Shown piece after piece: positions 1 to 64,000 of a stretch of 64,000 bases of DNA (within the stretch, counting starts at the first letter, position 1; every line of letters starts with the position of its first letter). The stretch lies in sequence record MZ501268.1. One strand, written 5' to 3'. Below the pieces are notes generated by a model. That model saw only the letters and a list, made by a program, of their open reading frames with translations. It was not told where the DNA came from and did not search any database. The position numbers and the translations under genes are program-made.

Positions 1-16
1 GTGTTGCTGTGGTCAT

Positions 17-417
17 GTTGACTTTATTACCGTACTGGTAGTCAACTGAACGTAAGTCATCGTAGTACTTTCGTACATTACTGAGCGATAATTGTGTAAG
101 GTTACCGCGTGGCATCGGTAGCTCTTTCAGTAGCCTCACCACGAGGTGTTGATTCAATATGGAATTCTCATTTGACCGCCAATGGTTGAGAGCGCGTTCC
201 ATATTGCGATACGTAATGTCTTTAAGTCGTTTGTGTAGCGGCGTCAGCATGCTACCGTAATTGGTAGTGACGTCAGAGGTAAATAGATTGAGCATACGAC
301 CTCATTGACAATATGTAAAAGTGTACATGACCCGAGTATATATTATGTAAGAGGTCACACTCTTGACTCTCTGTGTAAGCAGAGGGTCGAACTGAGGGTA
401 CTGCTGTCCAAACAGCA
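17..417. ncRNA. Candidate structured non-coding RNA or cis element upstream of chimallin
   Basis: No ORF of 60 aa or more. Hairpins read by eye: 17-23/40-46, 65-68/73-76, 103-107/116-120, 134-137/143-146, perfect 10-bp stem 155-164/197-206, 242-246/268-272 with 252-256/263-267, 365-373/380-388, 402-407/412-417. Confidence 0.4.
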
Positions 418-422
418 AATTC

Positions 423-458
423 AAAAAAATTACAGTTCTATATTACCTGAGTGTATAG
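423..458 (+). promoter_or_regulatory. phiKZ-type early (vRNAP) promoter for chimallin
   Basis: TATATTAC at 439-446 matches the phiKZ early promoter core. It has an upstream AAAATTACAG and a downstream GTGTATA, like the other copies in this window. Confidence 0.75.
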
Positions 459-517
459 AGTAATCTATGCAACATTAGCTAATGTAAACTTGCAAGTAAA
501 TTAAAAGGAATCGTAGC

Positions 518-2665
518 ATGCAAACTCCTGAAGACAAAAACAAAGGCAAAGATCAGCAGCCAACTGATCAGCAGACGCCTTCCAATTCCGCGATGGGTGA
601 TGCGTTAAGCGCGGCGCAACAGAAGCAGAGTCAGCAGCAGCCACAAGGGCAGCAAACTCCGCCTCCTACAGCGCAGCAACCGCAGCAGAATGCTCAACCA
701 GCGCAAGCAGCAACACAGCAACAGCAACACACTCCTCAATTTCATCAGACTGTAGGTAACAGCAACGTGAACAATTCTACTATTCCAAACAACGGCAACG
801 ATCAGCAGGCGCCACGTCAGTCACGTATCTACGGCATGAACGAACGCCGTGAACGTATCTTCGACGCGACCGCTCATGGCGAAAACTTCAAAGTTGCGCT
901 GGAAGCAACCAAAGAAGTGCTGGAAGGTTACGAAGATAAAGGCTTCAACAAGTCTTTCTTCCTGGTGCCGGTCACTGATGTGTCTCTGCACTGTAACGGC
1001 CTGGCGTATGTGTCTGTGTTCAACTTCGGTGGTACCACCAAAGCCATCACCTACACCCTGATGCTGGAAAACACCGGTTCTCAGCTGAAGCCTCAGCGCG
1101 GTAATGACCCGATCACCGGCGAACCGTTTGAGATCCCACGCATGACCGGTTCTCAGTACGACAACACCTACTGGTCTGTTGTACAGCGTCTGGTCGGCCA
1201 TCGCATCGGTAACAACGCAGAAGTGCTGGATGCCGGCGCTTGTGTTATCCACTCAGAAATGAAGTGGGACGACAAGTCTGCAATCAAACAGCTGCTGAAC
1301 AACGCAGAAAACGCCACCATGGCGTATGCGAACAGCCTGTCCGGTTACCGCATCGAGCATCCGTTCAACATCGCTCAGGAAGTTGATCCACAGATCGACC
1401 GTATCACTGCAGGCTTCAACTTCAACCCGCAGCCGATGTTCACTGTCGATGGTCAGCCAATCCGTAACGACGTTGAAATCAAACTGTCTGCTTACGCTGA
1501 AGGCGCTGGTCAGGTTCAGACTACCGAACCGATCACTACCGTTAACGGCTACGTGGAACTGATCGCTGCACCACAGCAGCAGATGGGCTTCCAGCAGCAG
1601 ATGATGATGGGTATGAACCCACAGCAGCAGATGCAGTTCTATCGCCGCTTCTACCCGCAGTTCACCATCACGTCAACTGGTACCGGTATCTCTAACGCAC
1701 AGGGTCCTGAGTTCCAGCTGCTGGCGCTGTTCGCTGCTTCACTGATTGGTGAAAACAGCAACTGGCATCACGCGTTTGCGCCGAAGATGGTAAACGGTGT
1801 CGATATCAACGATATCGGTGCGATCAACTACGAACTGAAAATGGGTCTGGAAAGCCCAGATGACCGTCCGAAGAAGATCATCACCAAAGACCACAGCTTC
1901 AACACGCAGTCTCTGCATCAGCTGCTGTACACCGCATGCCATGAATCCATGTCAATCGCGCTGGACATCGAAGAAACTGGTACCCGTACCTGGGTGAACT
2001 CCATGCTGCTTCTGGCAGGTGGTCAGCCAAGCGGTAACGCTGCACAACTGAGCCCACAAGGTCAGCTGGCGCACAAAGCAATCATCCAGGCTGCGAACAA
2101 CCTGACCAACGGTGAGTTCAGCAAGCACTTCACTGACCAGAACCAGCTGATCGCGGTTCGTGACGGTACCCGTATTCAGGGTGGTTACTACGTCTCTAAA
2201 GACAACCATCAGAAAATGGACATCCGTAACGTCGACCTGCTGGCGGTTCTGAACTTCGTCGGTGAAACTGATCCACGCATCGTGGAAGAGTGGAAGATGA
2301 TCACCAGCTCTACGTCTGGTATGTCTACTCCGAAACGTGTTGCACTGCGTCAGCAGAAACTGCAGCAGCTGCTGGGTGAGTCTTTCGTACTGAAAGCTTA
2401 CTACGAGCGTGTAGTGATCAACTGGGCATTTACCGATGCGCTGCGTAAAGCAGTAGTAGCGGCTGGCCTGGTAGTGCGTCCGGAAAATACCAACATGCAG
2501 TACAACGTGCAGAGCTACGGTACGCCAATGGCGCAGCTGTACGGTATGCCTACTAACATCGCAAGTTCCCTGCAGCAGGGTTCTTTCGCAACTGATAACC
2601 AGGGTCGTGTTGTTAACCTGGCTCAGTTCCGTACTGGCGGTGCATTCGGCGTGTTCGGCGGCTAA
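518..2665 (+). CDS. chmA: Chimallin (phage nuclear shell protein, phiKZ gp54-like) with Q-rich N-terminal extension
   Basis: 715 aa, strong codon bias, early promoter, and position directly upstream of the gp55-like RNAP subunit as in phiKZ. Assignment rests on synteny and size. Confidence 0.8.
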   Translation: MQTPEDKNKGKDQQPTDQQTPSNSAMGDALSAAQQKQSQQQPQGQQTPPPTAQQPQQNAQPAQAATQQQQHTPQFHQTVGNSNVNNSTIPNNGNDQQAPRQSRIYGMNERRERIFDATAHGENFKVALEATKEVLEGYEDKGFNKSFFLVPVTDVSLHCNGLAYVSVFNFGGTTKAITYTLMLENTGSQLKPQRGNDPITGEPFEIPRMTGSQYDNTYWSVVQRLVGHRIGNNAEVLDAGACVIHSEMKWDDKSAIKQLLNNAENATMAYANSLSGYRIEHPFNIAQEVDPQIDRITAGFNFNPQPMFTVDGQPIRNDVEIKLSAYAEGAGQVQTTEPITTVNGYVELIAAPQQQMGFQQQMMMGMNPQQQMQFYRRFYPQFTITSTGTGISNAQGPEFQLLALFAASLIGENSNWHHAFAPKMVNGVDINDIGAINYELKMGLESPDDRPKKIITKDHSFNTQSLHQLLYTACHESMSIALDIEETGTRTWVNSMLLLAGGQPSGNAAQLSPQGQLAHKAIIQAANNLTNGEFSKHFTDQNQLIAVRDGTRIQGGYYVSKDNHQKMDIRNVDLLAVLNFVGETDPRIVEEWKMITSSTSGMSTPKRVALRQQKLQQLLGESFVLKAYYERVVINWAFTDALRKAVVAAGLVVRPENTNMQYNVQSYGTPMAQLYGMPTNIASSLQQGSFATDNQGRVVNLAQFRTGGAFGVFGG

Positions 2666-2697
2666 GCAGTAGTCGTATCCAAGTTGTAACATAGACG

Positions 2698-2731
2698 GGT
2701 AGGCGGGAAACCGCCTACCTTGTTTATGCCC
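2698..2731 (+). terminator. Hairpin followed by TTATGCCC
   Basis: GGTAGGCGG-GAAA-CCGCCTACC, then TTGTTTATGCCC and a T-rich tract. Confidence 0.8.
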
Positions 2732-2751
2732 ACTTTATTTTTTAGTATGCC

Positions 2752-4260
2752 ATGTTAAAAGGATACCCGGTAATGATGCACGAACTCCAAGCAGCACAAC
2801 CGGCACTGGTGCAAGAAGGTGGCTTAACAGCAGTGGTGGGGAATCATGACCAGCACTTCTTTATGTTATCTCGACCACCGATCATTGCAAACGATTATGA
2901 CTTATCTATTGAAGCTGATCGTCAAGCACTGAATAACCATCTGCGTGTGAGTTATGATACGGACATGTTCAGCGTTAAGCCGAAGTGTCAGTGTGGTCAC
3001 ACCAACGGTGGGGATAAGGTTGGTAAGCTGTGTGTGAAGTGCGGTACGAAAGTCACTACCGTAACAGAAGAAGAGATTGAATCTCAACTTTGGTTACGTA
3101 AGCCGGAAGGCGTGAAAGGTTTTATTAACCCACAGTTATGGTTGTTGTTCTTCGAACCGTTTAATATCAAAGGGTTCAATCCAATGGAATGGTTCGCTGA
3201 CCGTTCTTACACCCCAGCCAAGGGAGGAATGGATTACAAGAACAAAGAGATCTATAAAGTTTGTACGGACATGAAAATTGAACGCGGCATTAACTCGCTG
3301 ATTGACAATTTTGATGCCATTGTAACCAATCTACTTAACTCCCCTGTGGTACGTGATCAGGTGACTTCTCAAGAGGTATTGAGACAGCGCTCTGAACTGT
3401 ACATTAAGTATCGTGACCGTTTCTTCTGTGAACATTTACCGATGCCATCCAAGCTGATGTTTGTGGTGGAATCCAATGCAACGGGTCGTTATGCAGCCCC
3501 TGAGATGAAACTGGCTCTGGATGCAGCATTAACCGTCTGTTCTGCAAAGCGGGATCTGCACACTGTGCGTGATGTTCGTTTTAATGAAAGCATTGCGATC
3601 AAGGTTGTCCGTCAGATCTCGAAGTTCTATTCGACCCATGACAGTGATAACTTTGCGGGTAAGTTGGGTTTACTGCGTAAGAACATTGCGGGGGCCAAAC
3701 ATCCGTGGACAGGTCGTTGTGTAATCACATCGCATACCGGTGACCATGACATGGATGAGGTTATCCTTCCGCGGTGTTTAGCGATACCGATGTTGAAGTT
3801 CCATATCCTCAACAAGCTACGCAAACGTAAGTTCACCCCATCACAAGCCCTCAAATTGATCCAGGCTGGTATTAAACAAACCATCCCAGTGATTGATGAG
3901 GTGTTGGATGAACTCCTCGCAGAAAGCCCTACAGCAAGTATTCGGGTATATGTACAACGAAACCCAACCCTGCGTTGGTTATCGAATCGCCGGTTCCATT
4001 GCCGTACGATCAACCGTGATCCAAACGACATCAGTATTCGTATCAGTACCTTGTCAATCAAATCCTCGAATGCGGACTTTGATGGTGATGAATTGAACGT
4101 GATGCTGCAGCTCGATAATGTCTCTGCGAACTATGCAGAAGCGTTTGGTTCTCACAACTGTGTACTGGACATGAACACACCACTGAAGATCTCTGGTGAT
4201 GTGGGTTTGCCAGGTACATTGATCTCGACAATGAACCGTTGGATGTACAGTAACGATTAA
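2752..4260 (+). CDS. Non-virion RNA polymerase beta' N-terminal subunit (phiKZ gp55-like)
   Basis: Catalytic NADFDGDE motif, N-terminal Zn finger CQC..CVKC, RNPTL motif. Confidence 0.92.
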   Translation: MLKGYPVMMHELQAAQPALVQEGGLTAVVGNHDQHFFMLSRPPIIANDYDLSIEADRQALNNHLRVSYDTDMFSVKPKCQCGHTNGGDKVGKLCVKCGTKVTTVTEEEIESQLWLRKPEGVKGFINPQLWLLFFEPFNIKGFNPMEWFADRSYTPAKGGMDYKNKEIYKVCTDMKIERGINSLIDNFDAIVTNLLNSPVVRDQVTSQEVLRQRSELYIKYRDRFFCEHLPMPSKLMFVVESNATGRYAAPEMKLALDAALTVCSAKRDLHTVRDVRFNESIAIKVVRQISKFYSTHDSDNFAGKLGLLRKNIAGAKHPWTGRCVITSHTGDHDMDEVILPRCLAIPMLKFHILNKLRKRKFTPSQALKLIQAGIKQTIPVIDEVLDELLAESPTASIRVYVQRNPTLRWLSNRRFHCRTINRDPNDISIRISTLSIKSSNADFDGDELNVMLQLDNVSANYAEAFGSHNCVLDMNTPLKISGDVGLPGTLISTMNRWMYSND

Positions 4261-4265
4261 TCATA

Positions 4266-4291
4266 AAGGCCAGGGGTGATTCCCTGGCCTT
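4266..4291 (+). terminator. Intrinsic terminator-like hairpin
   Basis: AAGGCCAGGG...CCCTGGCCTT immediately after the stop codon. Confidence 0.7.
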
Positions 4292-4313
4292 ATAACCGAC
4301 GAGTACATTTTTT

Positions 4314-4961
4314 ATGAGTGAATTAGTCGCTAGAGGTAAATTCATCCTCGCTAATTGTTCGGGTCTTATGGCCCCTTATCCATTCAATATCGCATTCGTT
4401 ACGACATCAGATGACTGGGATGCGGTAGTGGCTTACTTACACACAACTGACCCAGAAGAAGGATTGACGAAATACTTAGGTCACTTTGAGGAAAACCGAC
4501 AGTATGTCAGTTTTACCTGTGAAGACCAGCACTGGTATTTGGTTGGCTGTAAGATAGTAGACATTCCATACAACCACTATTATACCGGGGTGGTATTGGG
4601 TGCCGCTATGGATGTCTCTCACGATGTGATCATGAACATCAATGAACGCATTGGTAACGACCCAACAGTTGCGTCGACGACTTCTGCTATCATGCATGAC
4701 TGGTTTTTATTTAACTGGCGTGCGTCCATCGCGAATGTTCACGATACCTCCCTGGTATTTATGCCTGATGAAGATTGCGGTTATATTAGAAATAACCCAG
4801 GCGTCTTAAATCAAATCATGGCAGCCCAAGATCAACTGGGGTCTTCATTGGCGGTGACCTGCGCATTGCAACGTGAATGTCAGCGTTTGCTACACACCCA
4901 AGTAACGGCACACAACGATCACTGGAGTGCGGTGACGTATTTATCAGGAGCGATCTCATGA
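4314..4961 (+). CDS. Hypothetical protein, paralog 1 of tandem triplet (HExxH lost)
   Basis: PYPFNIAFVTTSDDWDAVV aligns with PYPRQFIFVTSAADFDEVV of 5632-6258, and the C-terminal RE...TY pattern is shared. Confidence 0.75.
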   Translation: MSELVARGKFILANCSGLMAPYPFNIAFVTTSDDWDAVVAYLHTTDPEEGLTKYLGHFEENRQYVSFTCEDQHWYLVGCKIVDIPYNHYYTGVVLGAAMDVSHDVIMNINERIGNDPTVASTTSAIMHDWFLFNWRASIANVHDTSLVFMPDEDCGYIRNNPGVLNQIMAAQDQLGSSLAVTCALQRECQRLLHTQVTAHNDHWSAVTYLSGAIS

Positions 4962-5635
4962 CCCCAGGTGAGGCACGCGAATACCTTTTCAATCATGCCA
5001 AAGATGGCGGAATCTATAGACAACGATTCCTGTTTGTCTTCAGTACAGAAGAATATGAAAAAACCATTGCAATACTTGAGATAGCGGATGGGGGTAAAGG
5101 GGCCTGGGCACGCAATAGTGGTGAATTCAAAGGTGCTGGCGTAACCGCCTATGGTCCTGTCTCAGGATTGATTGATGGGTATATTGTCGTCGGGGTAGTT
5201 GTACGTCCTGAGAATATGTTCAGTCCAGGTTATCTACAGCATGTCCTGAATACGGTCGCACATGAACTTGTCCATGCAGCGCAGTTTTCCATTAAGATAC
5301 AGAGTTACCATGATACGCTGGAATCGGTAGAGCCGATGGCTTATATGGTGGGATGGTTAATGGAAAAGTGGATCTACGCCTTGTTTGAAAAATACCGGAC
5401 TACCTTGATCATGGCACCTGCCCCGGCATTGGGCACGGGAATGGCTTACAATCTGGTATTCAAAAAGCTTTATACGTATGCCAATCAGCGGCTAATGACA
5501 CTGGCTAATGGATTAACGCCTAATCAGATGTATCATGCCTTGGCACGGGAAACCATCAACAGTTTAAACACAACGGTGGAGGTGGAGGTGGAATCTTGGT
5601 CAGCAACTACCTATTTTCAGGGAAACCATAAATGA
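4958..5635 (+). CDS. HExxH zincin-like protein, paralog 2
   Basis: Start moved to ATG 4958 (AGGAG SD, ATGA overlap). Contains HELVH followed by EPMAY. Confidence 0.75.
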   Translation: MTPGEAREYLFNHAKDGGIYRQRFLFVFSTEEYEKTIAILEIADGGKGAWARNSGEFKGAGVTAYGPVSGLIDGYIVVGVVVRPENMFSPGYLQHVLNTVAHELVHAAQFSIKIQSYHDTLESVEPMAYMVGWLMEKWIYALFEKYRTTLIMAPAPALGTGMAYNLVFKKLYTYANQRLMTLANGLTPNQMYHALARETINSLNTTVEVEVESWSATTYFQGNHK

Positions 5636-6258
5636 AGATGCCGGTTAGACAGTATGTGGATAAGTTCTTAGTAAGGCTGTCACCTTACCCTCGCCAGTTT
5701 ATCTTTGTGACTAGCGCTGCTGATTTTGATGAGGTAGTCACTGAGCTTGGTCGTCGACAAACTGAAGACGGCGTGTTCAATAAGTGGCTGACTTATAAAG
5801 GCCAGTTTCGTGGAGCGGGTATTTGTGCATCGGGTAATGGCATCTGTGTCTTGGCCGCACGGTATGATCCCAATCGTCAGTTTGATGTTAACCAAACGGT
5901 CAGTTTAATTGGTACGATGCAGCATGAGATTCAGCACATGCTACTGCATACATGCACACAGATCGGTTATAATCCGATGCGTGAACACGAACCTTTCACC
6001 TATCTGACCAAATGGGTATTTGAAATGTTCATTGGGTTTATGCACCACTACCACAATGTTCGTTTCACTAACGTTCCGTCAAGCACCGGTAAATCATTAG
6101 GTAGGTTGTACGAAGGTAATGTGTTGGTTGCATTAAATACATTGCCGGTTGATAATGCCAGAGATTCATTAGCTCGTGAATTTCGTGCAATATTGGGTAA
6201 CTCAGTCAGGATCACCGACATGGGTAATTCAACATCGATTACCTATTTCGAATCTTAA
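5632..6258 (+). CDS. HExxH zincin-like protein, paralog 3
   Basis: HEIQH followed by EPFTY; GQFRGAG matches GEFKGAG of paralog 2. Confidence 0.75.
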   Translation: MKMPVRQYVDKFLVRLSPYPRQFIFVTSAADFDEVVTELGRRQTEDGVFNKWLTYKGQFRGAGICASGNGICVLAARYDPNRQFDVNQTVSLIGTMQHEIQHMLLHTCTQIGYNPMREHEPFTYLTKWVFEMFIGFMHHYHNVRFTNVPSSTGKSLGRLYEGNVLVALNTLPVDNARDSLAREFRAILGNSVRITDMGNSTSITYFES

Positions 6259-6265
6259 TTAACCC

Positions 6266-6293
6266 GGCCAGGGAAACCTGGCCTTTTATGTCG
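6266..6293 (+). terminator. Hairpin followed by TTATGTCG
   Basis: GGCCAGG-GAAA-CCTGGCC-TTTTATGTCG. Confidence 0.7.
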
Positions 6294-6306
6294 AGAGGTT
6301 TTTATC

Positions 6307-7011
6307 ATGGGTATGTACACCGGTATTTCGTTTCGTTTAAAAGTCAGAAAGAATGCGCCATTACCCGTATTAGAATTCATGGATAAGTTTTTTATTGAAG
6401 GCGAAACGCTACAAGCAGTGAAAGACCTACAGAAAGAAACGGGCATCCAGTTCCAGTCCAAAGCCATTGCGTTGCAGGGTGATCAATTTCATTATGATGA
6501 AATAGAAGATATGTCCATGATGGTGCGTGGCCACTCTTCCAGTTTTAAAAGCTGGTACTGGCACGTTAAAGAAGATAACGGTGATTACTGGCTTTATGAA
6601 ACCCGTGCTAGTACCAAACGCCCTCACTCAGATCTCGCAACTAGTCTTATTCAAGCGTTACTGCCTTGTCTTGTTATTGAGGAAGGTGATGTGGTGATGC
6701 GTTCGATCTATGAAGAATCAGAATGTGAATGGGTCTTGGCGTTGGTCAACGGGAAAATCGTAGGGGAGAAAGGTTATCAGTACGGTGATTGGGATTCTGA
6801 TAATCCAAATATGGCGGTCGCCTCCATTGAGTATACCACTGGTAATTTCGGTGCAATTTCGCACATCCGCGTCACGGAAGAAGAAGAGTTCACACCACCG
6901 TGGACTTTACAGGAACTGCGTGCTGGTGAGGAAAAGGCAAGGTTAGAGAAAGAAGCTGAACACGACCGGATTCGGGCAGAGGGTGGTGGTTTTGGATTTG
7001 GCGGCTGGTAA
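6307..7011 (+). CDS. Hypothetical protein
   Basis: 234-aa ORF with GAGG SD, co-oriented with neighbours. Confidence 0.75.
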   Translation: MGMYTGISFRLKVRKNAPLPVLEFMDKFFIEGETLQAVKDLQKETGIQFQSKAIALQGDQFHYDEIEDMSMMVRGHSSSFKSWYWHVKEDNGDYWLYETRASTKRPHSDLATSLIQALLPCLVIEEGDVVMRSIYEESECEWVLALVNGKIVGEKGYQYGDWDSDNPNMAVASIEYTTGNFGAISHIRVTEEEEFTPPWTLQELRAGEEKARLEKEAEHDRIRAEGGGFGFGGW

Positions 7012-7040
7012 GTAACAATCAATTTAATCTGAGGTAGAGC

Positions 7041-8081
7041 ATGAAACGTTTGGAAGAGCCAGAATTCTTGAAAAGAGAATTAAAGAATGTGAATTATGTT
7101 GCTGACCTGAAAAAGGTGAATTGGTTAACTCGGTTAAATCGTGCCTTGACGGAAAAACAAGGTAAGATCATTCCTTATAAGTTCTTGTTATCTAGTGACC
7201 TGGTTGATATGTTCGACGGCGTTAAAATTAATAAATCAGACGCTACTCGTAAAGCATTCGCTGACCTTATGGAAGATCGTACTCAGGCAGCATACTACAT
7301 GTCAGTTATGTTGATCATGTGGATGTGGGGCATTAACCGTGTTGTGCATCGCATACCGGTTGAGGTTTTCAAAGCCGCTAATCAGGACTATGATCTGGCG
7401 TCGGTTCCAATCGAACCATTGTTGAAACTCCCACAGTGGACAACATGTATTGCAATGGATTGGGAAGGGGTGCGCAAGGATGACGACGGCTATAATCAAT
7501 GCCAACGCTTCATGATGTACGCACTAGTAATGCTCAACGGAAAAGAGTATCTGCAGATCGAAGTATATACAACCCGCCCCGATCATGAGATTGTACAGGG
7601 AACACGTGACCATGTCACATACTCAATTCTCATTGATACATCTATGGATAACGTTAAGGCTGGGTTCGACCAAGCATTAATAGATATCCCCAAAAACCAC
7701 GCACCTGATATTTCACAGAACATCCGTGTCGATGATAATGATGAAATGCTGTATGACCTGATCACGATGATCTCTTTGGTCAACGGCGAGCATCGTAAGG
7801 CTGAGCTCGGTAAGACCAATGTGAAATGGCCGGGCTATCAAGTCCAGGGGACATCTGGTTACAAGATCCGTCCTCGCCTGAAAGCTGTTGAGTTTATGGT
7901 CGGTGAAGAATACGTACCACAGTTGCGTCAGATGGGTGTGTCTGGTGAACGTACGCAGCGTAAGAGCCATATCCGTTGTGGACATTGGCATACCTACTGG
8001 TTGGGTCCTCGTAGTGGACCACGTACACAAGAGCGCTACTGGTTAATGCCAATTGTTGTTTCCGGTAAAGTGTCAGAATAA
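7041..8081 (+). CDS. Hypothetical protein with C-terminal HIRxGHWHxYW motif
   Basis: 346-aa ORF with GAGG SD; C-terminal RKSHIRCGHWHTYWLG...W..PIVV motif. Confidence 0.8.
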   Translation: MKRLEEPEFLKRELKNVNYVADLKKVNWLTRLNRALTEKQGKIIPYKFLLSSDLVDMFDGVKINKSDATRKAFADLMEDRTQAAYYMSVMLIMWMWGINRVVHRIPVEVFKAANQDYDLASVPIEPLLKLPQWTTCIAMDWEGVRKDDDGYNQCQRFMMYALVMLNGKEYLQIEVYTTRPDHEIVQGTRDHVTYSILIDTSMDNVKAGFDQALIDIPKNHAPDISQNIRVDDNDEMLYDLITMISLVNGEHRKAELGKTNVKWPGYQVQGTSGYKIRPRLKAVEFMVGEEYVPQLRQMGVSGERTQRKSHIRCGHWHTYWLGPRSGPRTQERYWLMPIVVSGKVSE

Positions 8082-8106
8082 TCTAATTTAAATAAAAGGG
8101 TGCAAG

Positions 8107-8814
8107 ATGAACAATATGAAAATGATGGTCGGGTCAATGTCTCTGGGTAACATGTTTGGTAATAATCACTCAGACGTGGGTTCTTTCAATCCAGCCCCGC
8201 ATGTTGATCGATTCCGTTCTGTGGGCGGGTATATTGCTGACGCCGCACTTGAAGACCGTGGCATCTTGGTTTCTGCAGACGGGATTATCGCTACCGTACG
8301 TGCAAAGAAGATCTCGTTCCAGGAAGCAGCTAACGCACGCAATGCGGCACCCGGTATGTATGCACTTATGTTTCCGGTGACTGGCGGTAAAGATACCGCT
8401 GATGCTGTTTTGATCACCACTACCAGTCAGGATGTATTGTTTAGCTTACTGGCAGTGAAAGATCTTCCTGATGAACTGATCATTCAAATGGGTCTGGGGG
8501 TAAGTACCAAAGTGGTGAAAGCCATGACCGATGGGAGTAATGACCATATTCGTGTGCTGGTTAATGCCGGCGGGATTGCCCCTGGTAACAATGCCCCGTC
8601 ACATTTAATTGTGGATAAGCAACGCAACCTGATCATCGGCCACATCGTGAAAGATGGTGATGGAGATGTATCCGGTTTTGAGATCTTCTCGAATGCACGT
8701 AAATCCAAAACATCACAAGACTACATTATCAACGTGAGTACCGAAGATAGTAATATCATCAAGCATATCGTCCTTGATGTGATGAAAGAAGTTGCATTGG
8801 GAGCGGTCGTCTAG
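8107..8814 (+). CDS. Hypothetical protein
   Basis: 235-aa ORF with AAGGG SD. Confidence 0.75.
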   Translation: MNNMKMMVGSMSLGNMFGNNHSDVGSFNPAPHVDRFRSVGGYIADAALEDRGILVSADGIIATVRAKKISFQEAANARNAAPGMYALMFPVTGGKDTADAVLITTTSQDVLFSLLAVKDLPDELIIQMGLGVSTKVVKAMTDGSNDHIRVLVNAGGIAPGNNAPSHLIVDKQRNLIIGHIVKDGDGDVSGFEIFSNARKSKTSQDYIINVSTEDSNIIKHIVLDVMKEVALGAVV

Positions 8815-8872
8815 TTTGTAATTGCAGACAAAACCGACGGATAGTATAGCACCAGCAAATAAGGATTAACCC

Positions 8873-9520
8873 ATGTCAGTTATGTCAGGCGGCTTTGGAG
8901 CCGTTAACGCACTTATGTCCTCAGGGCGTCCTACACAAGGCGCAATGGAGTACTTTAATAATCAGTATCAGGGGATGTTGCAAGCAGCACAAAACGTGGG
9001 CAGTGTGGCGATGCAGCAGATCTATCAGATCGCTACCAACACCTACGAGAACCTGATGCAGACGCGTCCATGGGAACTCGCAGAAGCTGCATTGCGTCAA
9101 ACAGTGCACATGTTTGACCCAAACACAGTTCGTCAGTTGCTGAACATCTCTGACCTGCAGACAGCAAAACCCGTCATGCAGCGTTGGGTAATGGCGCAGC
9201 CTGAGATCCGTGAGTTGTATCAGCAGCAGCGTATCGATGGTTACAGCGAAACCTATGAAGATGCGCAGCCAGGTCGGGTCGGTGCCGATCATTACGATTA
9301 CCGTCGTGCTACCAACAGCATGGTGCAGTTCAATGGTAGTGAAGAAGCGCCGATGGAATCCTGGCAGGCCGTGACCCATTACGAACGTCTGGTGGGAAGT
9401 GACCAGGAGTTGTCCTTCTATGAGAAGCGTGATATCCAGGTTACCTGGGATGCGTGTCTCAATCTGATGGCAACACAAGCGTATGATCCGACTTCTATCT
9501 TTAACATGAAGTTGGCATAA
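8873..9520 (+). CDS. Hypothetical protein, probably conserved in phiKZ-like phages
   Basis: 215-aa ORF with AAGGA SD and core-gene-like codon usage. Confidence 0.75.
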   Translation: MSVMSGGFGAVNALMSSGRPTQGAMEYFNNQYQGMLQAAQNVGSVAMQQIYQIATNTYENLMQTRPWELAEAALRQTVHMFDPNTVRQLLNISDLQTAKPVMQRWVMAQPEIRELYQQQRIDGYSETYEDAQPGRVGADHYDYRRATNSMVQFNGSEEAPMESWQAVTHYERLVGSDQELSFYEKRDIQVTWDACLNLMATQAYDPTSIFNMKLA

Positions 9521-9555
9521 ACCTATAGAGGAGGGTAACACCTCCTCTTATGCTG
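9514..9555. terminator. Hairpin flanked by GGCATAA and TTATGCTG
   Basis: AGAGGAGG-GTAACA-CCTCCTCT with the motif on both sides. Confidence 0.7.
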
Positions 9556-9569
9556 ATCAAGGATTCAAT

Positions 9570-9794
9570 ATGGCTTGGGCCAAACGCCGTGCAAAGAAAC
9601 GCTTCATCCATCTACGTGGTTTTCCTTGTCGTCTTGAGTCACGTAGCATCGTAATCTGGGAACAGCATCGCGAACAACAATCTCATCTTCTTGGGTCCGG
9701 TATCGGACTGTTTATGTTACTCGACCCTGGAACTGGTAACCCAATAGGAGCCGCCCGTGGCCTTAAGCAAAACAAAAATAAAGCGTCGTACTAA
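9570..9794 (+). CDS. Small basic hypothetical protein
   Basis: AAGGA SD; 74 aa with an R/K-rich N-terminus. Confidence 0.55.
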   Translation: MAWAKRRAKKRFIHLRGFPCRLESRSIVIWEQHREQQSHLLGSGIGLFMLLDPGTGNPIGAARGLKQNKNKASY

Positions 9795-10041
9795 CGCTTA
9801 CCATAACTACAAAACACTGGTTGCCGGTATCAGTCGTAAATGTGTTATGTTACAGATTGATATTACCAAGTTAAAAATCCGGCTCAATGCGAGTAAAGCA
9901 ACTCTTAAAGAAGGTGAGTATATCCCTGCCATCAGCGAGAGACAGGGTTTAAAGCGTGAGCTCAGACGCCTGCGTGGTGTTCAGGGTCGTCGACGCATTG
10001 TGAACGCCGGTAAGATCAAAGCGGCAATCAGTCAGTATTAA
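9757..10041 (+). CDS. Small basic coiled-coil hypothetical protein
   Basis: 94 aa, GTG start with upstream AGGAG, ends at a terminator. Confidence 0.6.
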   Translation: MALSKTKIKRRTNAYHNYKTLVAGISRKCVMLQIDITKLKIRLNASKATLKEGEYIPAISERQGLKRELRRLRGVQGRRRIVNAGKIKAAISQY

Positions 10042-10044
10042 TAG

Positions 10045-10072
10045 AAGGGACTTCGGTCCCTTTATTTTTTTT
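10045..10072 (+). terminator. Intrinsic terminator
   Basis: AAGGGAC-TTCG-GTCCCTT followed by a T tract. Confidence 0.85.
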
Positions 10073-10081
10073 GTCAGGGAT

Positions 10082-10576
10082 TTGATCATGCTCAACGTAA
10101 TTCAAGATGTTCCCAGTTCAAAAGTACTGCTACACACGATGCACACGACTCCCTGGATGCGCAGCCTTTATCGTGTCAGTGAAACCCGTGTAGATGCCCT
10201 GAACCTCATTACTAAGTTCCTGACCTCATTACAGGAGTTAGGTTGCTCAAAGGAAACTGAATCATTTAGATGCTGTACAAGAGGGCAGTTGAGCGAACAA
10301 CGAGTAATCCAAGCAATGCGCGCTTGTGCTGAGAAACACATCAGTGAATCATTAGGTACGTTGTCTACACTAGCATCGTATACCCATCGTCAACCCATTG
10401 GTCCTGTGATGGTTACTATTGGCTTAACCGGCATGATAATTACCATTGCCACGGTTTGCGGTGTCTATCAACAGTTCTTACAGTCAGAATGTTTTTATGA
10501 CCTTATGACGTTGTGTGAAGACCTGATCCATCACACCGATGAATTAAATCGCATCTATAAAGTAATGAAAACTTAG
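10082..10576 (+). CDS. Hypothetical protein
   Basis: 164-aa ORF. Confidence 0.6.
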   Translation: MIMLNVIQDVPSSKVLLHTMHTTPWMRSLYRVSETRVDALNLITKFLTSLQELGCSKETESFRCCTRGQLSEQRVIQAMRACAEKHISESLGTLSTLASYTHRQPIGPVMVTIGLTGMIITIATVCGVYQQFLQSECFYDLMTLCEDLIHHTDELNRIYKVMKT

Positions 10577-10581
10577 GCTGC

Positions 10582-10616
10582 AGAAAATCTCAGACCTATA
10601 TTAGTGTCGTGTATAA
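10582..10616 (+). promoter_or_regulatory. Early promoter
   Basis: AGAAAATCTCAGACCTATATTAG...GTGTATA; 20 nt identical to 11190-11209. Confidence 0.75.
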
Positions 10617-10646
10617 GGAAACTTAAATCTAATCACTGAGGTTATC

Positions 10647-11177
10647 ATGAGCGCCAACACCTACTTGATCGAAGCGTTACAACGCACCATTAAAGAACTG
10701 AGCGTCGCCACTCTGAATACTGCCGATAAAACCGTGTTGGCTAATTTGGCAAAGACGGATACTTTCGTTAAGTTGTTTAGTCTGCCAGAAGAACCGAGCA
10801 CACAACTGACAGAACGCCAGTTATCTGAACTGACTAACTATCAGTTTAACACCGTAGCTGTTGCCCGTAAGATTATGGAAGCCTACGGACATTGGGGTGT
10901 CACCACCGATGGTTCCACTTATTCAAAAGCTTGGCATATAAGCGGACACCGCCTTCTTCCACCCCGGGATGTTGTGGTGTTCAGGCTGATTGATAAAGGC
11001 AGTGAGCTCCGTTCAACTGAAACTCACCTAGCCATTTTCAAACTGGTTAATCAAGATACCAAGGAAGTCTACACAGTGAACTTTGAAGTTGCGGACACCC
11101 TAACCGGTAGCGATCTGTTTGACATTATTAAAAGCATGTTACCAAAGCAGTTTGATATTACAGTTAAATCTATGTAA
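10647..11177 (+). CDS. Early hypothetical protein
   Basis: 176 aa, GAGG SD, downstream of an early promoter. Confidence 0.75.
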   Translation: MSANTYLIEALQRTIKELSVATLNTADKTVLANLAKTDTFVKLFSLPEEPSTQLTERQLSELTNYQFNTVAVARKIMEAYGHWGVTTDGSTYSKAWHISGHRLLPPRDVVVFRLIDKGSELRSTETHLAIFKLVNQDTKEVYTVNFEVADTLTGSDLFDIIKSMLPKQFDITVKSM

Positions 11178-11189
11178 AAAGTTGAATGT

Positions 11190-11223
11190 AGAAAATCTCA
11201 GACCTATATGACCTAGGTGATAA
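11190..11223 (+). promoter_or_regulatory. Early promoter
   Basis: AGAAAATCTCAGACCTATATGAC...GTGATA. Confidence 0.75.
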
Positions 11224-11268
11224 AGAGTAGTAAATACTCTTACCCTCATTCTACTTAGGAGTTTACTC

Positions 11269-11565
11269 ATGAGCACTGTCTTCGAATACCGCAACATTAT
11301 TAAAGATGCTCGTGCTAAAATTGCTGAGCTTGAAGAAAAAATCGTGAAGCTTCGTAAAAAGCAAACGCGAGTGGATAATAAATACGGTAGTTGTAAGAGC
11401 TTTACTGAACTTTCTGCAAACCTGCAAAAGTCTATCCAGTTTGACAAAGCGATCGCTAAGATAAAAACTGAAATCGATGAAACTGATAACTTAGTTTATC
11501 GTACTGATAAACTACTAACCGCTGCGTACAATGTGTCTGATGATTGGCACCCAGTAGGCTGGTGA
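11269..11565 (+). CDS. Early coiled-coil hypothetical protein
   Basis: 98 aa, AGGAG SD. Confidence 0.75.
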   Translation: MSTVFEYRNIIKDARAKIAELEEKIVKLRKKQTRVDNKYGSCKSFTELSANLQKSIQFDKAIAKIKTEIDETDNLVYRTDKLLTAAYNVSDDWHPVGW

Positions 11566-11575
11566 GGAAAGATTC

Positions 11576-11632
11576 ATGAGCAAAGAAAAGGTAATTATTA
11601 TTGAAATTAGCACTAAACTCGCCACCCTGTAA
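11576..11632 (+). CDS. 18-aa micro-ORF MSKEKVIIIEISTKLATL (not in ORF track)
   Basis: GAGG SD at 11564-11567, ATG at 11576, TAA at 11630-11632; fills the gap between early genes. Confidence 0.35.
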   Translation: MSKEKVIIIEISTKLATL

Positions 11633-11677
11633 TACAACACGCATCAATTTAATTTAACCTATTGTAAGATCACCATC

Positions 11678-11968
11678 ATGACTATGACTTATACTGAACA
11701 GTTCCAGGCACTCGAAACTGTCAATGCAATGCAGGAAAAAGCAAAAGAACTCCAGGTTGAAACTAAAGCACATTTCGATGCATTAGAAACCATGGCCAAA
11801 GAATTGAACATGATCACTGATCCTGTGAAGTTCAACAAAGCGTATGCCGTTTACTGCACTCGTCTTGAAGAAGCAGACATCAGTGCTGACGCCACCCGCC
11901 TGGCTTATGCCATGGCTGAAGTTGCATTAGCCGGCGTCGTCGGCAGTGCCAATCAAACCTTCCATTAA
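11678..11968 (+). CDS. Early helical hypothetical protein
   Basis: 96-aa ORF in the early cluster. Confidence 0.7.
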   Translation: MTMTYTEQFQALETVNAMQEKAKELQVETKAHFDALETMAKELNMITDPVKFNKAYAVYCTRLEEADISADATRLAYAMAEVALAGVVGSANQTFH

Positions 11969-12002
11969 CAGTTTAGTACCCATCGCCACTTAGGAGAATC
12001 CC

Positions 12003-12155
12003 ATGAGCGAATTTATCATCAACATCGGTTACATCGCTCTCACAGTTTCTGTAGTGGCGATGATTATCAAAACTGTACGTAAAGACAATGCTGAGATGAA
12101 AGCCCTAGAAGCTGAGATCACTGCATTAGAAAAAATGGTTGCCAACATTAAATAA
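12003..12155 (+). CDS. 50-aa membrane-anchored coiled-coil protein (not in ORF track)
   Basis: AGGAG SD; MSEFIINIGYIALTVSVVAMIIKTVRKDNAEMKALEAEITALEKMVANIK. Confidence 0.7.
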   Translation: MSEFIINIGYIALTVSVVAMIIKTVRKDNAEMKALEAEITALEKMVANIK

Positions 12156-12182
12156 CTTAACCTTTTGTAAGGATTACTGATT

Positions 12183-12635
12183 ATGTCAAATTCAATGTTC
12201 ATCTGTCTGTCTCTGCTCGCCCTGTTCACTGCTGTTGGGATTGTTGCCTTTATGAAGAGCCTGTCCCCACGCCACGCATTCATGACTGCTTTCGCTTATA
12301 TGCGGGAGCAGTTAGAAGGCAAAGAGTTCTCCTACGAGAACCGTGCCATGATGCTGTGTCTGAACAACATGCGTCATCAAGTTACCTTAACTACCGGTAA
12401 TGCGTTTGAGCGTGCAAAGCAGAAACAAGCATGGTTAGTTAAAGAAGCGGTAGAGTTAGAGCTGACCCCACGTCAACAACTGGCACTGCTGAACTCACTG
12501 TTAGACATTAACACGAATGTACATCAGGCAAAGAAAATCACCAAAGTACGTTCTGTGAAAGAGATTGTTGAACTCGCCGTACAGTACGCTGCAGATAACC
12601 GTAAGGTAGAAGCACCACTGGCGTTGTTCCGTTAA
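12183..12635 (+). CDS. Early membrane-anchored hypothetical protein
   Basis: N-terminal hydrophobic helix; AAGGA SD. Confidence 0.75.
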   Translation: MSNSMFICLSLLALFTAVGIVAFMKSLSPRHAFMTAFAYMREQLEGKEFSYENRAMMLCLNNMRHQVTLTTGNAFERAKQKQAWLVKEAVELELTPRQQLALLNSLLDINTNVHQAKKITKVRSVKEIVELAVQYAADNRKVEAPLALFR

Positions 12636-12670
12636 TGTAAGCTGTAGTGTTATTGGTCAGGTCATGACCG

Positions 12671-12701
12671 GAGCTCACCTTTGTGGTGGGCTCTTTTTTT
12701 T
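12671..12701 (+). terminator. Intrinsic terminator
   Basis: GAGCTCACC-TTTGT-GGTGGGCTC followed by a T tract. Confidence 0.85.
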
Positions 12702-12759
12702 GTCTTCTTTTTTTTTGTTCAGGGATTATATGTAGTCCATGTACACCTAAGAGGACATT

Positions 12760-13164
12760 ATGGCAGAGCGTGTAGTTCCAACCATGTCCGCAGTCGGATA
12801 CGTCACCGGAGTGACTGAAACCATTGACCGTATGTTTGCCTATTGGCTAACGGCACAATACTCCCAGACGTATCTGGCCCGTGGCAACATCCACTCGCTT
12901 CAATATCTTATTCAGAAATACGACGGTAACCCAGAGCGCCTGTGTGAGGCAGTCAACAAAGATTTAAAAGCCTACTTCACCGGGATCTTCGATGCAGTCA
13001 ATGTGACCTGTAATCCTCGTTATGCCACTACTGAGCGTAATGAGAAGTTCTACATGTTAGAGATTGATATCAAGGTCTCTAACGGAAGCATTGGTTATAA
13101 CGTGGGTCGTCGTCTGTTGGAGATTGAAGACGGTATTTTTAAACGTATTGTAGGTAGCTTGTAA
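12760..13164 (+). CDS. Hypothetical protein at start of the conserved core block
   Basis: 134 aa, GAGG SD, first gene of a translationally coupled run. Confidence 0.75.
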   Translation: MAERVVPTMSAVGYVTGVTETIDRMFAYWLTAQYSQTYLARGNIHSLQYLIQKYDGNPERLCEAVNKDLKAYFTGIFDAVNVTCNPRYATTERNEKFYMLEIDIKVSNGSIGYNVGRRLLEIEDGIFKRIVGSL

Positions 13165-13766
13165 TGGCACAAACACAACACGATAAAATGATGCACAAGC
13201 GTGCAGGGTCTATTGAACAACGTTTAGCGGATGCGGCTAAACATGAACGTAATCCCCAGATCCAGGAAGCAGAGTTCACCCGTGTGTTCCTGCCGATGTT
13301 TGTGGGTGGCGGTGAATACATTAACCAAGATGCCTGGGTAGCTATTGCGGGTTCGGTTAATAATGAAGTGGATGTGTTCCGCGGTCATGAGTATCTCTAC
13401 ACCCTTCCTTCATTAGCCATTCCTATTCGTTCGGATATCTCTACACGCCGTCGTGAAGGGATGATGGGTGATAACTGGATGGGTACTGGCCTTAATGCTG
13501 CTGACGAACCAGGCTCCGTAGACAGCATCATGGACATCGATGCAAAAGGTAAGAACGTTCATGTGGCGGTAAGCCCTGAGTCTCACCTGAAGCGCTGGAA
13601 CGAGGTATTTGAGCGTTATGGGATCGATTACCTGGTGGTGCGTGCAGAGCTCCACGAAAGGAAGACTGGAGAGAAAGTTAATCCTGACATTATCAGTAAA
13701 TCAGATAAGGCACTAACTGGTAAACAGGTTGAACTCGATGACAACGGTGAGTACGAAGAGTACTAA
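13164..13766 (+). CDS. Hypothetical protein (core block)
   Basis: 200 aa, TAATG overlap with the upstream gene. Confidence 0.75.
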   Translation: MAQTQHDKMMHKRAGSIEQRLADAAKHERNPQIQEAEFTRVFLPMFVGGGEYINQDAWVAIAGSVNNEVDVFRGHEYLYTLPSLAIPIRSDISTRRREGMMGDNWMGTGLNAADEPGSVDSIMDIDAKGKNVHVAVSPESHLKRWNEVFERYGIDYLVVRAELHERKTGEKVNPDIISKSDKALTGKQVELDDNGEYEEY

Positions 13767-14883
13767 GAAACCCGGTGAAATACGGATCATTCAGACAGGG
13801 GATATCCACCTCTGTCAGAAGCGCACTCCCACAGCGAATATCATCCGTACACTGAACTATATTTTTTATGAAAAAGAAAATCTGGCTGAGGTTGACCTGG
13901 TCATTATTGCAGGGGATGTGTGGGATACTCTGGTAACAATGCCAAATGATGATGCCTTATTGGGTCGTCAATGGATCCGTCGCTTCGTGCAGGATTGTGA
14001 ACGTCATGGTGTTATTCTGGATGTGCTGGAAGGTACACCGGATCACGATTGGGAACAATCCTCAGAGTTCGTGGCTTTCGAAACGGGGTGTGATGTAAGA
14101 CACATCAAAACCTTGCAAATCGTCCGTCACGAGTCTTTGGATTTAAATATCCTTTATGTGCCCGATGAATGGCGACCGACCATTGAAGCCATCTGGGAAG
14201 ACGTCTGTGTGGCAATGGCAGAGTCAGGTCTGGATCGTGTTGACTTGGCGGTGGTGCACGGGGGATTTGATTTCAACTTTCCGCCAGAGTACAACATCAA
14301 AGGCCATAGCGCTGAGCGATTCAGTGGGATTGTCAAACATGCGGTGTTTGCTAACCACATCCATAAAGCCCAGAGCTATCTGAAGGTTCACGGTCCAGGC
14401 TCACCTGATCGCCTTGCACAAGGTGAAGAAGGAGATAAAGGATATCACCGTGTGGTTATTGATCAGAAAACCGAACAGATCCGTATCCAATGGATTAAGA
14501 ACCCCCATGCTTGGACACACATGGCGATTAACGTCGCCGGTATGTCTGTAGAAGAAATCGTTGCCAAGGTCAAAGCACTTGCAGCACCACTAAGAGCCGG
14601 CAGTTATCTGCGTTTAGATAACGGTGATCCCTTAGTAGTGAAAGCAGTATTGATTGCGCTGCGCATGGATGTTAAGCACGTTATCCTGGAATACAAAAAT
14701 AAGAAGCAGGCGGGGATTACCCAAACCCATCAGACTTATTCCAAGAAGTTCAGTGGAACGCACATCAACCGCAACAATGCTGCGGACTCCGTTGTGGGTT
14801 GGTTACAAGGCAAAGGTCTGGCGGATGCTTCTCAAGCGCAATTCTTAGGAGACACCTTAAAGCGTGCCATGGCGTTGAAATAA
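13729..14883 (+). CDS. sbcD: SbcD/Mre11-like metallophosphoesterase nuclease
   Basis: GDIH, GDVWD, GTPDHD and NHIH calcineurin-like motifs. Start codon uncertain. Confidence 0.85.
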   Translation: MNSMTTVSTKSTKKPGEIRIIQTGDIHLCQKRTPTANIIRTLNYIFYEKENLAEVDLVIIAGDVWDTLVTMPNDDALLGRQWIRRFVQDCERHGVILDVLEGTPDHDWEQSSEFVAFETGCDVRHIKTLQIVRHESLDLNILYVPDEWRPTIEAIWEDVCVAMAESGLDRVDLAVVHGGFDFNFPPEYNIKGHSAERFSGIVKHAVFANHIHKAQSYLKVHGPGSPDRLAQGEEGDKGYHRVVIDQKTEQIRIQWIKNPHAWTHMAINVAGMSVEEIVAKVKALAAPLRAGSYLRLDNGDPLVVKAVLIALRMDVKHVILEYKNKKQAGITQTHQTYSKKFSGTHINRNNAADSVVGWLQGKGLADASQAQFLGDTLKRAMALK

Positions 14884-14893
14884 AGAGGCTGTT

Positions 14894-15706
14894 ATGGCGG
14901 ACAGAACGATTGGCCTATTCCCCATGTCAGTGGGGACATCTCTGGCCTTTGAGGCATTATTAGCAAGACCTGTTAAACCAAATGATGCACCGATTGAAAC
15001 ATTGGTGTTAAATGTAGGGACGGTCTTTCGTAATGCCTATCAGGCTTATGATACAGAAGATCGGGATCGGTTAGGGATTGATAAGTTGCATGACGATGTT
15101 ATTGCGGATATGTCCGCTGTGTATGACATCCTCAAAGATCTCAATAAAACCGGTGCACCTGACTATAAACTGTATCACGGTAAATATGAGCGCATGGTTT
15201 CAAGCTTCCCATTGGGAAAGATCTGGGAGCCAACCTCAGAGATTCAAAAACGATATGCCTTGCTTGAACGCAATGTTATCGAAAAGGTTATTCGCACCAT
15301 GCGGGGGTTAGTGCAAGTTGTTGATCACACACTCCCTACATCGGTGAAGAATACCTATGTAATGACACACCACATCGTAGACCTGGTTGTGCCGTCTGGT
15401 TACGGGGATATTACTTTGGTGGAGTCCCATACCGGGGCATTAAAGCAGAAGTCGTTATGGTATACCAAACTCACAAATGGGAAGACGTTAACCCGTATCC
15501 CGTTTAATCGCATGACCTTGCAGGTGTTCGGGGATAACTCGGTTAACTTCAAAGCCAACAGCTTTAAATACAAAGCGGCACTGATGAAGTTGGCAGAGGA
15601 AAACAAATGGACACCAATGACGTCTCACGATCGTATTAAACTTGGCATTGAAAGTTTGAAAGACGCACAGCTGAAAGCGGACTTGTCAAAAATGCTCAGT
15701 GTATAA
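14894..15706 (+). CDS. Conserved phiKZ gp66-like protein, possibly nuclease-fold
   Basis: 270 aa, between the SbcD-like and ChmC-like genes. Function is inferred only weakly. Confidence 0.7.
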   Translation: MADRTIGLFPMSVGTSLAFEALLARPVKPNDAPIETLVLNVGTVFRNAYQAYDTEDRDRLGIDKLHDDVIADMSAVYDILKDLNKTGAPDYKLYHGKYERMVSSFPLGKIWEPTSEIQKRYALLERNVIEKVIRTMRGLVQVVDHTLPTSVKNTYVMTHHIVDLVVPSGYGDITLVESHTGALKQKSLWYTKLTNGKTLTRIPFNRMTLQVFGDNSVNFKANSFKYKAALMKLAEENKWTPMTSHDRIKLGIESLKDAQLKADLSKMLSV

Positions 15707-15771
15707 TCAAACATAACTGCCTTTAATCTATAGAGCAGTATAACCAAATCGTCCTAGAAAGGAGCAACACA

Positions 15772-16542
15772 ATGGCTGGTCCACAGCGTCAATTTAAAGC
15801 TCGTGAGAAATCATACCTGAGCGAGTATTCCATGAACCTCCAAGGTCCGGTACAGCAAGGTGCTCAGTTCCCTGCTGAATTCCGTATGGCCTTTGCAGCC
15901 AATAAAGTGGCCATCCAGGTTGAAACCAAAAACCGCGATAACAAAAACAACGGTCGCTTTGAAATCGTTGTTCCTTATCTGGGCGCAATCGGTGTTCTGA
16001 ACACGATCGACAAACTGCTTAAGGACAAGAGCCGTAGCAAACTGCAGTATAAAGTGAAAGACTTCGTTTACTTCGGTAAAGGTAACAAGTCTGACAGCCC
16101 AATGATCAAAGGCACTCTGACTGTGGGTCGTGATAACGACGGTTGTCTGTACATCGGCATGTCCGGTAAAGACATCACCCCAATCAAGTTCGTGTTCGCC
16201 CTGCCGGCGCATGATGAACTGTGTGACGATCAAGGCCAGCGTCTGCCTGATTCTGAGCACTCTGAATTTGCAGCGAAGAACTTCGTTGTAGGTTACCTGG
16301 GTCTGCTGCCTGTAATCATGGGTATCCACTATACTCCACCTGAGCCTAAGAACCCAGAAGGCGGTAATGGTGGCGGTGGTGGCAACGGTGGTGGCTGGGG
16401 CGGTAACAACGGTGGTGGAAACCGTGGCGGTAATGGCGGGGGAAACAACCAAAGCCAAGGAAACAATCAGGGCGGCGGGAACGGCTCTGGTTCTGGTAGT
16501 TCCAGCGGCGGTAATAACTTCGACGATGATCTTCCGTTTTAA
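15772..16542 (+). CDS. chmC: ChmC-like nucleus-associated nucleic-acid-binding protein with G/N-rich tail
   Basis: Syntenic position just before the gp68-like gene; globular domain plus a Gly/Asn low-complexity tail ending NNFDDDLPF. Confidence 0.65.
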   Translation: MAGPQRQFKAREKSYLSEYSMNLQGPVQQGAQFPAEFRMAFAANKVAIQVETKNRDNKNNGRFEIVVPYLGAIGVLNTIDKLLKDKSRSKLQYKVKDFVYFGKGNKSDSPMIKGTLTVGRDNDGCLYIGMSGKDITPIKFVFALPAHDELCDDQGQRLPDSEHSEFAAKNFVVGYLGLLPVIMGIHYTPPEPKNPEGGNGGGGGNGGGWGGNNGGGNRGGNGGGNNQSQGNNQGGGNGSGSGSSSGGNNFDDDLPF

Positions 16543-16570
16543 CGGCGGGGACGATGAATTCACCGTAAGT

Positions 16571-16624
16571 CATTGCGTTGATTCATCCGCAATGGAGGAG
16601 GGTTCTCACCCTCCTCTTGTGCCG
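16571..16624 (+). terminator. Twin hairpins followed by TTGTGCCG
   Basis: CATTGCG..CGCAATG (16571-16594) abutting GAGGAGGG..CCCTCCTC (16595-16616). Confidence 0.65.
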
Positions 16625-16699
16625 TCCAAGGATTGGAATTTAGACCATGCTTACTCTAAAGGGTATGGGCGATTCAAACGCCGTCATTTCAGGAAGAAT

Positions 16700-16942
16700 G
16701 TGCGCAAGCGACCAGTGCGTCAGTGTAAGAATAAAAGTAAGTTGGTAAAGGTAGCCCAGAGTAAGTTGGGTTATGCACTTATGACAGGCAGGGTAGTAAG
16801 GCAGGATGTGTGTGATGAGTGTGAGGCGGATGATCGTATCGAGCCACTGCAAGTCAACTATGCTAAGCCTTATATACTGCTGTGGCTTTGTCCACGTTGT
16901 CATGCTGACTGGTATCTTACAAATGAGCCAGAGTACACCTGA
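16700..16942 (+). pseudogene. Degenerate HNH-like Zn-finger protein (may still be expressed)
   Basis: CDEC...EPLQVNYAKPYILLWLCPRCH resembles the phage HNH pattern CxxC..EAHHxDYxKPLxVxWLCxxCH but lacks the HH. A GTG start at 16700 with AGGA SD is my choice. Confidence 0.5.
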
Positions 16943-16959
16943 GGGCTCAGGCCCTCTTT

Positions 16960-17358
16960 ATGGCGATGAGAGGTAATATGTACGCTGAACCTGTGCACGT
17001 CGGGTATGCATTAATTACACGCCCTTGTGATGATGAGAAGGTAATCCTCACTCCGGTCGACTCGTTAGTCACCGCTGTCAGGCAACAGAAATACCGTGAC
17101 TTGATCGTTGGGTTGGTTGTTTCACCCGGAGCTAGTGATAATGTGATTGATGTTAATATGCATTTCTTAGGCCGGTCAATGACAGCCGGTGTTGAAGATC
17201 AGGTATTGTTGCTTTCCTCATTCGAACCTGTTGATAATGAATGGATTGTTCATCATGTCACAGGTAGTATGATAGACACTTTTGATGCAGCAGCACACAC
17301 CTACATCAAAAGCAAACTATCCGAATGGACAAGGCAGCTGAGTTTTGAAGAAGCATGA
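16960..17358 (+). CDS. Hypothetical protein
   Basis: 132-aa ORF; likely start is ATG 16978 after GAGG. Confidence 0.65.
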   Translation: MAMRGNMYAEPVHVGYALITRPCDDEKVILTPVDSLVTAVRQQKYRDLIVGLVVSPGASDNVIDVNMHFLGRSMTAGVEDQVLLLSSFEPVDNEWIVHHVTGSMIDTFDAAAHTYIKSKLSEWTRQLSFEEA

Positions 17359-17368
17359 ATCTGGGACT

Positions 17369-17404
17369 GCTGGAGCGGGTAATACCACTCCAGCCCTTAT
17401 GCCG
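17369..17404 (+). terminator. Hairpin followed by TTATGCCG
   Basis: GCTGGAG..CTCCAGC, then CCTTATGCCG. Confidence 0.7.
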
Positions 17405-17464
17405 CCTGTAAGATCGTACATTAATCTACTATCTATTAGGGAACAAAATATTTGAAATAATTAT

Positions 17465-17490
17465 AAACCTACATTATCAATGTGTAATTG
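17465..17490 (+). promoter_or_regulatory. Promoter variant AAACCTACATTATC
   Basis: 14-mer identical to 39913-39926, in an AT-rich intergenic gap. Confidence 0.55.
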
Positions 17491-17535
17491 CAGTATGTGA
17501 TTTAACCAACGTGTATTTGTCAGGAGCAGCCAACA

Positions 17536-19080
17536 ATGATGTTTAACTATACCGTGAAAGCCACCTCTGAAAAGGTCTGGCTAAACACAATCCTGGTCGT
17601 CAGTCGTCATGGCGAAGAAATTGTGTTTAACGAAAACAACTTTTTCAAGTCAGAGGAGAAGGACCATAAAGGAACCTTCGATGAGCTGAATGCTTACCTG
17701 GCCCGTTGCTTGAGTCCTGAGCAGCGTGACCGCATGTTTGAGATGTACAAGCAGATCAGCTATGTACTGAAGACAGAAATGTCGGTGCCCAAAGTTCTGT
17801 TACCGAAGCTGCAGCCTTTGGTAAAAAGCATTTACGATCTGGTGAGCTTAAGTGATCTGAACGTGTTCATGTTTGAGAACCGTCTGACACATATCCCAAA
17901 CAGCATCCCCGATACCATCCCGTCATCGAAAGAATACCCAACGATGACCACTTACGTGAAACCGGATTACATCAAGCTGGTTAACCTGTCAGTGTTACTG
18001 CACCTGATGGCGCCGATCATTGCGGACTATGTCAGCAAGGTCAGTGAGTCGACCGGCAAGCAGTTTAAAGAACATGCAGCATTACCTTTATTAGAGCACA
18101 CGAATATCATGTACTCTGATGAGATGACGAAGCTGCGTAACTTTGTTACTGCTAACTGCAGCAAAAAACCAGTGCCATTGTCGGCAACCTTAGAAGGGAT
18201 GTCTGAAGAGTCATTCCCGGATTGGATGCTGGCATCAGTGATTGCCCGTAAGCTTTGTATCAACCATGTACGTCGTGGTGATGAGAACGGTCATCTGGTA
18301 GCCGCGGTGTATGCGTACATCAACTACAACATCAAACTGGATGGGAAGTTTGGTGGCGGTGTCATGCCAAAGAAAGAACGACGGGGTCTGGGTGAAGATG
18401 AACGCGAGAAAGCGGTTATCGACAACTGGAAGATGAAAGAAGATATTGACAAGACGGATATTCTGGCCTGTGCAGTAGGTTACGATGATCCGGTATCAGC
18501 AGCATTGGTGATTGAGCCTGAGATTGATCCGAACTTGGTGGTGCGTTGTTTAAACGCGATTCCTCAAGCCTGGAACTTTAGCATGACTCGACATCAGTCA
18601 ACATTGATTCAGTGGGTGACTGGTGAAATACTTCCGCATCTGCAGGATACGTATACACCACCGTTGGCGACTGAGTATTACGACTACGATGTGTGTACCA
18701 AGTTGGTTGCGGTAACACAAGCGATCCTCTGGCATCGTGGTTATGCAAAGCTTGCTGCATTTGCAGGCACGTATCCGTCTGAAGTTGATCCAGGTGGAAT
18801 GCCAAATGCAATCATGCCGTTAGAGCTTAAGGTGATGGCTGAGCTCGAAGGGTATTACAGTAACATTCGTCTGGGTAAACGCCAAGATACCAGCGACGGC
18901 CTGGTACACAAAACCATCAACAGTTTCGTTACGTCATTGTTGGAAGACGATTATCAGGTCATTGGTCCTGATGATTTGTTAGCAGAATCCGGGGTAGTCG
19001 ATTTCGAACGTCGAATCGTTATTCCTGAAAGCCTATATTACGATATTGCTGGCTACATCCGTTTCGTTGCCACTCGTTAA
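17536..19080 (+). CDS. nvRNAP promoter-specificity subunit (phiKZ gp68-like)
   Basis: 514 aa; syntenic position between the ChmC-like and PicA-like genes. Confidence 0.65.
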   Translation: MMFNYTVKATSEKVWLNTILVVSRHGEEIVFNENNFFKSEEKDHKGTFDELNAYLARCLSPEQRDRMFEMYKQISYVLKTEMSVPKVLLPKLQPLVKSIYDLVSLSDLNVFMFENRLTHIPNSIPDTIPSSKEYPTMTTYVKPDYIKLVNLSVLLHLMAPIIADYVSKVSESTGKQFKEHAALPLLEHTNIMYSDEMTKLRNFVTANCSKKPVPLSATLEGMSEESFPDWMLASVIARKLCINHVRRGDENGHLVAAVYAYINYNIKLDGKFGGGVMPKKERRGLGEDEREKAVIDNWKMKEDIDKTDILACAVGYDDPVSAALVIEPEIDPNLVVRCLNAIPQAWNFSMTRHQSTLIQWVTGEILPHLQDTYTPPLATEYYDYDVCTKLVAVTQAILWHRGYAKLAAFAGTYPSEVDPGGMPNAIMPLELKVMAELEGYYSNIRLGKRQDTSDGLVHKTINSFVTSLLEDDYQVIGPDDLLAESGVVDFERRIVIPESLYYDIAGYIRFVATR

Positions 19081-19110
19081 TTTAATCTACACCGTTAGGA
19101 GTTACCCAAG

Positions 19111-20631
19111 ATGTTACCAACCAACAACACCAACTTTGAAGCATATGTTGAGAAAGCTGTCATCTGTCGTACACCAGCTTACCAAGATATGTACCGTCGT
19201 CCGTACAACATGAACATTGGTAACGACACCTCACAGATCATCGGTAACATGAGTGCCGGTGTGGATTTCTCTCGTGAGCGTTTAGCGCCAATTGCCGCAT
19301 CAGTGATTGCACCGCAGACTCATGTTGAGAACATCTGCGCCATGCCATCTGGTTGGGGTAACGAACGCTGCCTGTTCATTCTGAAGATTGTTCACGGTAA
19401 TCCAAACAATGTGGGTGTGAGCAAACGTTGTCAGTATCTCACTGGTTACACTGACCGGATGGGTATGTTGATGTCTAACAACACCATCAACGATGTCTTG
19501 CTGGATCCGCAGATGCGTCTGTTCTTTAATACCAGCATGATCTTTAACGAAACCACGCACATCGATGGTTACGGCCAAAAGCAAGTAACAGCACAGCCGC
19601 TGATGGCCAGTCAGTTGGTAATGGGTCAGTTTGGTGGGGTTCATGGTCAGAACGACCGTACGTTGCGACCTGAAGATGTTTATTCAGCAATCAACGTTGG
19701 TCTGATGATTCAGAACAACAACCAGTACGATCAAGCCAATGGCGGTGGTAGCGGTCAGATCAGTCAGCTGTATGATGGTCGTACTGCATTCCAGCCAGGC
19801 CAGCCGTATAAGCTTTCTCAGCTGAACAACCTGATTCCATCGAACTATTTGAGTAAGGTGATTCAGAGTGCGGCAACCGAGCAGATCACACTGGGCGGCC
19901 ATCCAACTAATCCAGTAGATACCAGCAATCAGATTGCAACACATCTGAACGAAGGTTATCTGTCTAACGACATGACGCTGCAGCATGTGCTGGAACGTAC
20001 GGGTCTGCGTGAAAACAACTCTATCACGTATCACGAACTGAAAACGCTGTTACCTAACATCGAATATCCTGGTGTGATGATCAAAGCCGGTATGGAAGGC
20101 ATCAACACCGGTGTGGTTGAAGGTGCAGTCGGCGGTGCAGGTTCTGAGTACCATAATGGTGCGAACTACAAATCTGTTATTGCGGCTATGTTGAACAACG
20201 TAGTTACTGCACTGATGATGGATTTGATGGTTGGGTCTGTGTACATGACGGGCAACAACATGACCGTTGCTGACCACACCACTGGGATGATGAGCGGTCA
20301 GTTCAGTTTGCAGACTCCGTTTGCGACCTCGTTTGTTGATGGTCGTGACGCCATGCAGCTGTGCGAATCCTTGAAGATTCGTTTGATCCGTGAATTCCTG
20401 ACAAGCTTCACAGGACATAACCACGTCCCGTTAGGATTCACCATCCAGGCAAGTCTCATGGCTGAGACTGTCATCGATGTATCGTACAACAACGAACCAA
20501 AGACGCGCTTTGTATTCCCTGTGTTTGCAAATGCGTCTTATACCCCAATTGTGACTGGCGATCAGAATCACCTGAATAACATCGCTGTTCATACCCGTGC
20601 CCTGGTTGGTCAGCTGACCAATATTCTTTAA
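19111..20631 (+). CDS. picA: PicA/Imp1-like phage nucleus protein import factor (phiKZ gp69-like)
   Basis: 506 aa, follows the gp68-like gene; based on synteny only. Confidence 0.6.
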
Positions 20632-20645
20632 AGGAAAGACAAAAC

Positions 20646-22163
20646 ATGACGACTCCATTACTTGCTTACTACAACGGCTTCCTGGAATCAGTAGGCGGTG
20701 TCATTGATCCGTCTACGGGCGTGGTAAGTTATGAACGCAGTACTGGCTTGAAGCCGATACTGATCGACGGTAAAGAACTGACATTACCGACTGAAGCATT
20801 CCAACGTAATCCGGACTGGACTCGCTTCGTGCCATTCCATCCTCTGTCTGAATCAATCGCCCGTGGCGAATCTGAAGTGCTGCAGAAAGTCAAAGAGCTG
20901 ATTGGTCTGCGTCTGTTCTTCAAATACAGCGAACTGTGTGAAGCGCTGCTGATGCTGGGTGCGAACTCTGAGTCACAATCTAAACTGACCCCAACCCAGA
21001 TGAAGTTCCTGGAAGGTCTGGGTGATGCAGATGAGAAGACCGTTGAGAACTTCTCAAAGATCCTGGCGAAAGCAAAGATCACGTTTGAAGGTGGTGAGAA
21101 CCGTTGTCTGATCTCTCTGTTCCTGAAACGTGGTGGTACACTCAATGGGCAGAAGTTTGCTCGTCTGTGTGTGGTGGCGTTCCCGTATTACGAAGCGCTG
21201 TGTAAGATCGAAAACGAACCGGCTGATAAGCGTCAGGTGTTTGGTGTGCCATTGCGTGCAAAAGACATCAAAGTGCTGAAGCGTCTGCATGAAGTGATCG
21301 TGCCGAACAGTGATGATGGTATCTATTCTCTGGGTACCAACACACAGACTGCGCCGTACTGGGGTGCGTTGATGATGACGTACACCAACCTGGCCAATCA
21401 GTTCAACAGCATCATCAAGCCGTTCTCTAAAGTGATCAAATCACTGAAGACCATCGACACGTCCTGGGATGTGGGTGATGAGCTGCAACAGTTCCGTTCT
21501 GAAATCCCACCGATGCCGTATAACGAAGGTGCAGATTCCAGTAAACCAACTGAACCCGCGCAGACTCAGCAGCAACCTCAGGTAACTCAGCCGCAGACTA
21601 TCCCGCAGCCAACGGGTAATCTGGTACAGCAGCCAGCAACGGTGCAGCAGGCGCCTTCATTCAGTCCAAACCAGAACGCGGTCCATCCGCCAGCCCAAGC
21701 TGTTAAACCGTCCAACGGTAGCGGTCTGAGCTTTAACGATGCCATGAACAAATCGGGTATGGGTATGATGCAGCAGCCACAGATGCAGATGCCGGGCATG
21801 ATGTTCCCACAACAGCAGATGCCAATGTATCCGCAGCAACAACAGATGTACCCTCAGATGCAAATGCAAATGCCGATGCAGCAGTTACCAATGCCGCCAG
21901 TCTCTCAACCAGCTGGTCAGCAGGGTTACCCGCAACAGCAGCAAATGTATTTCAACGGCCAGCTCCCAATGCCACCTGTGTCTCAGCAGCAACCACAGGG
22001 TTATCCGCAGCAGGGCTATCCACAGATGCAGATGCCAATGTATCCGCAACAGCAACAGCAGATGTATCCAGGTATGATGCCTCAGATGCAAATGCCGGGT
22101 ATGATGCCGCAGGGTTATCCGCAACAGCAACAACAGCCGATGTTCCAGTTCCAACCGCGTTAA
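20646..22163 (+). CDS. phiKZ gp70-like protein with Q/P/M-rich C-terminal domain
   Basis: Globular N-terminal ~295 aa followed by ~200 aa of low complexity; synteny. Confidence 0.7.
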
Positions 22164-22175
22164 CCAACATCTGAT

Positions 22176-22208
22176 CGGCATAAGGAGAGGCTACGGCCTC
22201 TCCTCTTT
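22176..22208. terminator. Bidirectional hairpin between convergent genes
   Basis: CGGCATAA-GGAGAGGC-TACG-GCCTCTCCT-CTTT. Confidence 0.75.
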
Positions 22209-22213
22209 CAGTG

Positions 22214-22549
22214 TCATTTTTTATTTGAGTTGTAGAGATCCCTAATAGATGAAAGCAATGCAGAATTCTCATCTATTAGTTTTACACTCGTTGTGATCAA
22301 GTCCCATCTGAATGGATCGATGATGTTGTTGATCCGCATAGTTAACCAATGCATGTGATAAGGAACACCAAATTCCAATAACAACATGCGAAAGTCACCG
22401 CGTTCTTCATACTGTTCAAGAGGTGTGGGTGGGGTAAAATCAGTAGCATTGGCCCGAAGAAAATCGAGATGATGTACCAGGACCTGACGAAAGCCGACAT
22501 CTTGAAACAGGCTATCAGTTGGGTGTTTGATTTCATTGCTGACTTGCAT
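22214..22549 (-). CDS. Small antisense hypothetical protein inside the core block
   Basis: 111 aa, fills the gap exactly, ends at the bidirectional terminator, AGGT upstream. Confidence 0.7.
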   Translation of the reverse strand: MQVSNEIKHPTDSLFQDVGFRQVLVHHLDFLRANATDFTPPTPLEQYEERGDFRMLLLEFGVPYHMHWLTMRINNIIDPFRWDLITTSVKLIDENSALLSSIRDLYNSNKK

Positions 22550-22573
22550 ATGCGCGAATACCTATACTTGTTT

Positions 22574-22590
22574 AAGCCTATATTATCTCT
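22574..22590 (+). promoter_or_regulatory. Putative promoter CCTATATTAT upstream of the nvRNAP beta gene
   Basis: TATATTAT at 22579-22586, preceded by CC as in the other copies. Confidence 0.5.
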
Positions 22591-22616
22591 TGGCAGTTAG
22601 GTTGATAAAAGGAATC

Positions 22617-24725
22617 ATGATGAGTCATATTACCGAAGCCAGTGAACTCTCTGCAGAGCTACTTGGCAGTGTGTTATGTTTGAACCCAACCGTACATGGC
22701 GATAGCAGCCCACGTTCTGCTATGTTCGGTGGTCATGCAGGACAGGCAGTTACCATTGAAGGTAGCACGCCACGGATGTTGAAAACCGGTGTTGAGTATG
22801 AATACGGTAAGCGCACCTTCAAAATTGAAGCGCCGTGTAACATGCTTGTGATCGGTGTGATTAACCGCTTTGTAACTAACCAGGTAGGCGCAGGGGGTGT
22901 GAAAGAGAACCCTGAGAAGTATGTAGTCTATCAGAATCTGAGTGTGACCAACGGCACACCAACTTTCGGTATTCTGTGTATCCCAACGTACCATACCCGC
23001 AACCATGCGTTAGGGTTTAAGTATGTCATGGACAGTAAGAACTTAAGCCGTCTGTATACGACGGACAAGATCTATATCGATAAAGGCGCGGTGTTTGCCC
23101 GTTCTCCGAACTTAACCAACGGCGGGGATTATAAGTACGGTCGTGAAACCAACGTGGCCTTCATGTCATTACCGGAAGTCGAGCAGGACGGAATGGTGGT
23201 GACAGAAACCTTTGCACAGGCGATGGCGTGTACAAAGATTGAAAGCCGTATTGCACAATGGGGCGATGACTATGTGTTGTTGAACCTGTATGGCGATGAC
23301 CAGAACTATAAAGCCTTCCCGGATATCGGTGATAAGATCCGACCTGATGGGATGTTGTTTGCTATTCGCCGTATTATGCCGGGCACAGGTATCGTTAACC
23401 TGACACCAAAAGCCCTGCGGATCTTTGACTCCACCTTTGATGACCCAACGTATGCCGAAGCCGGCGCAACGGTAATCAACATCCAGGTGAACTCTGACCG
23501 TATGCGTACAGGTCGTACTGAAGTTCAGTTCTACGATAAGCAGACTGAACGTTATGAACGCGCTGCACGTGAGTTCTCCAAATCCCTGCGTAAGATCTAC
23601 GATGATCTCTATCGTCAGTATGGCATGGGGATGACACTGGAACCTGAACTGAACCGTATGGTAACTGATGCGATATCGGATACCGGGGGAATGGATCGTA
23701 AGATCAACAACCAAGGTCAGATCACCAGTGTGGATAAAGGCACTCAGGTTTACAACAAAGTGCCAATCGGCGACTGGCGTGTGAAGATCACCTTCGTGAA
23801 ACGTATCGAAGCCGGTGTACGCTTTAAGATCACCGATACTCATGGCGGGAAAGGCGTTATTGTTAATGTGATTCCGGATGTAGATGCGCCGGTTGATGAT
23901 TACGGCGTACGTGCTGACGTCATTATGGATGATGTGTCTATCACCAAACGTATGAACCTGGGTAAGCCAGCTGAGCAGTACATCAACGGGGCATCGGTGT
24001 ATGCAACGAAGGTTGCTCGTCAGTTTGCACAGTCTGGTGATATGGATGGTGCGTGGAATCACCTGATGAGTTATTATCAGGCAGCGGCGTATGAGCAATG
24101 GGAGCTGATGCAAACACCAACGTATCAGGACAAACCTAATCGCGATCATCATGTGCGTTGGGTGTGTGACCATGGCGTTGAACTGTTTGCACCAACGAAT
24201 CGCCGTTACTTCGGTGCTGAGCAGATTCGTCGTATCATGAAGGATCATGACTTCCCAGTCAGCCCAGTGACGTATCGCGCACCAGATGGCCGTATGGTTC
24301 GTACCCGTGACCCGGTAGTGATTGCACCAATTTACATTATCCTGCTGGAGAAGATGGGTGAGTATTGGGCGTCTTGTGCGATTCCAAAGCTGACACACTT
24401 CGGGACGCTGTCCTCGTTGACGCAGTCGGATAAGTTCTCTCTGCCATGGCGTAACACACCGACACGATTCGGTGAGTCTGAGCTGCGTCTGTTCTTAGCA
24501 GCCTGTCGTGGGTATTATGCTAACCGTCTGCAAAGCATGGCGAACACGCCAGCAATGCAAAAGGAAGCCGCATTGATGTTCTTGCGTCATGAGACACCGA
24601 TGAATATCCCGAACGTTATTAATGAAGAGATAACTCCGCTGGGTCGTGCGCGTCCATTACAGATGTACAAGCACAATCAGGGTTGTCGTGGTATTGAATT
24701 TGAAACAACGGTCTTAGCACAATAA
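22617..24725 (+). CDS. nvRNAP beta C-terminal subunit (phiKZ gp71-73-like), uninterrupted
   Basis: KITDTHGGKG, KRMNLG and RFGESE match beta-subunit motifs. Start moved to ATG 22617 (AAGGA SD). Confidence 0.9.
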   Translation: MMSHITEASELSAELLGSVLCLNPTVHGDSSPRSAMFGGHAGQAVTIEGSTPRMLKTGVEYEYGKRTFKIEAPCNMLVIGVINRFVTNQVGAGGVKENPEKYVVYQNLSVTNGTPTFGILCIPTYHTRNHALGFKYVMDSKNLSRLYTTDKIYIDKGAVFARSPNLTNGGDYKYGRETNVAFMSLPEVEQDGMVVTETFAQAMACTKIESRIAQWGDDYVLLNLYGDDQNYKAFPDIGDKIRPDGMLFAIRRIMPGTGIVNLTPKALRIFDSTFDDPTYAEAGATVINIQVNSDRMRTGRTEVQFYDKQTERYERAAREFSKSLRKIYDDLYRQYGMGMTLEPELNRMVTDAISDTGGMDRKINNQGQITSVDKGTQVYNKVPIGDWRVKITFVKRIEAGVRFKITDTHGGKGVIVNVIPDVDAPVDDYGVRADVIMDDVSITKRMNLGKPAEQYINGASVYATKVARQFAQSGDMDGAWNHLMSYYQAAAYEQWELMQTPTYQDKPNRDHHVRWVCDHGVELFAPTNRRYFGAEQIRRIMKDHDFPVSPVTYRAPDGRMVRTRDPVVIAPIYIILLEKMGEYWASCAIPKLTHFGTLSSLTQSDKFSLPWRNTPTRFGESELRLFLAACRGYYANRLQSMANTPAMQKEAALMFLRHETPMNIPNVINEEITPLGRARPLQMYKHNQGCRGIEFETTVLAQ

Positions 24726-24735
24726 GGGGTGTGGA

Positions 24736-26703
24736 ATGCAAAGCTATCATTGGCGAGATCTTCTGGTCATGTCTGAGGAACAGATCTGGCAATTAGATCC
24801 AGCAATCAACAACCCAATGGTTGAAGTGGTAACAGAGGATGCTACCCTTCAACTTCCTGTGCGACAAGTTATTGGTAGTTGGTACTGTTGGCCGTTCCAA
24901 AAGCTCTATCGTGAGATGGTGTTGTGCAAGCGTCATTTCATTACGGCGTTTCGTCTCTCCAACAAAAGCATCCTGGGGATCATGACTCACGGCTATCGTG
25001 ATTACGATGCAATGCGTCAGGGAACAGTTCTGGATGTGGTTGCACTGAATAGCATCATTGCAAAAACAGTCAACCGTATTAACAATGCGTTCGTTACTCG
25101 CATTCCAGAATACGTCACGACCTCCGGTATGAAGCAATATATCGAGATCGTTGATGATCCTGAGTTCAAAGCAATCCGTGATGCGATGGAACCTAACCAG
25201 AACTCCATTCGTGATGGCTATGATCAATCTCTGAGCTTATTGATGAATCCGAAGAAGTATATCGGTAATCAGGTAGCGGAGTATGTTAAGCAGGGTTCTG
25301 CCTCTGCTGGTCAGGCCTTACAATGTTTGGTGGTGCGTGGTTATCTGACGGACCATAACTCCCGTATCTTCGTCAAACCAGTAATGGGCAACTATGTCGA
25401 AGGTTTGGGTAAGTTCTACGATTCTTTCGTAGAGTCACGTTCTGCAACCAAAGCAGCGTTGTTCACCAAGAAACCGCTGGAAGATTCCGAATGGTTTAAC
25501 CGTAAAATGCAGCTGGTTGCACAAGCGGTTCAGAAGATCCATTTGGGTGAAGACTGTGGTTCGACCGTAACTGTCCCTATTGTTATGCGTCGTGGCTGGG
25601 CAGCTGCAATGGCCGGGAAGTATTATCTTGATGACGATGGTCAATACAAGATGATCTCTGAAGATGATAAACAGCTAGAGAACCGACTGCTTCATATCCG
25701 TTCTCCGATGTATTGTAATCATCCAGACCGTACCGGCATTTGTGAGCGTTGTTATGGTAAGTTAGCGGTGTCGATTCCCTACTTTAACGTAGAAGGGAAG
25801 ATTGGGGATAACCAGGTTATTGCAGGTCATGTCAGTGCAACAGAAATCGGTGAGGATCTCTCACAGAAAATGTTGTCGACGAAACACCTCGATACCTCCT
25901 CAACGGTGGATCCTTTTATCATCCGTCGTGCTGATATGTTGTACGTGAAGCCAGGTCGGCGTGAAAACGCCATTCGTCTGAATCCACGTCTGCGTAACGA
26001 CAAGGTGATCATGAAGGTAAGTTTCGACAAAACTACCGCATTATCTGATATCGCAGTTGCCGAAAACTTAGATGAAGTAGCAACGCGTGTTTCTGGTTTC
26101 AACGAGATCGTGCTGGAGTTTGAGCGTGAAGATGGGGGTAAAGAATCTATCCCGGTTAACACCACTCAGGGTTCTCGTCAGGGTCAGTTTACTGTCGAGT
26201 TCCTGCGTTACTTACAGCGCGTAAGCTGGACGAGTGCGGATAAAGATTATATCGCTATCCGTTTGGATCAGTTTGACTATGATTGCGATGTGGTTGAATT
26301 GCCGTTAGTGCATGAAGACATGATGGCGTATCAGAAGCAGATTGAATCCTACATTCGTTTCAGTAAAGAATCGGCGAACTGGAAGAACAAGTTTGTCACG
26401 CCAGATGAAGTGGGTGTGGTGCTGGATCAGTTCTATTCATTATTACGTCAGCGTCTTGGTGTGAACATTGTTCATGCGGAAATGATGTTGTACTCGGTAA
26501 TGACCATGGATCCATCGAAAGGCGATTACCGTCTACCACGGGCACACGAAACACGCCAGTTCTCTTCGTATCACGAATGTATTGAGTATCGTTCTTTATC
26601 GGTACAGCTCGTGTATCAGGAACAGGCTGCCGTGATGCTGAAACCATCCACCTTCTTAAATGACAAACGACAACCGCACCCGATGGATGAAATCTTCAAA
26701 TAA
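24736..26703 (+). CDS. nvRNAP beta' C-terminal subunit (phiKZ gp74-like)
   Basis: EDCG, RSPMYC and GICERCYG Zn site; LSQKMLSTKH. Confidence 0.9.
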   Translation: MQSYHWRDLLVMSEEQIWQLDPAINNPMVEVVTEDATLQLPVRQVIGSWYCWPFQKLYREMVLCKRHFITAFRLSNKSILGIMTHGYRDYDAMRQGTVLDVVALNSIIAKTVNRINNAFVTRIPEYVTTSGMKQYIEIVDDPEFKAIRDAMEPNQNSIRDGYDQSLSLLMNPKKYIGNQVAEYVKQGSASAGQALQCLVVRGYLTDHNSRIFVKPVMGNYVEGLGKFYDSFVESRSATKAALFTKKPLEDSEWFNRKMQLVAQAVQKIHLGEDCGSTVTVPIVMRRGWAAAMAGKYYLDDDGQYKMISEDDKQLENRLLHIRSPMYCNHPDRTGICERCYGKLAVSIPYFNVEGKIGDNQVIAGHVSATEIGEDLSQKMLSTKHLDTSSTVDPFIIRRADMLYVKPGRRENAIRLNPRLRNDKVIMKVSFDKTTALSDIAVAENLDEVATRVSGFNEIVLEFEREDGGKESIPVNTTQGSRQGQFTVEFLRYLQRVSWTSADKDYIAIRLDQFDYDCDVVELPLVHEDMMAYQKQIESYIRFSKESANWKNKFVTPDEVGVVLDQFYSLLRQRLGVNIVHAEMMLYSVMTMDPSKGDYRLPRAHETRQFSSYHECIEYRSLSVQLVYQEQAAVMLKPSTFLNDKRQPHPMDEIFK

Positions 26704-26711
26704 GTAAGAGG

Positions 26712-28265
26712 TTGGCGATGCGCAATACTGCGACAATCACCCTTAACAGCCATGGGTTTACTGTGTCTGATTATAATGGTGAGTTTTACGATAAGTTGAA
26801 GTTGTATTGCGCTCGTTTTGTCAAAACAAAAATGGTCTCTAAGGTTGTCCACGGACGGAGAATCTTGGCTAAAGAAAATGACCGTGTTTTTGCGAGCGCT
26901 TTAAACAACCGACGAGAGATCCGCTTTCACATCAACTGCTATGAGGACTTCAAACGCCACATGCAGCAGTGGGGATTTAACGTCTCCCGCTTTAAGGAAG
27001 TGCGAACTGAAATCCCTGAGGGCAAGAATGCCCAATTTGAATTCAAGTTCGAAGGTGTAGGTCCGCGTGATCACCAAACGGAATGGCTGGAGTACCAGTT
27101 AAATAAAGACCAGGGTGAAGTCACAACGAAGATCAATACCCTTCAAACAGGGAAAGGAAAATCGTTCTGTGGCATTTACAACATGGTCAAGCTGGGAAAG
27201 GTAACAGTCATTGTCATCATGCCAAAATACATCAATGGATGGATTATTGCACTGAACGACTTTGTGAAGTTATCTGAAGGCGATATCATGGTGGTGCAAG
27301 GGTCAGGTGAACTCAACGGCTGCATGAAGTTAGCTGAACAGGGTAAACTGACCTCGCGTATCATTATCGTGAGTCTTCCTACCTTCCAGTATTACATGTC
27401 GGAGTATGAAGATAACAACGGCGTGATGACCCACTACAACTACACACCTGATCAATTCTGGAAACTGATTAATCCCGGCTTCCTAATCGTCGATGAAGGC
27501 CATGAGTCTATTCATGCGCTCTTTAAATTTGATCTCTACACCAACGTCAGAAACAAACTGGTATTATCCGCAACACTTGAGGCCGATGATCAGTTTGTGA
27601 ATGACATGTACTTTGTTATCTACCCGAATAAGATCCGGTTCAGGGGAGGTGAATACGACAAGTACATTGAAGCTGTGGCATTACTCTACGGCTTGGTGAA
27701 CGGAAAGAAAGTCAAGACCAAAGGGTTTGGCGGCACTTACAACCATGTGAAGTTTGAGCAGAGTATTATCAAGGACAAAGCGCTATTAAAGACTTACCTT
27801 GGTTTAATCAACAAAGTGTTCTGTTACTTCTTTGTTAATAAGAAGGAAGCAAATCAACGATGTCTGATTTACTGTGCGACGGTTGAGATGTGCTTGTACG
27901 TGACGGACTATCTGAATCAGATTCATGATACGATGATTATCCGTAAGTACACCCAAGAAGATCCGAAGGAGACGTTGTATGAGTCTGACGTGAGTGTTTC
28001 GACACTGAAGTCAGCCGGTACTGGTGTGGACATTCCTGGTCTGCGCACCTGTATCATGACGATCGCTATCGGTTCTAGACAAGCGAATGACCAGGCATTG
28101 GGTCGACTGCGTAGATTGAAAGACTATCCAGACACCGTCCCGACGTTTGTGTACTTTGCCTGTACGGGTATCGAATCCCACATGAAGTACCATGCCAAAA
28201 AGCAAGAACTGTTCCCGATCAAGACGTTAAGTCTGCGTGAGGTCAGTAGCGGTATCTCGTTGTAA
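26712..28265 (+). CDS. SF2 DExH helicase (phiKZ gp75-like)
   Basis: TGKGKS, DEGH, SAT, GTGVDIPG and GRLRR motifs. Confidence 0.9.
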   Translation: MAMRNTATITLNSHGFTVSDYNGEFYDKLKLYCARFVKTKMVSKVVHGRRILAKENDRVFASALNNRREIRFHINCYEDFKRHMQQWGFNVSRFKEVRTEIPEGKNAQFEFKFEGVGPRDHQTEWLEYQLNKDQGEVTTKINTLQTGKGKSFCGIYNMVKLGKVTVIVIMPKYINGWIIALNDFVKLSEGDIMVVQGSGELNGCMKLAEQGKLTSRIIIVSLPTFQYYMSEYEDNNGVMTHYNYTPDQFWKLINPGFLIVDEGHESIHALFKFDLYTNVRNKLVLSATLEADDQFVNDMYFVIYPNKIRFRGGEYDKYIEAVALLYGLVNGKKVKTKGFGGTYNHVKFEQSIIKDKALLKTYLGLINKVFCYFFVNKKEANQRCLIYCATVEMCLYVTDYLNQIHDTMIIRKYTQEDPKETLYESDVSVSTLKSAGTGVDIPGLRTCIMTIAIGSRQANDQALGRLRRLKDYPDTVPTFVYFACTGIESHMKYHAKKQELFPIKTLSLREVSSGISL

Positions 28266-28275
28266 TAAACTGATT

Positions 28276-28333
28276 GTGTAAAAGACCGGGGTTCGTCCTT
28301 GGTCTTTTACACATCTTTTTCCTTTTCTTTTTT
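28276..28333 (+). terminator. Long hairpin terminator
   Basis: GTGTAAAAGACC...GGTCTTTTACAC (12 bp) followed by T tracts. Confidence 0.8.
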
Positions 28334-28351
28334 GTTGAGGATACACGGCTT

Positions 28352-28678
28352 ATGACTAGAAAGATTTTGGTAATGGGGTGTAGAGACATGGTTGGCTCTG
28401 CGCTGCTTGCTCGTTTGATGGAGATGGAGGGTGTTGAAATCACAACCACTGAGGAACTTCATCGTCGCTGGTCAAGTGAGCGGGGGATTGCTAATCTGGA
28501 AGATATTGCTCGTCGGCTTGAGAAAGCAACCGAGGATAATCGCTTAATGGCTGGACTGCCAAGCTATTGGGATAACTTCATCGAGATGCGTGATCAACAA
28601 ATCTATCACCAAACCCGTATCCCACCGAAGAAAGCCGTATGCAGCTCTCGTCATAAAGGTCGGAGGTTTAAAGGATGA
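28352..28678 (+). CDS. Hypothetical protein with basic C-terminus
   Basis: Start moved to ATG 28352 (GAGG SD). Confidence 0.65.
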   Translation: MTRKILVMGCRDMVGSALLARLMEMEGVEITTTEELHRRWSSERGIANLEDIARRLEKATEDNRLMAGLPSYWDNFIEMRDQQIYHQTRIPPKKAVCSSRHKGRRFKG

Positions 28679-28992
28679 GTAATAATCGTGCATTGAAGTA
28701 TTGCTTGACCAAAGTCAGTCGACGCGTGCGTGACGGCGATGCCCGAAATGCATCCCGTTGTTTGTGTCGTTATATCGAAGAGCAAGTGGCCATCAGAGAC
28801 ATGAGCGCCATTGATCGTCTTTTAGTTCAGTGCCGCGATAAAAAGGTACCCCTAAAAGAGATCAACAAAGTGTCACTGCTGCGCAGCTGTTTTCGTCTGC
28901 GTGAAAGCTTACGTGAATATCAGTCGTGCTTGGACCTGTGGCGTCAGGATCTAAAAGCGGCGGGTATGGATAACCTATTGATAGGATTGTAA
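28675..28992 (+). CDS. Hypothetical protein
   Basis: ATGA coupling with the upstream gene. Confidence 0.65.
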   Translation: MSNNRALKYCLTKVSRRVRDGDARNASRCLCRYIEEQVAIRDMSAIDRLLVQCRDKKVPLKEINKVSLLRSCFRLRESLREYQSCLDLWRQDLKAAGMDNLLIGL

Positions 28993-28993
28993 C

Positions 28994-29356
28994 ATGTCCG
29001 ATTACAGTACCGATATTTTTAAGGCCATCAGTTGTAAGACCCCGACTAAGGGCAGCGAGCTTTACATTGATGACTTTGGTGATTTGTGGATGCTGATTCC
29101 TCGCATCAACCGTTTTGGTGAGCAATCTGTGTACCGTCAGTATGCTGGTAACCTGACCCTTGCCAGCGCACCGAGTGCCATGTACCAGGGGCAGATGTAT
29201 GTCTGTGAGTTACTCCCAGGGTACCATTTGATTTTGGTTAACCAGACAGCCCTTGTTAACCAGTATACCCTGGTCCAGTATGTGCGTACGCGTTCTGCAA
29301 AAGTAGAGGCGCGTTATCGTAGGAAACCCAAGGCGTTAGGAAGGCCGTATGCTTAA
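28994..29356 (+). CDS. Hypothetical protein
   Basis: 120 aa, co-oriented operon. Confidence 0.7.
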   Translation: MSDYSTDIFKAISCKTPTKGSELYIDDFGDLWMLIPRINRFGEQSVYRQYAGNLTLASAPSAMYQGQMYVCELLPGYHLILVNQTALVNQYTLVQYVRTRSAKVEARYRRKPKALGRPYA

Positions 29357-29702
29357 GTTACTTAAACGACTCTTTAACAGGAAGAAAGCAGAACCGGCGC
29401 GTGTTGAACCGGCGGTGTTTGAGAAACGCCTCAAAGAGATTCCTGTTCGTCAACCGGTCAGGGCGGTTAGACCGACTGTAACACACCGTCCTATCAGTAA
29501 ATGTAACGACGAGAGTCAGTTGACTGCGTTGTTTGCAGCACAGCAGTTCTACGACCTGCCAGACCCCACCCCTTCATCTTATCACGCCAGACAGGATCAT
29601 CATGCCACGCCCCATCATACTAGCCATCGTGACGATAGCCATAACGACACTGGCGCTAGTGACTACAGCAGTGGATCTGATAGCAGCAGTCCATCTGATT
29701 GA
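29349..29702 (+). CDS. Hypothetical protein with His/Ser/Asp-rich tail
   Basis: Amphipathic N-terminus MLKLLKRLF and low-complexity C-terminus. Confidence 0.65.
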   Translation: MLKLLKRLFNRKKAEPARVEPAVFEKRLKEIPVRQPVRAVRPTVTHRPISKCNDESQLTALFAAQQFYDLPDPTPSSYHARQDHHATPHHTSHRDDSHNDTGASDYSSGSDSSSPSD

Positions 29703-29741
29703 TCAACTAACTTAATCTTAGGTAATAAAAGGAAGAATAAC

Positions 29742-30533
29742 ATGTCACAGAAGAAAGGTGTCTCAGAAATTAAATTAACCGGGATCATGGGCAGCGATGG
29801 TTATTACCATATTGTATCAGGTGATACAACGTCACTAAACGCCAATGGTCGACATTACAACCCGGTAGTATTGCAGTATATGGTTAACGGCGATCGTTTA
29901 AACAGACGTGCTTTCAATACCGATGTTGAGCATCCGGTTTCACGTAAAACCCTGTTCCAGAAATACCTGGGTCTGGTGCCTGACGATGATCACTATCGCG
30001 GTACGCCTGCTCAGCGCCATCCGTTCATGCGTGCGATGGCTTTACGCTTTAGTGTAGCAATGGAGTCGGCGAGAATCAGTTCCTATCGCCAGACAGCTGG
30101 CGGTGACCGGATACACTATCTTCTACAGCAGTTCCACAACCATTACTTAAATGAAATGGCGGAAATAAAGGCAAGCCGACCTATTCCGATCGATTTAACC
30201 CGCTATGCAAGGCTGTTGAAGTGGGAAGCTGTAAAGACAGAAAGGCCAGTTGTAGGCATGTGGGATAGCGAGTTTGCCGGACTCTATTTCCAACCGTATC
30301 GGGCGGGTGTTGGTAAGTCAATGTTCTACAGCATGTTACCGGGCATCAAATTGCACCTGGGTGGTATTCACGCGACCATTGGAGGTCGTCCGTGGATCTA
30401 TGAAAGCAGTTGCATGGGTCCCGCTGGCTTCTGGCCTACCACGATTGAAGACGGTATGGCGCACGACGGACCGGCTATCACCGCTCAGTTCAATCGTGAG
30501 CGTATGGCGAAACCTAAGAAGGGGCGTGTATAA
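29742..30533 (+). CDS. Hypothetical protein
   Basis: 263 aa, AAGGA SD. Confidence 0.75.
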   Translation: MSQKKGVSEIKLTGIMGSDGYYHIVSGDTTSLNANGRHYNPVVLQYMVNGDRLNRRAFNTDVEHPVSRKTLFQKYLGLVPDDDHYRGTPAQRHPFMRAMALRFSVAMESARISSYRQTAGGDRIHYLLQQFHNHYLNEMAEIKASRPIPIDLTRYARLLKWEAVKTERPVVGMWDSEFAGLYFQPYRAGVGKSMFYSMLPGIKLHLGGIHATIGGRPWIYESSCMGPAGFWPTTIEDGMAHDGPAITAQFNRERMAKPKKGRV

Positions 30534-31597
30534 TGGCATTAGACCAAGAGTATTATGAAAAGGCACTGGGTGTCTTACTGCTCAAAGGTTTCTCTGATAC
30601 GGAAGCTGAACAGATCGCTCGCACACTCTCTGTACTGATCCCTATGCGTTTTATTACTGCAAAGGAATGGGATGCATTGCCAGCAGACCAGCGCCTGGTA
30701 AACGAGCAGGTAGAGAAGAATCTGACGTGGTTAGATCGCATCCCCGAACTGCAGAAGCCGGTGATCTACCAAATGCCGACTAACTTCACGTATACCACCT
30801 ACGGTCAGGAGTACGTACCCGGTACAGACTCACCGACGTTTAAAACTGGGCCGGACGGTTACACCCATCATCCGGTTGGTTGGGAAAGTGGGATTCGTGG
30901 TATGCCGGGAACAATAGGTGCTGAGGGGATTTCCTTTGCTGGTCACGGGTTTGTGCATAATGAGTTTAAATATGTACCGACTGTAGAACCACTCACTAAA
31001 CGGATAATGGTCCGTGTGGTTGACGGCGGTCGTAGTTCCGATTTGACGCTGAATGAGTTTATCGAGCGTATTGGTGGTTATGGCAAATTACCCATGTCCG
31101 TGCGTCAGGTCATTGATGACCTCTGTGCTGCTGAGGAGAACGGTATGAATTTCTTTGATGATTTACCAGCATTACCAGGCGGTGTTTCTAAAAAACGTGC
31201 TGCTGAACTTAAGCTTGATAATCTCGCTGACCTCGATGGGATCAAGCGCGCCTACCCGGATATCAATGACGCGGATGCGAACACGATCTCTAACGCCCAC
31301 CGTTTAGTTGATCAACACCTGGGTCGTGCCAAACGCGAACACGGTTTCTCGCCAAAGGTGCGTGATGCGATATCTGATGTGTTAATCAGTCTCAACGGAC
31401 CTAGGAAAACACAGCCAGAGGCATCAGGTGATGTGAAAATCAAAACCCACTTCACGCGTAACTTCGGTTGTGGCTTGTCCTTTAATGAACCGTTGTTTGG
31501 CCAGAGCTTCAAATACCCTACCGGACCACAAACCATGCCAGGGTTAGAGCGGGGACCGGACGGGAAACGCAAGCGCAGAAAGAAGGGTAAGCGATGA
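30533..31597 (+). CDS. Hypothetical protein with KRKRRKKGKR tail
   Basis: 354 aa, TAATG coupling. Confidence 0.75.
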   Translation: MALDQEYYEKALGVLLLKGFSDTEAEQIARTLSVLIPMRFITAKEWDALPADQRLVNEQVEKNLTWLDRIPELQKPVIYQMPTNFTYTTYGQEYVPGTDSPTFKTGPDGYTHHPVGWESGIRGMPGTIGAEGISFAGHGFVHNEFKYVPTVEPLTKRIMVRVVDGGRSSDLTLNEFIERIGGYGKLPMSVRQVIDDLCAAEENGMNFFDDLPALPGGVSKKRAAELKLDNLADLDGIKRAYPDINDADANTISNAHRLVDQHLGRAKREHGFSPKVRDAISDVLISLNGPRKTQPEASGDVKIKTHFTRNFGCGLSFNEPLFGQSFKYPTGPQTMPGLERGPDGKRKRRKKGKR

Positions 31598-32385
31598 GCC
31601 AGTCAAGCTGGGAAAGGTTATTTACTCGCTGGGTTGATGAGTACCCGGAGTTTAAAGAACAAGATAAACCTGTGGTCATGATCATCGTCGATTATGAAAC
31701 CGGTGCTGAGCAGAAAGCTTTTGATAAGATTGCCGCCACACAGACGAAGTTCCCGAATGTTATCCCACGTTTAATCAAGGCAAAAGACTTCACGCCTAGT
31801 TTTGTTAAACAATTGTACCAAGATAATATATCGTGGCACTACATCCATACTTCTGGCTCTTGCTATTACCCCGGCCACGGCAAGTACATCGATGGCGATG
31901 GTGAGTTATATGCACACCATGGTGGTGCTGGTGATCGGGGCTGTGTTATCCCTAACAATGGCTGGGTTGTTTATCAGGGTGATCCTGCTAACCCGCAGAT
32001 GCGCGGCAGTGGCAAGCGGTCGTTAGAAGAGGTTATAACGAAAGGCAGTCCTTACGACTACCCGTCAGTCATCCGAGTGGTCGGTGACGTCAGTCAGCCT
32101 GAAACGGTTAAACTGGCGCATACCGTAGCGAAAATTGTTCAGGGTAAGAACATCATGGTAGAGATCGTTGCCTATAAGGAACTGATCTATTGTGGAGACG
32201 GCGGTAATGAGCTCAACATCTCTTTACCTGAATACCAGGCAGAACACGAAGCCATTTGGGATAATATCCCTAAGCCCGACTACGACCATTGCCGTAATGG
32301 TGTGAAAGGCGAAAGAGGTGAACCAGGACCTTCTGGACCCCTGGCCTCTGTATTAGCAACACGACGCAGGAAGCGCACGTATTAA
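31594..32385 (+). CDS. Hypothetical protein with short Gly-X-Y stretch and basic tail
   Basis: 263 aa, ATGA coupling; GVKGERGEPGPSGP. Confidence 0.75.
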   Translation: MSQSSWERLFTRWVDEYPEFKEQDKPVVMIIVDYETGAEQKAFDKIAATQTKFPNVIPRLIKAKDFTPSFVKQLYQDNISWHYIHTSGSCYYPGHGKYIDGDGELYAHHGGAGDRGCVIPNNGWVVYQGDPANPQMRGSGKRSLEEVITKGSPYDYPSVIRVVGDVSQPETVKLAHTVAKIVQGKNIMVEIVAYKELIYCGDGGNELNISLPEYQAEHEAIWDNIPKPDYDHCRNGVKGERGEPGPSGPLASVLATRRRKRTY

Positions 32386-32416
32386 AACAAGTAACCCTTC
32401 TAAGGAGAAGTGACTT

Positions 32417-32749
32417 ATGTGTAACATGCGATCGGATTGGTTCGTTGAACGCGCACCAGGTTGTATTGATGAAGACCCGCATCTTGACCATCCGAAGATG
32501 CACGACCTGCTTTCACGTATCCGTGATTTTGTGAAAGAGAACGATGTCAAAGTCATCACGGCCAAGAGCCTGCTTGATGAGAATGGTGAGTTGTTGGTTA
32601 AACCAGAAACCGAACAGAACTTCATGTCTTATCTGTCTCCGCTGCCAGCTGATTATCAGGTGATGATCAACCGCGTGGCTAATGACAGCGAGCAAGAAGT
32701 TGGCGTGCGTATCCTGAAAGGACGTAAGCGTGACCCAAGACCTCGTTGA
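32417..32749 (+). CDS. Hypothetical protein
   Basis: 110 aa, AAGGAG SD. Confidence 0.7.
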   Translation: MCNMRSDWFVERAPGCIDEDPHLDHPKMHDLLSRIRDFVKENDVKVITAKSLLDENGELLVKPETEQNFMSYLSPLPADYQVMINRVANDSEQEVGVRILKGRKRDPRPR

Positions 32750-32960
32750 GCAACACGTCGAGCAGGCCAATCGTTATGAGGGGTCTACCGATGAATTGGT
32801 CCAACAGGTAAAAGATCGCATTGCACGGGGTGAGATTGTCTTCACTACCGGCGATGTGATTGAACCTGGTATTTGGACACCTGAGAAAATCGAAGAGTTG
32901 AAGTCTGTGCTTCGACATATTCGTGACTCAGAACAACGCATCAAAGGTGGCCAGGGGTGA
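32730..32960 (+). CDS. Hypothetical protein
   Basis: 76 aa, GTG start, coupled to the next gene. Confidence 0.6.
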   Translation: MTQDLVEQHVEQANRYEGSTDELVQQVKDRIARGEIVFTTGDVIEPGIWTPEKIEELKSVLRHIRDSEQRIKGGQG

Positions 32961-33454
32961 CGCCCTGGCTGTTATGCCAGTTAATTAGGAAAGGTAGCAT
33001 GGGAACATGTAGTATGATTACATTGGCATTATTATTCCTGGCGGGGATTCTAGGCGCAAGTTGTTGGTTCTTACGAATCGTGCAGTATGAAGCAAACCGT
33101 TACGCGATTGAAAGTGACAAAGCGTTTAAGCGGTTTTCTAACAAACTCCACAATGCCCTGGATATTCCCAAGGAACAACCACCGTTTGTGAGTAACATCA
33201 ATCAGGTTGAAGACGCACTACAGGCAACGGTTATACTTGTTGAAGAGATCTCAAATAAAATAAAAGATGAGACCTCACGTATTAAAGTTGAAAGCACCTT
33301 TATGATTGTTAGAGGTATGCAGACGGACATGCCGGTTAGAATCTGTGTAGGTAACACGGTTTTCAATTTATCTGAACACAACCACAACCACGTGGCGGTG
33401 ATCAAAACAATTGATGACCTTAACAACACATTGCGTAAAATCAATGAAAGTTAA
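32957..33454 (+). CDS. Membrane-anchored coiled-coil protein
   Basis: TM helix ITLALLFLAGILGASCWFL; start may be at 32999. Confidence 0.65.
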   Translation: MTPWLLCQLIRKGSMGTCSMITLALLFLAGILGASCWFLRIVQYEANRYAIESDKAFKRFSNKLHNALDIPKEQPPFVSNINQVEDALQATVILVEEISNKIKDETSRIKVESTFMIVRGMQTDMPVRICVGNTVFNLSEHNHNHVAVIKTIDDLNNTLRKINES

Positions 33455-33459
33455 CCGCA

Positions 33460-33492
33460 GATAGTTTCAGACCTATATAACCACCGTGATAG
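33460..33492 (+). promoter_or_regulatory. Early promoter
   Basis: GATAGTTTCAGACCTATATAAC...GTGATA. Confidence 0.7.
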
Positions 33493-33530
33493 ACCCCTCA
33501 ACCCAATTAACCTAACTGTAAGGATTCATC

Positions 33531-33971
33531 ATGAAATACGTTTACGCTACAATTATTGTCTTTGGTTTGTTCTTTGCATTTACTGTACAGGCTGAAGATC
33601 AGACGAGAGAAGTGGATGGTTGGTATGCGGAATACAATACAGCATCGGTGCATTATTCTGCGGCCAATAAGAAGGAACAAGAACTCACCATGGAGTGCTC
33701 GCTGGGTGACTGGACCTTTGCCTATGCAGACAAGATGGGAGAGGAAGTGAATTCAGTGGATGACAACATGACAATCCTCGTCGACGGTACAGCGTTTGCT
33801 GTGCCGAAGACAAAGGAGTCACGTGAGAAGCTTTATGCCGCGATTCAGCATGCCCGCCAAGGCATTCAGTTTAAGACACATCAGTACGGCGACTCTGATG
33901 TCTTCCCAGTCAAAGGCTTGACGGTAATGTTCAAAGACTTGCCGTTTGAAGTCAGTCCGTGCATGAGCTGA
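33531..33971 (+). CDS. Early exported (signal peptide) protein
   Basis: MKYVYATIIVFGLFFAFTVQA is a Sec signal with a VQA cleavage site; AAGGA SD. Confidence 0.75.
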   Translation: MKYVYATIIVFGLFFAFTVQAEDQTREVDGWYAEYNTASVHYSAANKKEQELTMECSLGDWTFAYADKMGEEVNSVDDNMTILVDGTAFAVPKTKESREKLYAAIQHARQGIQFKTHQYGDSDVFPVKGLTVMFKDLPFEVSPCMS

Positions 33972-34136
33972 AATTAACCCATCGGTTTATTAAGAGAAAT
34001 TAACCATGATCACCATTTACTGACCATGACATCACCATTGTTAAAGAGTATCGTGAATCTGCGTCTCATGGTATGCGAGACTTAGATCAACTTGCTCGTG
34101 AGCTATACGAGAAACACTTTGCAAAATGAGGTTAGT

Positions 34137-34538
34137 ATGGGCAATGCATATTGTAAGGTAGTCGCGATACACAGCATCTACGTACACAGCGCTGCGATGG
34201 AACTCGTCTCAGCAAAATACAAGAACTGTTTTCGTCTTGCCTATAACTTCCTGAATGCAACACAGCTCGCTCGTGAGTTACGTCTTGCATCCAAGAATAG
34301 CGAGATCCTGATTGTGGATACCAGTGAGTTTACCCGTAGAACACTGAACACACTCGGGGAGCAGTTTTACTGTATCTATCCTGGATCGGAGCAGGCAACT
34401 GACATCTCCATGAAACATCAGCGCAGTTGTCGTATGACGCCCAACTGTATGCATATCGAAATCCGCGATATAAAGGATTTTGAGAGCCTTAATTGGGAAA
34501 TACGACCTGATGCCGGGATAAGACTATCACACCGTTAG
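34137..34538 (+). CDS. Hypothetical protein
   Basis: Start moved to ATG 34137 (GAGG SD). Confidence 0.6.
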   Translation: MGNAYCKVVAIHSIYVHSAAMELVSAKYKNCFRLAYNFLNATQLARELRLASKNSEILIVDTSEFTRRTLNTLGEQFYCIYPGSEQATDISMKHQRSCRMTPNCMHIEIRDIKDFESLNWEIRPDAGIRLSHR

Positions 34539-34540
34539 AA

Positions 34541-34595
34541 CGGCATATAGGTCCTCCATTACGGAGGACCTTTTATGACACTTCTTTTTTTTTTT
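34541..34595. terminator. Bidirectional terminator
   Basis: CGGCATAT-AGGTCCTCC..GGAGGACCT-TTTATGAC plus a long T tract, between convergent genes. Confidence 0.75.
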
Positions 34596-34974
34596 ACTGC
34601 ACCAACCCCTGAGTGAGCTGGGAACTATATTGAATAGCATGATAGTTCGCAGATTTATCAAGTTGTTCGGTACAGCGATACACAGGAGTCTTCATAAAAG
34701 GGCAGCCTGCGTTGGTTAACGTTTCGCGGTTCTCGTGAGTCTCGTCAACCCGGATAACAACATCGGTGACTTGAAAGCCAAAGACTTCACGCTTGGTGGC
34801 GGTGTAACTCGCATCCAATACCACGATCTTACCGTTGAGCACGAGTTTGATTGCCACAGGGTACTTTGAGACAAACTGCGACCCTAAGCCTGACAGCGCA
34901 ACCTTTATCATGAACTTCTTAAAGGATTGCATCAACTGACTTTCACTAGCCCAACTTTTTACAATCTGCAGCAT
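34594..34974 (-). CDS. Hypothetical protein
   Basis: 126 aa, ends at the bidirectional terminator. Confidence 0.6.
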   Translation of the reverse strand: MLQIVKSWASESQLMQSFKKFMIKVALSGLGSQFVSKYPVAIKLVLNGKIVVLDASYTATKREVFGFQVTDVVIRVDETHENRETLTNAGCPFMKTPVYRCTEQLDKSANYHAIQYSSQLTQGLVQ

Positions 34975-35052
34975 GTGTGTATTTCCACTAATAAAAGGGA
35001 AGTTAAGAAAAGCAACCTGAGGAGTTATTCCATTGACTCCTCATAATGTATA

Positions 35053-35521
35053 CTACATGGATTCTATTTGCTTTTGAAGTTGCTTCAGTTGTTTGGCGTT
35101 ATCTGGCATCTCTGCATCAAAATCACGCAATGCTTCGATCATTGACTTACGCCTACAATAAGTATACTTCATCCATTTATCAAATGACAAACCGTATTTT
35201 TCAAGAATACCCGCACGCAGGTACTCCATCTCATATTTTCGCAACCCAACTAATGCCAACGGATCTTCTTGTTCCGTTTGTAAGATTAACGACAGCGGCG
35301 ACGGTTCCGTATTGTGATCAATGATCCCGTACGTATCATCGTAAAGCTCTGTTAATCGAATTAGTGGGTACTCCCAGTTCCCGGTGAGAAACTTAGGATC
35401 CTCTAATGCGACGTCCCATGCATCAGACCGGTCATCTGGGCTCAGGCCGAAGTCATAATGGATTAGATGTCGGCTTGCTCGAACGTCTGATTCAACGTAT
35501 TCGTCATTAGGGTAAAAAAAA
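35053..35521 (-). CDS. Start-less -1 frame extension of the 35463-37106 gene (gpT-like portion)
   Basis: The frame is open from the U8 tract (35521-35514) to TAA at 35053, with no ATG/GTG/TTG until TTG 35259. It encodes ...YLRAGILEKYGLSFDKWMKYTYCRRKSMIEAL. Confidence 0.65.
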
Positions 35522-37106
35522 CCCGACCGACGTTCAGCGGCGTATAGGCTGGGAACATCTTACTGATCAGCGGTTGTTTTTTACCACAGTGCGGACAAGT
35601 CCAGCGAGGGACAGCGACCACACCAATGGTTACGCGGTTGATGAACTCGTTCAGCTTTTCAAAGAACGGCTTACGCATTTCTTCTTTTGCACTGAACTGC
35701 TTCAGCAGCATTGCGATATCATCGCCTGAATCAACAAAGCTGCCGTCTTCAAACTCGATGCGCGTGATCCAGTGTGCGTAACCACGCATAGAGGACAGGG
35801 CCGCTTGTTTGTTGATGTGCTGCTCACGCTGCTCACGGGTCATGCTGTCATTGAACGAGTCAGTGATCGCTTGCTGAATGCCATTGATCCAGGCGTAACC
35901 TGCCAGGTTCTTATCTTCCAGCGATGGCACACGCAGGTAGAACTTCACCGCACCCACTTCGATGACGTTGTCTTTCATCACTTCAAACGCCGCTTGATAA
36001 GCCAGCACTTGTTCGACGGTACGTCCACTGAAGTTACTCATGTGTGAACGCTGTGTTGCAGACAGGCGTGAGTTATCAATGATCATCAGGCGAGAGATGT
36101 TCACTTTAGCTGCTTCAACATGAACACAGGTCTTCGGATCAGCAGCACAGGCCGTTACCAGGTTGTAACCTGATTTGAAGCGCGCACCCAAGTAGGCGTT
36201 AGCGATCAGATCCAGATCCTGTTCTTTGATCAGCGGCAGCAGGGTTTTCTTATCAGATACCCCAAGTGAGCTGTCAGTCACCATTCCCAGCAGGAAGTCG
36301 GACATGTGTTTACGCACAACCACATCGAGGTTGTTAAACACCATGCCATTGGTACGACGACCGAGTACACCCTTCTCAGCCATGATCCCGGTCTGCATGT
36401 CGACGAATTCATCATCGCCAGCTACCAGCATGGTTAACCAGATACCAGAGTGGGGTAAAGGAATGTGGATGTAGTCACCCATGTTCATGACCGCACGTGC
36501 ACGCATCACAGCCTGCGGGCCTGTCAGCAACTTAGTACCTTCGCTACTGGTCTTCACCGGTGGACGTGACACACCCTGCACTTTATCGCCGAGCAGAATA
36601 CCCTGCAACCATTGCGCACCATCTTGACGAATGGTCAGGTTGATACCCGCACGGTATGACAGGTTGTTGATGGCGTTGCTTGCCAGGGAGAGCCAGAGCA
36701 GTGCACGTTCCGCACCGTACAGACTGATGATCTCTTTCAAGATCTTCTTGTCATCGGTGTTGCTGTCGATCTCATTGATCAGCGCAGCAAAGGCGTCGAA
36801 CTCTTCATGCACGATAGACATGACATCACCGCCACCCATCGCTTCGATGCTTTTCAGCTTCTCGATGAATGGGTCTTTATAAAGCGCATCGATTGGTTGC
36901 TCAACCGCGTCTTCCTCTTCTGCTGGTTGTTCTTCAGCAGGATCAGCAGGAGTCTCGGGATCAGTACCTGCCGGCGGCGTTTCTTTGACTGGTGTTGGTG
37001 CAGGAACAGCAGCGCGACCTTTGGATGGATCGACTTCAGGAATAGCGCTGTGTGCGTTATCGTCTTCAGTGGCCACATTAGCAACAGTTGGGTTCTCGTT
37101 GGACAT
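35463..37106 (-). CDS. Putative tail/baseplate assembly chaperone-like protein with Zn finger (T4 gp26/gp51-like pattern)
   Basis: 547 aa; acidic N-tail, internal Cys cluster, C-terminal CPHC and ...VFF at a slippery site. Confidence 0.6.
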   Translation of the reverse strand: MSNENPTVANVATEDDNAHSAIPEVDPSKGRAAVPAPTPVKETPPAGTDPETPADPAEEQPAEEEDAVEQPIDALYKDPFIEKLKSIEAMGGGDVMSIVHEEFDAFAALINEIDSNTDDKKILKEIISLYGAERALLWLSLASNAINNLSYRAGINLTIRQDGAQWLQGILLGDKVQGVSRPPVKTSSEGTKLLTGPQAVMRARAVMNMGDYIHIPLPHSGIWLTMLVAGDDEFVDMQTGIMAEKGVLGRRTNGMVFNNLDVVVRKHMSDFLLGMVTDSSLGVSDKKTLLPLIKEQDLDLIANAYLGARFKSGYNLVTACAADPKTCVHVEAAKVNISRLMIIDNSRLSATQRSHMSNFSGRTVEQVLAYQAAFEVMKDNVIEVGAVKFYLRVPSLEDKNLAGYAWINGIQQAITDSFNDSMTREQREQHINKQAALSSMRGYAHWITRIEFEDGSFVDSGDDIAMLLKQFSAKEEMRKPFFEKLNEFINRVTIGVVAVPRWTCPHCGKKQPLISKMFPAYTPLNVGRVFFTLMTNTLNQTFEQADI

Positions 37107-37123
37107 TATGTTTTATCCTTACC

Positions 37124-37591
37124 TTACTCTTTTGTTGGATCGACCTGAACTGGGTCATTGACGGTGTTCTTGGCAGCGGTAGCAACAGCATTTGCGTGAG
37201 CACTGTCAGACATCGCGAGAATAGCGGCCCCGTGGAAAGCCATGGCATCGAGCAATTTGCTCTGCAAGATAACGTACTGCTCATTCACGCCCAGGAAGTC
37301 AGCGATGCAATCATCTTTCATTGCAAACCCGGTCTTGCCTTCGTGTTGTGCTTGAATGGCTGGGAGTTGTTTATCGAACTCTTCGACAATGGCGAGTGCT
37401 GCTTCCAGGTGTTGGTTCAGCGCCGGCACGTTTGGTTGGAAGCGAACGATGTTGGTGTTAACAGCCAGCAAACAAGTGTTTGACAGCTCGTTGCGCAAAT
37501 TAATCGTATAACTTGCGACAGAATTCAGGTATTCCCAGAACTGGTCCGGTTGATGGACCTCCGGGGCCAGAGGCGGCTTGGTGTTTGACAT
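37124..37591 (-). CDS. Helical hypothetical protein
   Basis: Start moved to ATG 37591 (AGGA SD). Confidence 0.7.
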   Translation of the reverse strand: MSNTKPPLAPEVHQPDQFWEYLNSVASYTINLRNELSNTCLLAVNTNIVRFQPNVPALNQHLEAALAIVEEFDKQLPAIQAQHEGKTGFAMKDDCIADFLGVNEQYVILQSKLLDAMAFHGAAILAMSDSAHANAVATAAKNTVNDPVQVDPTKE

Positions 37592-37684
37592 AATGGGTCC
37601 TATGAGGTGATTTATCTTGTGGCCTACATATATTGACACTACTAATGTCAATAATTACAACGTATTCGATTAAAAGGTATTGTC

Positions 37685-38596
37685 ATGAGTGAACTGACTG
37701 ACTTAACGAAACTGCAGGTTGATTTACCCCAGAACATCAATCGGGTTGATGAAAACGATGACGTGGGTGACTTCAGCGATTTGAATGATTACCTCATGAC
37801 AATCATCCCGGATATCCGTCGTGAGAAACTGATTTCCATTTGCCAGAACTTAGCCGCGTTACAATACCATCAAGTGCAGCCAGATGTTGATCGCTTGATG
37901 ATGATGGCTAACGAAGGGGAAGCCCCGTCTGTTGTGGATGACTTAACCCGGTTGTTATTTGAACACGCTTATGATCTGACCAAGAACATGGGCTTTAACT
38001 GGGCTGATGATATCGAGTTCCCACAGCTGCTGTTATTAGGTGATGTCATTGAAGGCGCCATGCTGATTGACGGGATGGAAGACTACGGTGATTTAACCGC
38101 AATCCTTGATGGCGATGATTCGGTAGAAGAGAAGGTTGTGGACATCTGGACCTTGGTGCTGGATAAAGACATGCACCATCTCTTTGACTTCATTGAGTCT
38201 ATCGAGCCCGCAGTGATCACAGGTATCAAGCAGGTCACCACACGCCCGTATGCGGCAGATGAGTACGAAGATGTCCAACGCCCGTTAGACTTCGTGGTGC
38301 AGCGTCTGGTTGCGTATCGACCCCACATGAAAGAAGACGGGATTGCTTACCAACACGTCGTACTGGGTGGCGCACTGGGCGTTGATTTGGAATCACTGAT
38401 CACCTTATATACTCCACAGTTGAATGAGGTCACTGATCACATCGAGTTGGCTGATCTGCTGTTGGCCTTTACCTTGATCAGTAATACCCCAGACGGGCTG
38501 GTGAAGTCAGAAGCCATGAAGCTTGCAGAAAAATGGATTGATGATATTGAGTTCATCAATATGGTTGGGACTCACATCGATAAGGCGCCTGTGTGA
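37685..38596 (+). CDS. Acidic protein, probably virion-associated (phiKZ gp79-like)
   Basis: 303 aa, coupled to the vRNAP subunit; synteny. Confidence 0.65.
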   Translation: MSELTDLTKLQVDLPQNINRVDENDDVGDFSDLNDYLMTIIPDIRREKLISICQNLAALQYHQVQPDVDRLMMMANEGEAPSVVDDLTRLLFEHAYDLTKNMGFNWADDIEFPQLLLLGDVIEGAMLIDGMEDYGDLTAILDGDDSVEEKVVDIWTLVLDKDMHHLFDFIESIEPAVITGIKQVTTRPYAADEYEDVQRPLDFVVQRLVAYRPHMKEDGIAYQHVVLGGALGVDLESLITLYTPQLNEVTDHIELADLLLAFTLISNTPDGLVKSEAMKLAEKWIDDIEFINMVGTHIDKAPV

Positions 38597-39903
38597 ATAT
38601 TCGTGATTATTTAATCATGGCCTTTAGGGCCGGGGCGTACAAGCAACGCCAATGGGTATTGAGTGTCATGAGTATCACCACGACTCCTGATGGGAAGTCC
38701 GTGGCAGACTCTATGATCCCTTACCAGGTTCACCGCATTGCCCAAGGTAGTGTCGTTGAGTGGTGCTACTGGGATGATTTTAATAAGACCTTTGTCCCAA
38801 TAGAAGGCGTGGATGTAAACTTCCCTCTGGTGCGTCCCGAGGATGAGTTTGCATTACACCCCGGAGACTTCGCCAATGTCGTGGAAGAAATTGTTACTAC
38901 TTTCGGTCGTATCCTGGCTAATCACTATTATTTTATTGATGTGGTTGGTGAACGTATTCCTTTCCAGAACGTAGAGTTCAACCGGGGAATGCTGGAGAAG
39001 ATCTACAAGGCTCGTGTGCTGGAAGATCCACAAGACTTGCGTCGCTCTGATCCGTTCTACATTACGGTAGAAGAGTTCAAGCGGTCTGTGGACAACGGCT
39101 ATGCGCTGGGTGGTCTGTCTAAACTCTGTGTGCCGACAGCTTGTCCAGAAACCATGTATCCGCCGAAGTTTATCATCGAGATGCGTGACCGTCTGTTTGA
39201 AGAACATAAAGACGAGCTCAACAACCCGGTGGTGATGGGGCGTATTCAGGATGAGTTGCTAAAGCACTACCGTGACTTCCTGATGTCGACGCCTTCTGCG
39301 AAGTTCTTCGTGATTAAGAAGACCATCGACCAGGCCTTCAACAACATGTTCCTGACCGGTGGTATCGCAGGCGCCTTTGGCGGCAACACAGTCATCACCA
39401 ACTCGCTGTATGAAGGCTGGAACCTGAAGAACTTCCCGGCATTAGTAAACGGCTCGATAGAAGCATCATTTGACCGCGGGGCTGCAACAGCGGACGGTGG
39501 TGAGAAAGTGAAGATGCTGATCCGTGCCACACAGAACATCCGTATCACTGATGATGACTGTGGAGCGAAGATTGGTGTGCCGTGGGTAATCGAGTCAGTC
39601 GGTAAAGAACGTTTCATCAATTCCTACGTCTTGGTGAAAGGTGAATCGATTCTGCTGACCCCAGAGAACATCGACAGCTTTGTTGGCAAGCCACTGATGG
39701 CCCGCTCACCGAACTTCTGTAAGAAATCACACGGTGACTCTTGCAGGTTCTGCGCCGGCGCACACAACGCCACTAACCCACGCGGGATGTCTTCCGGTAC
39801 CTCTAAGATCGGTTCTACTCTGATGTTGTTATCGATGAAAGCAATGCATAAAGGGTCAAAGATAGACTTAATCGAATACAGCATTGACGAGGTCTTCAAT
39901 TAA
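38593..39903 (+). CDS. Virion RNA polymerase beta' subunit fragment (phiKZ gp80-like)
   Basis: RGAATADGG, DDDCG and RSPNFC..SCRFC match beta' bridge-helix and Zn-site motifs. Confidence 0.85.
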   Translation: MNIRDYLIMAFRAGAYKQRQWVLSVMSITTTPDGKSVADSMIPYQVHRIAQGSVVEWCYWDDFNKTFVPIEGVDVNFPLVRPEDEFALHPGDFANVVEEIVTTFGRILANHYYFIDVVGERIPFQNVEFNRGMLEKIYKARVLEDPQDLRRSDPFYITVEEFKRSVDNGYALGGLSKLCVPTACPETMYPPKFIIEMRDRLFEEHKDELNNPVVMGRIQDELLKHYRDFLMSTPSAKFFVIKKTIDQAFNNMFLTGGIAGAFGGNTVITNSLYEGWNLKNFPALVNGSIEASFDRGAATADGGEKVKMLIRATQNIRITDDDCGAKIGVPWVIESVGKERFINSYVLVKGESILLTPENIDSFVGKPLMARSPNFCKKSHGDSCRFCAGAHNATNPRGMSSGTSKIGSTLMLLSMKAMHKGSKIDLIEYSIDEVFN

Positions 39904-39912
39904 CTATATCTG

Positions 39913-39930
39913 AAACCTACATTATCTAAA
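39913..39930 (+). promoter_or_regulatory. Promoter variant AAACCTACATTATC
   Basis: 14-mer identical to 17465-17478. Confidence 0.5.
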
Positions 39931-39941
39931 GGTAAATCAGC

Positions 39942-40595
39942 ATGTTAGAACTATTGATGGCGAGAGGGTTATCGGGCAAGGTCACCATCCCAGAAGCCGA
40001 TGCCAACACTTTGTTTAGGATGGTTGATTTCAAAACAACCTCTGACGTCAAGGATAAAGGCCCTAACACCATTGCGGTGACGCCTTCAGGAATGAAAGTT
40101 GGTACGGACGCTTTCGCCAGTTATATGTTGTTTGATGGTGCGGGATATTTCGGCATTGCTAACACCGCCCTGTTGGCACGGAACAACGTTGAACTTAACT
40201 TCATTATTGGATCAGTGACGTATGTTACCGCGAGCTATGGTGAAGCGATCTTTGATACCCGCCCTGTTAGCTCAAACGGTGATAACCTGTATCACCTGAT
40301 GGGATTGGATGTTGCCACTGCTGATCCCGCCAGGTTTTATCTCAGCTATCCATCGAATAAGGCGGTCTACTCGCCAGTAATGAATGTTAATGATGGTCCG
40401 GTATTGATTACAATAAGGATCACCACGACAGGGTCTTACCTATATATCAACGGTAAACTGATAGGCCAGCCGTCGACTACAGTCGGTGCCCTGCGAACCA
40501 ATAATTTAAAAGTTGGGTTAGGGGCGTTTAAAAGCGCCGGTGTTCCTAACTTTAGAGGACGGATGTACTATATGGACATAAAGGCGATCGTTTAG
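39942..40595 (+). CDS. LamG/ConA-like beta-sandwich protein with MLELL N-terminus, possible tail accessory
   Basis: VLITIRI..SYLYING..LKVG..FRGRM pattern typical of ConA-like folds. Confidence 0.6.
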   Translation: MLELLMARGLSGKVTIPEADANTLFRMVDFKTTSDVKDKGPNTIAVTPSGMKVGTDAFASYMLFDGAGYFGIANTALLARNNVELNFIIGSVTYVTASYGEAIFDTRPVSSNGDNLYHLMGLDVATADPARFYLSYPSNKAVYSPVMNVNDGPVLITIRITTTGSYLYINGKLIGQPSTTVGALRTNNLKVGLGAFKSAGVPNFRGRMYYMDIKAIV

Positions 40596-40621
40596 TCATT
40601 CCTCTGTACCCGAGATAATAA

Positions 40622-40819
40622 ATGACGACAAACCCTCAGTTCGTTTTCGTGGCACAGGTTTCTGATGCTACACACAGCGTAGAGAAACTGGAAGTTGAGC
40701 GTAATACCGATGCATTGGAGAACCTGTCCGTTCTTCGCAAAGGCGCGCCGTTCGACTTCTCGTTTATCATGTCTGAAGAAGCGATTTACCAACTTCGACA
40801 GGCAGGGCACATCAACTAG
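40622..40819 (+). CDS. Small hypothetical protein
   Basis: 65-aa ORF filling the gap. Confidence 0.6.
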   Translation: MTTNPQFVFVAQVSDATHSVEKLEVERNTDALENLSVLRKGAPFDFSFIMSEEAIYQLRQAGHIN

Positions 40820-40834
40820 ACTGCTGAGGTAGTA

Positions 40835-41254
40835 ATGACTGATAAATCGGAGATCTCACACGGTGGTGGTGATCAGCCTATGGAAAAAGAGCAAAGCAAC
40901 TTATCCGTACTGGTGAATTATTCCACAGGTGTGATGGAAGGTGACCGTTTTAGTTATTCGGTTGCATTGGCGCTGTTGAAAGACGGCATCAAAATCAAGC
41001 GCGAGGAATGGAGTAATGCCTTCCTGGTGTTTGTGCCGGGTACCCAGAATGTTGAACTACCCAAAGGGTCACCGTATGAAGTCGCACTCCACGGTAAGAA
41101 GTCCGTTGCCAATATTCGTCCTCATGTAGACCTATACACTGAGTATGGGGAATTTGAAGTCGGCTGGACACCTACTCAGCCAGACCTTCATGCACAAGAC
41201 TGGATGATTGTCTTAGACAAACCATCCGTCAATGAAGACGAAGATAACTCATAA
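40835..41254 (+). CDS. tad2: DUF2829 / Tad2-like nucleotide-sponge anti-defence protein
   Basis: F.Y..AL.LLK.G.KI.R.EW...GW.PTQ.DL.A.DW.IV matches the DUF2829/SPO1 Tad2 signature as recalled. Confidence 0.7.
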   Translation: MTDKSEISHGGGDQPMEKEQSNLSVLVNYSTGVMEGDRFSYSVALALLKDGIKIKREEWSNAFLVFVPGTQNVELPKGSPYEVALHGKKSVANIRPHVDLYTEYGEFEVGWTPTQPDLHAQDWMIVLDKPSVNEDEDNS

Positions 41255-41257
41255 TTC

Positions 41258-41288
41258 AAAGGAGGGCTTCGGCTCTCCTTTTATGCCC
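41258..41288 (+). terminator. Hairpin followed by TTATGCCC
   Basis: AAAGGAGGGC-TTCG-GCTCTCCTTT-TATGCCC. Confidence 0.75.
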
Positions 41289-41303
41289 ATTAAGGAATAC
41301 GTG

Positions 41304-41660
41304 ATGAACAAAGAATTTGATATCGTACTTGACACTCGTGGTGATCTTGCTGGCATGTACCAATTACTGGTTGCCCGGATCAACACCCTATTGCGGGCTG
41401 GGGTACTCTACCACGAGGTGGCAATTACGCAATGGTCACTCTACCATAAAGGGTTGTTGGTAAAAGGGGGTGACACAATTCATGCTTCCTTGTTACGTCA
41501 CTTCTATCACGATGTGACTACTAACACATTCGGTGGCGGGTTCATGACATTCGAGATCTTCGATGACATTGAGCGCTACTATCAGGTAGATGACCTGTAT
41601 GCCGGCTACAACATGGATGATCTGGAGTTGTCAATTACCGTGACCGTTACCGCACCTTAA
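41304..41660 (+). CDS. Tandem paralog A (VxITxW family)
   Basis: Start at ATG 41304; EVAITQWSLY. Confidence 0.7.
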   Translation: MNKEFDIVLDTRGDLAGMYQLLVARINTLLRAGVLYHEVAITQWSLYHKGLLVKGGDTIHASLLRHFYHDVTTNTFGGGFMTFEIFDDIERYYQVDDLYAGYNMDDLELSITVTVTAP

Positions 41661-41669
41661 GGGATTCCC

Positions 41670-42035
41670 ATGAAAGAACTCTTTAACATGAAGTTCGATA
41701 CCCGTGATGCGTCATTTACCGATCAACTGGATTTGCTGCAATCCCGTATCAAGAGCTTCTCTAAACGTGGCACAGCGATTAAGGATGTGGCGGTTACTAG
41801 TTGGCAGCTGTTTTCAAACAACATGGCGGTGGTCGGCGATGATACCACTTACGTCACCATCATCAGCAGCTACCAGTATGATGTTGAGCAGCAGTGTGTC
41901 GTTGGTGGTTCCAGTGCGGTAGATACTCTCAGAGCGATCTGGTCGGCATATGGCCCTGACTCGACACTCCCACGTTACGGGTCTGTGCCGGGCGCTATCG
42001 ACATTCAATACACAATTACTGTCTTTACTGTATAA
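41670..42035 (+). CDS. Tandem paralog B
   Basis: DVAVTSWQLF; N-terminal FDTR matches LDTR of paralog A. Confidence 0.7.
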   Translation: MKELFNMKFDTRDASFTDQLDLLQSRIKSFSKRGTAIKDVAVTSWQLFSNNMAVVGDDTTYVTIISSYQYDVEQQCVVGGSSAVDTLRAIWSAYGPDSTLPRYGSVPGAIDIQYTITVFTV

Positions 42036-42045
42036 AGGATTTGTT

Positions 42046-42432
42046 ATGTCACTTAGAGCAAAAGATTTCTATCTCCCGTTGACGTCTGCTGAGTCATTGG
42101 ATTTTAAACTAAATAAAGATACCTGGCAGGCTGATTGCACGGATATGCATAAACGCCTTACTGACAAGATGATCAGCCGGCGTATCCAGGCGGTGTATAT
42201 TACGGCCTGGGATCTGTTTGACGAACACGGTAAGATACGGGGTAGTCAGCAGAAACTGAAGCTTGATATCACTTCTTGGTTCGTCAGCCCGAAAGGTCCG
42301 ACTAACAACACAACCATTGATCCCGTCAGTTATGCGTTCCAGATCAATCAACATCCTAGCGTTCGCACTCCTTGGGTACGGGCATTGCAAATGAACATCA
42401 AACTTATCGTGATCTTTAATAAGGGAGAGTAA
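42046..42432 (+). CDS. Tandem paralog C
   Basis: Start at ATG 42046 (AAGGA SD); AVYITAWDLF. Confidence 0.7.
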   Translation: MSLRAKDFYLPLTSAESLDFKLNKDTWQADCTDMHKRLTDKMISRRIQAVYITAWDLFDEHGKIRGSQQKLKLDITSWFVSPKGPTNNTTIDPVSYAFQINQHPSVRTPWVRALQMNIKLIVIFNKGE

Positions 42433-42779
42433 TGGAAATTGAACACACGCTGGATCTTAGCCACGGCTGGGATCCGTTTAATCGGCTTAAAGCTTCCTTC
42501 GTAGCAGGTAAACGCCCAGAGGCCATTTACATTACTGCTTGGCAAGCCTACGGTTATAAAAGCAATCTCTTGGGAGAAGATAAAGTATTAAGAGGCGAGT
42601 GTAAAGAATGCCGGGTAGATATTACTCACATCTTTTTCCCTAGCCGTCCGGAAATACTGATCGGGTTATCCAGTTTCATTAACACCATTAACCGGGATAG
42701 TCATGTGCGTGTACCGGACTGGACCGGCTCGATCACCATGTGCTTTGAATTGATCTTAGATTATACAGATAAGATTTAA
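42432..42779 (+). CDS. Tandem paralog D
   Basis: AIYITAWQAY; TAATG coupling. Confidence 0.7.
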   Translation: MEIEHTLDLSHGWDPFNRLKASFVAGKRPEAIYITAWQAYGYKSNLLGEDKVLRGECKECRVDITHIFFPSRPEILIGLSSFINTINRDSHVRVPDWTGSITMCFELILDYTDKI

Positions 42780-42890
42780 TCGGCATATATTCTTGTCTCG
42801 TTAGCGTAAGCTCGCTAAAAAACCTTATTTAAAGTTTTGTATAACAAACTATCAATTATGTTTAAATAAACAGAAAGGAAATTAACCGAA

Positions 42891-43580
42891 ATGTTGCATG
42901 AAAACTTTGAAGCGATGATCACTAACATCAGCCAGCTGATTGATCAACTACCCTCTCATCGTTTACCATCATTGGTCGTGATTAAGGACGAAGCGTTTGT
43001 TGACTATAAGGGTGATCCAACGGTCATGGCAATCGCCGCACTGTTTACTCATCTGCCAGGGAGTACGTTTGATGTAACCTTTAACCAGGAACTGATCGAT
43101 GCGTTTAAACACAACAACATCGACGTGGTTAAACTGCCTTATGAGTACATTATTGGGTTGCGATCAAAGTCGATTAACCGTGAGGCAGGGCAGGTGTTCT
43201 GGTTATGCACTGACCCATGTCGCACACTTACACCGGAGTCCGTAGCGAGCATACGACATACTGTAGCTGACCTACGTAACCACAGTTCAAACTACCCAGC
43301 ATTCAACATTCTTCTGGATGGGTTTAGTTGGGATGATTTAATCAAACACATTATGACCGGTCGTTTAGATAATCCGCGTTTTCGTCTCTCTCGTATTGCT
43401 GAGTACGATTTCAAATTGACCTCTAAGACCCGTGAGTATTATGCCAGCACCGACCTACATAGTGCTATGTGGCCATACAGTGGTACGGCGAAATTCAACC
43501 CGGATGATTTCGTTAATAAGAAAAACTGGAGTCTCGCCCCGCCTGACAGCGCCCGCCCACTCATCGAGGTCTATGTTTAA
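42891..43580 (+). CDS. Hypothetical protein
   Basis: 229 aa, AAGGA SD. Confidence 0.7.
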   Translation: MLHENFEAMITNISQLIDQLPSHRLPSLVVIKDEAFVDYKGDPTVMAIAALFTHLPGSTFDVTFNQELIDAFKHNNIDVVKLPYEYIIGLRSKSINREAGQVFWLCTDPCRTLTPESVASIRHTVADLRNHSSNYPAFNILLDGFSWDDLIKHIMTGRLDNPRFRLSRIAEYDFKLTSKTREYYASTDLHSAMWPYSGTAKFNPDDFVNKKNWSLAPPDSARPLIEVYV

Positions 43581-43637
43581 ATGGACAAGCCCTCCAGATC
43601 GTATACTTGGTAACACGACTGATCCGGAGATTCCACC

Positions 43638-43949
43638 ATGGTAGACAATGACGATGTGGTGCCGATGCACTACAACCACAATGTGGACATGAATAACCCC
43701 CTCGATGTGGATGCAGAAGACTTGAAGGTGCGGTTCGCAGCCCGCTTCTTCAGTTTCCTGGCATTGACCGATGAGCTGAATAAGGATAAGTTAACCCTAA
43801 ACGACATCAGTGAGTTTACAGTCGGGATAGTCAACCTCATCTGTGACGAGATGAAAGACAACCCTAAACGCGATCTGTACAGGAGGCAAATGGTTGAGAG
43901 GCTTGAGCCGGTTCTGTCAAAACATCTGATTAAACAGTCGGAGGAATGA
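43638..43949 (+). CDS. Hypothetical protein
   Basis: 103 aa, GGAG SD. Confidence 0.65.
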   Translation: MVDNDDVVPMHYNHNVDMNNPLDVDAEDLKVRFAARFFSFLALTDELNKDKLTLNDISEFTVGIVNLICDEMKDNPKRDLYRRQMVERLEPVLSKHLIKQSEE

Positions 43950-43986
43950 CGGAACGTAATTAACATGCAGTAAAAGGATTACCATC

Positions 43987-44766
43987 ATGACATTCGAAAA
44001 AGAAGGGGACACGTTGCACGTCGTGCGACTGAGAACCAAAAGCTGTTATCACATGACGATAACCAGCGATCCCGATGCCAGCATGGATATTGTTAATACC
44101 AACTTGCGTCAGGGTACCTTCACGGACCCACATTTCCAACACCAGTACGATATCTGTAAAAAAGAGATGGGGCAAGACCCTAATCCAAATGACATTGTTT
44201 TTCACCAGTTCGTGCTCACCAAAGACCAGACGGGCTATTTAACCGGCCACTGGATGATTCGTGATCACATCCGTCAGCACTACTCCCTGAAGTCACTGAC
44301 TAACATTGGGGATTGGCTGTCTACGCCAGCGTATCTTTACTTGGTTGATCCTGAAGATAAAGAAGGGCTTGAGAAGAAATACAAAGTAACTGATCTGGGA
44401 AAATACTTCTACCAGGAAGGGCTGTTGGATGACTTCAGCACTACCTTACCGATGTATTATCTTCCAGGCGAGGACGGCGGGGACAGTTACGACGAGCTCA
44501 TCGAGACTCATCGACTTCCACAACCGGACCATGGTTACTCTTGTGTGGCGATTAAGAACGGGACGTCATTCAGTCTGTTAACGTACAATAACTCTAAGCG
44601 GGCGCTTTCTGCAGAGGAAGAACTTGAAACAACCAAAGTACCGGTTAAAGCGGATGGGTTACTGTACAGCTCAGTCTTGGAATTGGCAATGGCGAAGAAC
44701 GCACCAGTGTGGTTTGTTTTGGATATGTTAAAGTCCGAATCTGATAAGCACTGGCATTTCGTATAG
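43987..44766 (+). CDS. Hypothetical protein
   Basis: 259 aa, AAGGA SD. Confidence 0.75.
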   Translation: MTFEKEGDTLHVVRLRTKSCYHMTITSDPDASMDIVNTNLRQGTFTDPHFQHQYDICKKEMGQDPNPNDIVFHQFVLTKDQTGYLTGHWMIRDHIRQHYSLKSLTNIGDWLSTPAYLYLVDPEDKEGLEKKYKVTDLGKYFYQEGLLDDFSTTLPMYYLPGEDGGDSYDELIETHRLPQPDHGYSCVAIKNGTSFSLLTYNNSKRALSAEEELETTKVPVKADGLLYSSVLELAMAKNAPVWFVLDMLKSESDKHWHFV

Positions 44767-44864
44767 TCGGGCGGCTGTGGGGAATCCTATGCAATTGCAA
44801 AGTAAAGTGATCACGTAGGAATTAACCACGGCCAATCGTAAGCTGTATTATAAGGAGAGAGATT

Positions 44865-46409
44865 GTGAGTGAAGAAAACAAAAACATCGTAGAGAAGTAC
44901 GATGATCTGCCGAAAAATGCAGAAGCCGGTGACAAGTACACCGTGCGTGAAGACGCGATCGTTTATGAATTCCAGGACGACGGTTCTTGGAAAGACGTAG
45001 ACATCGACGAAGAAACAGATCAGCAGAACGAAGAGCAAGCACAGGCTGATGCCGATGCCTCAGCTCCTTCAACTGAAGAACAACCGGCAGCTTCTGAGGA
45101 AACTCAGCCGGAAGACGCTCAGTCTACTGATCCTGTTGAAGAGTCTACGCCAGCGGAAGAGACCCCAGCTGACAGCGACAAACCTGCAGACGAAAAGGAG
45201 GGTGATCATGCCAATGCGGCGGAACCTGAAAATGAGACTGCGTCGGAAGATCAGACTGACGAAGCAGGACAACCTGATGATTCTGCTGACAGTACCGACC
45301 CGGAGCCGGAAAGCGATGATGGCGTTAAAACGCAAGATTCGAAAGAGCAAGCTGATGTGCCGGAAGGCGTAGATCCAGAGCAAGCTCAACCTGAGAACCA
45401 ACCACTGGCTGTTGCTGAAGTTGAGCAGCCGTATGTGGGTCAGGAAGCCGTTCCGGTTGATCCTAACGCCGAGCAGTCTACTCCGGCAGCGCGTCCCGAT
45501 GAAAAGATCGCACAAGCTGAAGAAGAGAACGCCCAGGCTGAAGATGTTGCACGTGATCAGATTGCCGACGCTGGCGCTGATGCACAGGCTGCAACAACTG
45601 CTGAACCAACCGAAGCTGGCAAAGCCGCTGATGAAGCCAATAAACAGGCTGAAGAAGAAGGTCAAGCTACCGACGGCCAGCAGCCTAACAACGGTGCAGC
45701 TGATGATGTTGCTGAGGGTAAACCTAACAACGATCAGACCTACACCGAAGACCAGACCGCTGACAACACGCCAGCGCCTGAGATCGTGCAGCAGCAGGAG
45801 AACCACACTGCCGAGCCAGATCCGGTGGTAAGCCAGGAAGAGACTGCGGTTCAAAACGCAACTGACCCTGACCAACCAACGATCATTCCTCAGGAAGCGA
45901 AGTCAGAGTCACTGGCTCATCAGCCTGCTGATCCTACCCAGGAAACGGTGTTTGTTAAACAGGATGAAAACCTGGACCCTGAAGTGCGTGTGATCCAACA
46001 GCGCATTGAAGAGTACATCGCCAACATGGGTGCGAACGGCAAGCATGATCGTCGTGATGGTGCTAAGCATCAAGCGCGTCTGTACAAAGATCTGCATTCC
46101 ATCATGTCCCTTGAGCCGACCAAGTTCAAGCAAGCGATGGATTACCTGTTGAACCGTGTGTATGAAGAGCGCTCCGGTGCTTTCTCTGACACCTATACGC
46201 GTCGTTACTTCGACCAGCTGAGCCCGTCTCATCTGCAGACGGATCGTGTGCGTGAGTTCGATAACATCCTGTCTCTGATCACCACGGTTGGCCATTCTAA
46301 GAACCGTGCGCGTTCACTGGAACATATCGACCTGCAGCGTGCCCTGAAGAACATTCAGGATGCCGGTAAGCAACAGCGCATGGCAGCATACTTTGATGCA
46401 CTGCGTTAA
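44865..46409 (+). CDS. Protein with long acidic disordered region and helical C-terminal domain
   Basis: 514 aa, GTG start with AAGGAG SD; about 330 aa rich in E/D/Q/A/P. Confidence 0.8.
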   Translation: MSEENKNIVEKYDDLPKNAEAGDKYTVREDAIVYEFQDDGSWKDVDIDEETDQQNEEQAQADADASAPSTEEQPAASEETQPEDAQSTDPVEESTPAEETPADSDKPADEKEGDHANAAEPENETASEDQTDEAGQPDDSADSTDPEPESDDGVKTQDSKEQADVPEGVDPEQAQPENQPLAVAEVEQPYVGQEAVPVDPNAEQSTPAARPDEKIAQAEEENAQAEDVARDQIADAGADAQAATTAEPTEAGKAADEANKQAEEEGQATDGQQPNNGAADDVAEGKPNNDQTYTEDQTADNTPAPEIVQQQENHTAEPDPVVSQEETAVQNATDPDQPTIIPQEAKSESLAHQPADPTQETVFVKQDENLDPEVRVIQQRIEEYIANMGANGKHDRRDGAKHQARLYKDLHSIMSLEPTKFKQAMDYLLNRVYEERSGAFSDTYTRRYFDQLSPSHLQTDRVREFDNILSLITTVGHSKNRARSLEHIDLQRALKNIQDAGKQQRMAAYFDALR

Positions 46410-46422
46410 GTGATCTTTTGAT

Positions 46423-46476
46423 CCGCATAAGGAGAGGGCATTTGCCCTCTCCTGTTTATGCCGTCTTTTTTTTTTT
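46423..46476. terminator. Mirror-symmetric bidirectional terminator
   Basis: CCGCATAA-GGAGAGGGCA-TT-TGCCCTCTCC-TGTTTATGCCG plus a T tract, between convergent genes. Confidence 0.85.
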
Positions 46477-46978
46477 ATGTCAATATTCCGTTAAATGTCA
46501 CAGGGTCATTCCCAGCAAAAGGATTCCAGCGCATTACTGATCCTATCGTGTAGTCGTAGTAGATAAAGTCCAGACATTGACAGCCTGTATAGGTTGACCA
46601 CGATTTGGATAGATACCCATTACGGTCTAGCGCAATGTACGAGGTGCGGCTAGATAGTGCCGTGAACTTCATTAATACCTGAGGTTGTTTACTAAGGTTA
46701 TTTGTAAACACATCTAATGAAGGATGAGCGTGCCGAGCGATAGTGGCAAGCCAAGAGTCGTTAGTTAGCCATTCTTTATACGGCGTACCGTACATGTTTA
46801 GATCAGTAGTAATGGCAATATTAACGTACTTACCCGCATAAACGTTCATCGCCGTCCTGGCATCGGCAACCTTCGTGTACTTGGCGGTGTTTGCAGCTAG
46901 CCACGTTTGAAAATCTGCATAACTCATCTTGGTGCCAATATCTGTTCGCGCCCTCCCACCTAACATCATTTCTAACAT
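46475..46978 (-). CDS. MLEMM-type protein, possible tail accessory
   Basis: 167 aa, AAGGG SD; N-terminus resembles those of 39942 and 48057. Confidence 0.65.
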   Translation of the reverse strand: MLEMMLGGRARTDIGTKMSYADFQTWLAANTAKYTKVADARTAMNVYAGKYVNIAITTDLNMYGTPYKEWLTNDSWLATIARHAHPSLDVFTNNLSKQPQVLMKFTALSSRTSYIALDRNGYLSKSWSTYTGCQCLDFIYYDYTIGSVMRWNPFAGNDPVTFNGILT

Positions 46979-47118
46979 AAGTACGCCCTTGAGTTATTAG
47001 TGGTGCTATAAAATTACAGTCACCCCCCCCCTGCAAACTTTGCGCCAGTTTTGGTCGGCATAAGTGGAGCAGCTAAAGGGCCGCTCCGGTCCTGGTGTAA
47101 TTTCTTCATAACGGTCGT

Positions 47119-48057
47119 TTAACGGATCACATTTTGATCCAAAGTATTTTGATCAGGGAAGCCACGACCTACTCCCCAAATTATGCGTACTGCACCATTA
47201 CCCCCGCCACCTAACCAACTGGTTCCGTCACTGCGATACTGCGTTGCACCACCGCCACCAAATCCCCCACCTGAAATAACGGCTGGGAATCCGGCACCTG
47301 ATCCAGGATTATCCTTTATCCTACCCATGGGACGAATACCGCCACCCCCACGACCTGTATACGTCGTGACCAGGTTAGCAACCGCCATGGCAACTGTTCC
47401 ACCATAACCGGCTCCTGTGTCCACAGGCATCTTCTGCGCAGTGCCATAGTTCACACCAATAGATCCATCTCCAAGGTAGCCTCCGGCTCCTCCGCCTCCT
47501 ACAGCGCGTGCTAGGAGGGTTCCTGTGGCACCTTTGCCGCCATTCCCGCCACCAATCAATGGTGCAGCAAGATCATGGACAACAGCGCCAACTGCACCAA
47601 CTGCCCCTTCGACTAATGTGGTCAGAAGATAGTCTAGTCCGGTGCCGGTAGTGCCTGATAGCTTCACACTGATATTAATGATCGAACTCAGTGAGAGATC
47701 TTCTCCCCCGCCATTGGCTCTAAGTATATAAAGCCCATTTCGGGTAATGCCAGAACTTACTCCCTTAGCGCCCGCATAGACGCCTTTAGTACCAGCAGTT
47801 AATCCATCTCCGCCTTTCCCTACAACAATTGCCAGACGTTCACCCGGCACAACCGGTATCCAGTTTCGATACCGTAAGGCCCCTCCATCACCCCCTTGGT
47901 GTTGTAACGTATTGTTACTGGCCGACTGCCCGCCTCCCACAGCCACAGCGCTCATTCTGTTGACTCCTTGCGGAACCACGAGCTCTTGTGTACCTGCTGT
48001 CGTAAACGTTTGTTGACCCACTGCATGCGGAGTTGTGTTTAAGAATAACTCAATCAT
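47119..48057 (-). CDS. Glycine-rich tail-fibre-like protein (MIELFL N-terminus)
   Basis: Start moved to ATG 48057; VAVGGG, GGDGG, GGGGAGGY and GGGGNGAVRIIWG motifs of phage Gly-rich tail domains. Confidence 0.7.
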   Translation of the reverse strand: MIELFLNTTPHAVGQQTFTTAGTQELVVPQGVNRMSAVAVGGGQSASNNTLQHQGGDGGALRYRNWIPVVPGERLAIVVGKGGDGLTAGTKGVYAGAKGVSSGITRNGLYILRANGGGEDLSLSSIINISVKLSGTTGTGLDYLLTTLVEGAVGAVGAVVHDLAAPLIGGGNGGKGATGTLLARAVGGGGAGGYLGDGSIGVNYGTAQKMPVDTGAGYGGTVAMAVANLVTTYTGRGGGGIRPMGRIKDNPGSGAGFPAVISGGGFGGGGATQYRSDGTSWLGGGGNGAVRIIWGVGRGFPDQNTLDQNVIR

Positions 48058-48116
48058 GCGATGCCCTTCTTGAATGAGTGCCATTGACAGCGTATTCGTG
48101 TCATAGGATTTCAAGA

Positions 48117-48158
48117 CGGCATAAAGGTATGGATACCCTGACTGTCGCCAAGGTATCC
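48117..48158 (-). terminator. Hairpin followed by TTATGCCG (minus strand)
   Basis: GGATACC..GGTATCC at 48131-48158, CGGCATAA at 48117-48124, after the DNA pol gene. Confidence 0.65.
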
Positions 48159-48168
48159 ACGTGGTGCG

Positions 48169-49890
48169 TCAAGCCGCAGCCATAAAGTCTATTTCGATAT
48201 GTTTTTCAACCATGAAGTCTTTCAGTAAGGTTATGGTGTCCGGTGCTTTGTACAACTTACGTGCCAGCTCACCTGCATTATTCATACCACCCGCTGCAAG
48301 GTTTACTGCCACCTGACGATACTCGGTATCATCCAATCCTTCGATCTTCGTCATTTCAATCCAGGTTGTTTGTTTACCCACATTCATAATGACAGTGCCG
48401 GTTGGGTATGCTCCTTCTACGTCAATGTCGTTCGTGCCGGTTCGTACATATGACCTGACACCCGGTAGTTCTTTAAACATCGCTTTGCCATTCAAGGCAA
48501 CCAGCTCTGTTGGGAGCATGACGATCCAACCACCCAGGCCTTGGATATGATCATCAAGATCGGTACGCATCTGATCTGATGTGGTGCCCCAGATATACCC
48601 TTCCTTCATTACATCGTAATGCATCGCCTCAGCGATACGTGTAGGCTGTGATATGAAGTTACGGTAGTCTGACACCCCGCAGAACGTTGGAACCGCTACA
48701 GAGAGGTCTGAGGTCTTCTCGTCCATCATTTCAACTACGATGCAGTCGAAGATGTTATACATCACATATTCGTACTTGTAGTTGGTCTGCATGAACTCAT
48801 GCCAGTCAGCACCATGATAACCTTCGGCTTCAGTGAACTTCATCTTGGTTACACCGAGTACTTTCTCTGCGATGTTATCCAACTTGTAGTTCAGCTCTTT
48901 ACCGTTCATGGTACGCAGATAGTAATACGTCGACATGGACTCTGCCCAGCGGAAGGAAGCCGGAGCATTGACATAGGGCCACTTCTCATAGTTAGCCAGT
49001 GAGGTCTTGGTGACTTCTTTGCCGTCGTTTTTGACTTTATGGGTTTTCCCCTCGTAGTAAAAAACGTTACGATACTCTTTCGGTACCGATGGGTCGCAAA
49101 GTACGTCAGCCGGATTGATCCCCGCATTGACTAAGGTCTGGTTCAGGATTTTGTAATCGAACTCCAACACGTTCCAGCCACTGATAAAATCAGGCATCCA
49201 CTGGTGTGCGCGTTCCATCAGTTTGACAAAGCCATCTGCAGCACTGTCAACCAGAACAAACTCAGGGGTGGTGATGTTACGGAGGGTTGCCCACTCACCC
49301 ATGTACTTGTCCCACGCCAGTTTAATTTTCTGATGAATACGCTCATCCGCTTCACCGCCAAAGTAACGACGAATCACAAACGTGAAGGTACGTTCTTTGA
49401 AGGTTAACGAAGCCATGATCGGCTCGCCCTTGTGCTTCTCATCAACCATGTCGGTTTCGATATCGAACACACTGACTTTATACGGTGTAAAGCAATCCGG
49501 GAACCGGGATTCATACATCGCCTTCACAATAGAGGAAGGTTCAATATCCGCACCGTAGACATAAGGGTTTCGACACACCCGACGCAGGTACTGGTCACTG
49601 GCACCTTTCCCCAGCATCTTAGAGATGTGGTTAGGAAGATCCCATTGTGGGCAGCTGAACTTTTGAAGTTTGGATAACTCTTCGTAGTCCTTTTTATCCT
49701 GGTGGTTCCGGTAAGCCGGTTTGGTCAGGTAGTAGTCACGCTTCATGTCTTTTATAATGCGCGTGTGTGGCGTGGAGTTCCCCGCTTCATCAATCACATT
49801 CTCTTTTACGAAGATAATGTCAGACTGACCCCTTAACGAAAGGGCATATGTCGCGTGCTTGCATTCGAAACGAAGATTCTTATTGCTCAT
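48169..49890 (-). CDS. Split family-B DNA polymerase, exonuclease-containing subunit (phiKZ gp82-like)
   Basis: ExoI FDIET, ExoII GWN..EFD, ExoIII YNIFD, PolB motif A DVEGAYPT. Confidence 0.85.
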   Translation of the reverse strand: MSNKNLRFECKHATYALSLRGQSDIIFVKENVIDEAGNSTPHTRIIKDMKRDYYLTKPAYRNHQDKKDYEELSKLQKFSCPQWDLPNHISKMLGKGASDQYLRRVCRNPYVYGADIEPSSIVKAMYESRFPDCFTPYKVSVFDIETDMVDEKHKGEPIMASLTFKERTFTFVIRRYFGGEADERIHQKIKLAWDKYMGEWATLRNITTPEFVLVDSAADGFVKLMERAHQWMPDFISGWNVLEFDYKILNQTLVNAGINPADVLCDPSVPKEYRNVFYYEGKTHKVKNDGKEVTKTSLANYEKWPYVNAPASFRWAESMSTYYYLRTMNGKELNYKLDNIAEKVLGVTKMKFTEAEGYHGADWHEFMQTNYKYEYVMYNIFDCIVVEMMDEKTSDLSVAVPTFCGVSDYRNFISQPTRIAEAMHYDVMKEGYIWGTTSDQMRTDLDDHIQGLGGWIVMLPTELVALNGKAMFKELPGVRSYVRTGTNDIDVEGAYPTGTVIMNVGKQTTWIEMTKIEGLDDTEYRQVAVNLAAGGMNNAGELARKLYKAPDTITLLKDFMVEKHIEIDFMAAA

Positions 49891-49990
49891 GTGAATGATA
49901 ATCCTATGTCAAAACACTACAATGTGCACCAGTGTTTAATACGCGTTATAACATCAGGCGTGCAACTACATTTCTACAAAAGGAGATCCC

Positions 49991-51253
49991 ATGATCCTAT
50001 CAAGCGGCATGGAAGCAATTTCATTCCAGCGTAATCCGCTTTTCTATAAACAGTTAGTGGTTGAATTCACTCGTCTGATGGAACTGGCTAAAGCCAACGG
50101 TAAAGCACGTCTTACTGAAGAGATGATGCAACAGTCTAACCTGGCAAAGATCACCATGGCGAACACCGGCATCTTGGTGTCACCTGGGGTAGATACGGGC
50201 ATGCAATGCAATGCGTATGTGCTGATCCCAAGCATTAACTCTTATCACGTCTTTAACGATCGCATGCGTCAGCTCTTTATGGGTTACGGTGAAGCCTTTG
50301 ACCTGTACCGTAAAGCCAACGATGTGTTGATCGGACTGGTTGACTTACAGAACTCTAAGGTTGGTGGTGTATTCTCCCAGGTTAATCATCGCATCTGTTT
50401 GTCGTATGACATGCTGACTGATTATGACATGACCCCGGGTGAAGTCGCTGCAATCTACATGCACGAAGTCGGCCATGCATTTACCTTCCTGGAGATGCTA
50501 CATTATACAGCGACCACCAACCTGGTGTTGACGGCCGGTGTAGAAGCGGTGATCAAAGCAGAAACTTCTCGTAAGCATGTTATCTTGTCCGATATCGAAA
50601 ACTCCTTAGGGATTAAGATTGACAACAAAGATGAACTGGTGGCTTACGACAAGTATGAAGATTATGCCGTGACGATTCTGTCAAAGTATAACCGCACGCT
50701 TGAATCTGCATTTGGCTCTCCAGCGCACGACGAGTCCATGTCAGAGCAGATGGCTGATATGTTTGCCACCCGCCATGGCGCTGGCTTGGATCTGGCCCGT
50801 GGATTGGCGAAACTGCACAAGTTCTACAAATCACAGAACCCGACCTTTGTTCGCTACTTAAATATCTTTATTGGTATTTTGGCCACCATGGGGATGAGTC
50901 TGGTAGCTGGCGTTGTCGTCAACCTTGTCGTCCTGACGGTGGGGAACTTCTTTGGTGGGACCTACGACCGTGCGAAAGACCGTTTCATCCGCATGCGTAA
51001 CGAAATCATCGTTGGCTTGAAAGATGAAGAGATCTCTGCTGCTGACCGTAAGTTACTGATTTCACATGTGGCTGAAGTCAATAAGATCATTGATCAAGCC
51101 AAGAACGAGAGTTCTTTTGTCGAGAAATTGGCATTGGTGGTACGGGCCAGTCAGCGTGAACGTTACGCGACCAAGTATCTCCAGAAAGATCTCGAAGCCT
51201 TACTTAACAACCCGCTGTACGTTAGCGCGGCTAAACTGAAAACATTGCAATAA
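49991..51253 (+). CDS. Virion head protein with M48-like metallopeptidase motifs
   Basis: HEVGH followed by EQMADMFA..HG; SGME putative maturation site; hydrophobic segment near the C-terminus. Confidence 0.7.
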   Translation: MILSSGMEAISFQRNPLFYKQLVVEFTRLMELAKANGKARLTEEMMQQSNLAKITMANTGILVSPGVDTGMQCNAYVLIPSINSYHVFNDRMRQLFMGYGEAFDLYRKANDVLIGLVDLQNSKVGGVFSQVNHRICLSYDMLTDYDMTPGEVAAIYMHEVGHAFTFLEMLHYTATTNLVLTAGVEAVIKAETSRKHVILSDIENSLGIKIDNKDELVAYDKYEDYAVTILSKYNRTLESAFGSPAHDESMSEQMADMFATRHGAGLDLARGLAKLHKFYKSQNPTFVRYLNIFIGILATMGMSLVAGVVVNLVVLTVGNFFGGTYDRAKDRFIRMRNEIIVGLKDEEISAADRKLLISHVAEVNKIIDQAKNESSFVEKLALVVRASQRERYATKYLQKDLEALLNNPLYVSAAKLKTLQ

Positions 51254-51266
51254 GGATTCATCAGAA

Positions 51267-51773
51267 ATGATTATCGATGTAGCAGAATTGAAAAAACAAG
51301 TCGTGTTGGTGCGTTCTATTGCTGAGATCCCAAGCACCCTGCGCGCCAAGCTGATTGAAACCGGTTTAGCCCGTGCTGTTGCGTATGGTGTTGATTTGCC
51401 AGCAGCGCCTGCGGGTAACCCAGTTTCTTATTTCGCAACCAATGCGACTGACGCTAAAGCGGCGCTGGCAGCGATCAACGAAACAGCGGTGATTGACATC
51501 TCCCGCATTCTGTCACTGGCCACCACGATCTGGCAGGCACGTTACACTATGGTCTTTACACCGTATTCCCGTGAAGCCCTGCAGTTAACACAGCAGGTAT
51601 TGTCAGATCAGCGTGAGTGGTTGTTCGATACAGAGCAACAGGACTTCCTGGCGTCTGCCGTAGGTGATGGCACCGTGCAGGATACCTTAAAGCTGACTCT
51701 GCTGAACTTCACCAGCCCGGCTGTGATCAGCATGAAACAGGAAGCCGTGGTCACTACGACTGGCGAGGAGTAA
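51267..51773 (+). CDS. Probable virion protein
   Basis: 168 aa within the head-gene operon. Confidence 0.7.
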   Translation: MIIDVAELKKQVVLVRSIAEIPSTLRAKLIETGLARAVAYGVDLPAAPAGNPVSYFATNATDAKAALAAINETAVIDISRILSLATTIWQARYTMVFTPYSREALQLTQQVLSDQREWLFDTEQQDFLASAVGDGTVQDTLKLTLLNFTSPAVISMKQEAVVTTTGEE

Positions 51774-51775
51774 TC

Positions 51776-53242
51776 ATGTCCATTGATTTGATTAGCTCTT
51801 TTATTGATGATAGCGGTAGCGTGCCAATGGCGGCGCTGACTGTGGTCAAGAAAGACAACGACGAGGCCAATGCCAAACTCCCTAACCAGGTGGCGGTACT
51901 CAAAGCCTCTACTGAGCGCATTGAAGAACTGCAGTCGGTATTGCAGCGGGTACGTAAAGAAGGGATGAGTCGTGAGGTTGCCCGTCAGTTATACCAGCTG
52001 GCTCCTGAAACACTCCCTATCGGTTACGGTACCGAAGGCTTCACCGAGAAGCCGTCTAAGGTCGGTCTGTCTGCAGGCCTTGAATCCATCACCGCGTATG
52101 TAATTGATGGTATCAAACGGTTGATCATCTTCCTGATCGACAAGGCCAAGAAAGCAGCGCTGTGGATTGCTGATCAGTATCGTCGTATGACCGGGATCTC
52201 TCCAACGGCGTACAAGATCGATCGTCGTGCTGCGTACCTGTCTCAGATGTCTGCACGCTTTGCTCAACACTTTGGTTCTGACCTGGCTACCTTGCTGGAG
52301 AATGAAGTCAATACCGGCATGTACGATATTGACAATGCCCGGGTAGTGTTAAGCGGTATGTTTGCAGATGCAGAAGTACTGCAGGCGGACTTGTCCAAAT
52401 ATGCTAAGCCTATTAACGCAATGTCGAAACAGATTGAAGCGTTACTGGCAGATGCCCCGGCGCGTGTGGTGCGCGTTAACGCTATTGTTAACACCATGAC
52501 CGTTGCCCGTAATGGCAATCCTGATCGCAGTGCTGAAGTGTTGCAGTTGATCGATACTCGTAACCTCGATGCATTGGTCGGTTCTCTGCGTGCCGTCAGT
52601 AAATTGCTGGCCAGCAGCCCAATGTACAAATCACCGGGCGTGGGTAAAGACGGGAAGGTTAAACAAACCATCCTGGAGCAGCTGAACAACGATGGCTTCC
52701 GTGAAATGATGTCGGGCCTGTCCATGGCTGCTAATGCCGGGATTACCCACACCATGGATCTCACGGATGCATCGGCTATCATCCGTTCTCGTAACCTGGC
52801 GCAAGCAGTAAAAGAGCTGACAGATTACGAAGAAGTGAAGAAGCGTTCGCTGGATGAGCTGAAGACAGCAACCAACTCCATCAACAGCAACAAGTACGTG
52901 CAGGCGGCTGAACAGTCTACTGGCGATGATCCAACCATGGCAGCGGTTGTGCAGTTTAACCAATACTGGGACGACATCACTACGGCGGTGAAAGTGGCGC
53001 AGGACATCACCACGTCTTATGCGGAAACCGTGTTCAAGCTGCAGTTGTTCTCTGTGCGTTGTCAGGATCTTGCTTTGGTGCAGTGGTCAACGAATAGGGC
53101 GAATGCTGGACTGGCTGAAGCCAACGCGGCAACTGAACGTTTGCAGGGTGTGATTAAACAGTACCTCGACAAGGTTGTGAAAAACACAGCCGGTGCGAAA
53201 GGTGTGCTGGATGATCTGAATAAACTGGTCAGTCAACTGTAA
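51776..53242 (+). CDS. Virion head (ejection/inner-body type) protein
   Basis: AGLE putative prohead-protease site followed by an amphipathic helix. Confidence 0.7.
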   Translation: MSIDLISSFIDDSGSVPMAALTVVKKDNDEANAKLPNQVAVLKASTERIEELQSVLQRVRKEGMSREVARQLYQLAPETLPIGYGTEGFTEKPSKVGLSAGLESITAYVIDGIKRLIIFLIDKAKKAALWIADQYRRMTGISPTAYKIDRRAAYLSQMSARFAQHFGSDLATLLENEVNTGMYDIDNARVVLSGMFADAEVLQADLSKYAKPINAMSKQIEALLADAPARVVRVNAIVNTMTVARNGNPDRSAEVLQLIDTRNLDALVGSLRAVSKLLASSPMYKSPGVGKDGKVKQTILEQLNNDGFREMMSGLSMAANAGITHTMDLTDASAIIRSRNLAQAVKELTDYEEVKKRSLDELKTATNSINSNKYVQAAEQSTGDDPTMAAVVQFNQYWDDITTAVKVAQDITTSYAETVFKLQLFSVRCQDLALVQWSTNRANAGLAEANAATERLQGVIKQYLDKVVKNTAGAKGVLDDLNKLVSQL

Positions 53243-53251
53243 GGGTATCGC

Positions 53252-54508
53252 ATGGACTCCACATTACTCGACACTGTCAGAGACACCACTGATTTGTGTG
53301 ACTCTCTGATTTCATTAGCACAACGTCTGGAAATGCTGGAACCCATTGCTGCTGAGTCCGTTAACTTCAGTAAGATCTATCACTCGATCAATCTGAAGGT
53401 GGCAAAGATTGCAGCCTCTATGGAATCAATCGGCACCGACGGCATTAACCAGCAGGCAGTGTTAGACATTAATACTGCCATGCCAGGTATCATCCCTGAC
53501 ACCATCCCGATTAATGGTTACACCAAAGCTCGTAGTAAGATGAATGTGGGCTTTGCATTAGAGGCGTTGGAAACCGGGAAAGCAGCAATGATCTCTGGGT
53601 CAGTGGCTGGCGTGATCGCAATCATTGTTAAACTGTTCCGTTGGGTGGTCATGACCATCAAGCAATACGTGAAGTCTCGTCGTGATGCCAATCGCTTAGG
53701 GATTAACGTAACGCAGGCTATCCAACGTGCAGGGTCTATCAATGAGTTTCTGTTAGAGCAGTTGGCAAAGACGCCTGAGTTGAAAGCAGCTCGCCCTGGC
53801 TTTGATTGGTTAGCCTCTATCTGGCGTCCACAAAGTGCAGTGTTTGCATTCAATGATGAAGCCCTGGTGCAATGGTGGCCAGAGCTGGTGAATGAACTGG
53901 AGTACGAGTACGACCAGATCAACACAGCGTTCGCCCATCTGCGCAAAGGCGGTGTGTTTACACCAAACATCGCTAAAGCGCATCAGTCTCCTTCGATGAA
54001 GCGTTTCTTTGAAGCACTCCCACAAGGGTGTGATCGTCAAGGTAACATCGTCGGACTTGAGCTTGCCCAGAAACAGTTTAACGAAGATCCTCAGCGTGCA
54101 TTGTTCCAGTTGGCTGAACGACTGCGTTACATGGTCAAACGTGAACCTAAGAGTAAAGGCACTGAGTTCTGTAATGAACTGATCACCATGGGTCGCTCTA
54201 TTGAAGCGTACACCAATGTTGATCGTCTGGTGTTTGATCAGTTGAACACCTATGACACCAACAACCGCTTAGGGAAGTTGGAAGAAGCCTTCTCAGGTCT
54301 GTACAAACAAGTCCAAGCAACTCGCTACACTGTTGATCAGTCAATGGTGGATGATTTCGTGTTCTTCGTGAACCGTTATTCTGAGAAGCTGAACTGTTTC
54401 GTGCAGTTGATCACCATTGTGTCTTACCTGGACAGTTGCAGTTTCCAGTTACTGGAAAACATGTCCAAAGCCACCTTGAAGTACGTAGACATTGCAGCCA
54501 GTAATTAA
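53252..54508 (+). CDS. Virion head protein
   Basis: SMES and FALE putative protease sites, then a hydrophobic helix. Confidence 0.7.
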   Translation: MDSTLLDTVRDTTDLCDSLISLAQRLEMLEPIAAESVNFSKIYHSINLKVAKIAASMESIGTDGINQQAVLDINTAMPGIIPDTIPINGYTKARSKMNVGFALEALETGKAAMISGSVAGVIAIIVKLFRWVVMTIKQYVKSRRDANRLGINVTQAIQRAGSINEFLLEQLAKTPELKAARPGFDWLASIWRPQSAVFAFNDEALVQWWPELVNELEYEYDQINTAFAHLRKGGVFTPNIAKAHQSPSMKRFFEALPQGCDRQGNIVGLELAQKQFNEDPQRALFQLAERLRYMVKREPKSKGTEFCNELITMGRSIEAYTNVDRLVFDQLNTYDTNNRLGKLEEAFSGLYKQVQATRYTVDQSMVDDFVFFVNRYSEKLNCFVQLITIVSYLDSCSFQLLENMSKATLKYVDIAASN

Positions 54509-54510
54509 AC

Positions 54511-54562
54511 CGGCATAAAGGCCTGGCCCTCCGCAAGGAAGGCCAGAGCCTTGTTTATGCCG
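54511..54562. terminator. Mirror-symmetric bidirectional terminator
   Basis: CGGCATAA-AGGCCTGGCC..GGCCAGAGCCTT-GTTTATGCCG. Confidence 0.85.
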
Positions 54563-57512
54563 TTAAGCTGGATTTTGCTGCAGTGTGTTTCAAGAAGGTG
54601 ATCGCAATATCTTCTTTCACCGTTAAGGTGTTGTCCGATGCTACGTCGACACGTTTCTTAATAGCACAACGCATGGTGTCATCAAGTGCAGTCATGACCT
54701 TGATGTCATTGTTCACACCGAGGGCTTTAAACTCGATGTCAACCACATCAGACGTGCGGTATGGTTTCAGTGCATCAACCAGATCGGTCAGGCCGTAAGT
54801 CGCCTTCGCAATCACCCCGGCAATCGCCGCGCTGACCTTGCCGGACAAGTTATCACGCAGAGACGTGTTCTTGTATCCGTTGTCAGTCATGTAGAAGGTC
54901 ACATCGAACCCGATCGCTGCAGAGATCTGACGATCCTCACGGGCGTTAGCCACAATGTTAATCAGACCAAGTGTTTGTTTCGGACGCAGGGACACTGTCG
55001 TCTTCTCAATCAACTGCGACTTCACCTGGACCATGTCTTCGGTTACCCAGTCAACCAGATCAGTAATCACCGTTGTGATGTACGACTGATCCAATGCATT
55101 ACCGGTAAAGTAATACACGCCATCCAGACCTACAATATCAATCTCACGCATGACCACACGTTCATTAAGAGGAATCGGGTTACCCTGTTCATCCGACTTA
55201 ATGTCACCGATGCGATAGCGATAGATGATGTTGTTCTCGGCGTCATACATGATGTCGCCTTTGGCATGGATGATGATAGGCTGGTTGTTGGCATCAAAGA
55301 CTAACTGGTTGGTGATTGGATCACGCTGGTAAGTCGTCTCTGCATAACGCCACGGAACATCCACATCGTACTTCTGGTATTCGATGTCAGACACCACAGA
55401 ACGTGAACGCTGGTACAGGTAGGTTAACGCTTTACCCATGACCACGTCGTACGACTGCTCAGTCACCACCACGAATTGCTGTGGTAGATAGAACGCACCC
55501 AGTTTCTTATCACTGTCACTGAACACCACATCGTTAGGTGATTTGTTCACCGCGATACAGTTTAGCAGGATGAAGTTCTTCTCAAGCACAGAACGCAGCT
55601 TAGAAGGACTGTTACCAAACTGACCAAAGGACGTCAGGATGATTTCATCTTCATCAGTGATGTCAAGGTTACTGTCGATATCAAACTGCCAGACACGCTC
55701 ACGTGTTGACGTCCGTCCGATCATTGTGCCGTTCAGGTAGCCGTAGTTGGATTCCCCTTCTGGCATGAACAGTAACTGACAAGCCACGTCGGTATCCAAC
55801 AGGTTCTTGTAGTAATCCCCTGAACTGGTCACCACAGTCGCCCGGTAGCCATTAGCCGTCTTCGTGAAGGTGAAGCTATCCGCAACCAGCTCAACCCCAA
55901 TGGAGTTGTTCTCGTAACTGAACACCCGGCTTGGTACTGATGGATTATCCAGATCATACACCCGTGTCGTGAACGCATCGTTATTGGCATCGAGTACCAT
56001 ATAGAACGGCGAGTACATAAACACGTTGTTATTGATCGTGACCGCACGCGCATCCAGACCCGACGTATTGATCACCCCAAGCTCGGCATCAGAGACCATG
56101 TTGTAAATACCGCTGGTCAGTCGATACAATGCAGTTGGGGTAAGGGTGATGCGGTTGCCGTTATCACGTACAGCCGAGTTACTCACCAACTGCGCCATAG
56201 ACGCCTGCAGTGTCACAATACCTGTGCCGGCCGGGGTGCTGATGTCAGACTTGTTAGCCTGTGCGTTCAGTGACCGTGTGGCATGGTAAATACGTTGTGT
56301 CACCGTGTCTTCCGATTTCAAGGAACCGTACCCTAAATCAGAGAGGGTCTTGGAAACCTGCGCTTCGGTGATTGGTAAGGTGGTTTGGTTCGCAGCATAA
56401 ATGACATCTTCACGCAACTGATCAATCGTCGTCCCGTTAGCACCACCGACCACACCCGAGGTGATTGACATGGTCTTCTCATTAAAGACGGTCAATGGGG
56501 TTGCGTATTTGTCCAATACCCCATCTTCGTAGTTAAAGTCACGATAGACCGCGCTGATCGACGAAGTGGTTAAGGACAAGGTCTCGATGATCAATTCACC
56601 TTTACTGGTGTAAACATCGGTACGCACCTGACGACCCACACCCAGACGGTTTGTGATATAGATCTCTGGCAACACCATCTTTACGGAGTCTTCCAATACC
56701 TGAGCCACAAAGGTCAGCTTGGCATTATCATACACCAAATCACTGTGAGTAACGTACGCTTCCTCCCAGGCATCGGTAACGTTCGCACGGGTGAAGACAC
56801 GAACATAATAGAACTGATCGCCGTTTAATGGGAAGGTGTTACGAAAACCACTGATGTTGGTAATCTGACCGTAATACGGGTTTGCATCAAACTGACGCAA
56901 GGGCACTGTAATGTAGAGAAGTTCAACGCCGTTATAGATCGCCGTCTTCCAGGTCAGCTGGTTCGTCTCAACAGTCATCAATGGCGTTGGCTGAGAAACA
57001 TCGTACACCACCACGAAACCGCCGTGCTTCATCACACGAATTTCAATCGGGTATTCCAGACTGAAGGTAACATCCATGACCGTGATCTCGGTGTTACGTG
57101 GAATCACCATCTTGGAATAGACGCTGTCGATGTCATCATTACCATCGCTGTCGAGTTGCACCGCACGAGTACGGATCTCATCAGCATTGAAGATGAAGTT
57201 GGTGGTGATGCGAGAAGGCGTACAGAAACGGTCTTTGTAATCTTCATCACTCATGTTGCGATACAGATCACTGTAAGACCGGGCCATCTTTGGATAGAAC
57301 GCCGTGTACTGGTCGGTGTGGTTCTGCATCACCGCGGCACCGGTTAGGGCCACTAACTCAAAAGCAAACATCGCCGGGTTGGTGGCATTCATGATGTCCA
57401 CGGTACCGTCCATGTTCTGGTCTAACAGATCGAGTGCATAGTCCATCATTAAAGACGGATCATTGCGCAGATCGATCATCTGTTGTTTACGTGTGTCGAT
57501 GTCGTCGCTCAT
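54555..57512 (-). CDS. Large baseplate (wedge-like) virion protein (phiKZ gp87-like)
   Basis: 985 aa; N-terminal YPKMARSYSDLY and GGANG..I patterns typical of baseplate wedge proteins; synteny. Confidence 0.65.
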   Translation of the reverse strand: MSDDIDTRKQQMIDLRNDPSLMMDYALDLLDQNMDGTVDIMNATNPAMFAFELVALTGAAVMQNHTDQYTAFYPKMARSYSDLYRNMSDEDYKDRFCTPSRITTNFIFNADEIRTRAVQLDSDGNDDIDSVYSKMVIPRNTEITVMDVTFSLEYPIEIRVMKHGGFVVVYDVSQPTPLMTVETNQLTWKTAIYNGVELLYITVPLRQFDANPYYGQITNISGFRNTFPLNGDQFYYVRVFTRANVTDAWEEAYVTHSDLVYDNAKLTFVAQVLEDSVKMVLPEIYITNRLGVGRQVRTDVYTSKGELIIETLSLTTSSISAVYRDFNYEDGVLDKYATPLTVFNEKTMSITSGVVGGANGTTIDQLREDVIYAANQTTLPITEAQVSKTLSDLGYGSLKSEDTVTQRIYHATRSLNAQANKSDISTPAGTGIVTLQASMAQLVSNSAVRDNGNRITLTPTALYRLTSGIYNMVSDAELGVINTSGLDARAVTINNNVFMYSPFYMVLDANNDAFTTRVYDLDNPSVPSRVFSYENNSIGVELVADSFTFTKTANGYRATVVTSSGDYYKNLLDTDVACQLLFMPEGESNYGYLNGTMIGRTSTRERVWQFDIDSNLDITDEDEIILTSFGQFGNSPSKLRSVLEKNFILLNCIAVNKSPNDVVFSDSDKKLGAFYLPQQFVVVTEQSYDVVMGKALTYLYQRSRSVVSDIEYQKYDVDVPWRYAETTYQRDPITNQLVFDANNQPIIIHAKGDIMYDAENNIIYRYRIGDIKSDEQGNPIPLNERVVMREIDIVGLDGVYYFTGNALDQSYITTVITDLVDWVTEDMVQVKSQLIEKTTVSLRPKQTLGLINIVANAREDRQISAAIGFDVTFYMTDNGYKNTSLRDNLSGKVSAAIAGVIAKATYGLTDLVDALKPYRTSDVVDIEFKALGVNNDIKVMTALDDTMRCAIKKRVDVASDNTLTVKEDIAITFLKHTAAKSSLTA

Positions 57513-57521
57513 CGTGGCCTC

Positions 57522-58547
57522 TTATTTTGAATCCTTCGGAACCCACCATTGGAATTCGTTAGTCATAACGTCAATGTACGGGTAACCAATAAAGTTGTAA
57601 CGTTGCATTTCTGAAGGAGAGATCTTCCGATAGAACGTATTGCGGTTGGCAGCTTTCATTTGCGGGTTGAACAGTTCAACGGTGCTGTTGAAATCAAGGA
57701 TCAACGACTGGGTATTATACCGCCAGCCCACACACTGCCAGTTACAACTGATTTGGTTGTTGTTCTTAATTAATGGCGTGTCTTTAGTCGTACCAAAGTC
57801 AAACGCATTACCAATTGGGTTCGTGGTACAGATCGCAGCATAAGGCGCACCGATCTTGGTCACGTAGCGATACGTCTGATCCAGGATGATGCGATACGGC
57901 CTGATGGTGTAATCAATATAGTTGTTAACAATGGCGTCCCAATAGGGAACCATCTCACCGAGGTACACCGACGAGCTGTATGTTTGCAGCAAATCCAGAA
58001 TCATGGTGATCGGGTCACCGGAGATATTGGTGTGTGTTGACGTCAACTGATACGGTTCATTAAACTCTGCCTGACCATCAACCATTGACCAGGTTTCTTT
58101 ACGCGCACCCGGTGGTGCAGTAAAGGTATCGATCACGATATCTGGAAAACCGGTCATGGATTCCAAGGTGTTTGATAAGATCGGCAAGAAAGCCTGTTGA
58201 TTATCAAACAGCTCAGAGTAACTATTTCGGGTCACTGTTCCGTCTCGATCGAACATGGAACGGATAGCACCAGGGATCGTATTGGCATTATTTGAGGCCA
58301 ACGATAACAGCTTTTCTTGGCGATTCAGATTATCGTATGACAGGTTAAGGATTGGGCGTGTAAAAAAGGTATACCCCATAACGTCTTTGTTGATGGGTAG
58401 AAAGGCGCTACGGTTACTAAATTTGTTTAGACCCCAATAGTTATGCGCAAGCGATGAGGTTACACTACCATACCCGGACTCCCTTGCAGCCGAGTCAATA
58501 CTCTCGGTCCACAACCCAGGAACGTAGTCGTTGTCGTTATCGGCCAT
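57522..58547 (-). CDS. Baseplate or tail-tube-fold virion protein (phiKZ gp88-like)
   Basis: 341 aa, YTFFTRPILNL motif, paired with the gp87-like gene. Confidence 0.6.
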   Translation of the reverse strand: MADNDNDYVPGLWTESIDSAARESGYGSVTSSLAHNYWGLNKFSNRSAFLPINKDVMGYTFFTRPILNLSYDNLNRQEKLLSLASNNANTIPGAIRSMFDRDGTVTRNSYSELFDNQQAFLPILSNTLESMTGFPDIVIDTFTAPPGARKETWSMVDGQAEFNEPYQLTSTHTNISGDPITMILDLLQTYSSSVYLGEMVPYWDAIVNNYIDYTIRPYRIILDQTYRYVTKIGAPYAAICTTNPIGNAFDFGTTKDTPLIKNNNQISCNWQCVGWRYNTQSLILDFNSTVELFNPQMKAANRNTFYRKISPSEMQRYNFIGYPYIDVMTNEFQWWVPKDSK

Positions 58548-58598
58548 TACTCATCACCTCTTTAAAATAGAATATCCGTTGAATCATAGGAGTGCTTT

Positions 58599-59765
58599 AT
58601 GTTACCAGTCATTACGGGGGCGATTACACTGGCCAGTTCGCTTGCTCTTGTTGCTGAGCGTATTATGGCAGCAAAGAAGACCGCTGGCGAGATTACCGGT
58701 AGTGTTGACAAGACCCTGACTACTTTAGGTCAGATGGGTACACGTGACTTGGTTACGTTTACCAAAGTTACCCGCATGGAACCTCTGGTCTTGTTAGACG
58801 ACAAATTAAAGTTTGATCCGTCTACACCGGAAATCCTGCAAGTGCTGACCAGTTTGATTGCAGGTTACTATACCCAGGCGTTTGCGTTGCTCGGTCAAAT
58901 TGACGGCATCGACGTAGTCGGTACCCTGGATAAACTGAACCCGTCTCGTACTGGTATCGGCCTGAACAACTTCGAAGGCGATCTGGAGAAAGAAGGTCTC
59001 CATAAATTTAGCAATCAGTCAAATACTTCTCTCTATAGTATCGGGATGGAAGCGATGGCTGAAGTGCAGTCTTCTGAGAACAAGCCGGTTAAAATCCAAA
59101 CAGACAAGAACGTGGTGGCAGACATTTCAGCACCCACTAACCTGGCTCTTGGTAAGATGATCAAAGTTACCCTGACCTCTAACGGTAACGTCATCGAAAT
59201 CCCAATCACCATTCGTGTGAAGCCTGTGACCACCACCAGTGAAGCTGTTACTGCTATCCTGGCGATCGGTACCTCGAAGAACACCGTGGCTGAGCGTTGG
59301 AACCGTTTCCGTGCAGGCGAGCTGACCTTCACTAACCTGGCAACCGGTGATGACGTTATTCGTCAGCACAAGAAAATCCTGATTCAGGATACCTCCGGCT
59401 TTTATGCTGAGGTGGTACGCCGTGCCCGTGGCAACGCGAAGAAAGGTGCACTCTCTGGTAACCTGTCTCTGGCAACCGACTCTAACGTGGTGATGATCTC
59501 TGCCTCCACTGCGCTGGAAGTGGGTCGTGAACTGGGTGGTGAACTGTCTAACTTCAAGATCCGTGAAGCGATGTTCTCCAAGGTCTATTCCAACATGCTG
59601 ATCATTGTTGATGACCTGCGTGGAATGGTTTCCTTCTACTACCGCGGTGAATCCCTGCCGAACGTGTTATCACTGCAGGACATCAAGCTGTATAATAAAG
59701 GCAGCGGTCCAGACATCATGTCGATCTTCAGCGCCTTTGCTGAAAACAAAATCCCTTCTCTTTAA
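58599..59765 (+). CDS. Virion head protein (phiKZ gp89-like)
   Basis: 388 aa, IGME putative cleavage site; synteny. Confidence 0.65.
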   Translation: MLPVITGAITLASSLALVAERIMAAKKTAGEITGSVDKTLTTLGQMGTRDLVTFTKVTRMEPLVLLDDKLKFDPSTPEILQVLTSLIAGYYTQAFALLGQIDGIDVVGTLDKLNPSRTGIGLNNFEGDLEKEGLHKFSNQSNTSLYSIGMEAMAEVQSSENKPVKIQTDKNVVADISAPTNLALGKMIKVTLTSNGNVIEIPITIRVKPVTTTSEAVTAILAIGTSKNTVAERWNRFRAGELTFTNLATGDDVIRQHKKILIQDTSGFYAEVVRRARGNAKKGALSGNLSLATDSNVVMISASTALEVGRELGGELSNFKIREAMFSKVYSNMLIIVDDLRGMVSFYYRGESLPNVLSLQDIKLYNKGSGPDIMSIFSAFAENKIPSL

Positions 59766-59777
59766 GGATCTCGTTCG

Positions 59778-60683
59778 ATGAACATTTTTAATTACGTCAA
59801 GAACCTGGTCGGTACTGTCGACAAGCGTGATGTCTTAGGTGAGATTGACGCGTTGAGTGATGAACTCACCCGCTTTACCATCAGCAACTTCGCAAAAGCT
59901 ATCGATGTGAACGTGAACACCGATGGTAGCAACTACTACGTGAAACAACTGAGCCGTGAATTCGCGAAAGTGAAACAGGTCGAAGGGTTGCGTGGACAGA
60001 ACCTGATTATCCAAACCTTTATTACGCTTAAGCAATTAACGCTGACACTGGAATGGATGCGCAAACAGGTTGAGCGTGAATACGGCGGCCGTATTGCTCG
60101 TGAAGCAGTTGACTTCAAACAAGCCAACTTCCTGCGCTTTATCGACTCGATCGATTTCTATCTGCGCTATGCACGCTCCATGCTGCTGGTTGTCACTACC
60201 CTGAACGCCAATCAGAACGAAGACATCACCAAAGGCTTTACCGTTCATGAAATCCGTTTCCTGACCGATACTGCGGTGCACTTCGTTTATCTGACTGCGA
60301 TGTTCGCTCAGCCGGTAAGCGTGACTGAGAAAGTGTTTGATGCCGTACCATCCGTGGTGGTGTCTGATGCTGACCAACAGGCGATCGAAGCAGTGCTCGG
60401 TGCGAAGACCGATGTGACAAAGTCTGGGTTTATCCCACTGGGTTACAATCTGTTCTTCCTGATTGGGCGCGCACGTGCTGAACGCCGTGTTAAACGTCTG
60501 CGTGCTGCTGAAGCGGCAGCCATTGCAACTGAGCTGACCTTAAGCAAGTTGCTGGACAAGCAGGCCGGTGGTAGTGACGATCCGAGTATCCAGAAACAGA
60601 TCGAGCATTACCAAAATCAGTTGAATAAACTGAACCATGAAATTGATGCGATCAATGCATCGGTTTCACCAGTGGTAGCATAA
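59778..60683 (+). CDS. Virion head protein (phiKZ gp90-like)
   Basis: 301 aa with C-terminal coiled coil; synteny. Confidence 0.65.
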   Translation: MNIFNYVKNLVGTVDKRDVLGEIDALSDELTRFTISNFAKAIDVNVNTDGSNYYVKQLSREFAKVKQVEGLRGQNLIIQTFITLKQLTLTLEWMRKQVEREYGGRIAREAVDFKQANFLRFIDSIDFYLRYARSMLLVVTTLNANQNEDITKGFTVHEIRFLTDTAVHFVYLTAMFAQPVSVTEKVFDAVPSVVVSDADQQAIEAVLGAKTDVTKSGFIPLGYNLFFLIGRARAERRVKRLRAAEAAAIATELTLSKLLDKQAGGSDDPSIQKQIEHYQNQLNKLNHEIDAINASVSPVVA

Positions 60684-60693
60684 GGAGTCCGTC

Positions 60694-61233
60694 ATGGCAG
60701 ATCGTGTTAGCACAGGTGCCGAGATTATCTACGGTACCGGCTTTACTTCCCATGGCGGGCCAGGTCAGTCTGGTGTGAAGATCAATGTGGATAACAATGT
60801 TATTGACTTGTATCAACGCATGGCCGCTAACCTGTCGCTGGTTGATAACTTTAACTTCCGTCGTGAAGTGTGTGTCACCGCCGCCCGTTTGTTATTCCCG
60901 CTACCCAATTGGCTGTTAGCCACGCGGGGTAATTACCTGCACTCAAAACATGCGCTGCTGTTTGCGCGTGACTTGGCGAAGGTGGCAATGGAGCAATCGC
61001 CGGACATGTCTATCATGACCCGCATGCGCTTGTTCTCCCCCAACGCAGTGAAGTCTAACCCGGGTGAATTGAATGCATCGAACTTTGATGCGCTTGATCT
61101 GATCCCGAACAAATTTATTGACGAGTTGCGCACTTACTCTAACGGTACGCAGCTGGCCAACCTGACCCGTGATTCACAGCGTGTCAAGGACCTGGTAACG
61201 TCATTATATGTCATGTTTGGTTCTGTTGAATAA
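60694..61233 (+). CDS. Probable virion protein
   Basis: 179 aa, AAGGAG SD. Confidence 0.7.
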   Translation: MADRVSTGAEIIYGTGFTSHGGPGQSGVKINVDNNVIDLYQRMAANLSLVDNFNFRREVCVTAARLLFPLPNWLLATRGNYLHSKHALLFARDLAKVAMEQSPDMSIMTRMRLFSPNAVKSNPGELNASNFDALDLIPNKFIDELRTYSNGTQLANLTRDSQRVKDLVTSLYVMFGSVE

Positions 61234-61270
61234 CAGGCCTCAAAATCGGAATATAGAGGACACGTAAAAA

Positions 61271-62848
61271 ATGAGTAAAGCATACCTCAATACACTGCTG
61301 AGTGCAGGTAATGAAGCGTTTGACGAAGCCGGCCAGCCTGCTCCGGTAGTGGTGGTTGATGCTCCGGTTGAAGTGCCTGTTGTTGCAGACCCAGCGCCAG
61401 TCGATCCAGTTTCACCGGAAGAGCCAGCGCCCGTTGTCGATACTCAGGATCCGACTGAACCAGATCCAGAACCTGTTTCTGTTGTGCTGGCAATCAATGA
61501 AGATGAGAAAGAACTGGTCATCGCTTCTACTGAAGCGGCTCAGGCTGAAATCTCTCTGATCGATTCTGATTGCGCGCTGGAAGAAGTTGAAGACCAGCTG
61601 GGCGAGCAGATCCAGGTTGTGGTTGAAACTGAAAACGTTGTGGCATCCATGGAATCCTTCGTGGGTTCTGCCATGACCATGCAAGACGCGGTTGCGCTGC
61701 AGCAGTGGGTGACCTCTGCAACCCGTGGTGAATACGACCAGGGTAAAGTGGTTGGCTCCCTTGAAAGCTTCGGTAACGACGTCTCTACTGATGACGCACT
61801 GAACGCGGGTCTGGAAGGTCTGGGTGAATTCCTGAAAGCAGCTCGTAACAAAGCTGCTGATCTGCGTAAAGTGATGGTTGCTCGCTGGAACTCGTTCTTC
61901 AAAGATGCCTTCGTGGGCTTTGACAAAGTAGCACGTCGTGCTGATGCACTGGCGAAGCTTGCTAAGAACACTGCCGGCGAATCCAACTCATCTACGATTC
62001 AGCTGCCGCTGGATACTGCATGGCGTCTGGTGCGTGAAGGCAAAGTCTCTGAGAACCTGCCAAAAGATCTGGGTGACCTGAGCAAGTTTGCCAAAGCAGT
62101 CTTTAAAGACAACGCCGAAGCGCTGACCATCCACCGTAAGAAACTGATCGACATCGCGGTTCGTCTGTCTACTGCAGATTACGACGATGCACTGAAGATC
62201 GGTAAAGAGCTGGTTGCTTATGAGCTGCCAGGTGTGGGTGTTTGTAAAACCAAAGTGGTTAACAACTCTAACACTGTTGATGTATTCCGTTCTGATGAAT
62301 TCCTGGGCGGCATCTCAATCTTCTTCTGCAAGCCAGTCGACAAGATCAACGCGCAGTTACCTCTGCCGCGTCAGCTGGGTGATAAGTTCAACAGCATCAT
62401 CGCCACTGACATCAGCATTGCAGAAACCGGTAAGAAAACACCGAAGCTGGATGTTTCTATCGATACCCTGCAGCCTGCTGAGATCGCGAAACTGGCTGAT
62501 GATGTTAACGCCATCCTGGGTGACATCAAACAGTACCGCACCAACTACGGTGACTGGTATGCGTCGAACACTGAGCTGGATCGTGTTATCCACATTCTGG
62601 CATCTGTTCCATGGTCTGGCGATTCCGGCACTACCGTTGTTAACGAATCCGACACCGGTACACAGGTGACCTTCTTTGGTCTGAACAACGACCTGGCTGA
62701 TGTGATTGACGGTATGAACGATACCTACAGCTACCTGACTGTTGCGCCTATCCGTGCACTGACTGCAGAGCTGATGCCAATCCTGAACCGTGCACTGGAA
62801 GTGGGTGAGCGTTCTCTGGCTACCTACAGCGACAACAACCTGGCGTAA
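61271..62848 (+). CDS. Inner-body/head paralog family protein (phiKZ gp93-like)
   Basis: Acidic propeptide with AGNE, SMES, SLES and AGLE sites, then a basic amphipathic helix. Confidence 0.75.
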   Translation: MSKAYLNTLLSAGNEAFDEAGQPAPVVVVDAPVEVPVVADPAPVDPVSPEEPAPVVDTQDPTEPDPEPVSVVLAINEDEKELVIASTEAAQAEISLIDSDCALEEVEDQLGEQIQVVVETENVVASMESFVGSAMTMQDAVALQQWVTSATRGEYDQGKVVGSLESFGNDVSTDDALNAGLEGLGEFLKAARNKAADLRKVMVARWNSFFKDAFVGFDKVARRADALAKLAKNTAGESNSSTIQLPLDTAWRLVREGKVSENLPKDLGDLSKFAKAVFKDNAEALTIHRKKLIDIAVRLSTADYDDALKIGKELVAYELPGVGVCKTKVVNNSNTVDVFRSDEFLGGISIFFCKPVDKINAQLPLPRQLGDKFNSIIATDISIAETGKKTPKLDVSIDTLQPAEIAKLADDVNAILGDIKQYRTNYGDWYASNTELDRVIHILASVPWSGDSGTTVVNESDTGTQVTFFGLNNDLADVIDGMNDTYSYLTVAPIRALTAELMPILNRALEVGERSLATYSDNNLA

Positions 62849-62866
62849 CCGTCATAAGGCAAAGAG

Positions 62867-64000
62867 ATGTCTTTACATCAAAAGCTCCTCTCTGCCGGTT
62901 TGGAGGCGTTTGACGCGCCTCCAGCACTTGCAGACGTTACACCTGCTCAGTTGAAGAATGTCTTCGGTGGAAATGACCCCACTGTACTTGACACTCCTCC
63001 ACCGGGCGTTGAAGTTGTTGAAGTCACCGCACCCAGTCCATTTGATCCAGGTTATGTAGATAGCGAAGAGCTGCTGCGTGAAGAAACTGAAGCCCGTTTA
63101 GCGATCGTGTCTATCATCGAAGCTGAACGTGAAGAAGAAGACTCGCGTGCTGCTGTTTACGAACTGCGTCGCCTGTCCGATGGTCTGGAAGGGCTGATGG
63201 TTGAAATTCAGAATGTTAACAATCCTGAAGAACCAACCGAAGATGAACTGGCTATGTTGCGTTCAACCGCAATGCAGGTGCGCAAAGAACTCCTGGAAGA
63301 TGACGAGCAACAGCTGGTGATCGACGTGGAGAACGGCGTGCTGGTCGGTTCACAAGAAGGCCTGGCAGATGCGCTCAGTAATGTGGCGAAGAAGATCGGC
63401 TTTGCATTAGGGAATGCTGCGAAAGGTTTATTGAGTAAAGGCGAGCAGGCGAAGAAGCCGTTGTCTTATAACCGTAAACTGGCAGCTGAACTGAAAGCGA
63501 AGATCGATAAGCTCGGGACTACCGAGTTTGCCTTTACCATGCCAGCTGATCTGGTGCGGCAGATTCGTGTGAGTGAATCCGGTTCGGTTGATGCGATCAA
63601 AGCAGTATCAGATTTCCCTGCAGCACTTGAAGCCTGGTATCTGACTCCTGCCGATGCAGCAATGAATCTGTTTGAGAAACACGCTAACATCCTGCAGTCT
63701 GTTGCCAGTAGCAAAAGTCGCGAAGAGTTCATCACGAACTATGCGAAACTTGGCTCTCTGGCTCCACCGCTTCCTGCTGGTGCCAAACGCCTGGATCCGA
63801 TTAACACGAAGAACTATATCTTCGACGTTAGTGAACATCACCCAACCATGGGTCATGTGGCTCGCTACTATTATGTTGCGCGTCCGGATGTGGGTAAAAC
63901 ACCTGAAGATAAAGCGCTGGACAATGTCATTGCCCTGGCACAGTACTCAACCGGGATCTATCCGTTCGATAAGATCTCTGGGCGTAAAGCCACTGACGAG
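62867..64000 (+). CDS. Second gp93-family head protein, 3' truncated by the window (not in ORF track)
   Basis: ATG 62867 MSLHQKLLSAGLEAFD matches LLSAGNEAFD of the upstream gene; acidic propeptide with GSQE site; appears open to the window end. Confidence 0.75.
   Translation, partial: MSLHQKLLSAGLEAFDAPPALADVTPAQLKNVFGGNDPTVLDTPPPGVEVVEVTAPSPFDPGYVDSEELLREETEARLAIVSIIEAEREEEDSRAAVYELRRLSDGLEGLMVEIQNVNNPEEPTEDELAMLRSTAMQVRKELLEDDEQQLVIDVENGVLVGSQEGLADALSNVAKKIGFALGNAAKGLLSKGEQAKKPLSYNRKLAAELKAKIDKLGTTEFAFTMPADLVRQIRVSESGSVDAIKAVSDFPAALEAWYLTPADAAMNLFEKHANILQSVASSKSREEFITNYAKLGSLAPPLPAGAKRLDPINTKNYIFDVSEHHPTMGHVARYYYVARPDVGKTPEDKALDNVIALAQYSTGIYPFDKISGRKATDE

What the first reader, a model, noticed from the sequence alone, without database searches (positions are those of the whole stretch)
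40835..41254. Tad2/DUF2829-like signalling-nucleotide sponge in a nucleus-forming phage
Seen in sequence: FSYSVALALLKDGIKIKREEW...GWTPTQPDLHAQDWMIV. Established: SPO1 Tad2 (DUF2829) sequesters Thoeris gcADPR and some CBASS cyclic dinucleotides, and the phage nucleus blocks DNA-targeting but not second-messenger defences. Inference: a complementary anti-Thoeris/CBASS function. It has a ~30-aa N-terminal extension and lacks the usual GWNGK (REEWSN here), so ligand specificity may differ.
Basis: partly seen in the sequence, partly recalled or inferred. Interest (0 to 1): 0.65.

Follow-up and report, generated by a model that had tools for sequence, protein, structure and literature searches.

The report
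Divergent Tad2 sponge in Erwinia jumbo phage
This 139-residue gene of the nucleus-forming Erwinia jumbo phage AH06 is a real but unusually divergent member of the known Tad2 family, whose members soak up bacterial immune alarm molecules; the ligand pocket is remodelled, so what it binds is unknown.

Summary
ORF 40835-41254 (+) is gene AH06_290 of Erwinia phage AH06, annotated "hypothetical". It matches Pfam PF11195 (Tad2-like) at 49.7 bits against a cut-off of 25. Its AlphaFold2 model finds only solved Tad2 structures as significant Foldseek hits. AH06 carries chimallin and PhuZ, and its close relative RAY is experimentally nucleus-forming.

The gene is present in all 17 Agricanvirus records found. 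It is absent from phiKZ, 201phi2-1, Goslar and PCH45, so it is a lineage accessory gene. It is under strong purifying selection (dN/dS 0.06-0.12), including the 36-residue N-terminal extension. The RAY orthologue gp273 was detected by mass spectrometry.

The clade sits on a very long branch. It keeps the invariant core (W59, W111, Q115, D117, D122, W123). It alters near-invariant pocket positions: G58 to E/D, N60 to S/K/N, a 2-residue loop deletion, and S114 to T/N/S. Variation within the clade clusters in the pocket segments.

The insertion is the short type, so HgmTad2-style cyclic-dinucleotide binding is unlikely. Erwinia genomes do carry Thoeris, including the Macro-ThsA type II form, and CBASS-type cyclases.

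Best reading: a cytoplasmic signal sponge, most likely against Thoeris, ligand unresolved. It is a new member of a known kind. The tetramer prediction could not be run.

The parts
40835..41254 (+). CDS AH06_290, 139 aa, Tad2-like protein (stop codon 41252-41254 included)
   Evidence: ORF list. GenBank annotation. PF11195 at 49.7 bits. Only PF11195 copy in the 275-kb genome. dN/dS 0.06-0.12 against RAY and a 287-kb metagenomic relative.
40826..40829 (+). Shine-Dalgarno GAGG, 5 nt upstream of the ATG
   Evidence: Sequence. Conserved in RAY and L010, together with the ATG.
40835..40942 (+). N-terminal extension, codons 1-36, acidic (pI 4.35), predicted disordered for residues 1-27
   Evidence: pLDDT below 50 for residues 1-27. 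Translated and constrained: dN/dS 0.03-0.06. In codons 1-15, RAY versus L010 shows 6 synonymous and 0 non-synonymous codon differences. No significant similarity to the N-domain of long-form Tad2 relatives (0.9 bits).
40943..41215 (+). Tad2/DUF2829 core domain, residues 37-127. Pocket-forming segments are residues 57-62 (41003-41020) and 110-121 (41162-41197).
   Evidence: Pfam residues 40-126. pLDDT 89-97 per 10-residue block over residues 41-120. The 24 Foldseek matches with E <= 0.001 are all Tad2 structures (16 rows shown), TM 0.63-0.88 on the target. Residue mapping to SPO1 Tad2 W25/N26/W73/S76/T78/D79 gives W59/S60/W111/T114/P116/D117.
41216..41251 (+). Short acidic C-terminal tail, residues 128-139, variable in length among sister phages (proteins of 139-150 aa)
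   Evidence: Alignments. pLDDT below 50 for residues 136-139. pI 4.05.
41258..41281 (+). Conserved RNA hairpin (10-bp stem, UUCG loop) 4 nt after the stop codon, followed by a T-run. Possible transcript 3' end or terminator.
   Evidence: RNA fold: MFE -16 kcal/mol, centroid -15.1, z -2.5. RAY keeps it with a perfect stem. The 287-kb relative L010 has a wholly different stem sequence with a GAAA loop at the same place.
518..2662 (+). Context: chimallin (major nuclear shell protein) gene of AH06, in the same window
   Evidence: 90% identity over all 711 residues of RAY gp222, which is annotated 'major nuclear shell protein chimallin'.

Best explanation
AH06_290 encodes a divergent member of the Tad2 (PF11195/DUF2829) family of phage immune-signal sponges. 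By analogy with solved Tad2 proteins, it most likely forms a homotetramer built from two V-shaped dimers. Pockets at protomer interfaces would sequester a small nucleotide-derived alarm molecule made by a host abortive-infection system. The most probable target is a TIR-produced ADP-ribose derivative of a Thoeris system, so that the effector is never switched on.

Such defences act through diffusible cytoplasmic signals and effectors. The chimallin shell protects only the DNA, so a sponge complements the nucleus. The gene is an accessory acquisition of the Agricanvirus lineage, not part of the chimallivirus core.

What is shown here: family membership, fold, expression of the orthologue, purifying selection, the pocket remodelling, and presence of Thoeris and CBASS-type genes in the host genus. 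What is inferred: tetramer, ligand binding, which ligand, and cytoplasmic site of action.
For: **Family and fold.**
- PF11195 scores 49.7 bits against a cut-off of 25.
- PDB sequence hits are only Tad2 proteins: MoTad2 1.8e-5, SptTad2 1.9e-4, SPO1 Tad2 0.025.
- The AF2 core has pLDDT above 90, and all 24 significant Foldseek hits are Tad2 structures.

**Conserved residues.** The family-invariant residues G51, R56, W59, G110, W111, Q115, D117, D122 and W123 are all kept. Among them, W59, W111 and D117 are the equivalents of W25, W73 and D79, three main gcADPR contacts of SPO1 Tad2.

**A real, selected, expressed gene.**
- dN/dS is 0.06-0.12.
- It is present in 17 of 17 Agricanvirus records.
- RAY gp273, the orthologue, was detected by LC-MS/MS of lysate at 18.7% coverage (PMC6690015 Table 3; gene number).

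**Target systems exist in the host genus.**
- ThsB_TIR is in 8 of 50 Erwinia species representatives and SMODS cyclase in 5 of 50.
- One genome has a complete ThsB-ThsA(Macro)-ThsB operon, which is type II Thoeris.

**Precedent.** phiKZ, also nucleus-forming, carries the Tad1 sponge.
Against: - The canonical pocket is altered at positions that are near-invariant elsewhere: G58 to E, N60 (the SPO1 N26 equivalent, which contacts phosphates) to S, a 2-residue deletion of the GK(G) loop, S114 to T, and the T78 equivalent to P.
- The Pfam score of 49.7 bits is well below the 79-102 bits of typical relatives.
- The clade sits on a stem of 2.65 substitutions per site.
- Across Acb2, Tad1 and Tad2, 19 of 84 homologues tested inhibited none of seven defence systems.
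- There is no RNA or timing data.
Confidence: 0.6

Rival explanations
1. It is a functional sponge whose remodelled pocket binds something other than the type I Thoeris signal 3'cADPR. Candidates are His-ADPR (type II Thoeris), N7-cADPR (type IV), a Pycsar cNMP, or a signal not yet described. This overlaps with the best explanation and differs only in the ligand.
For: - The best PDB sequence match is MoTad2, the His-ADPR and cUMP binder.
- The T78 equivalent, which hydrogen-bonds adenine in SPO1 Tad2, is not T in any clade member; it is P, Q or E. N60 and S114 also depart from the family norm.
- Erwinia carries Macro-ThsA type II Thoeris.
- 9 of 20 variable sites in the clade fall in the 18 pocket-segment residues (Fisher p = 2e-4). 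That pattern fits specificity tuning.
- Tad2 homologues are documented to have diverse ligands.
Against: - In the tree the clade does not group with the enterobacterial clade that holds the Tatumella morbirosei Tad2 homologue. That homologue is probably TmoTad2, a reported type II Thoeris inhibitor. The clade groups, weakly, with the Koot / Erwinia-prophage group.
- No residue-level rule for His-ADPR specificity was available to test.
- I set the segment boundaries for the clustering test after seeing the alignment.
Confidence: 0.3
2. It has a Tad2 fold but is no longer a signal sponge. After capture by the jumbo-phage lineage it took on another role, for example a virion-associated or structural accessory protein. 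The pocket variation would then reflect relaxed constraint at former ligand sites.
For: - Very long stem branch, low Pfam score, and loss of near-invariant G58 and N60 plus the loop deletion.
- The genes immediately upstream encode the virion RNA polymerase beta' subunit and a phrog_6011 'virion structural protein'.
- The gene is separated from the preceding ORF by 15 nt and followed by a hairpin.
- 19 of 84 tested sponge homologues (Acb2, Tad1, Tad2) were inactive.
Against: - The two tryptophans and the aspartate that clamp the ligand, and the rest of the invariant core, are strictly kept in all five clade variants despite dS of 0.5-1.2.
- N61 is invariant in the clade and may substitute for N26.
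- No evidence for any alternative function was found.
Confidence: 0.2
3. It is a sponge against CBASS cyclic dinucleotides, like HgmTad2 and SptTad2, as the first reader suggested alongside Thoeris.
For: - Some Tad2 proteins bind cGG or 3'3'-cGAMP at a second site.
- SMODS cyclases occur in 5 of 50 Erwinia species representatives.
Against: - CDN binding needs the 35-41-residue insertion between beta2 and beta5. AH06 has 26 residues, like the SPO1 type (24), which showed no shift with any cyclic nucleotide other than gcADPR.
- HgmTad2 is the weakest PDB sequence match (E 1.1).
Confidence: 0.08
4. It is an AcrIIA7-like anti-CRISPR. DUF2829 was first reported as a Cas9 inhibitor.
For: HgmTad2 is the protein once named AcrIIA7.
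Against: - Li et al. could not reproduce any Cas9 inhibition in vitro or in vivo.
- A nucleus-forming phage is already shielded from DNA-targeting Cas nucleases.
Confidence: 0.02

Closest known systems
MoTad2 / ModTad2 (Myroides odoratus prophage; PDB 9EIB, 8V3E)
   Same: - Best PDB match by sequence (E 1.8e-5, about 30% identity) and by fold (TM on target 0.76-0.88, rmsd 1.4-3.5 A).
- Short insertion type; shares the W...W-x-P-S/T-x-x-D...D-W core.
   Different: - MoTad2 keeps the GWNGKG loop; AH06 has E-E-W-S-N-A with a 2-residue deletion.
- AH06 adds a 36-residue N-terminal extension and an acidic tail.
- MoTad2 binding of His-ADPR and cUMP/cCMP is experimental. Nothing is measured for AH06.
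SPO1 Tad2 (gp34.65; PDB 8SME/8SMF/8SMG)
   Same: - Founding family member with the same fold (Foldseek E 2e-6 to 3e-5).
- W25, W73 and D79 correspond to W59, W111 and D117; T65 corresponds to T102.
- Insertion of similar length (24 vs 26 residues).
   Different: - Only about 22-26% identity.
- N26 to S60, S76 to T114, T78 to P116, D67 to Y104, H71 to E108.
- SPO1 Tad2 has 89 aa with no extensions.
HgmTad2 (AcrIIA7) and SptTad2
   Same: Same fold and family. The gcADPR-site residues W21, W87 and D93 have equivalents in AH06.
   Different: They have a 35-41-residue insertion that forms the cyclic-dinucleotide pocket. AH06 lacks it (26 residues).
Tad2 homologues of Enterobacterales phages and prophages (Pectobacterium phage Koot/Momine, an Erwinia sp. 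P6884 prophage, Tatumella morbirosei prophage)
   Same: Nearest relatives outside the clade, at 35-41% identity over the domain. The tree places the Agricanvirus clade, weakly, beside the Koot / Erwinia-prophage group.
   Different: These are roughly 90-aa canonical GWNGKG proteins on short branches, in phages of 40-100 kb. The Agricanvirus clade is separated from them by a stem of 2.65 substitutions per site.
phiKZ gp184 (Tad1)
   Same: A signal sponge carried by a nucleus-forming jumbo phage. It has an N-terminal part in addition to the sponge domain.
   Different: - Unrelated fold (Tad1, not Tad2).
- The gp184 N-terminus is wedged in the capsid, and the sponge part is freed by the head protease and injected.
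- No such evidence exists for AH06_290, and its N-terminus has no S/A/G-x-E motif.

Membership tests
Tad2 / PF11195 (DUF2829) | Sequence match to the family profile above the curated threshold | tested here: met
   49.7 bits against a cut-off of 25, E 5.3e-13, covering profile positions 2-73 of 73. The six-frame search of the whole genome gave 50.4 bits.
Tad2 / PF11195 (DUF2829) | Tad2 fold: N-terminal helix, antiparallel sheet, short helices in the beta2-beta3 and beta4-beta5 loops | tested here: met
   AF2 elements are H41-49, E54-56, E63-67, E70-74, H80-84, E91-94, E97-101, H115-119 and E123-125, with core pLDDT above 90. All 24 Foldseek hits with E <= 0.001 are Tad2 entries.
Tad2 / PF11195 (DUF2829) | Canonical ligand-pocket residues (SPO1 W25, N26, W73, D79; also S76, T78) | tested here: inconclusive
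   W59, W111 and D117 are kept. N26 becomes S60, with N61 adjacent and invariant in the clade. S76 becomes T114 and T78 becomes P116, and the loop is 2 residues shorter.
Tad2 / PF11195 (DUF2829) | Homotetramer of two V-shaped dimers | not testable with these tools
Tad2 / PF11195 (DUF2829) | Binds and sequesters an immune signalling nucleotide; rescues phage from Thoeris, CBASS or Pycsar | not testable with these tools
   Needs biochemistry and plaque assays. No paper in the held library reports an Agricanvirus Tad2.
Tad2 / PF11195 (DUF2829) | Small protein encoded by a phage or prophage | tested here: met
   139 aa, in the lytic jumbo phage AH06.
CDN-binding Tad2 subgroup (HgmTad2/SptTad2/SaTad2) | 35-41-residue insertion between beta2 and beta5 that forms the cyclic-dinucleotide pocket | tested here: not met
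   The AH06 insertion is 26 residues; 65 of the 75 aligned domains have 23-28.
Chimalliviridae (nucleus-forming phages), for the host genome | Encodes chimallin; close kinship to a phage shown to build a nucleus | tested here: met
   Chimallin is 90% and PhuZ 85% identical to the RAY proteins. The RAY nucleus was shown by microscopy and cryo-ET.
Chimalliviridae core genome | Gene shared by all nucleus-forming phages | tested here: not met
   PF11195 is absent from phiKZ, 201phi2-1, Goslar and PCH45 and present in RAY.

The most novel reading that the evidence does not exclude
The Agricanvirus Tad2 is a re-specialised sponge. Its remodelled and still diversifying pocket would capture a signal other than 3'cADPR: His-ADPR from the Macro-ThsA Thoeris systems found in Erwinia, or an ADPR-derived signal not yet described. 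Its constrained, disordered 36-residue N-terminal extension might serve to load it into the virion, so that it is delivered with the DNA before the nucleus is built, as reported for phiKZ Tad1.
Probability: 0.2. Interest if true: 0.65.

Novelty: new member of a known kind. Interest (0 to 1): 0.38.

Why it matters
A 2026 review states that Tad1 of phiKZ is the only anti-defence protein described so far in jumbo phages (PMC13282480). The phage nucleus is understood to protect against DNA-targeting but not signal-based defences.

A conserved, expressed Tad2 in a whole genus of nucleus-forming Erwinia phages gives a concrete, testable second example of how these phages cover that gap. Several members of this genus are studied as fire-blight biocontrol agents.

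Divergent sponges have been used as baits to discover new immune signals; MoTad2 led to His-ADPR. A Tad2 with an altered pocket is therefore a reasonable bait for signals made by Erwinia or Pantoea TIR systems. The annotation itself ("hypothetical protein" in all 17 records) can be improved at once.

Tried and rejected
- **Origin of the N-terminal extension.** I asked whether it is a remnant of the roughly 70-residue N-domain of long-form Tad2 relatives. A profile of 11 long forms aligned residues 10-32 at only 0.9 bits. The phrog_1048 match starts at residue 1, but that is not evidence on its own. Left open and not claimed.
- **Head-protease motif.** No S/A/G-x-E motif occurs anywhere in the AH06 or L010 proteins. 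RAY has one, at residue 137 in its C-terminal tail. This does not support phiKZ-like processing.
- **PADLOC and NCBIfam scans** of the protein gave no hits, as expected for an anti-defence protein.
- **Word-based homologue search** found only 4 close clusters. Distant relatives were reached through a profile-guided scan of IMG/VR (72 loci) and of GTDB genomes (21 loci). The large representative-protein search was not used, because the family scans had already settled the identity.
- **RNA evidence.** No RNA run holds the RAY locus.
- **Recurring element.** The conserved sequence after the hairpin (16-mer at 41280-41295) occurs only once in the window, so it is not a repeated promoter element.
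- **Supplementary tables** of the sponge-diversity paper and the published Tad2 paper were not held. I could not check whether an Agricanvirus homologue was among the proteins tested.
- **Anti-CRISPR reading** rejected on published evidence.

Full report
**What is there.** The window is bases 186001-250000 of Erwinia phage AH06 (MZ501268.1, 275,293 bp, genus Agricanvirus, host Erwinia billingiae). The ORF at 40835-41254 (+) encodes 139 residues and is annotated AH06_290, "hypothetical protein". A GAGG ribosome-binding site lies 5 nt upstream, and the preceding gene's stop codon lies 15 nt upstream of the ATG. The ATG, the GAGG and the spacing are conserved in phage RAY and in a 287-kb metagenomic relative. 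On the opposite strand there are only short ORFs of 52 and 58 aa, with no support.

**Family.**
- The protein matches Pfam PF11195 (Tad2-like, formerly DUF2829) at E 5.3e-13 and 49.7 bits against a cut-off of 25. The match covers residues 40-126 and the whole profile.
- It also matches phrog_1048 at 1e-38.
- Against PDB sequences the only hits are Tad2 proteins: MoTad2 (9EIB/8V3E, 1.8e-5), SptTad2 (1.9e-4), SPO1 Tad2 (0.025) and HgmTad2/AcrIIA7 (1.1).
- An AlphaFold2 model built on a 43-sequence alignment has pLDDT 89-97 per 10-residue block over residues 41-120 (80 for 31-40, 84 for 121-130). Residues 1-27 and 136-139 are below 50.
- All 24 Foldseek matches with E <= 0.001 are Tad2 structures, with TM on the target of 0.63-0.88. 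The next hit has E 0.15.

Family membership is therefore secure. This is the only PF11195 copy in the genome.

**Context.**
- AH06 encodes chimallin, inside this window at 518-2662 and 90% identical to RAY gp222. It also encodes PhuZ, 85% identical.
- RAY was shown by fluorescence microscopy and cryo-ET to build a chimallin nucleus, and AH06 is called its close relative (10.1101/2023.02.24.529968).
- The Tad2 gene is present, at 86.7% protein identity over residues 1-135, in all 17 Agricanvirus records that share the region.
- PF11195 is absent from phiKZ, 201phi2-1, Goslar and PCH45. It is a lineage-specific accessory gene, not part of the chimallivirus core.
- Upstream on the same strand lie the virion RNA polymerase beta' subunit gene, a phrog_6011 "virion structural protein" gene and a 65-aa ORF.
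- Downstream, 4 nt after the stop, is a 10-bp hairpin with a UUCG loop and a T-run (MFE -16 kcal/mol, centroid -15.1, z -2.5). RAY keeps it. The 287-kb relative has a completely different stem sequence with a GAAA loop at the same position. This is compensatory evidence for a conserved RNA structure, perhaps a transcript end.

**Is it a working gene?**
- Pairwise dN/dS among AH06, RAY and the metagenomic relative is 0.06-0.12, at dS of 0.5-1.2.
- The N-terminal extension is equally constrained, at 0.03-0.06. In codons 1-15, RAY and the metagenomic relative differ at six codons, all synonymously. Translation from the annotated ATG is therefore supported, and the extension matters even though it is predicted to be disordered.
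- The RAY orthologue is gp273. Sharma et al. 2019 list gp273 among proteins detected by LC-MS/MS of a crude RAY lysate, at 18.7% coverage (PMC6690015, Table 3). The gp numbering agrees with GenBank for chimallin gp222 in the same table. Because the sample was a crude lysate, this shows expression but not location.

**How it departs from the family.** SPO1 Tad2 holds gcADPR with W25, W73, N26 and D79, helped by T78, S76, I63 and T65 (10.1101/2023.05.01.538930). In HgmTad2, the mutants W21A/N22A and S90A/T92A/D93A markedly reduce binding. Mapped through the HMMER alignment and a 75-sequence alignment, the picture is as follows.

| SPO1 position | AH06 | Sister phages | 70 other relatives |
|---|---|---|---|
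| W25 | W59 | W | W 69/70 |
| N26 | S60 | N or K | N 69/70 |
| preceding G | E58 | D | G 70/70 |
| GK(G) loop | 2 residues shorter | 2 residues shorter | full length |
| W73 | W111 | W | W 70/70 |
| S76 | T114 | S or N | S 69/70 |
| T78 | P116 | Q or E | T 40/70 |
| D79 | D117 | D | D 70/70 |

- Positions 118-119 are always hydrophobic elsewhere. In the clade they are L/H/T and H/N.
- N61 is invariant in the clade and might take over the role of N26.
- R56, G51, H97, D99, Q115, D122 and W123 are kept.
- Within the clade, 9 of the 20 variable positions among residues 1-127 lie in the 18 residues of the two pocket segments, 57-62 and 110-121 (Fisher p = 2e-4). I set the segment limits after seeing the alignment.
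- In a maximum-likelihood tree of 75 domains, the clade sits on a stem of 2.65 substitutions per site (SH-aLRT 100). It is nested with weak support (83-84) beside Tad2s of Pectobacterium phage Koot and of Erwinia and Yersinia prophages. It is not in the clade that holds the Tatumella morbirosei protein. Long-branch placement is unreliable.
- Typical relatives score 79-102 bits on PF11195, against 49.7 here.

**What this means for the ligand.** Tad2 homologues are known to differ in specificity:
- 3'cADPR for SPO1 Tad2.
- His-ADPR plus cUMP/cCMP for MoTad2.
- gcADPR plus cGG or cGAMP for HgmTad2 and SptTad2.
- N7-cADPR for Tad2_71.

Nineteen of the 84 sponge homologues tested (Acb2, Tad1 and Tad2 families together) inhibited nothing (10.1101/2025.08.24.671296).

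Cyclic-dinucleotide binding depends on a 35-41-residue insertion. [quoted passage not shown] AH06 has 26, so HgmTad2-style anti-CBASS activity is unlikely.

The retained tryptophan-tryptophan-aspartate clamp argues that an ADP-ribose-type ligand is still bound. The changed N26, S76 and T78 equivalents argue that it may not be 3'cADPR.

**Host side.** In 50 species representatives of the genus Erwinia, ThsB_TIR proteins occur in 8 and SMODS cyclases in 5. One genome carries a complete ThsB-ThsA-ThsB operon whose ThsA is the Macro-domain type (PADLOC ThsA 1e-120), which is type II Thoeris with His-ADPR as signal. A second genome has the same pair of adjacent ThsB hits, but I did not examine it further. 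Targets therefore exist in the host genus. Whether the AH06 host strain has one is unknown.

**Most likely mechanism (inferred).** A homotetrameric cytoplasmic sponge removes a TIR-derived signal and so prevents activation of the Thoeris effector. This complements the chimallin shell, which shields DNA only. I put family membership at about 0.95, a sponge function of some kind at about 0.7, and a Thoeris-type ligand at about 0.6.

The rivals are:
- a sponge with another ligand;
- a Tad2 fold that has lost sponge function, fitting the long branch, the low score and the altered near-invariant sites;
- a CDN sponge, disfavoured by the insertion length;
- an anti-CRISPR, disfavoured by Li et al., who could not reproduce Cas9 inhibition.

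**A less likely but interesting reading.** In phiKZ, the Tad1 sponge gp184 has an N-terminus wedged into the capsid. Its sponge part is freed by the head protease and injected at the next infection (10.1101/2025.11.23.690004). AH06_290 resembles this in three ways: a constrained, disordered N-terminal extension, a position directly after virion genes, and detection of the orthologue in lysate. Against it, the protein has no S/A/G-x-E protease motif, and the extension shows no significant similarity to anything. I give virion delivery and/or a new ligand about 0.2.

**Novelty.** The family is known. Bulk AntiDefenseFinder annotation has already reported anti-Thoeris genes as frequent among chimallin-encoding phages (PMC12625630). 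A 2026 review still lists phiKZ Tad1 as the only anti-defence protein described in jumbo phages (PMC13282480). No held paper mentions an Agricanvirus Tad2. This is a new, divergent member of a known kind.

Noticed in passing
window 41304-42779 (+), genes AH06_291-294: Four tandem paralogues of 115-128 aa directly after the Tad2 gene (phrog_6658 twice, phrog_11644, phrog_11536), sharing an I-T-x-W motif. The AF2 model of AH06_292 is very confident (pLDDT 92.6, pTM 0.84) from only 11 sequences. It has no convincing solved relative: Foldseek best E 0.33, VIA-align best Z 5.9, a generic alpha+beta sandwich. Function unknown; the array is conserved in RAY and in a 287-kb metagenomic relative.
   Followed up: partly
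window 41258-41295 (+): The hairpin after the Tad2 stop codon is maintained by a completely different stem and loop sequence in a distant Agricanvirus-like contig. It is followed by a strictly conserved T-run and 13-mer containing TATG, just upstream of gene 291. This may be a transcript end plus the start signals of the next unit. The 16-mer is unique in the window.
   Followed up: partly
L111 (Erwinia genome G009, contig 1, 1084000-1094000): A complete type II Thoeris operon, ThsB - ThsA(Macro domain) - ThsB, in an Erwinia species representative. A second genome (G033) has the same pair of adjacent ThsB hits. Another Erwinia genome (L112) holds several ThsB-like TIR genes next to a phospholipase effector.
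   Followed up: partly
L012, L027, L029, L031, L039, L045, L059, L068, L080 (IMG/VR loci): Many Tad2 relatives are 'long forms' of about 165 aa, with a conserved N-terminal domain of about 70 residues that Pfam does not recognise. Another group (L054, L057, L066) has an N-terminal half that looks like a degenerate second Tad2 domain. The role of these N-domains is not described in the papers I read.
   Followed up: partly
L007 (Salmonella phage vB_SalP_TR2, MW544066.1): Two genes annotated DUF2829 lie about 600 bp apart in one N4-like phage. The larger one (127 aa) aligns poorly with canonical Tad2.
   Followed up: no
window 39942-40595 (+), AH06_288: A 217-aa protein between the vRNAP beta' subunit gene and the Tad2 gene. 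It matches phrog_6011 'virion structural protein' (3e-21) and, below threshold, the concanavalin-like Laminin_G_3 family (17.3 bits against a cut-off of 27.6).
   Followed up: no
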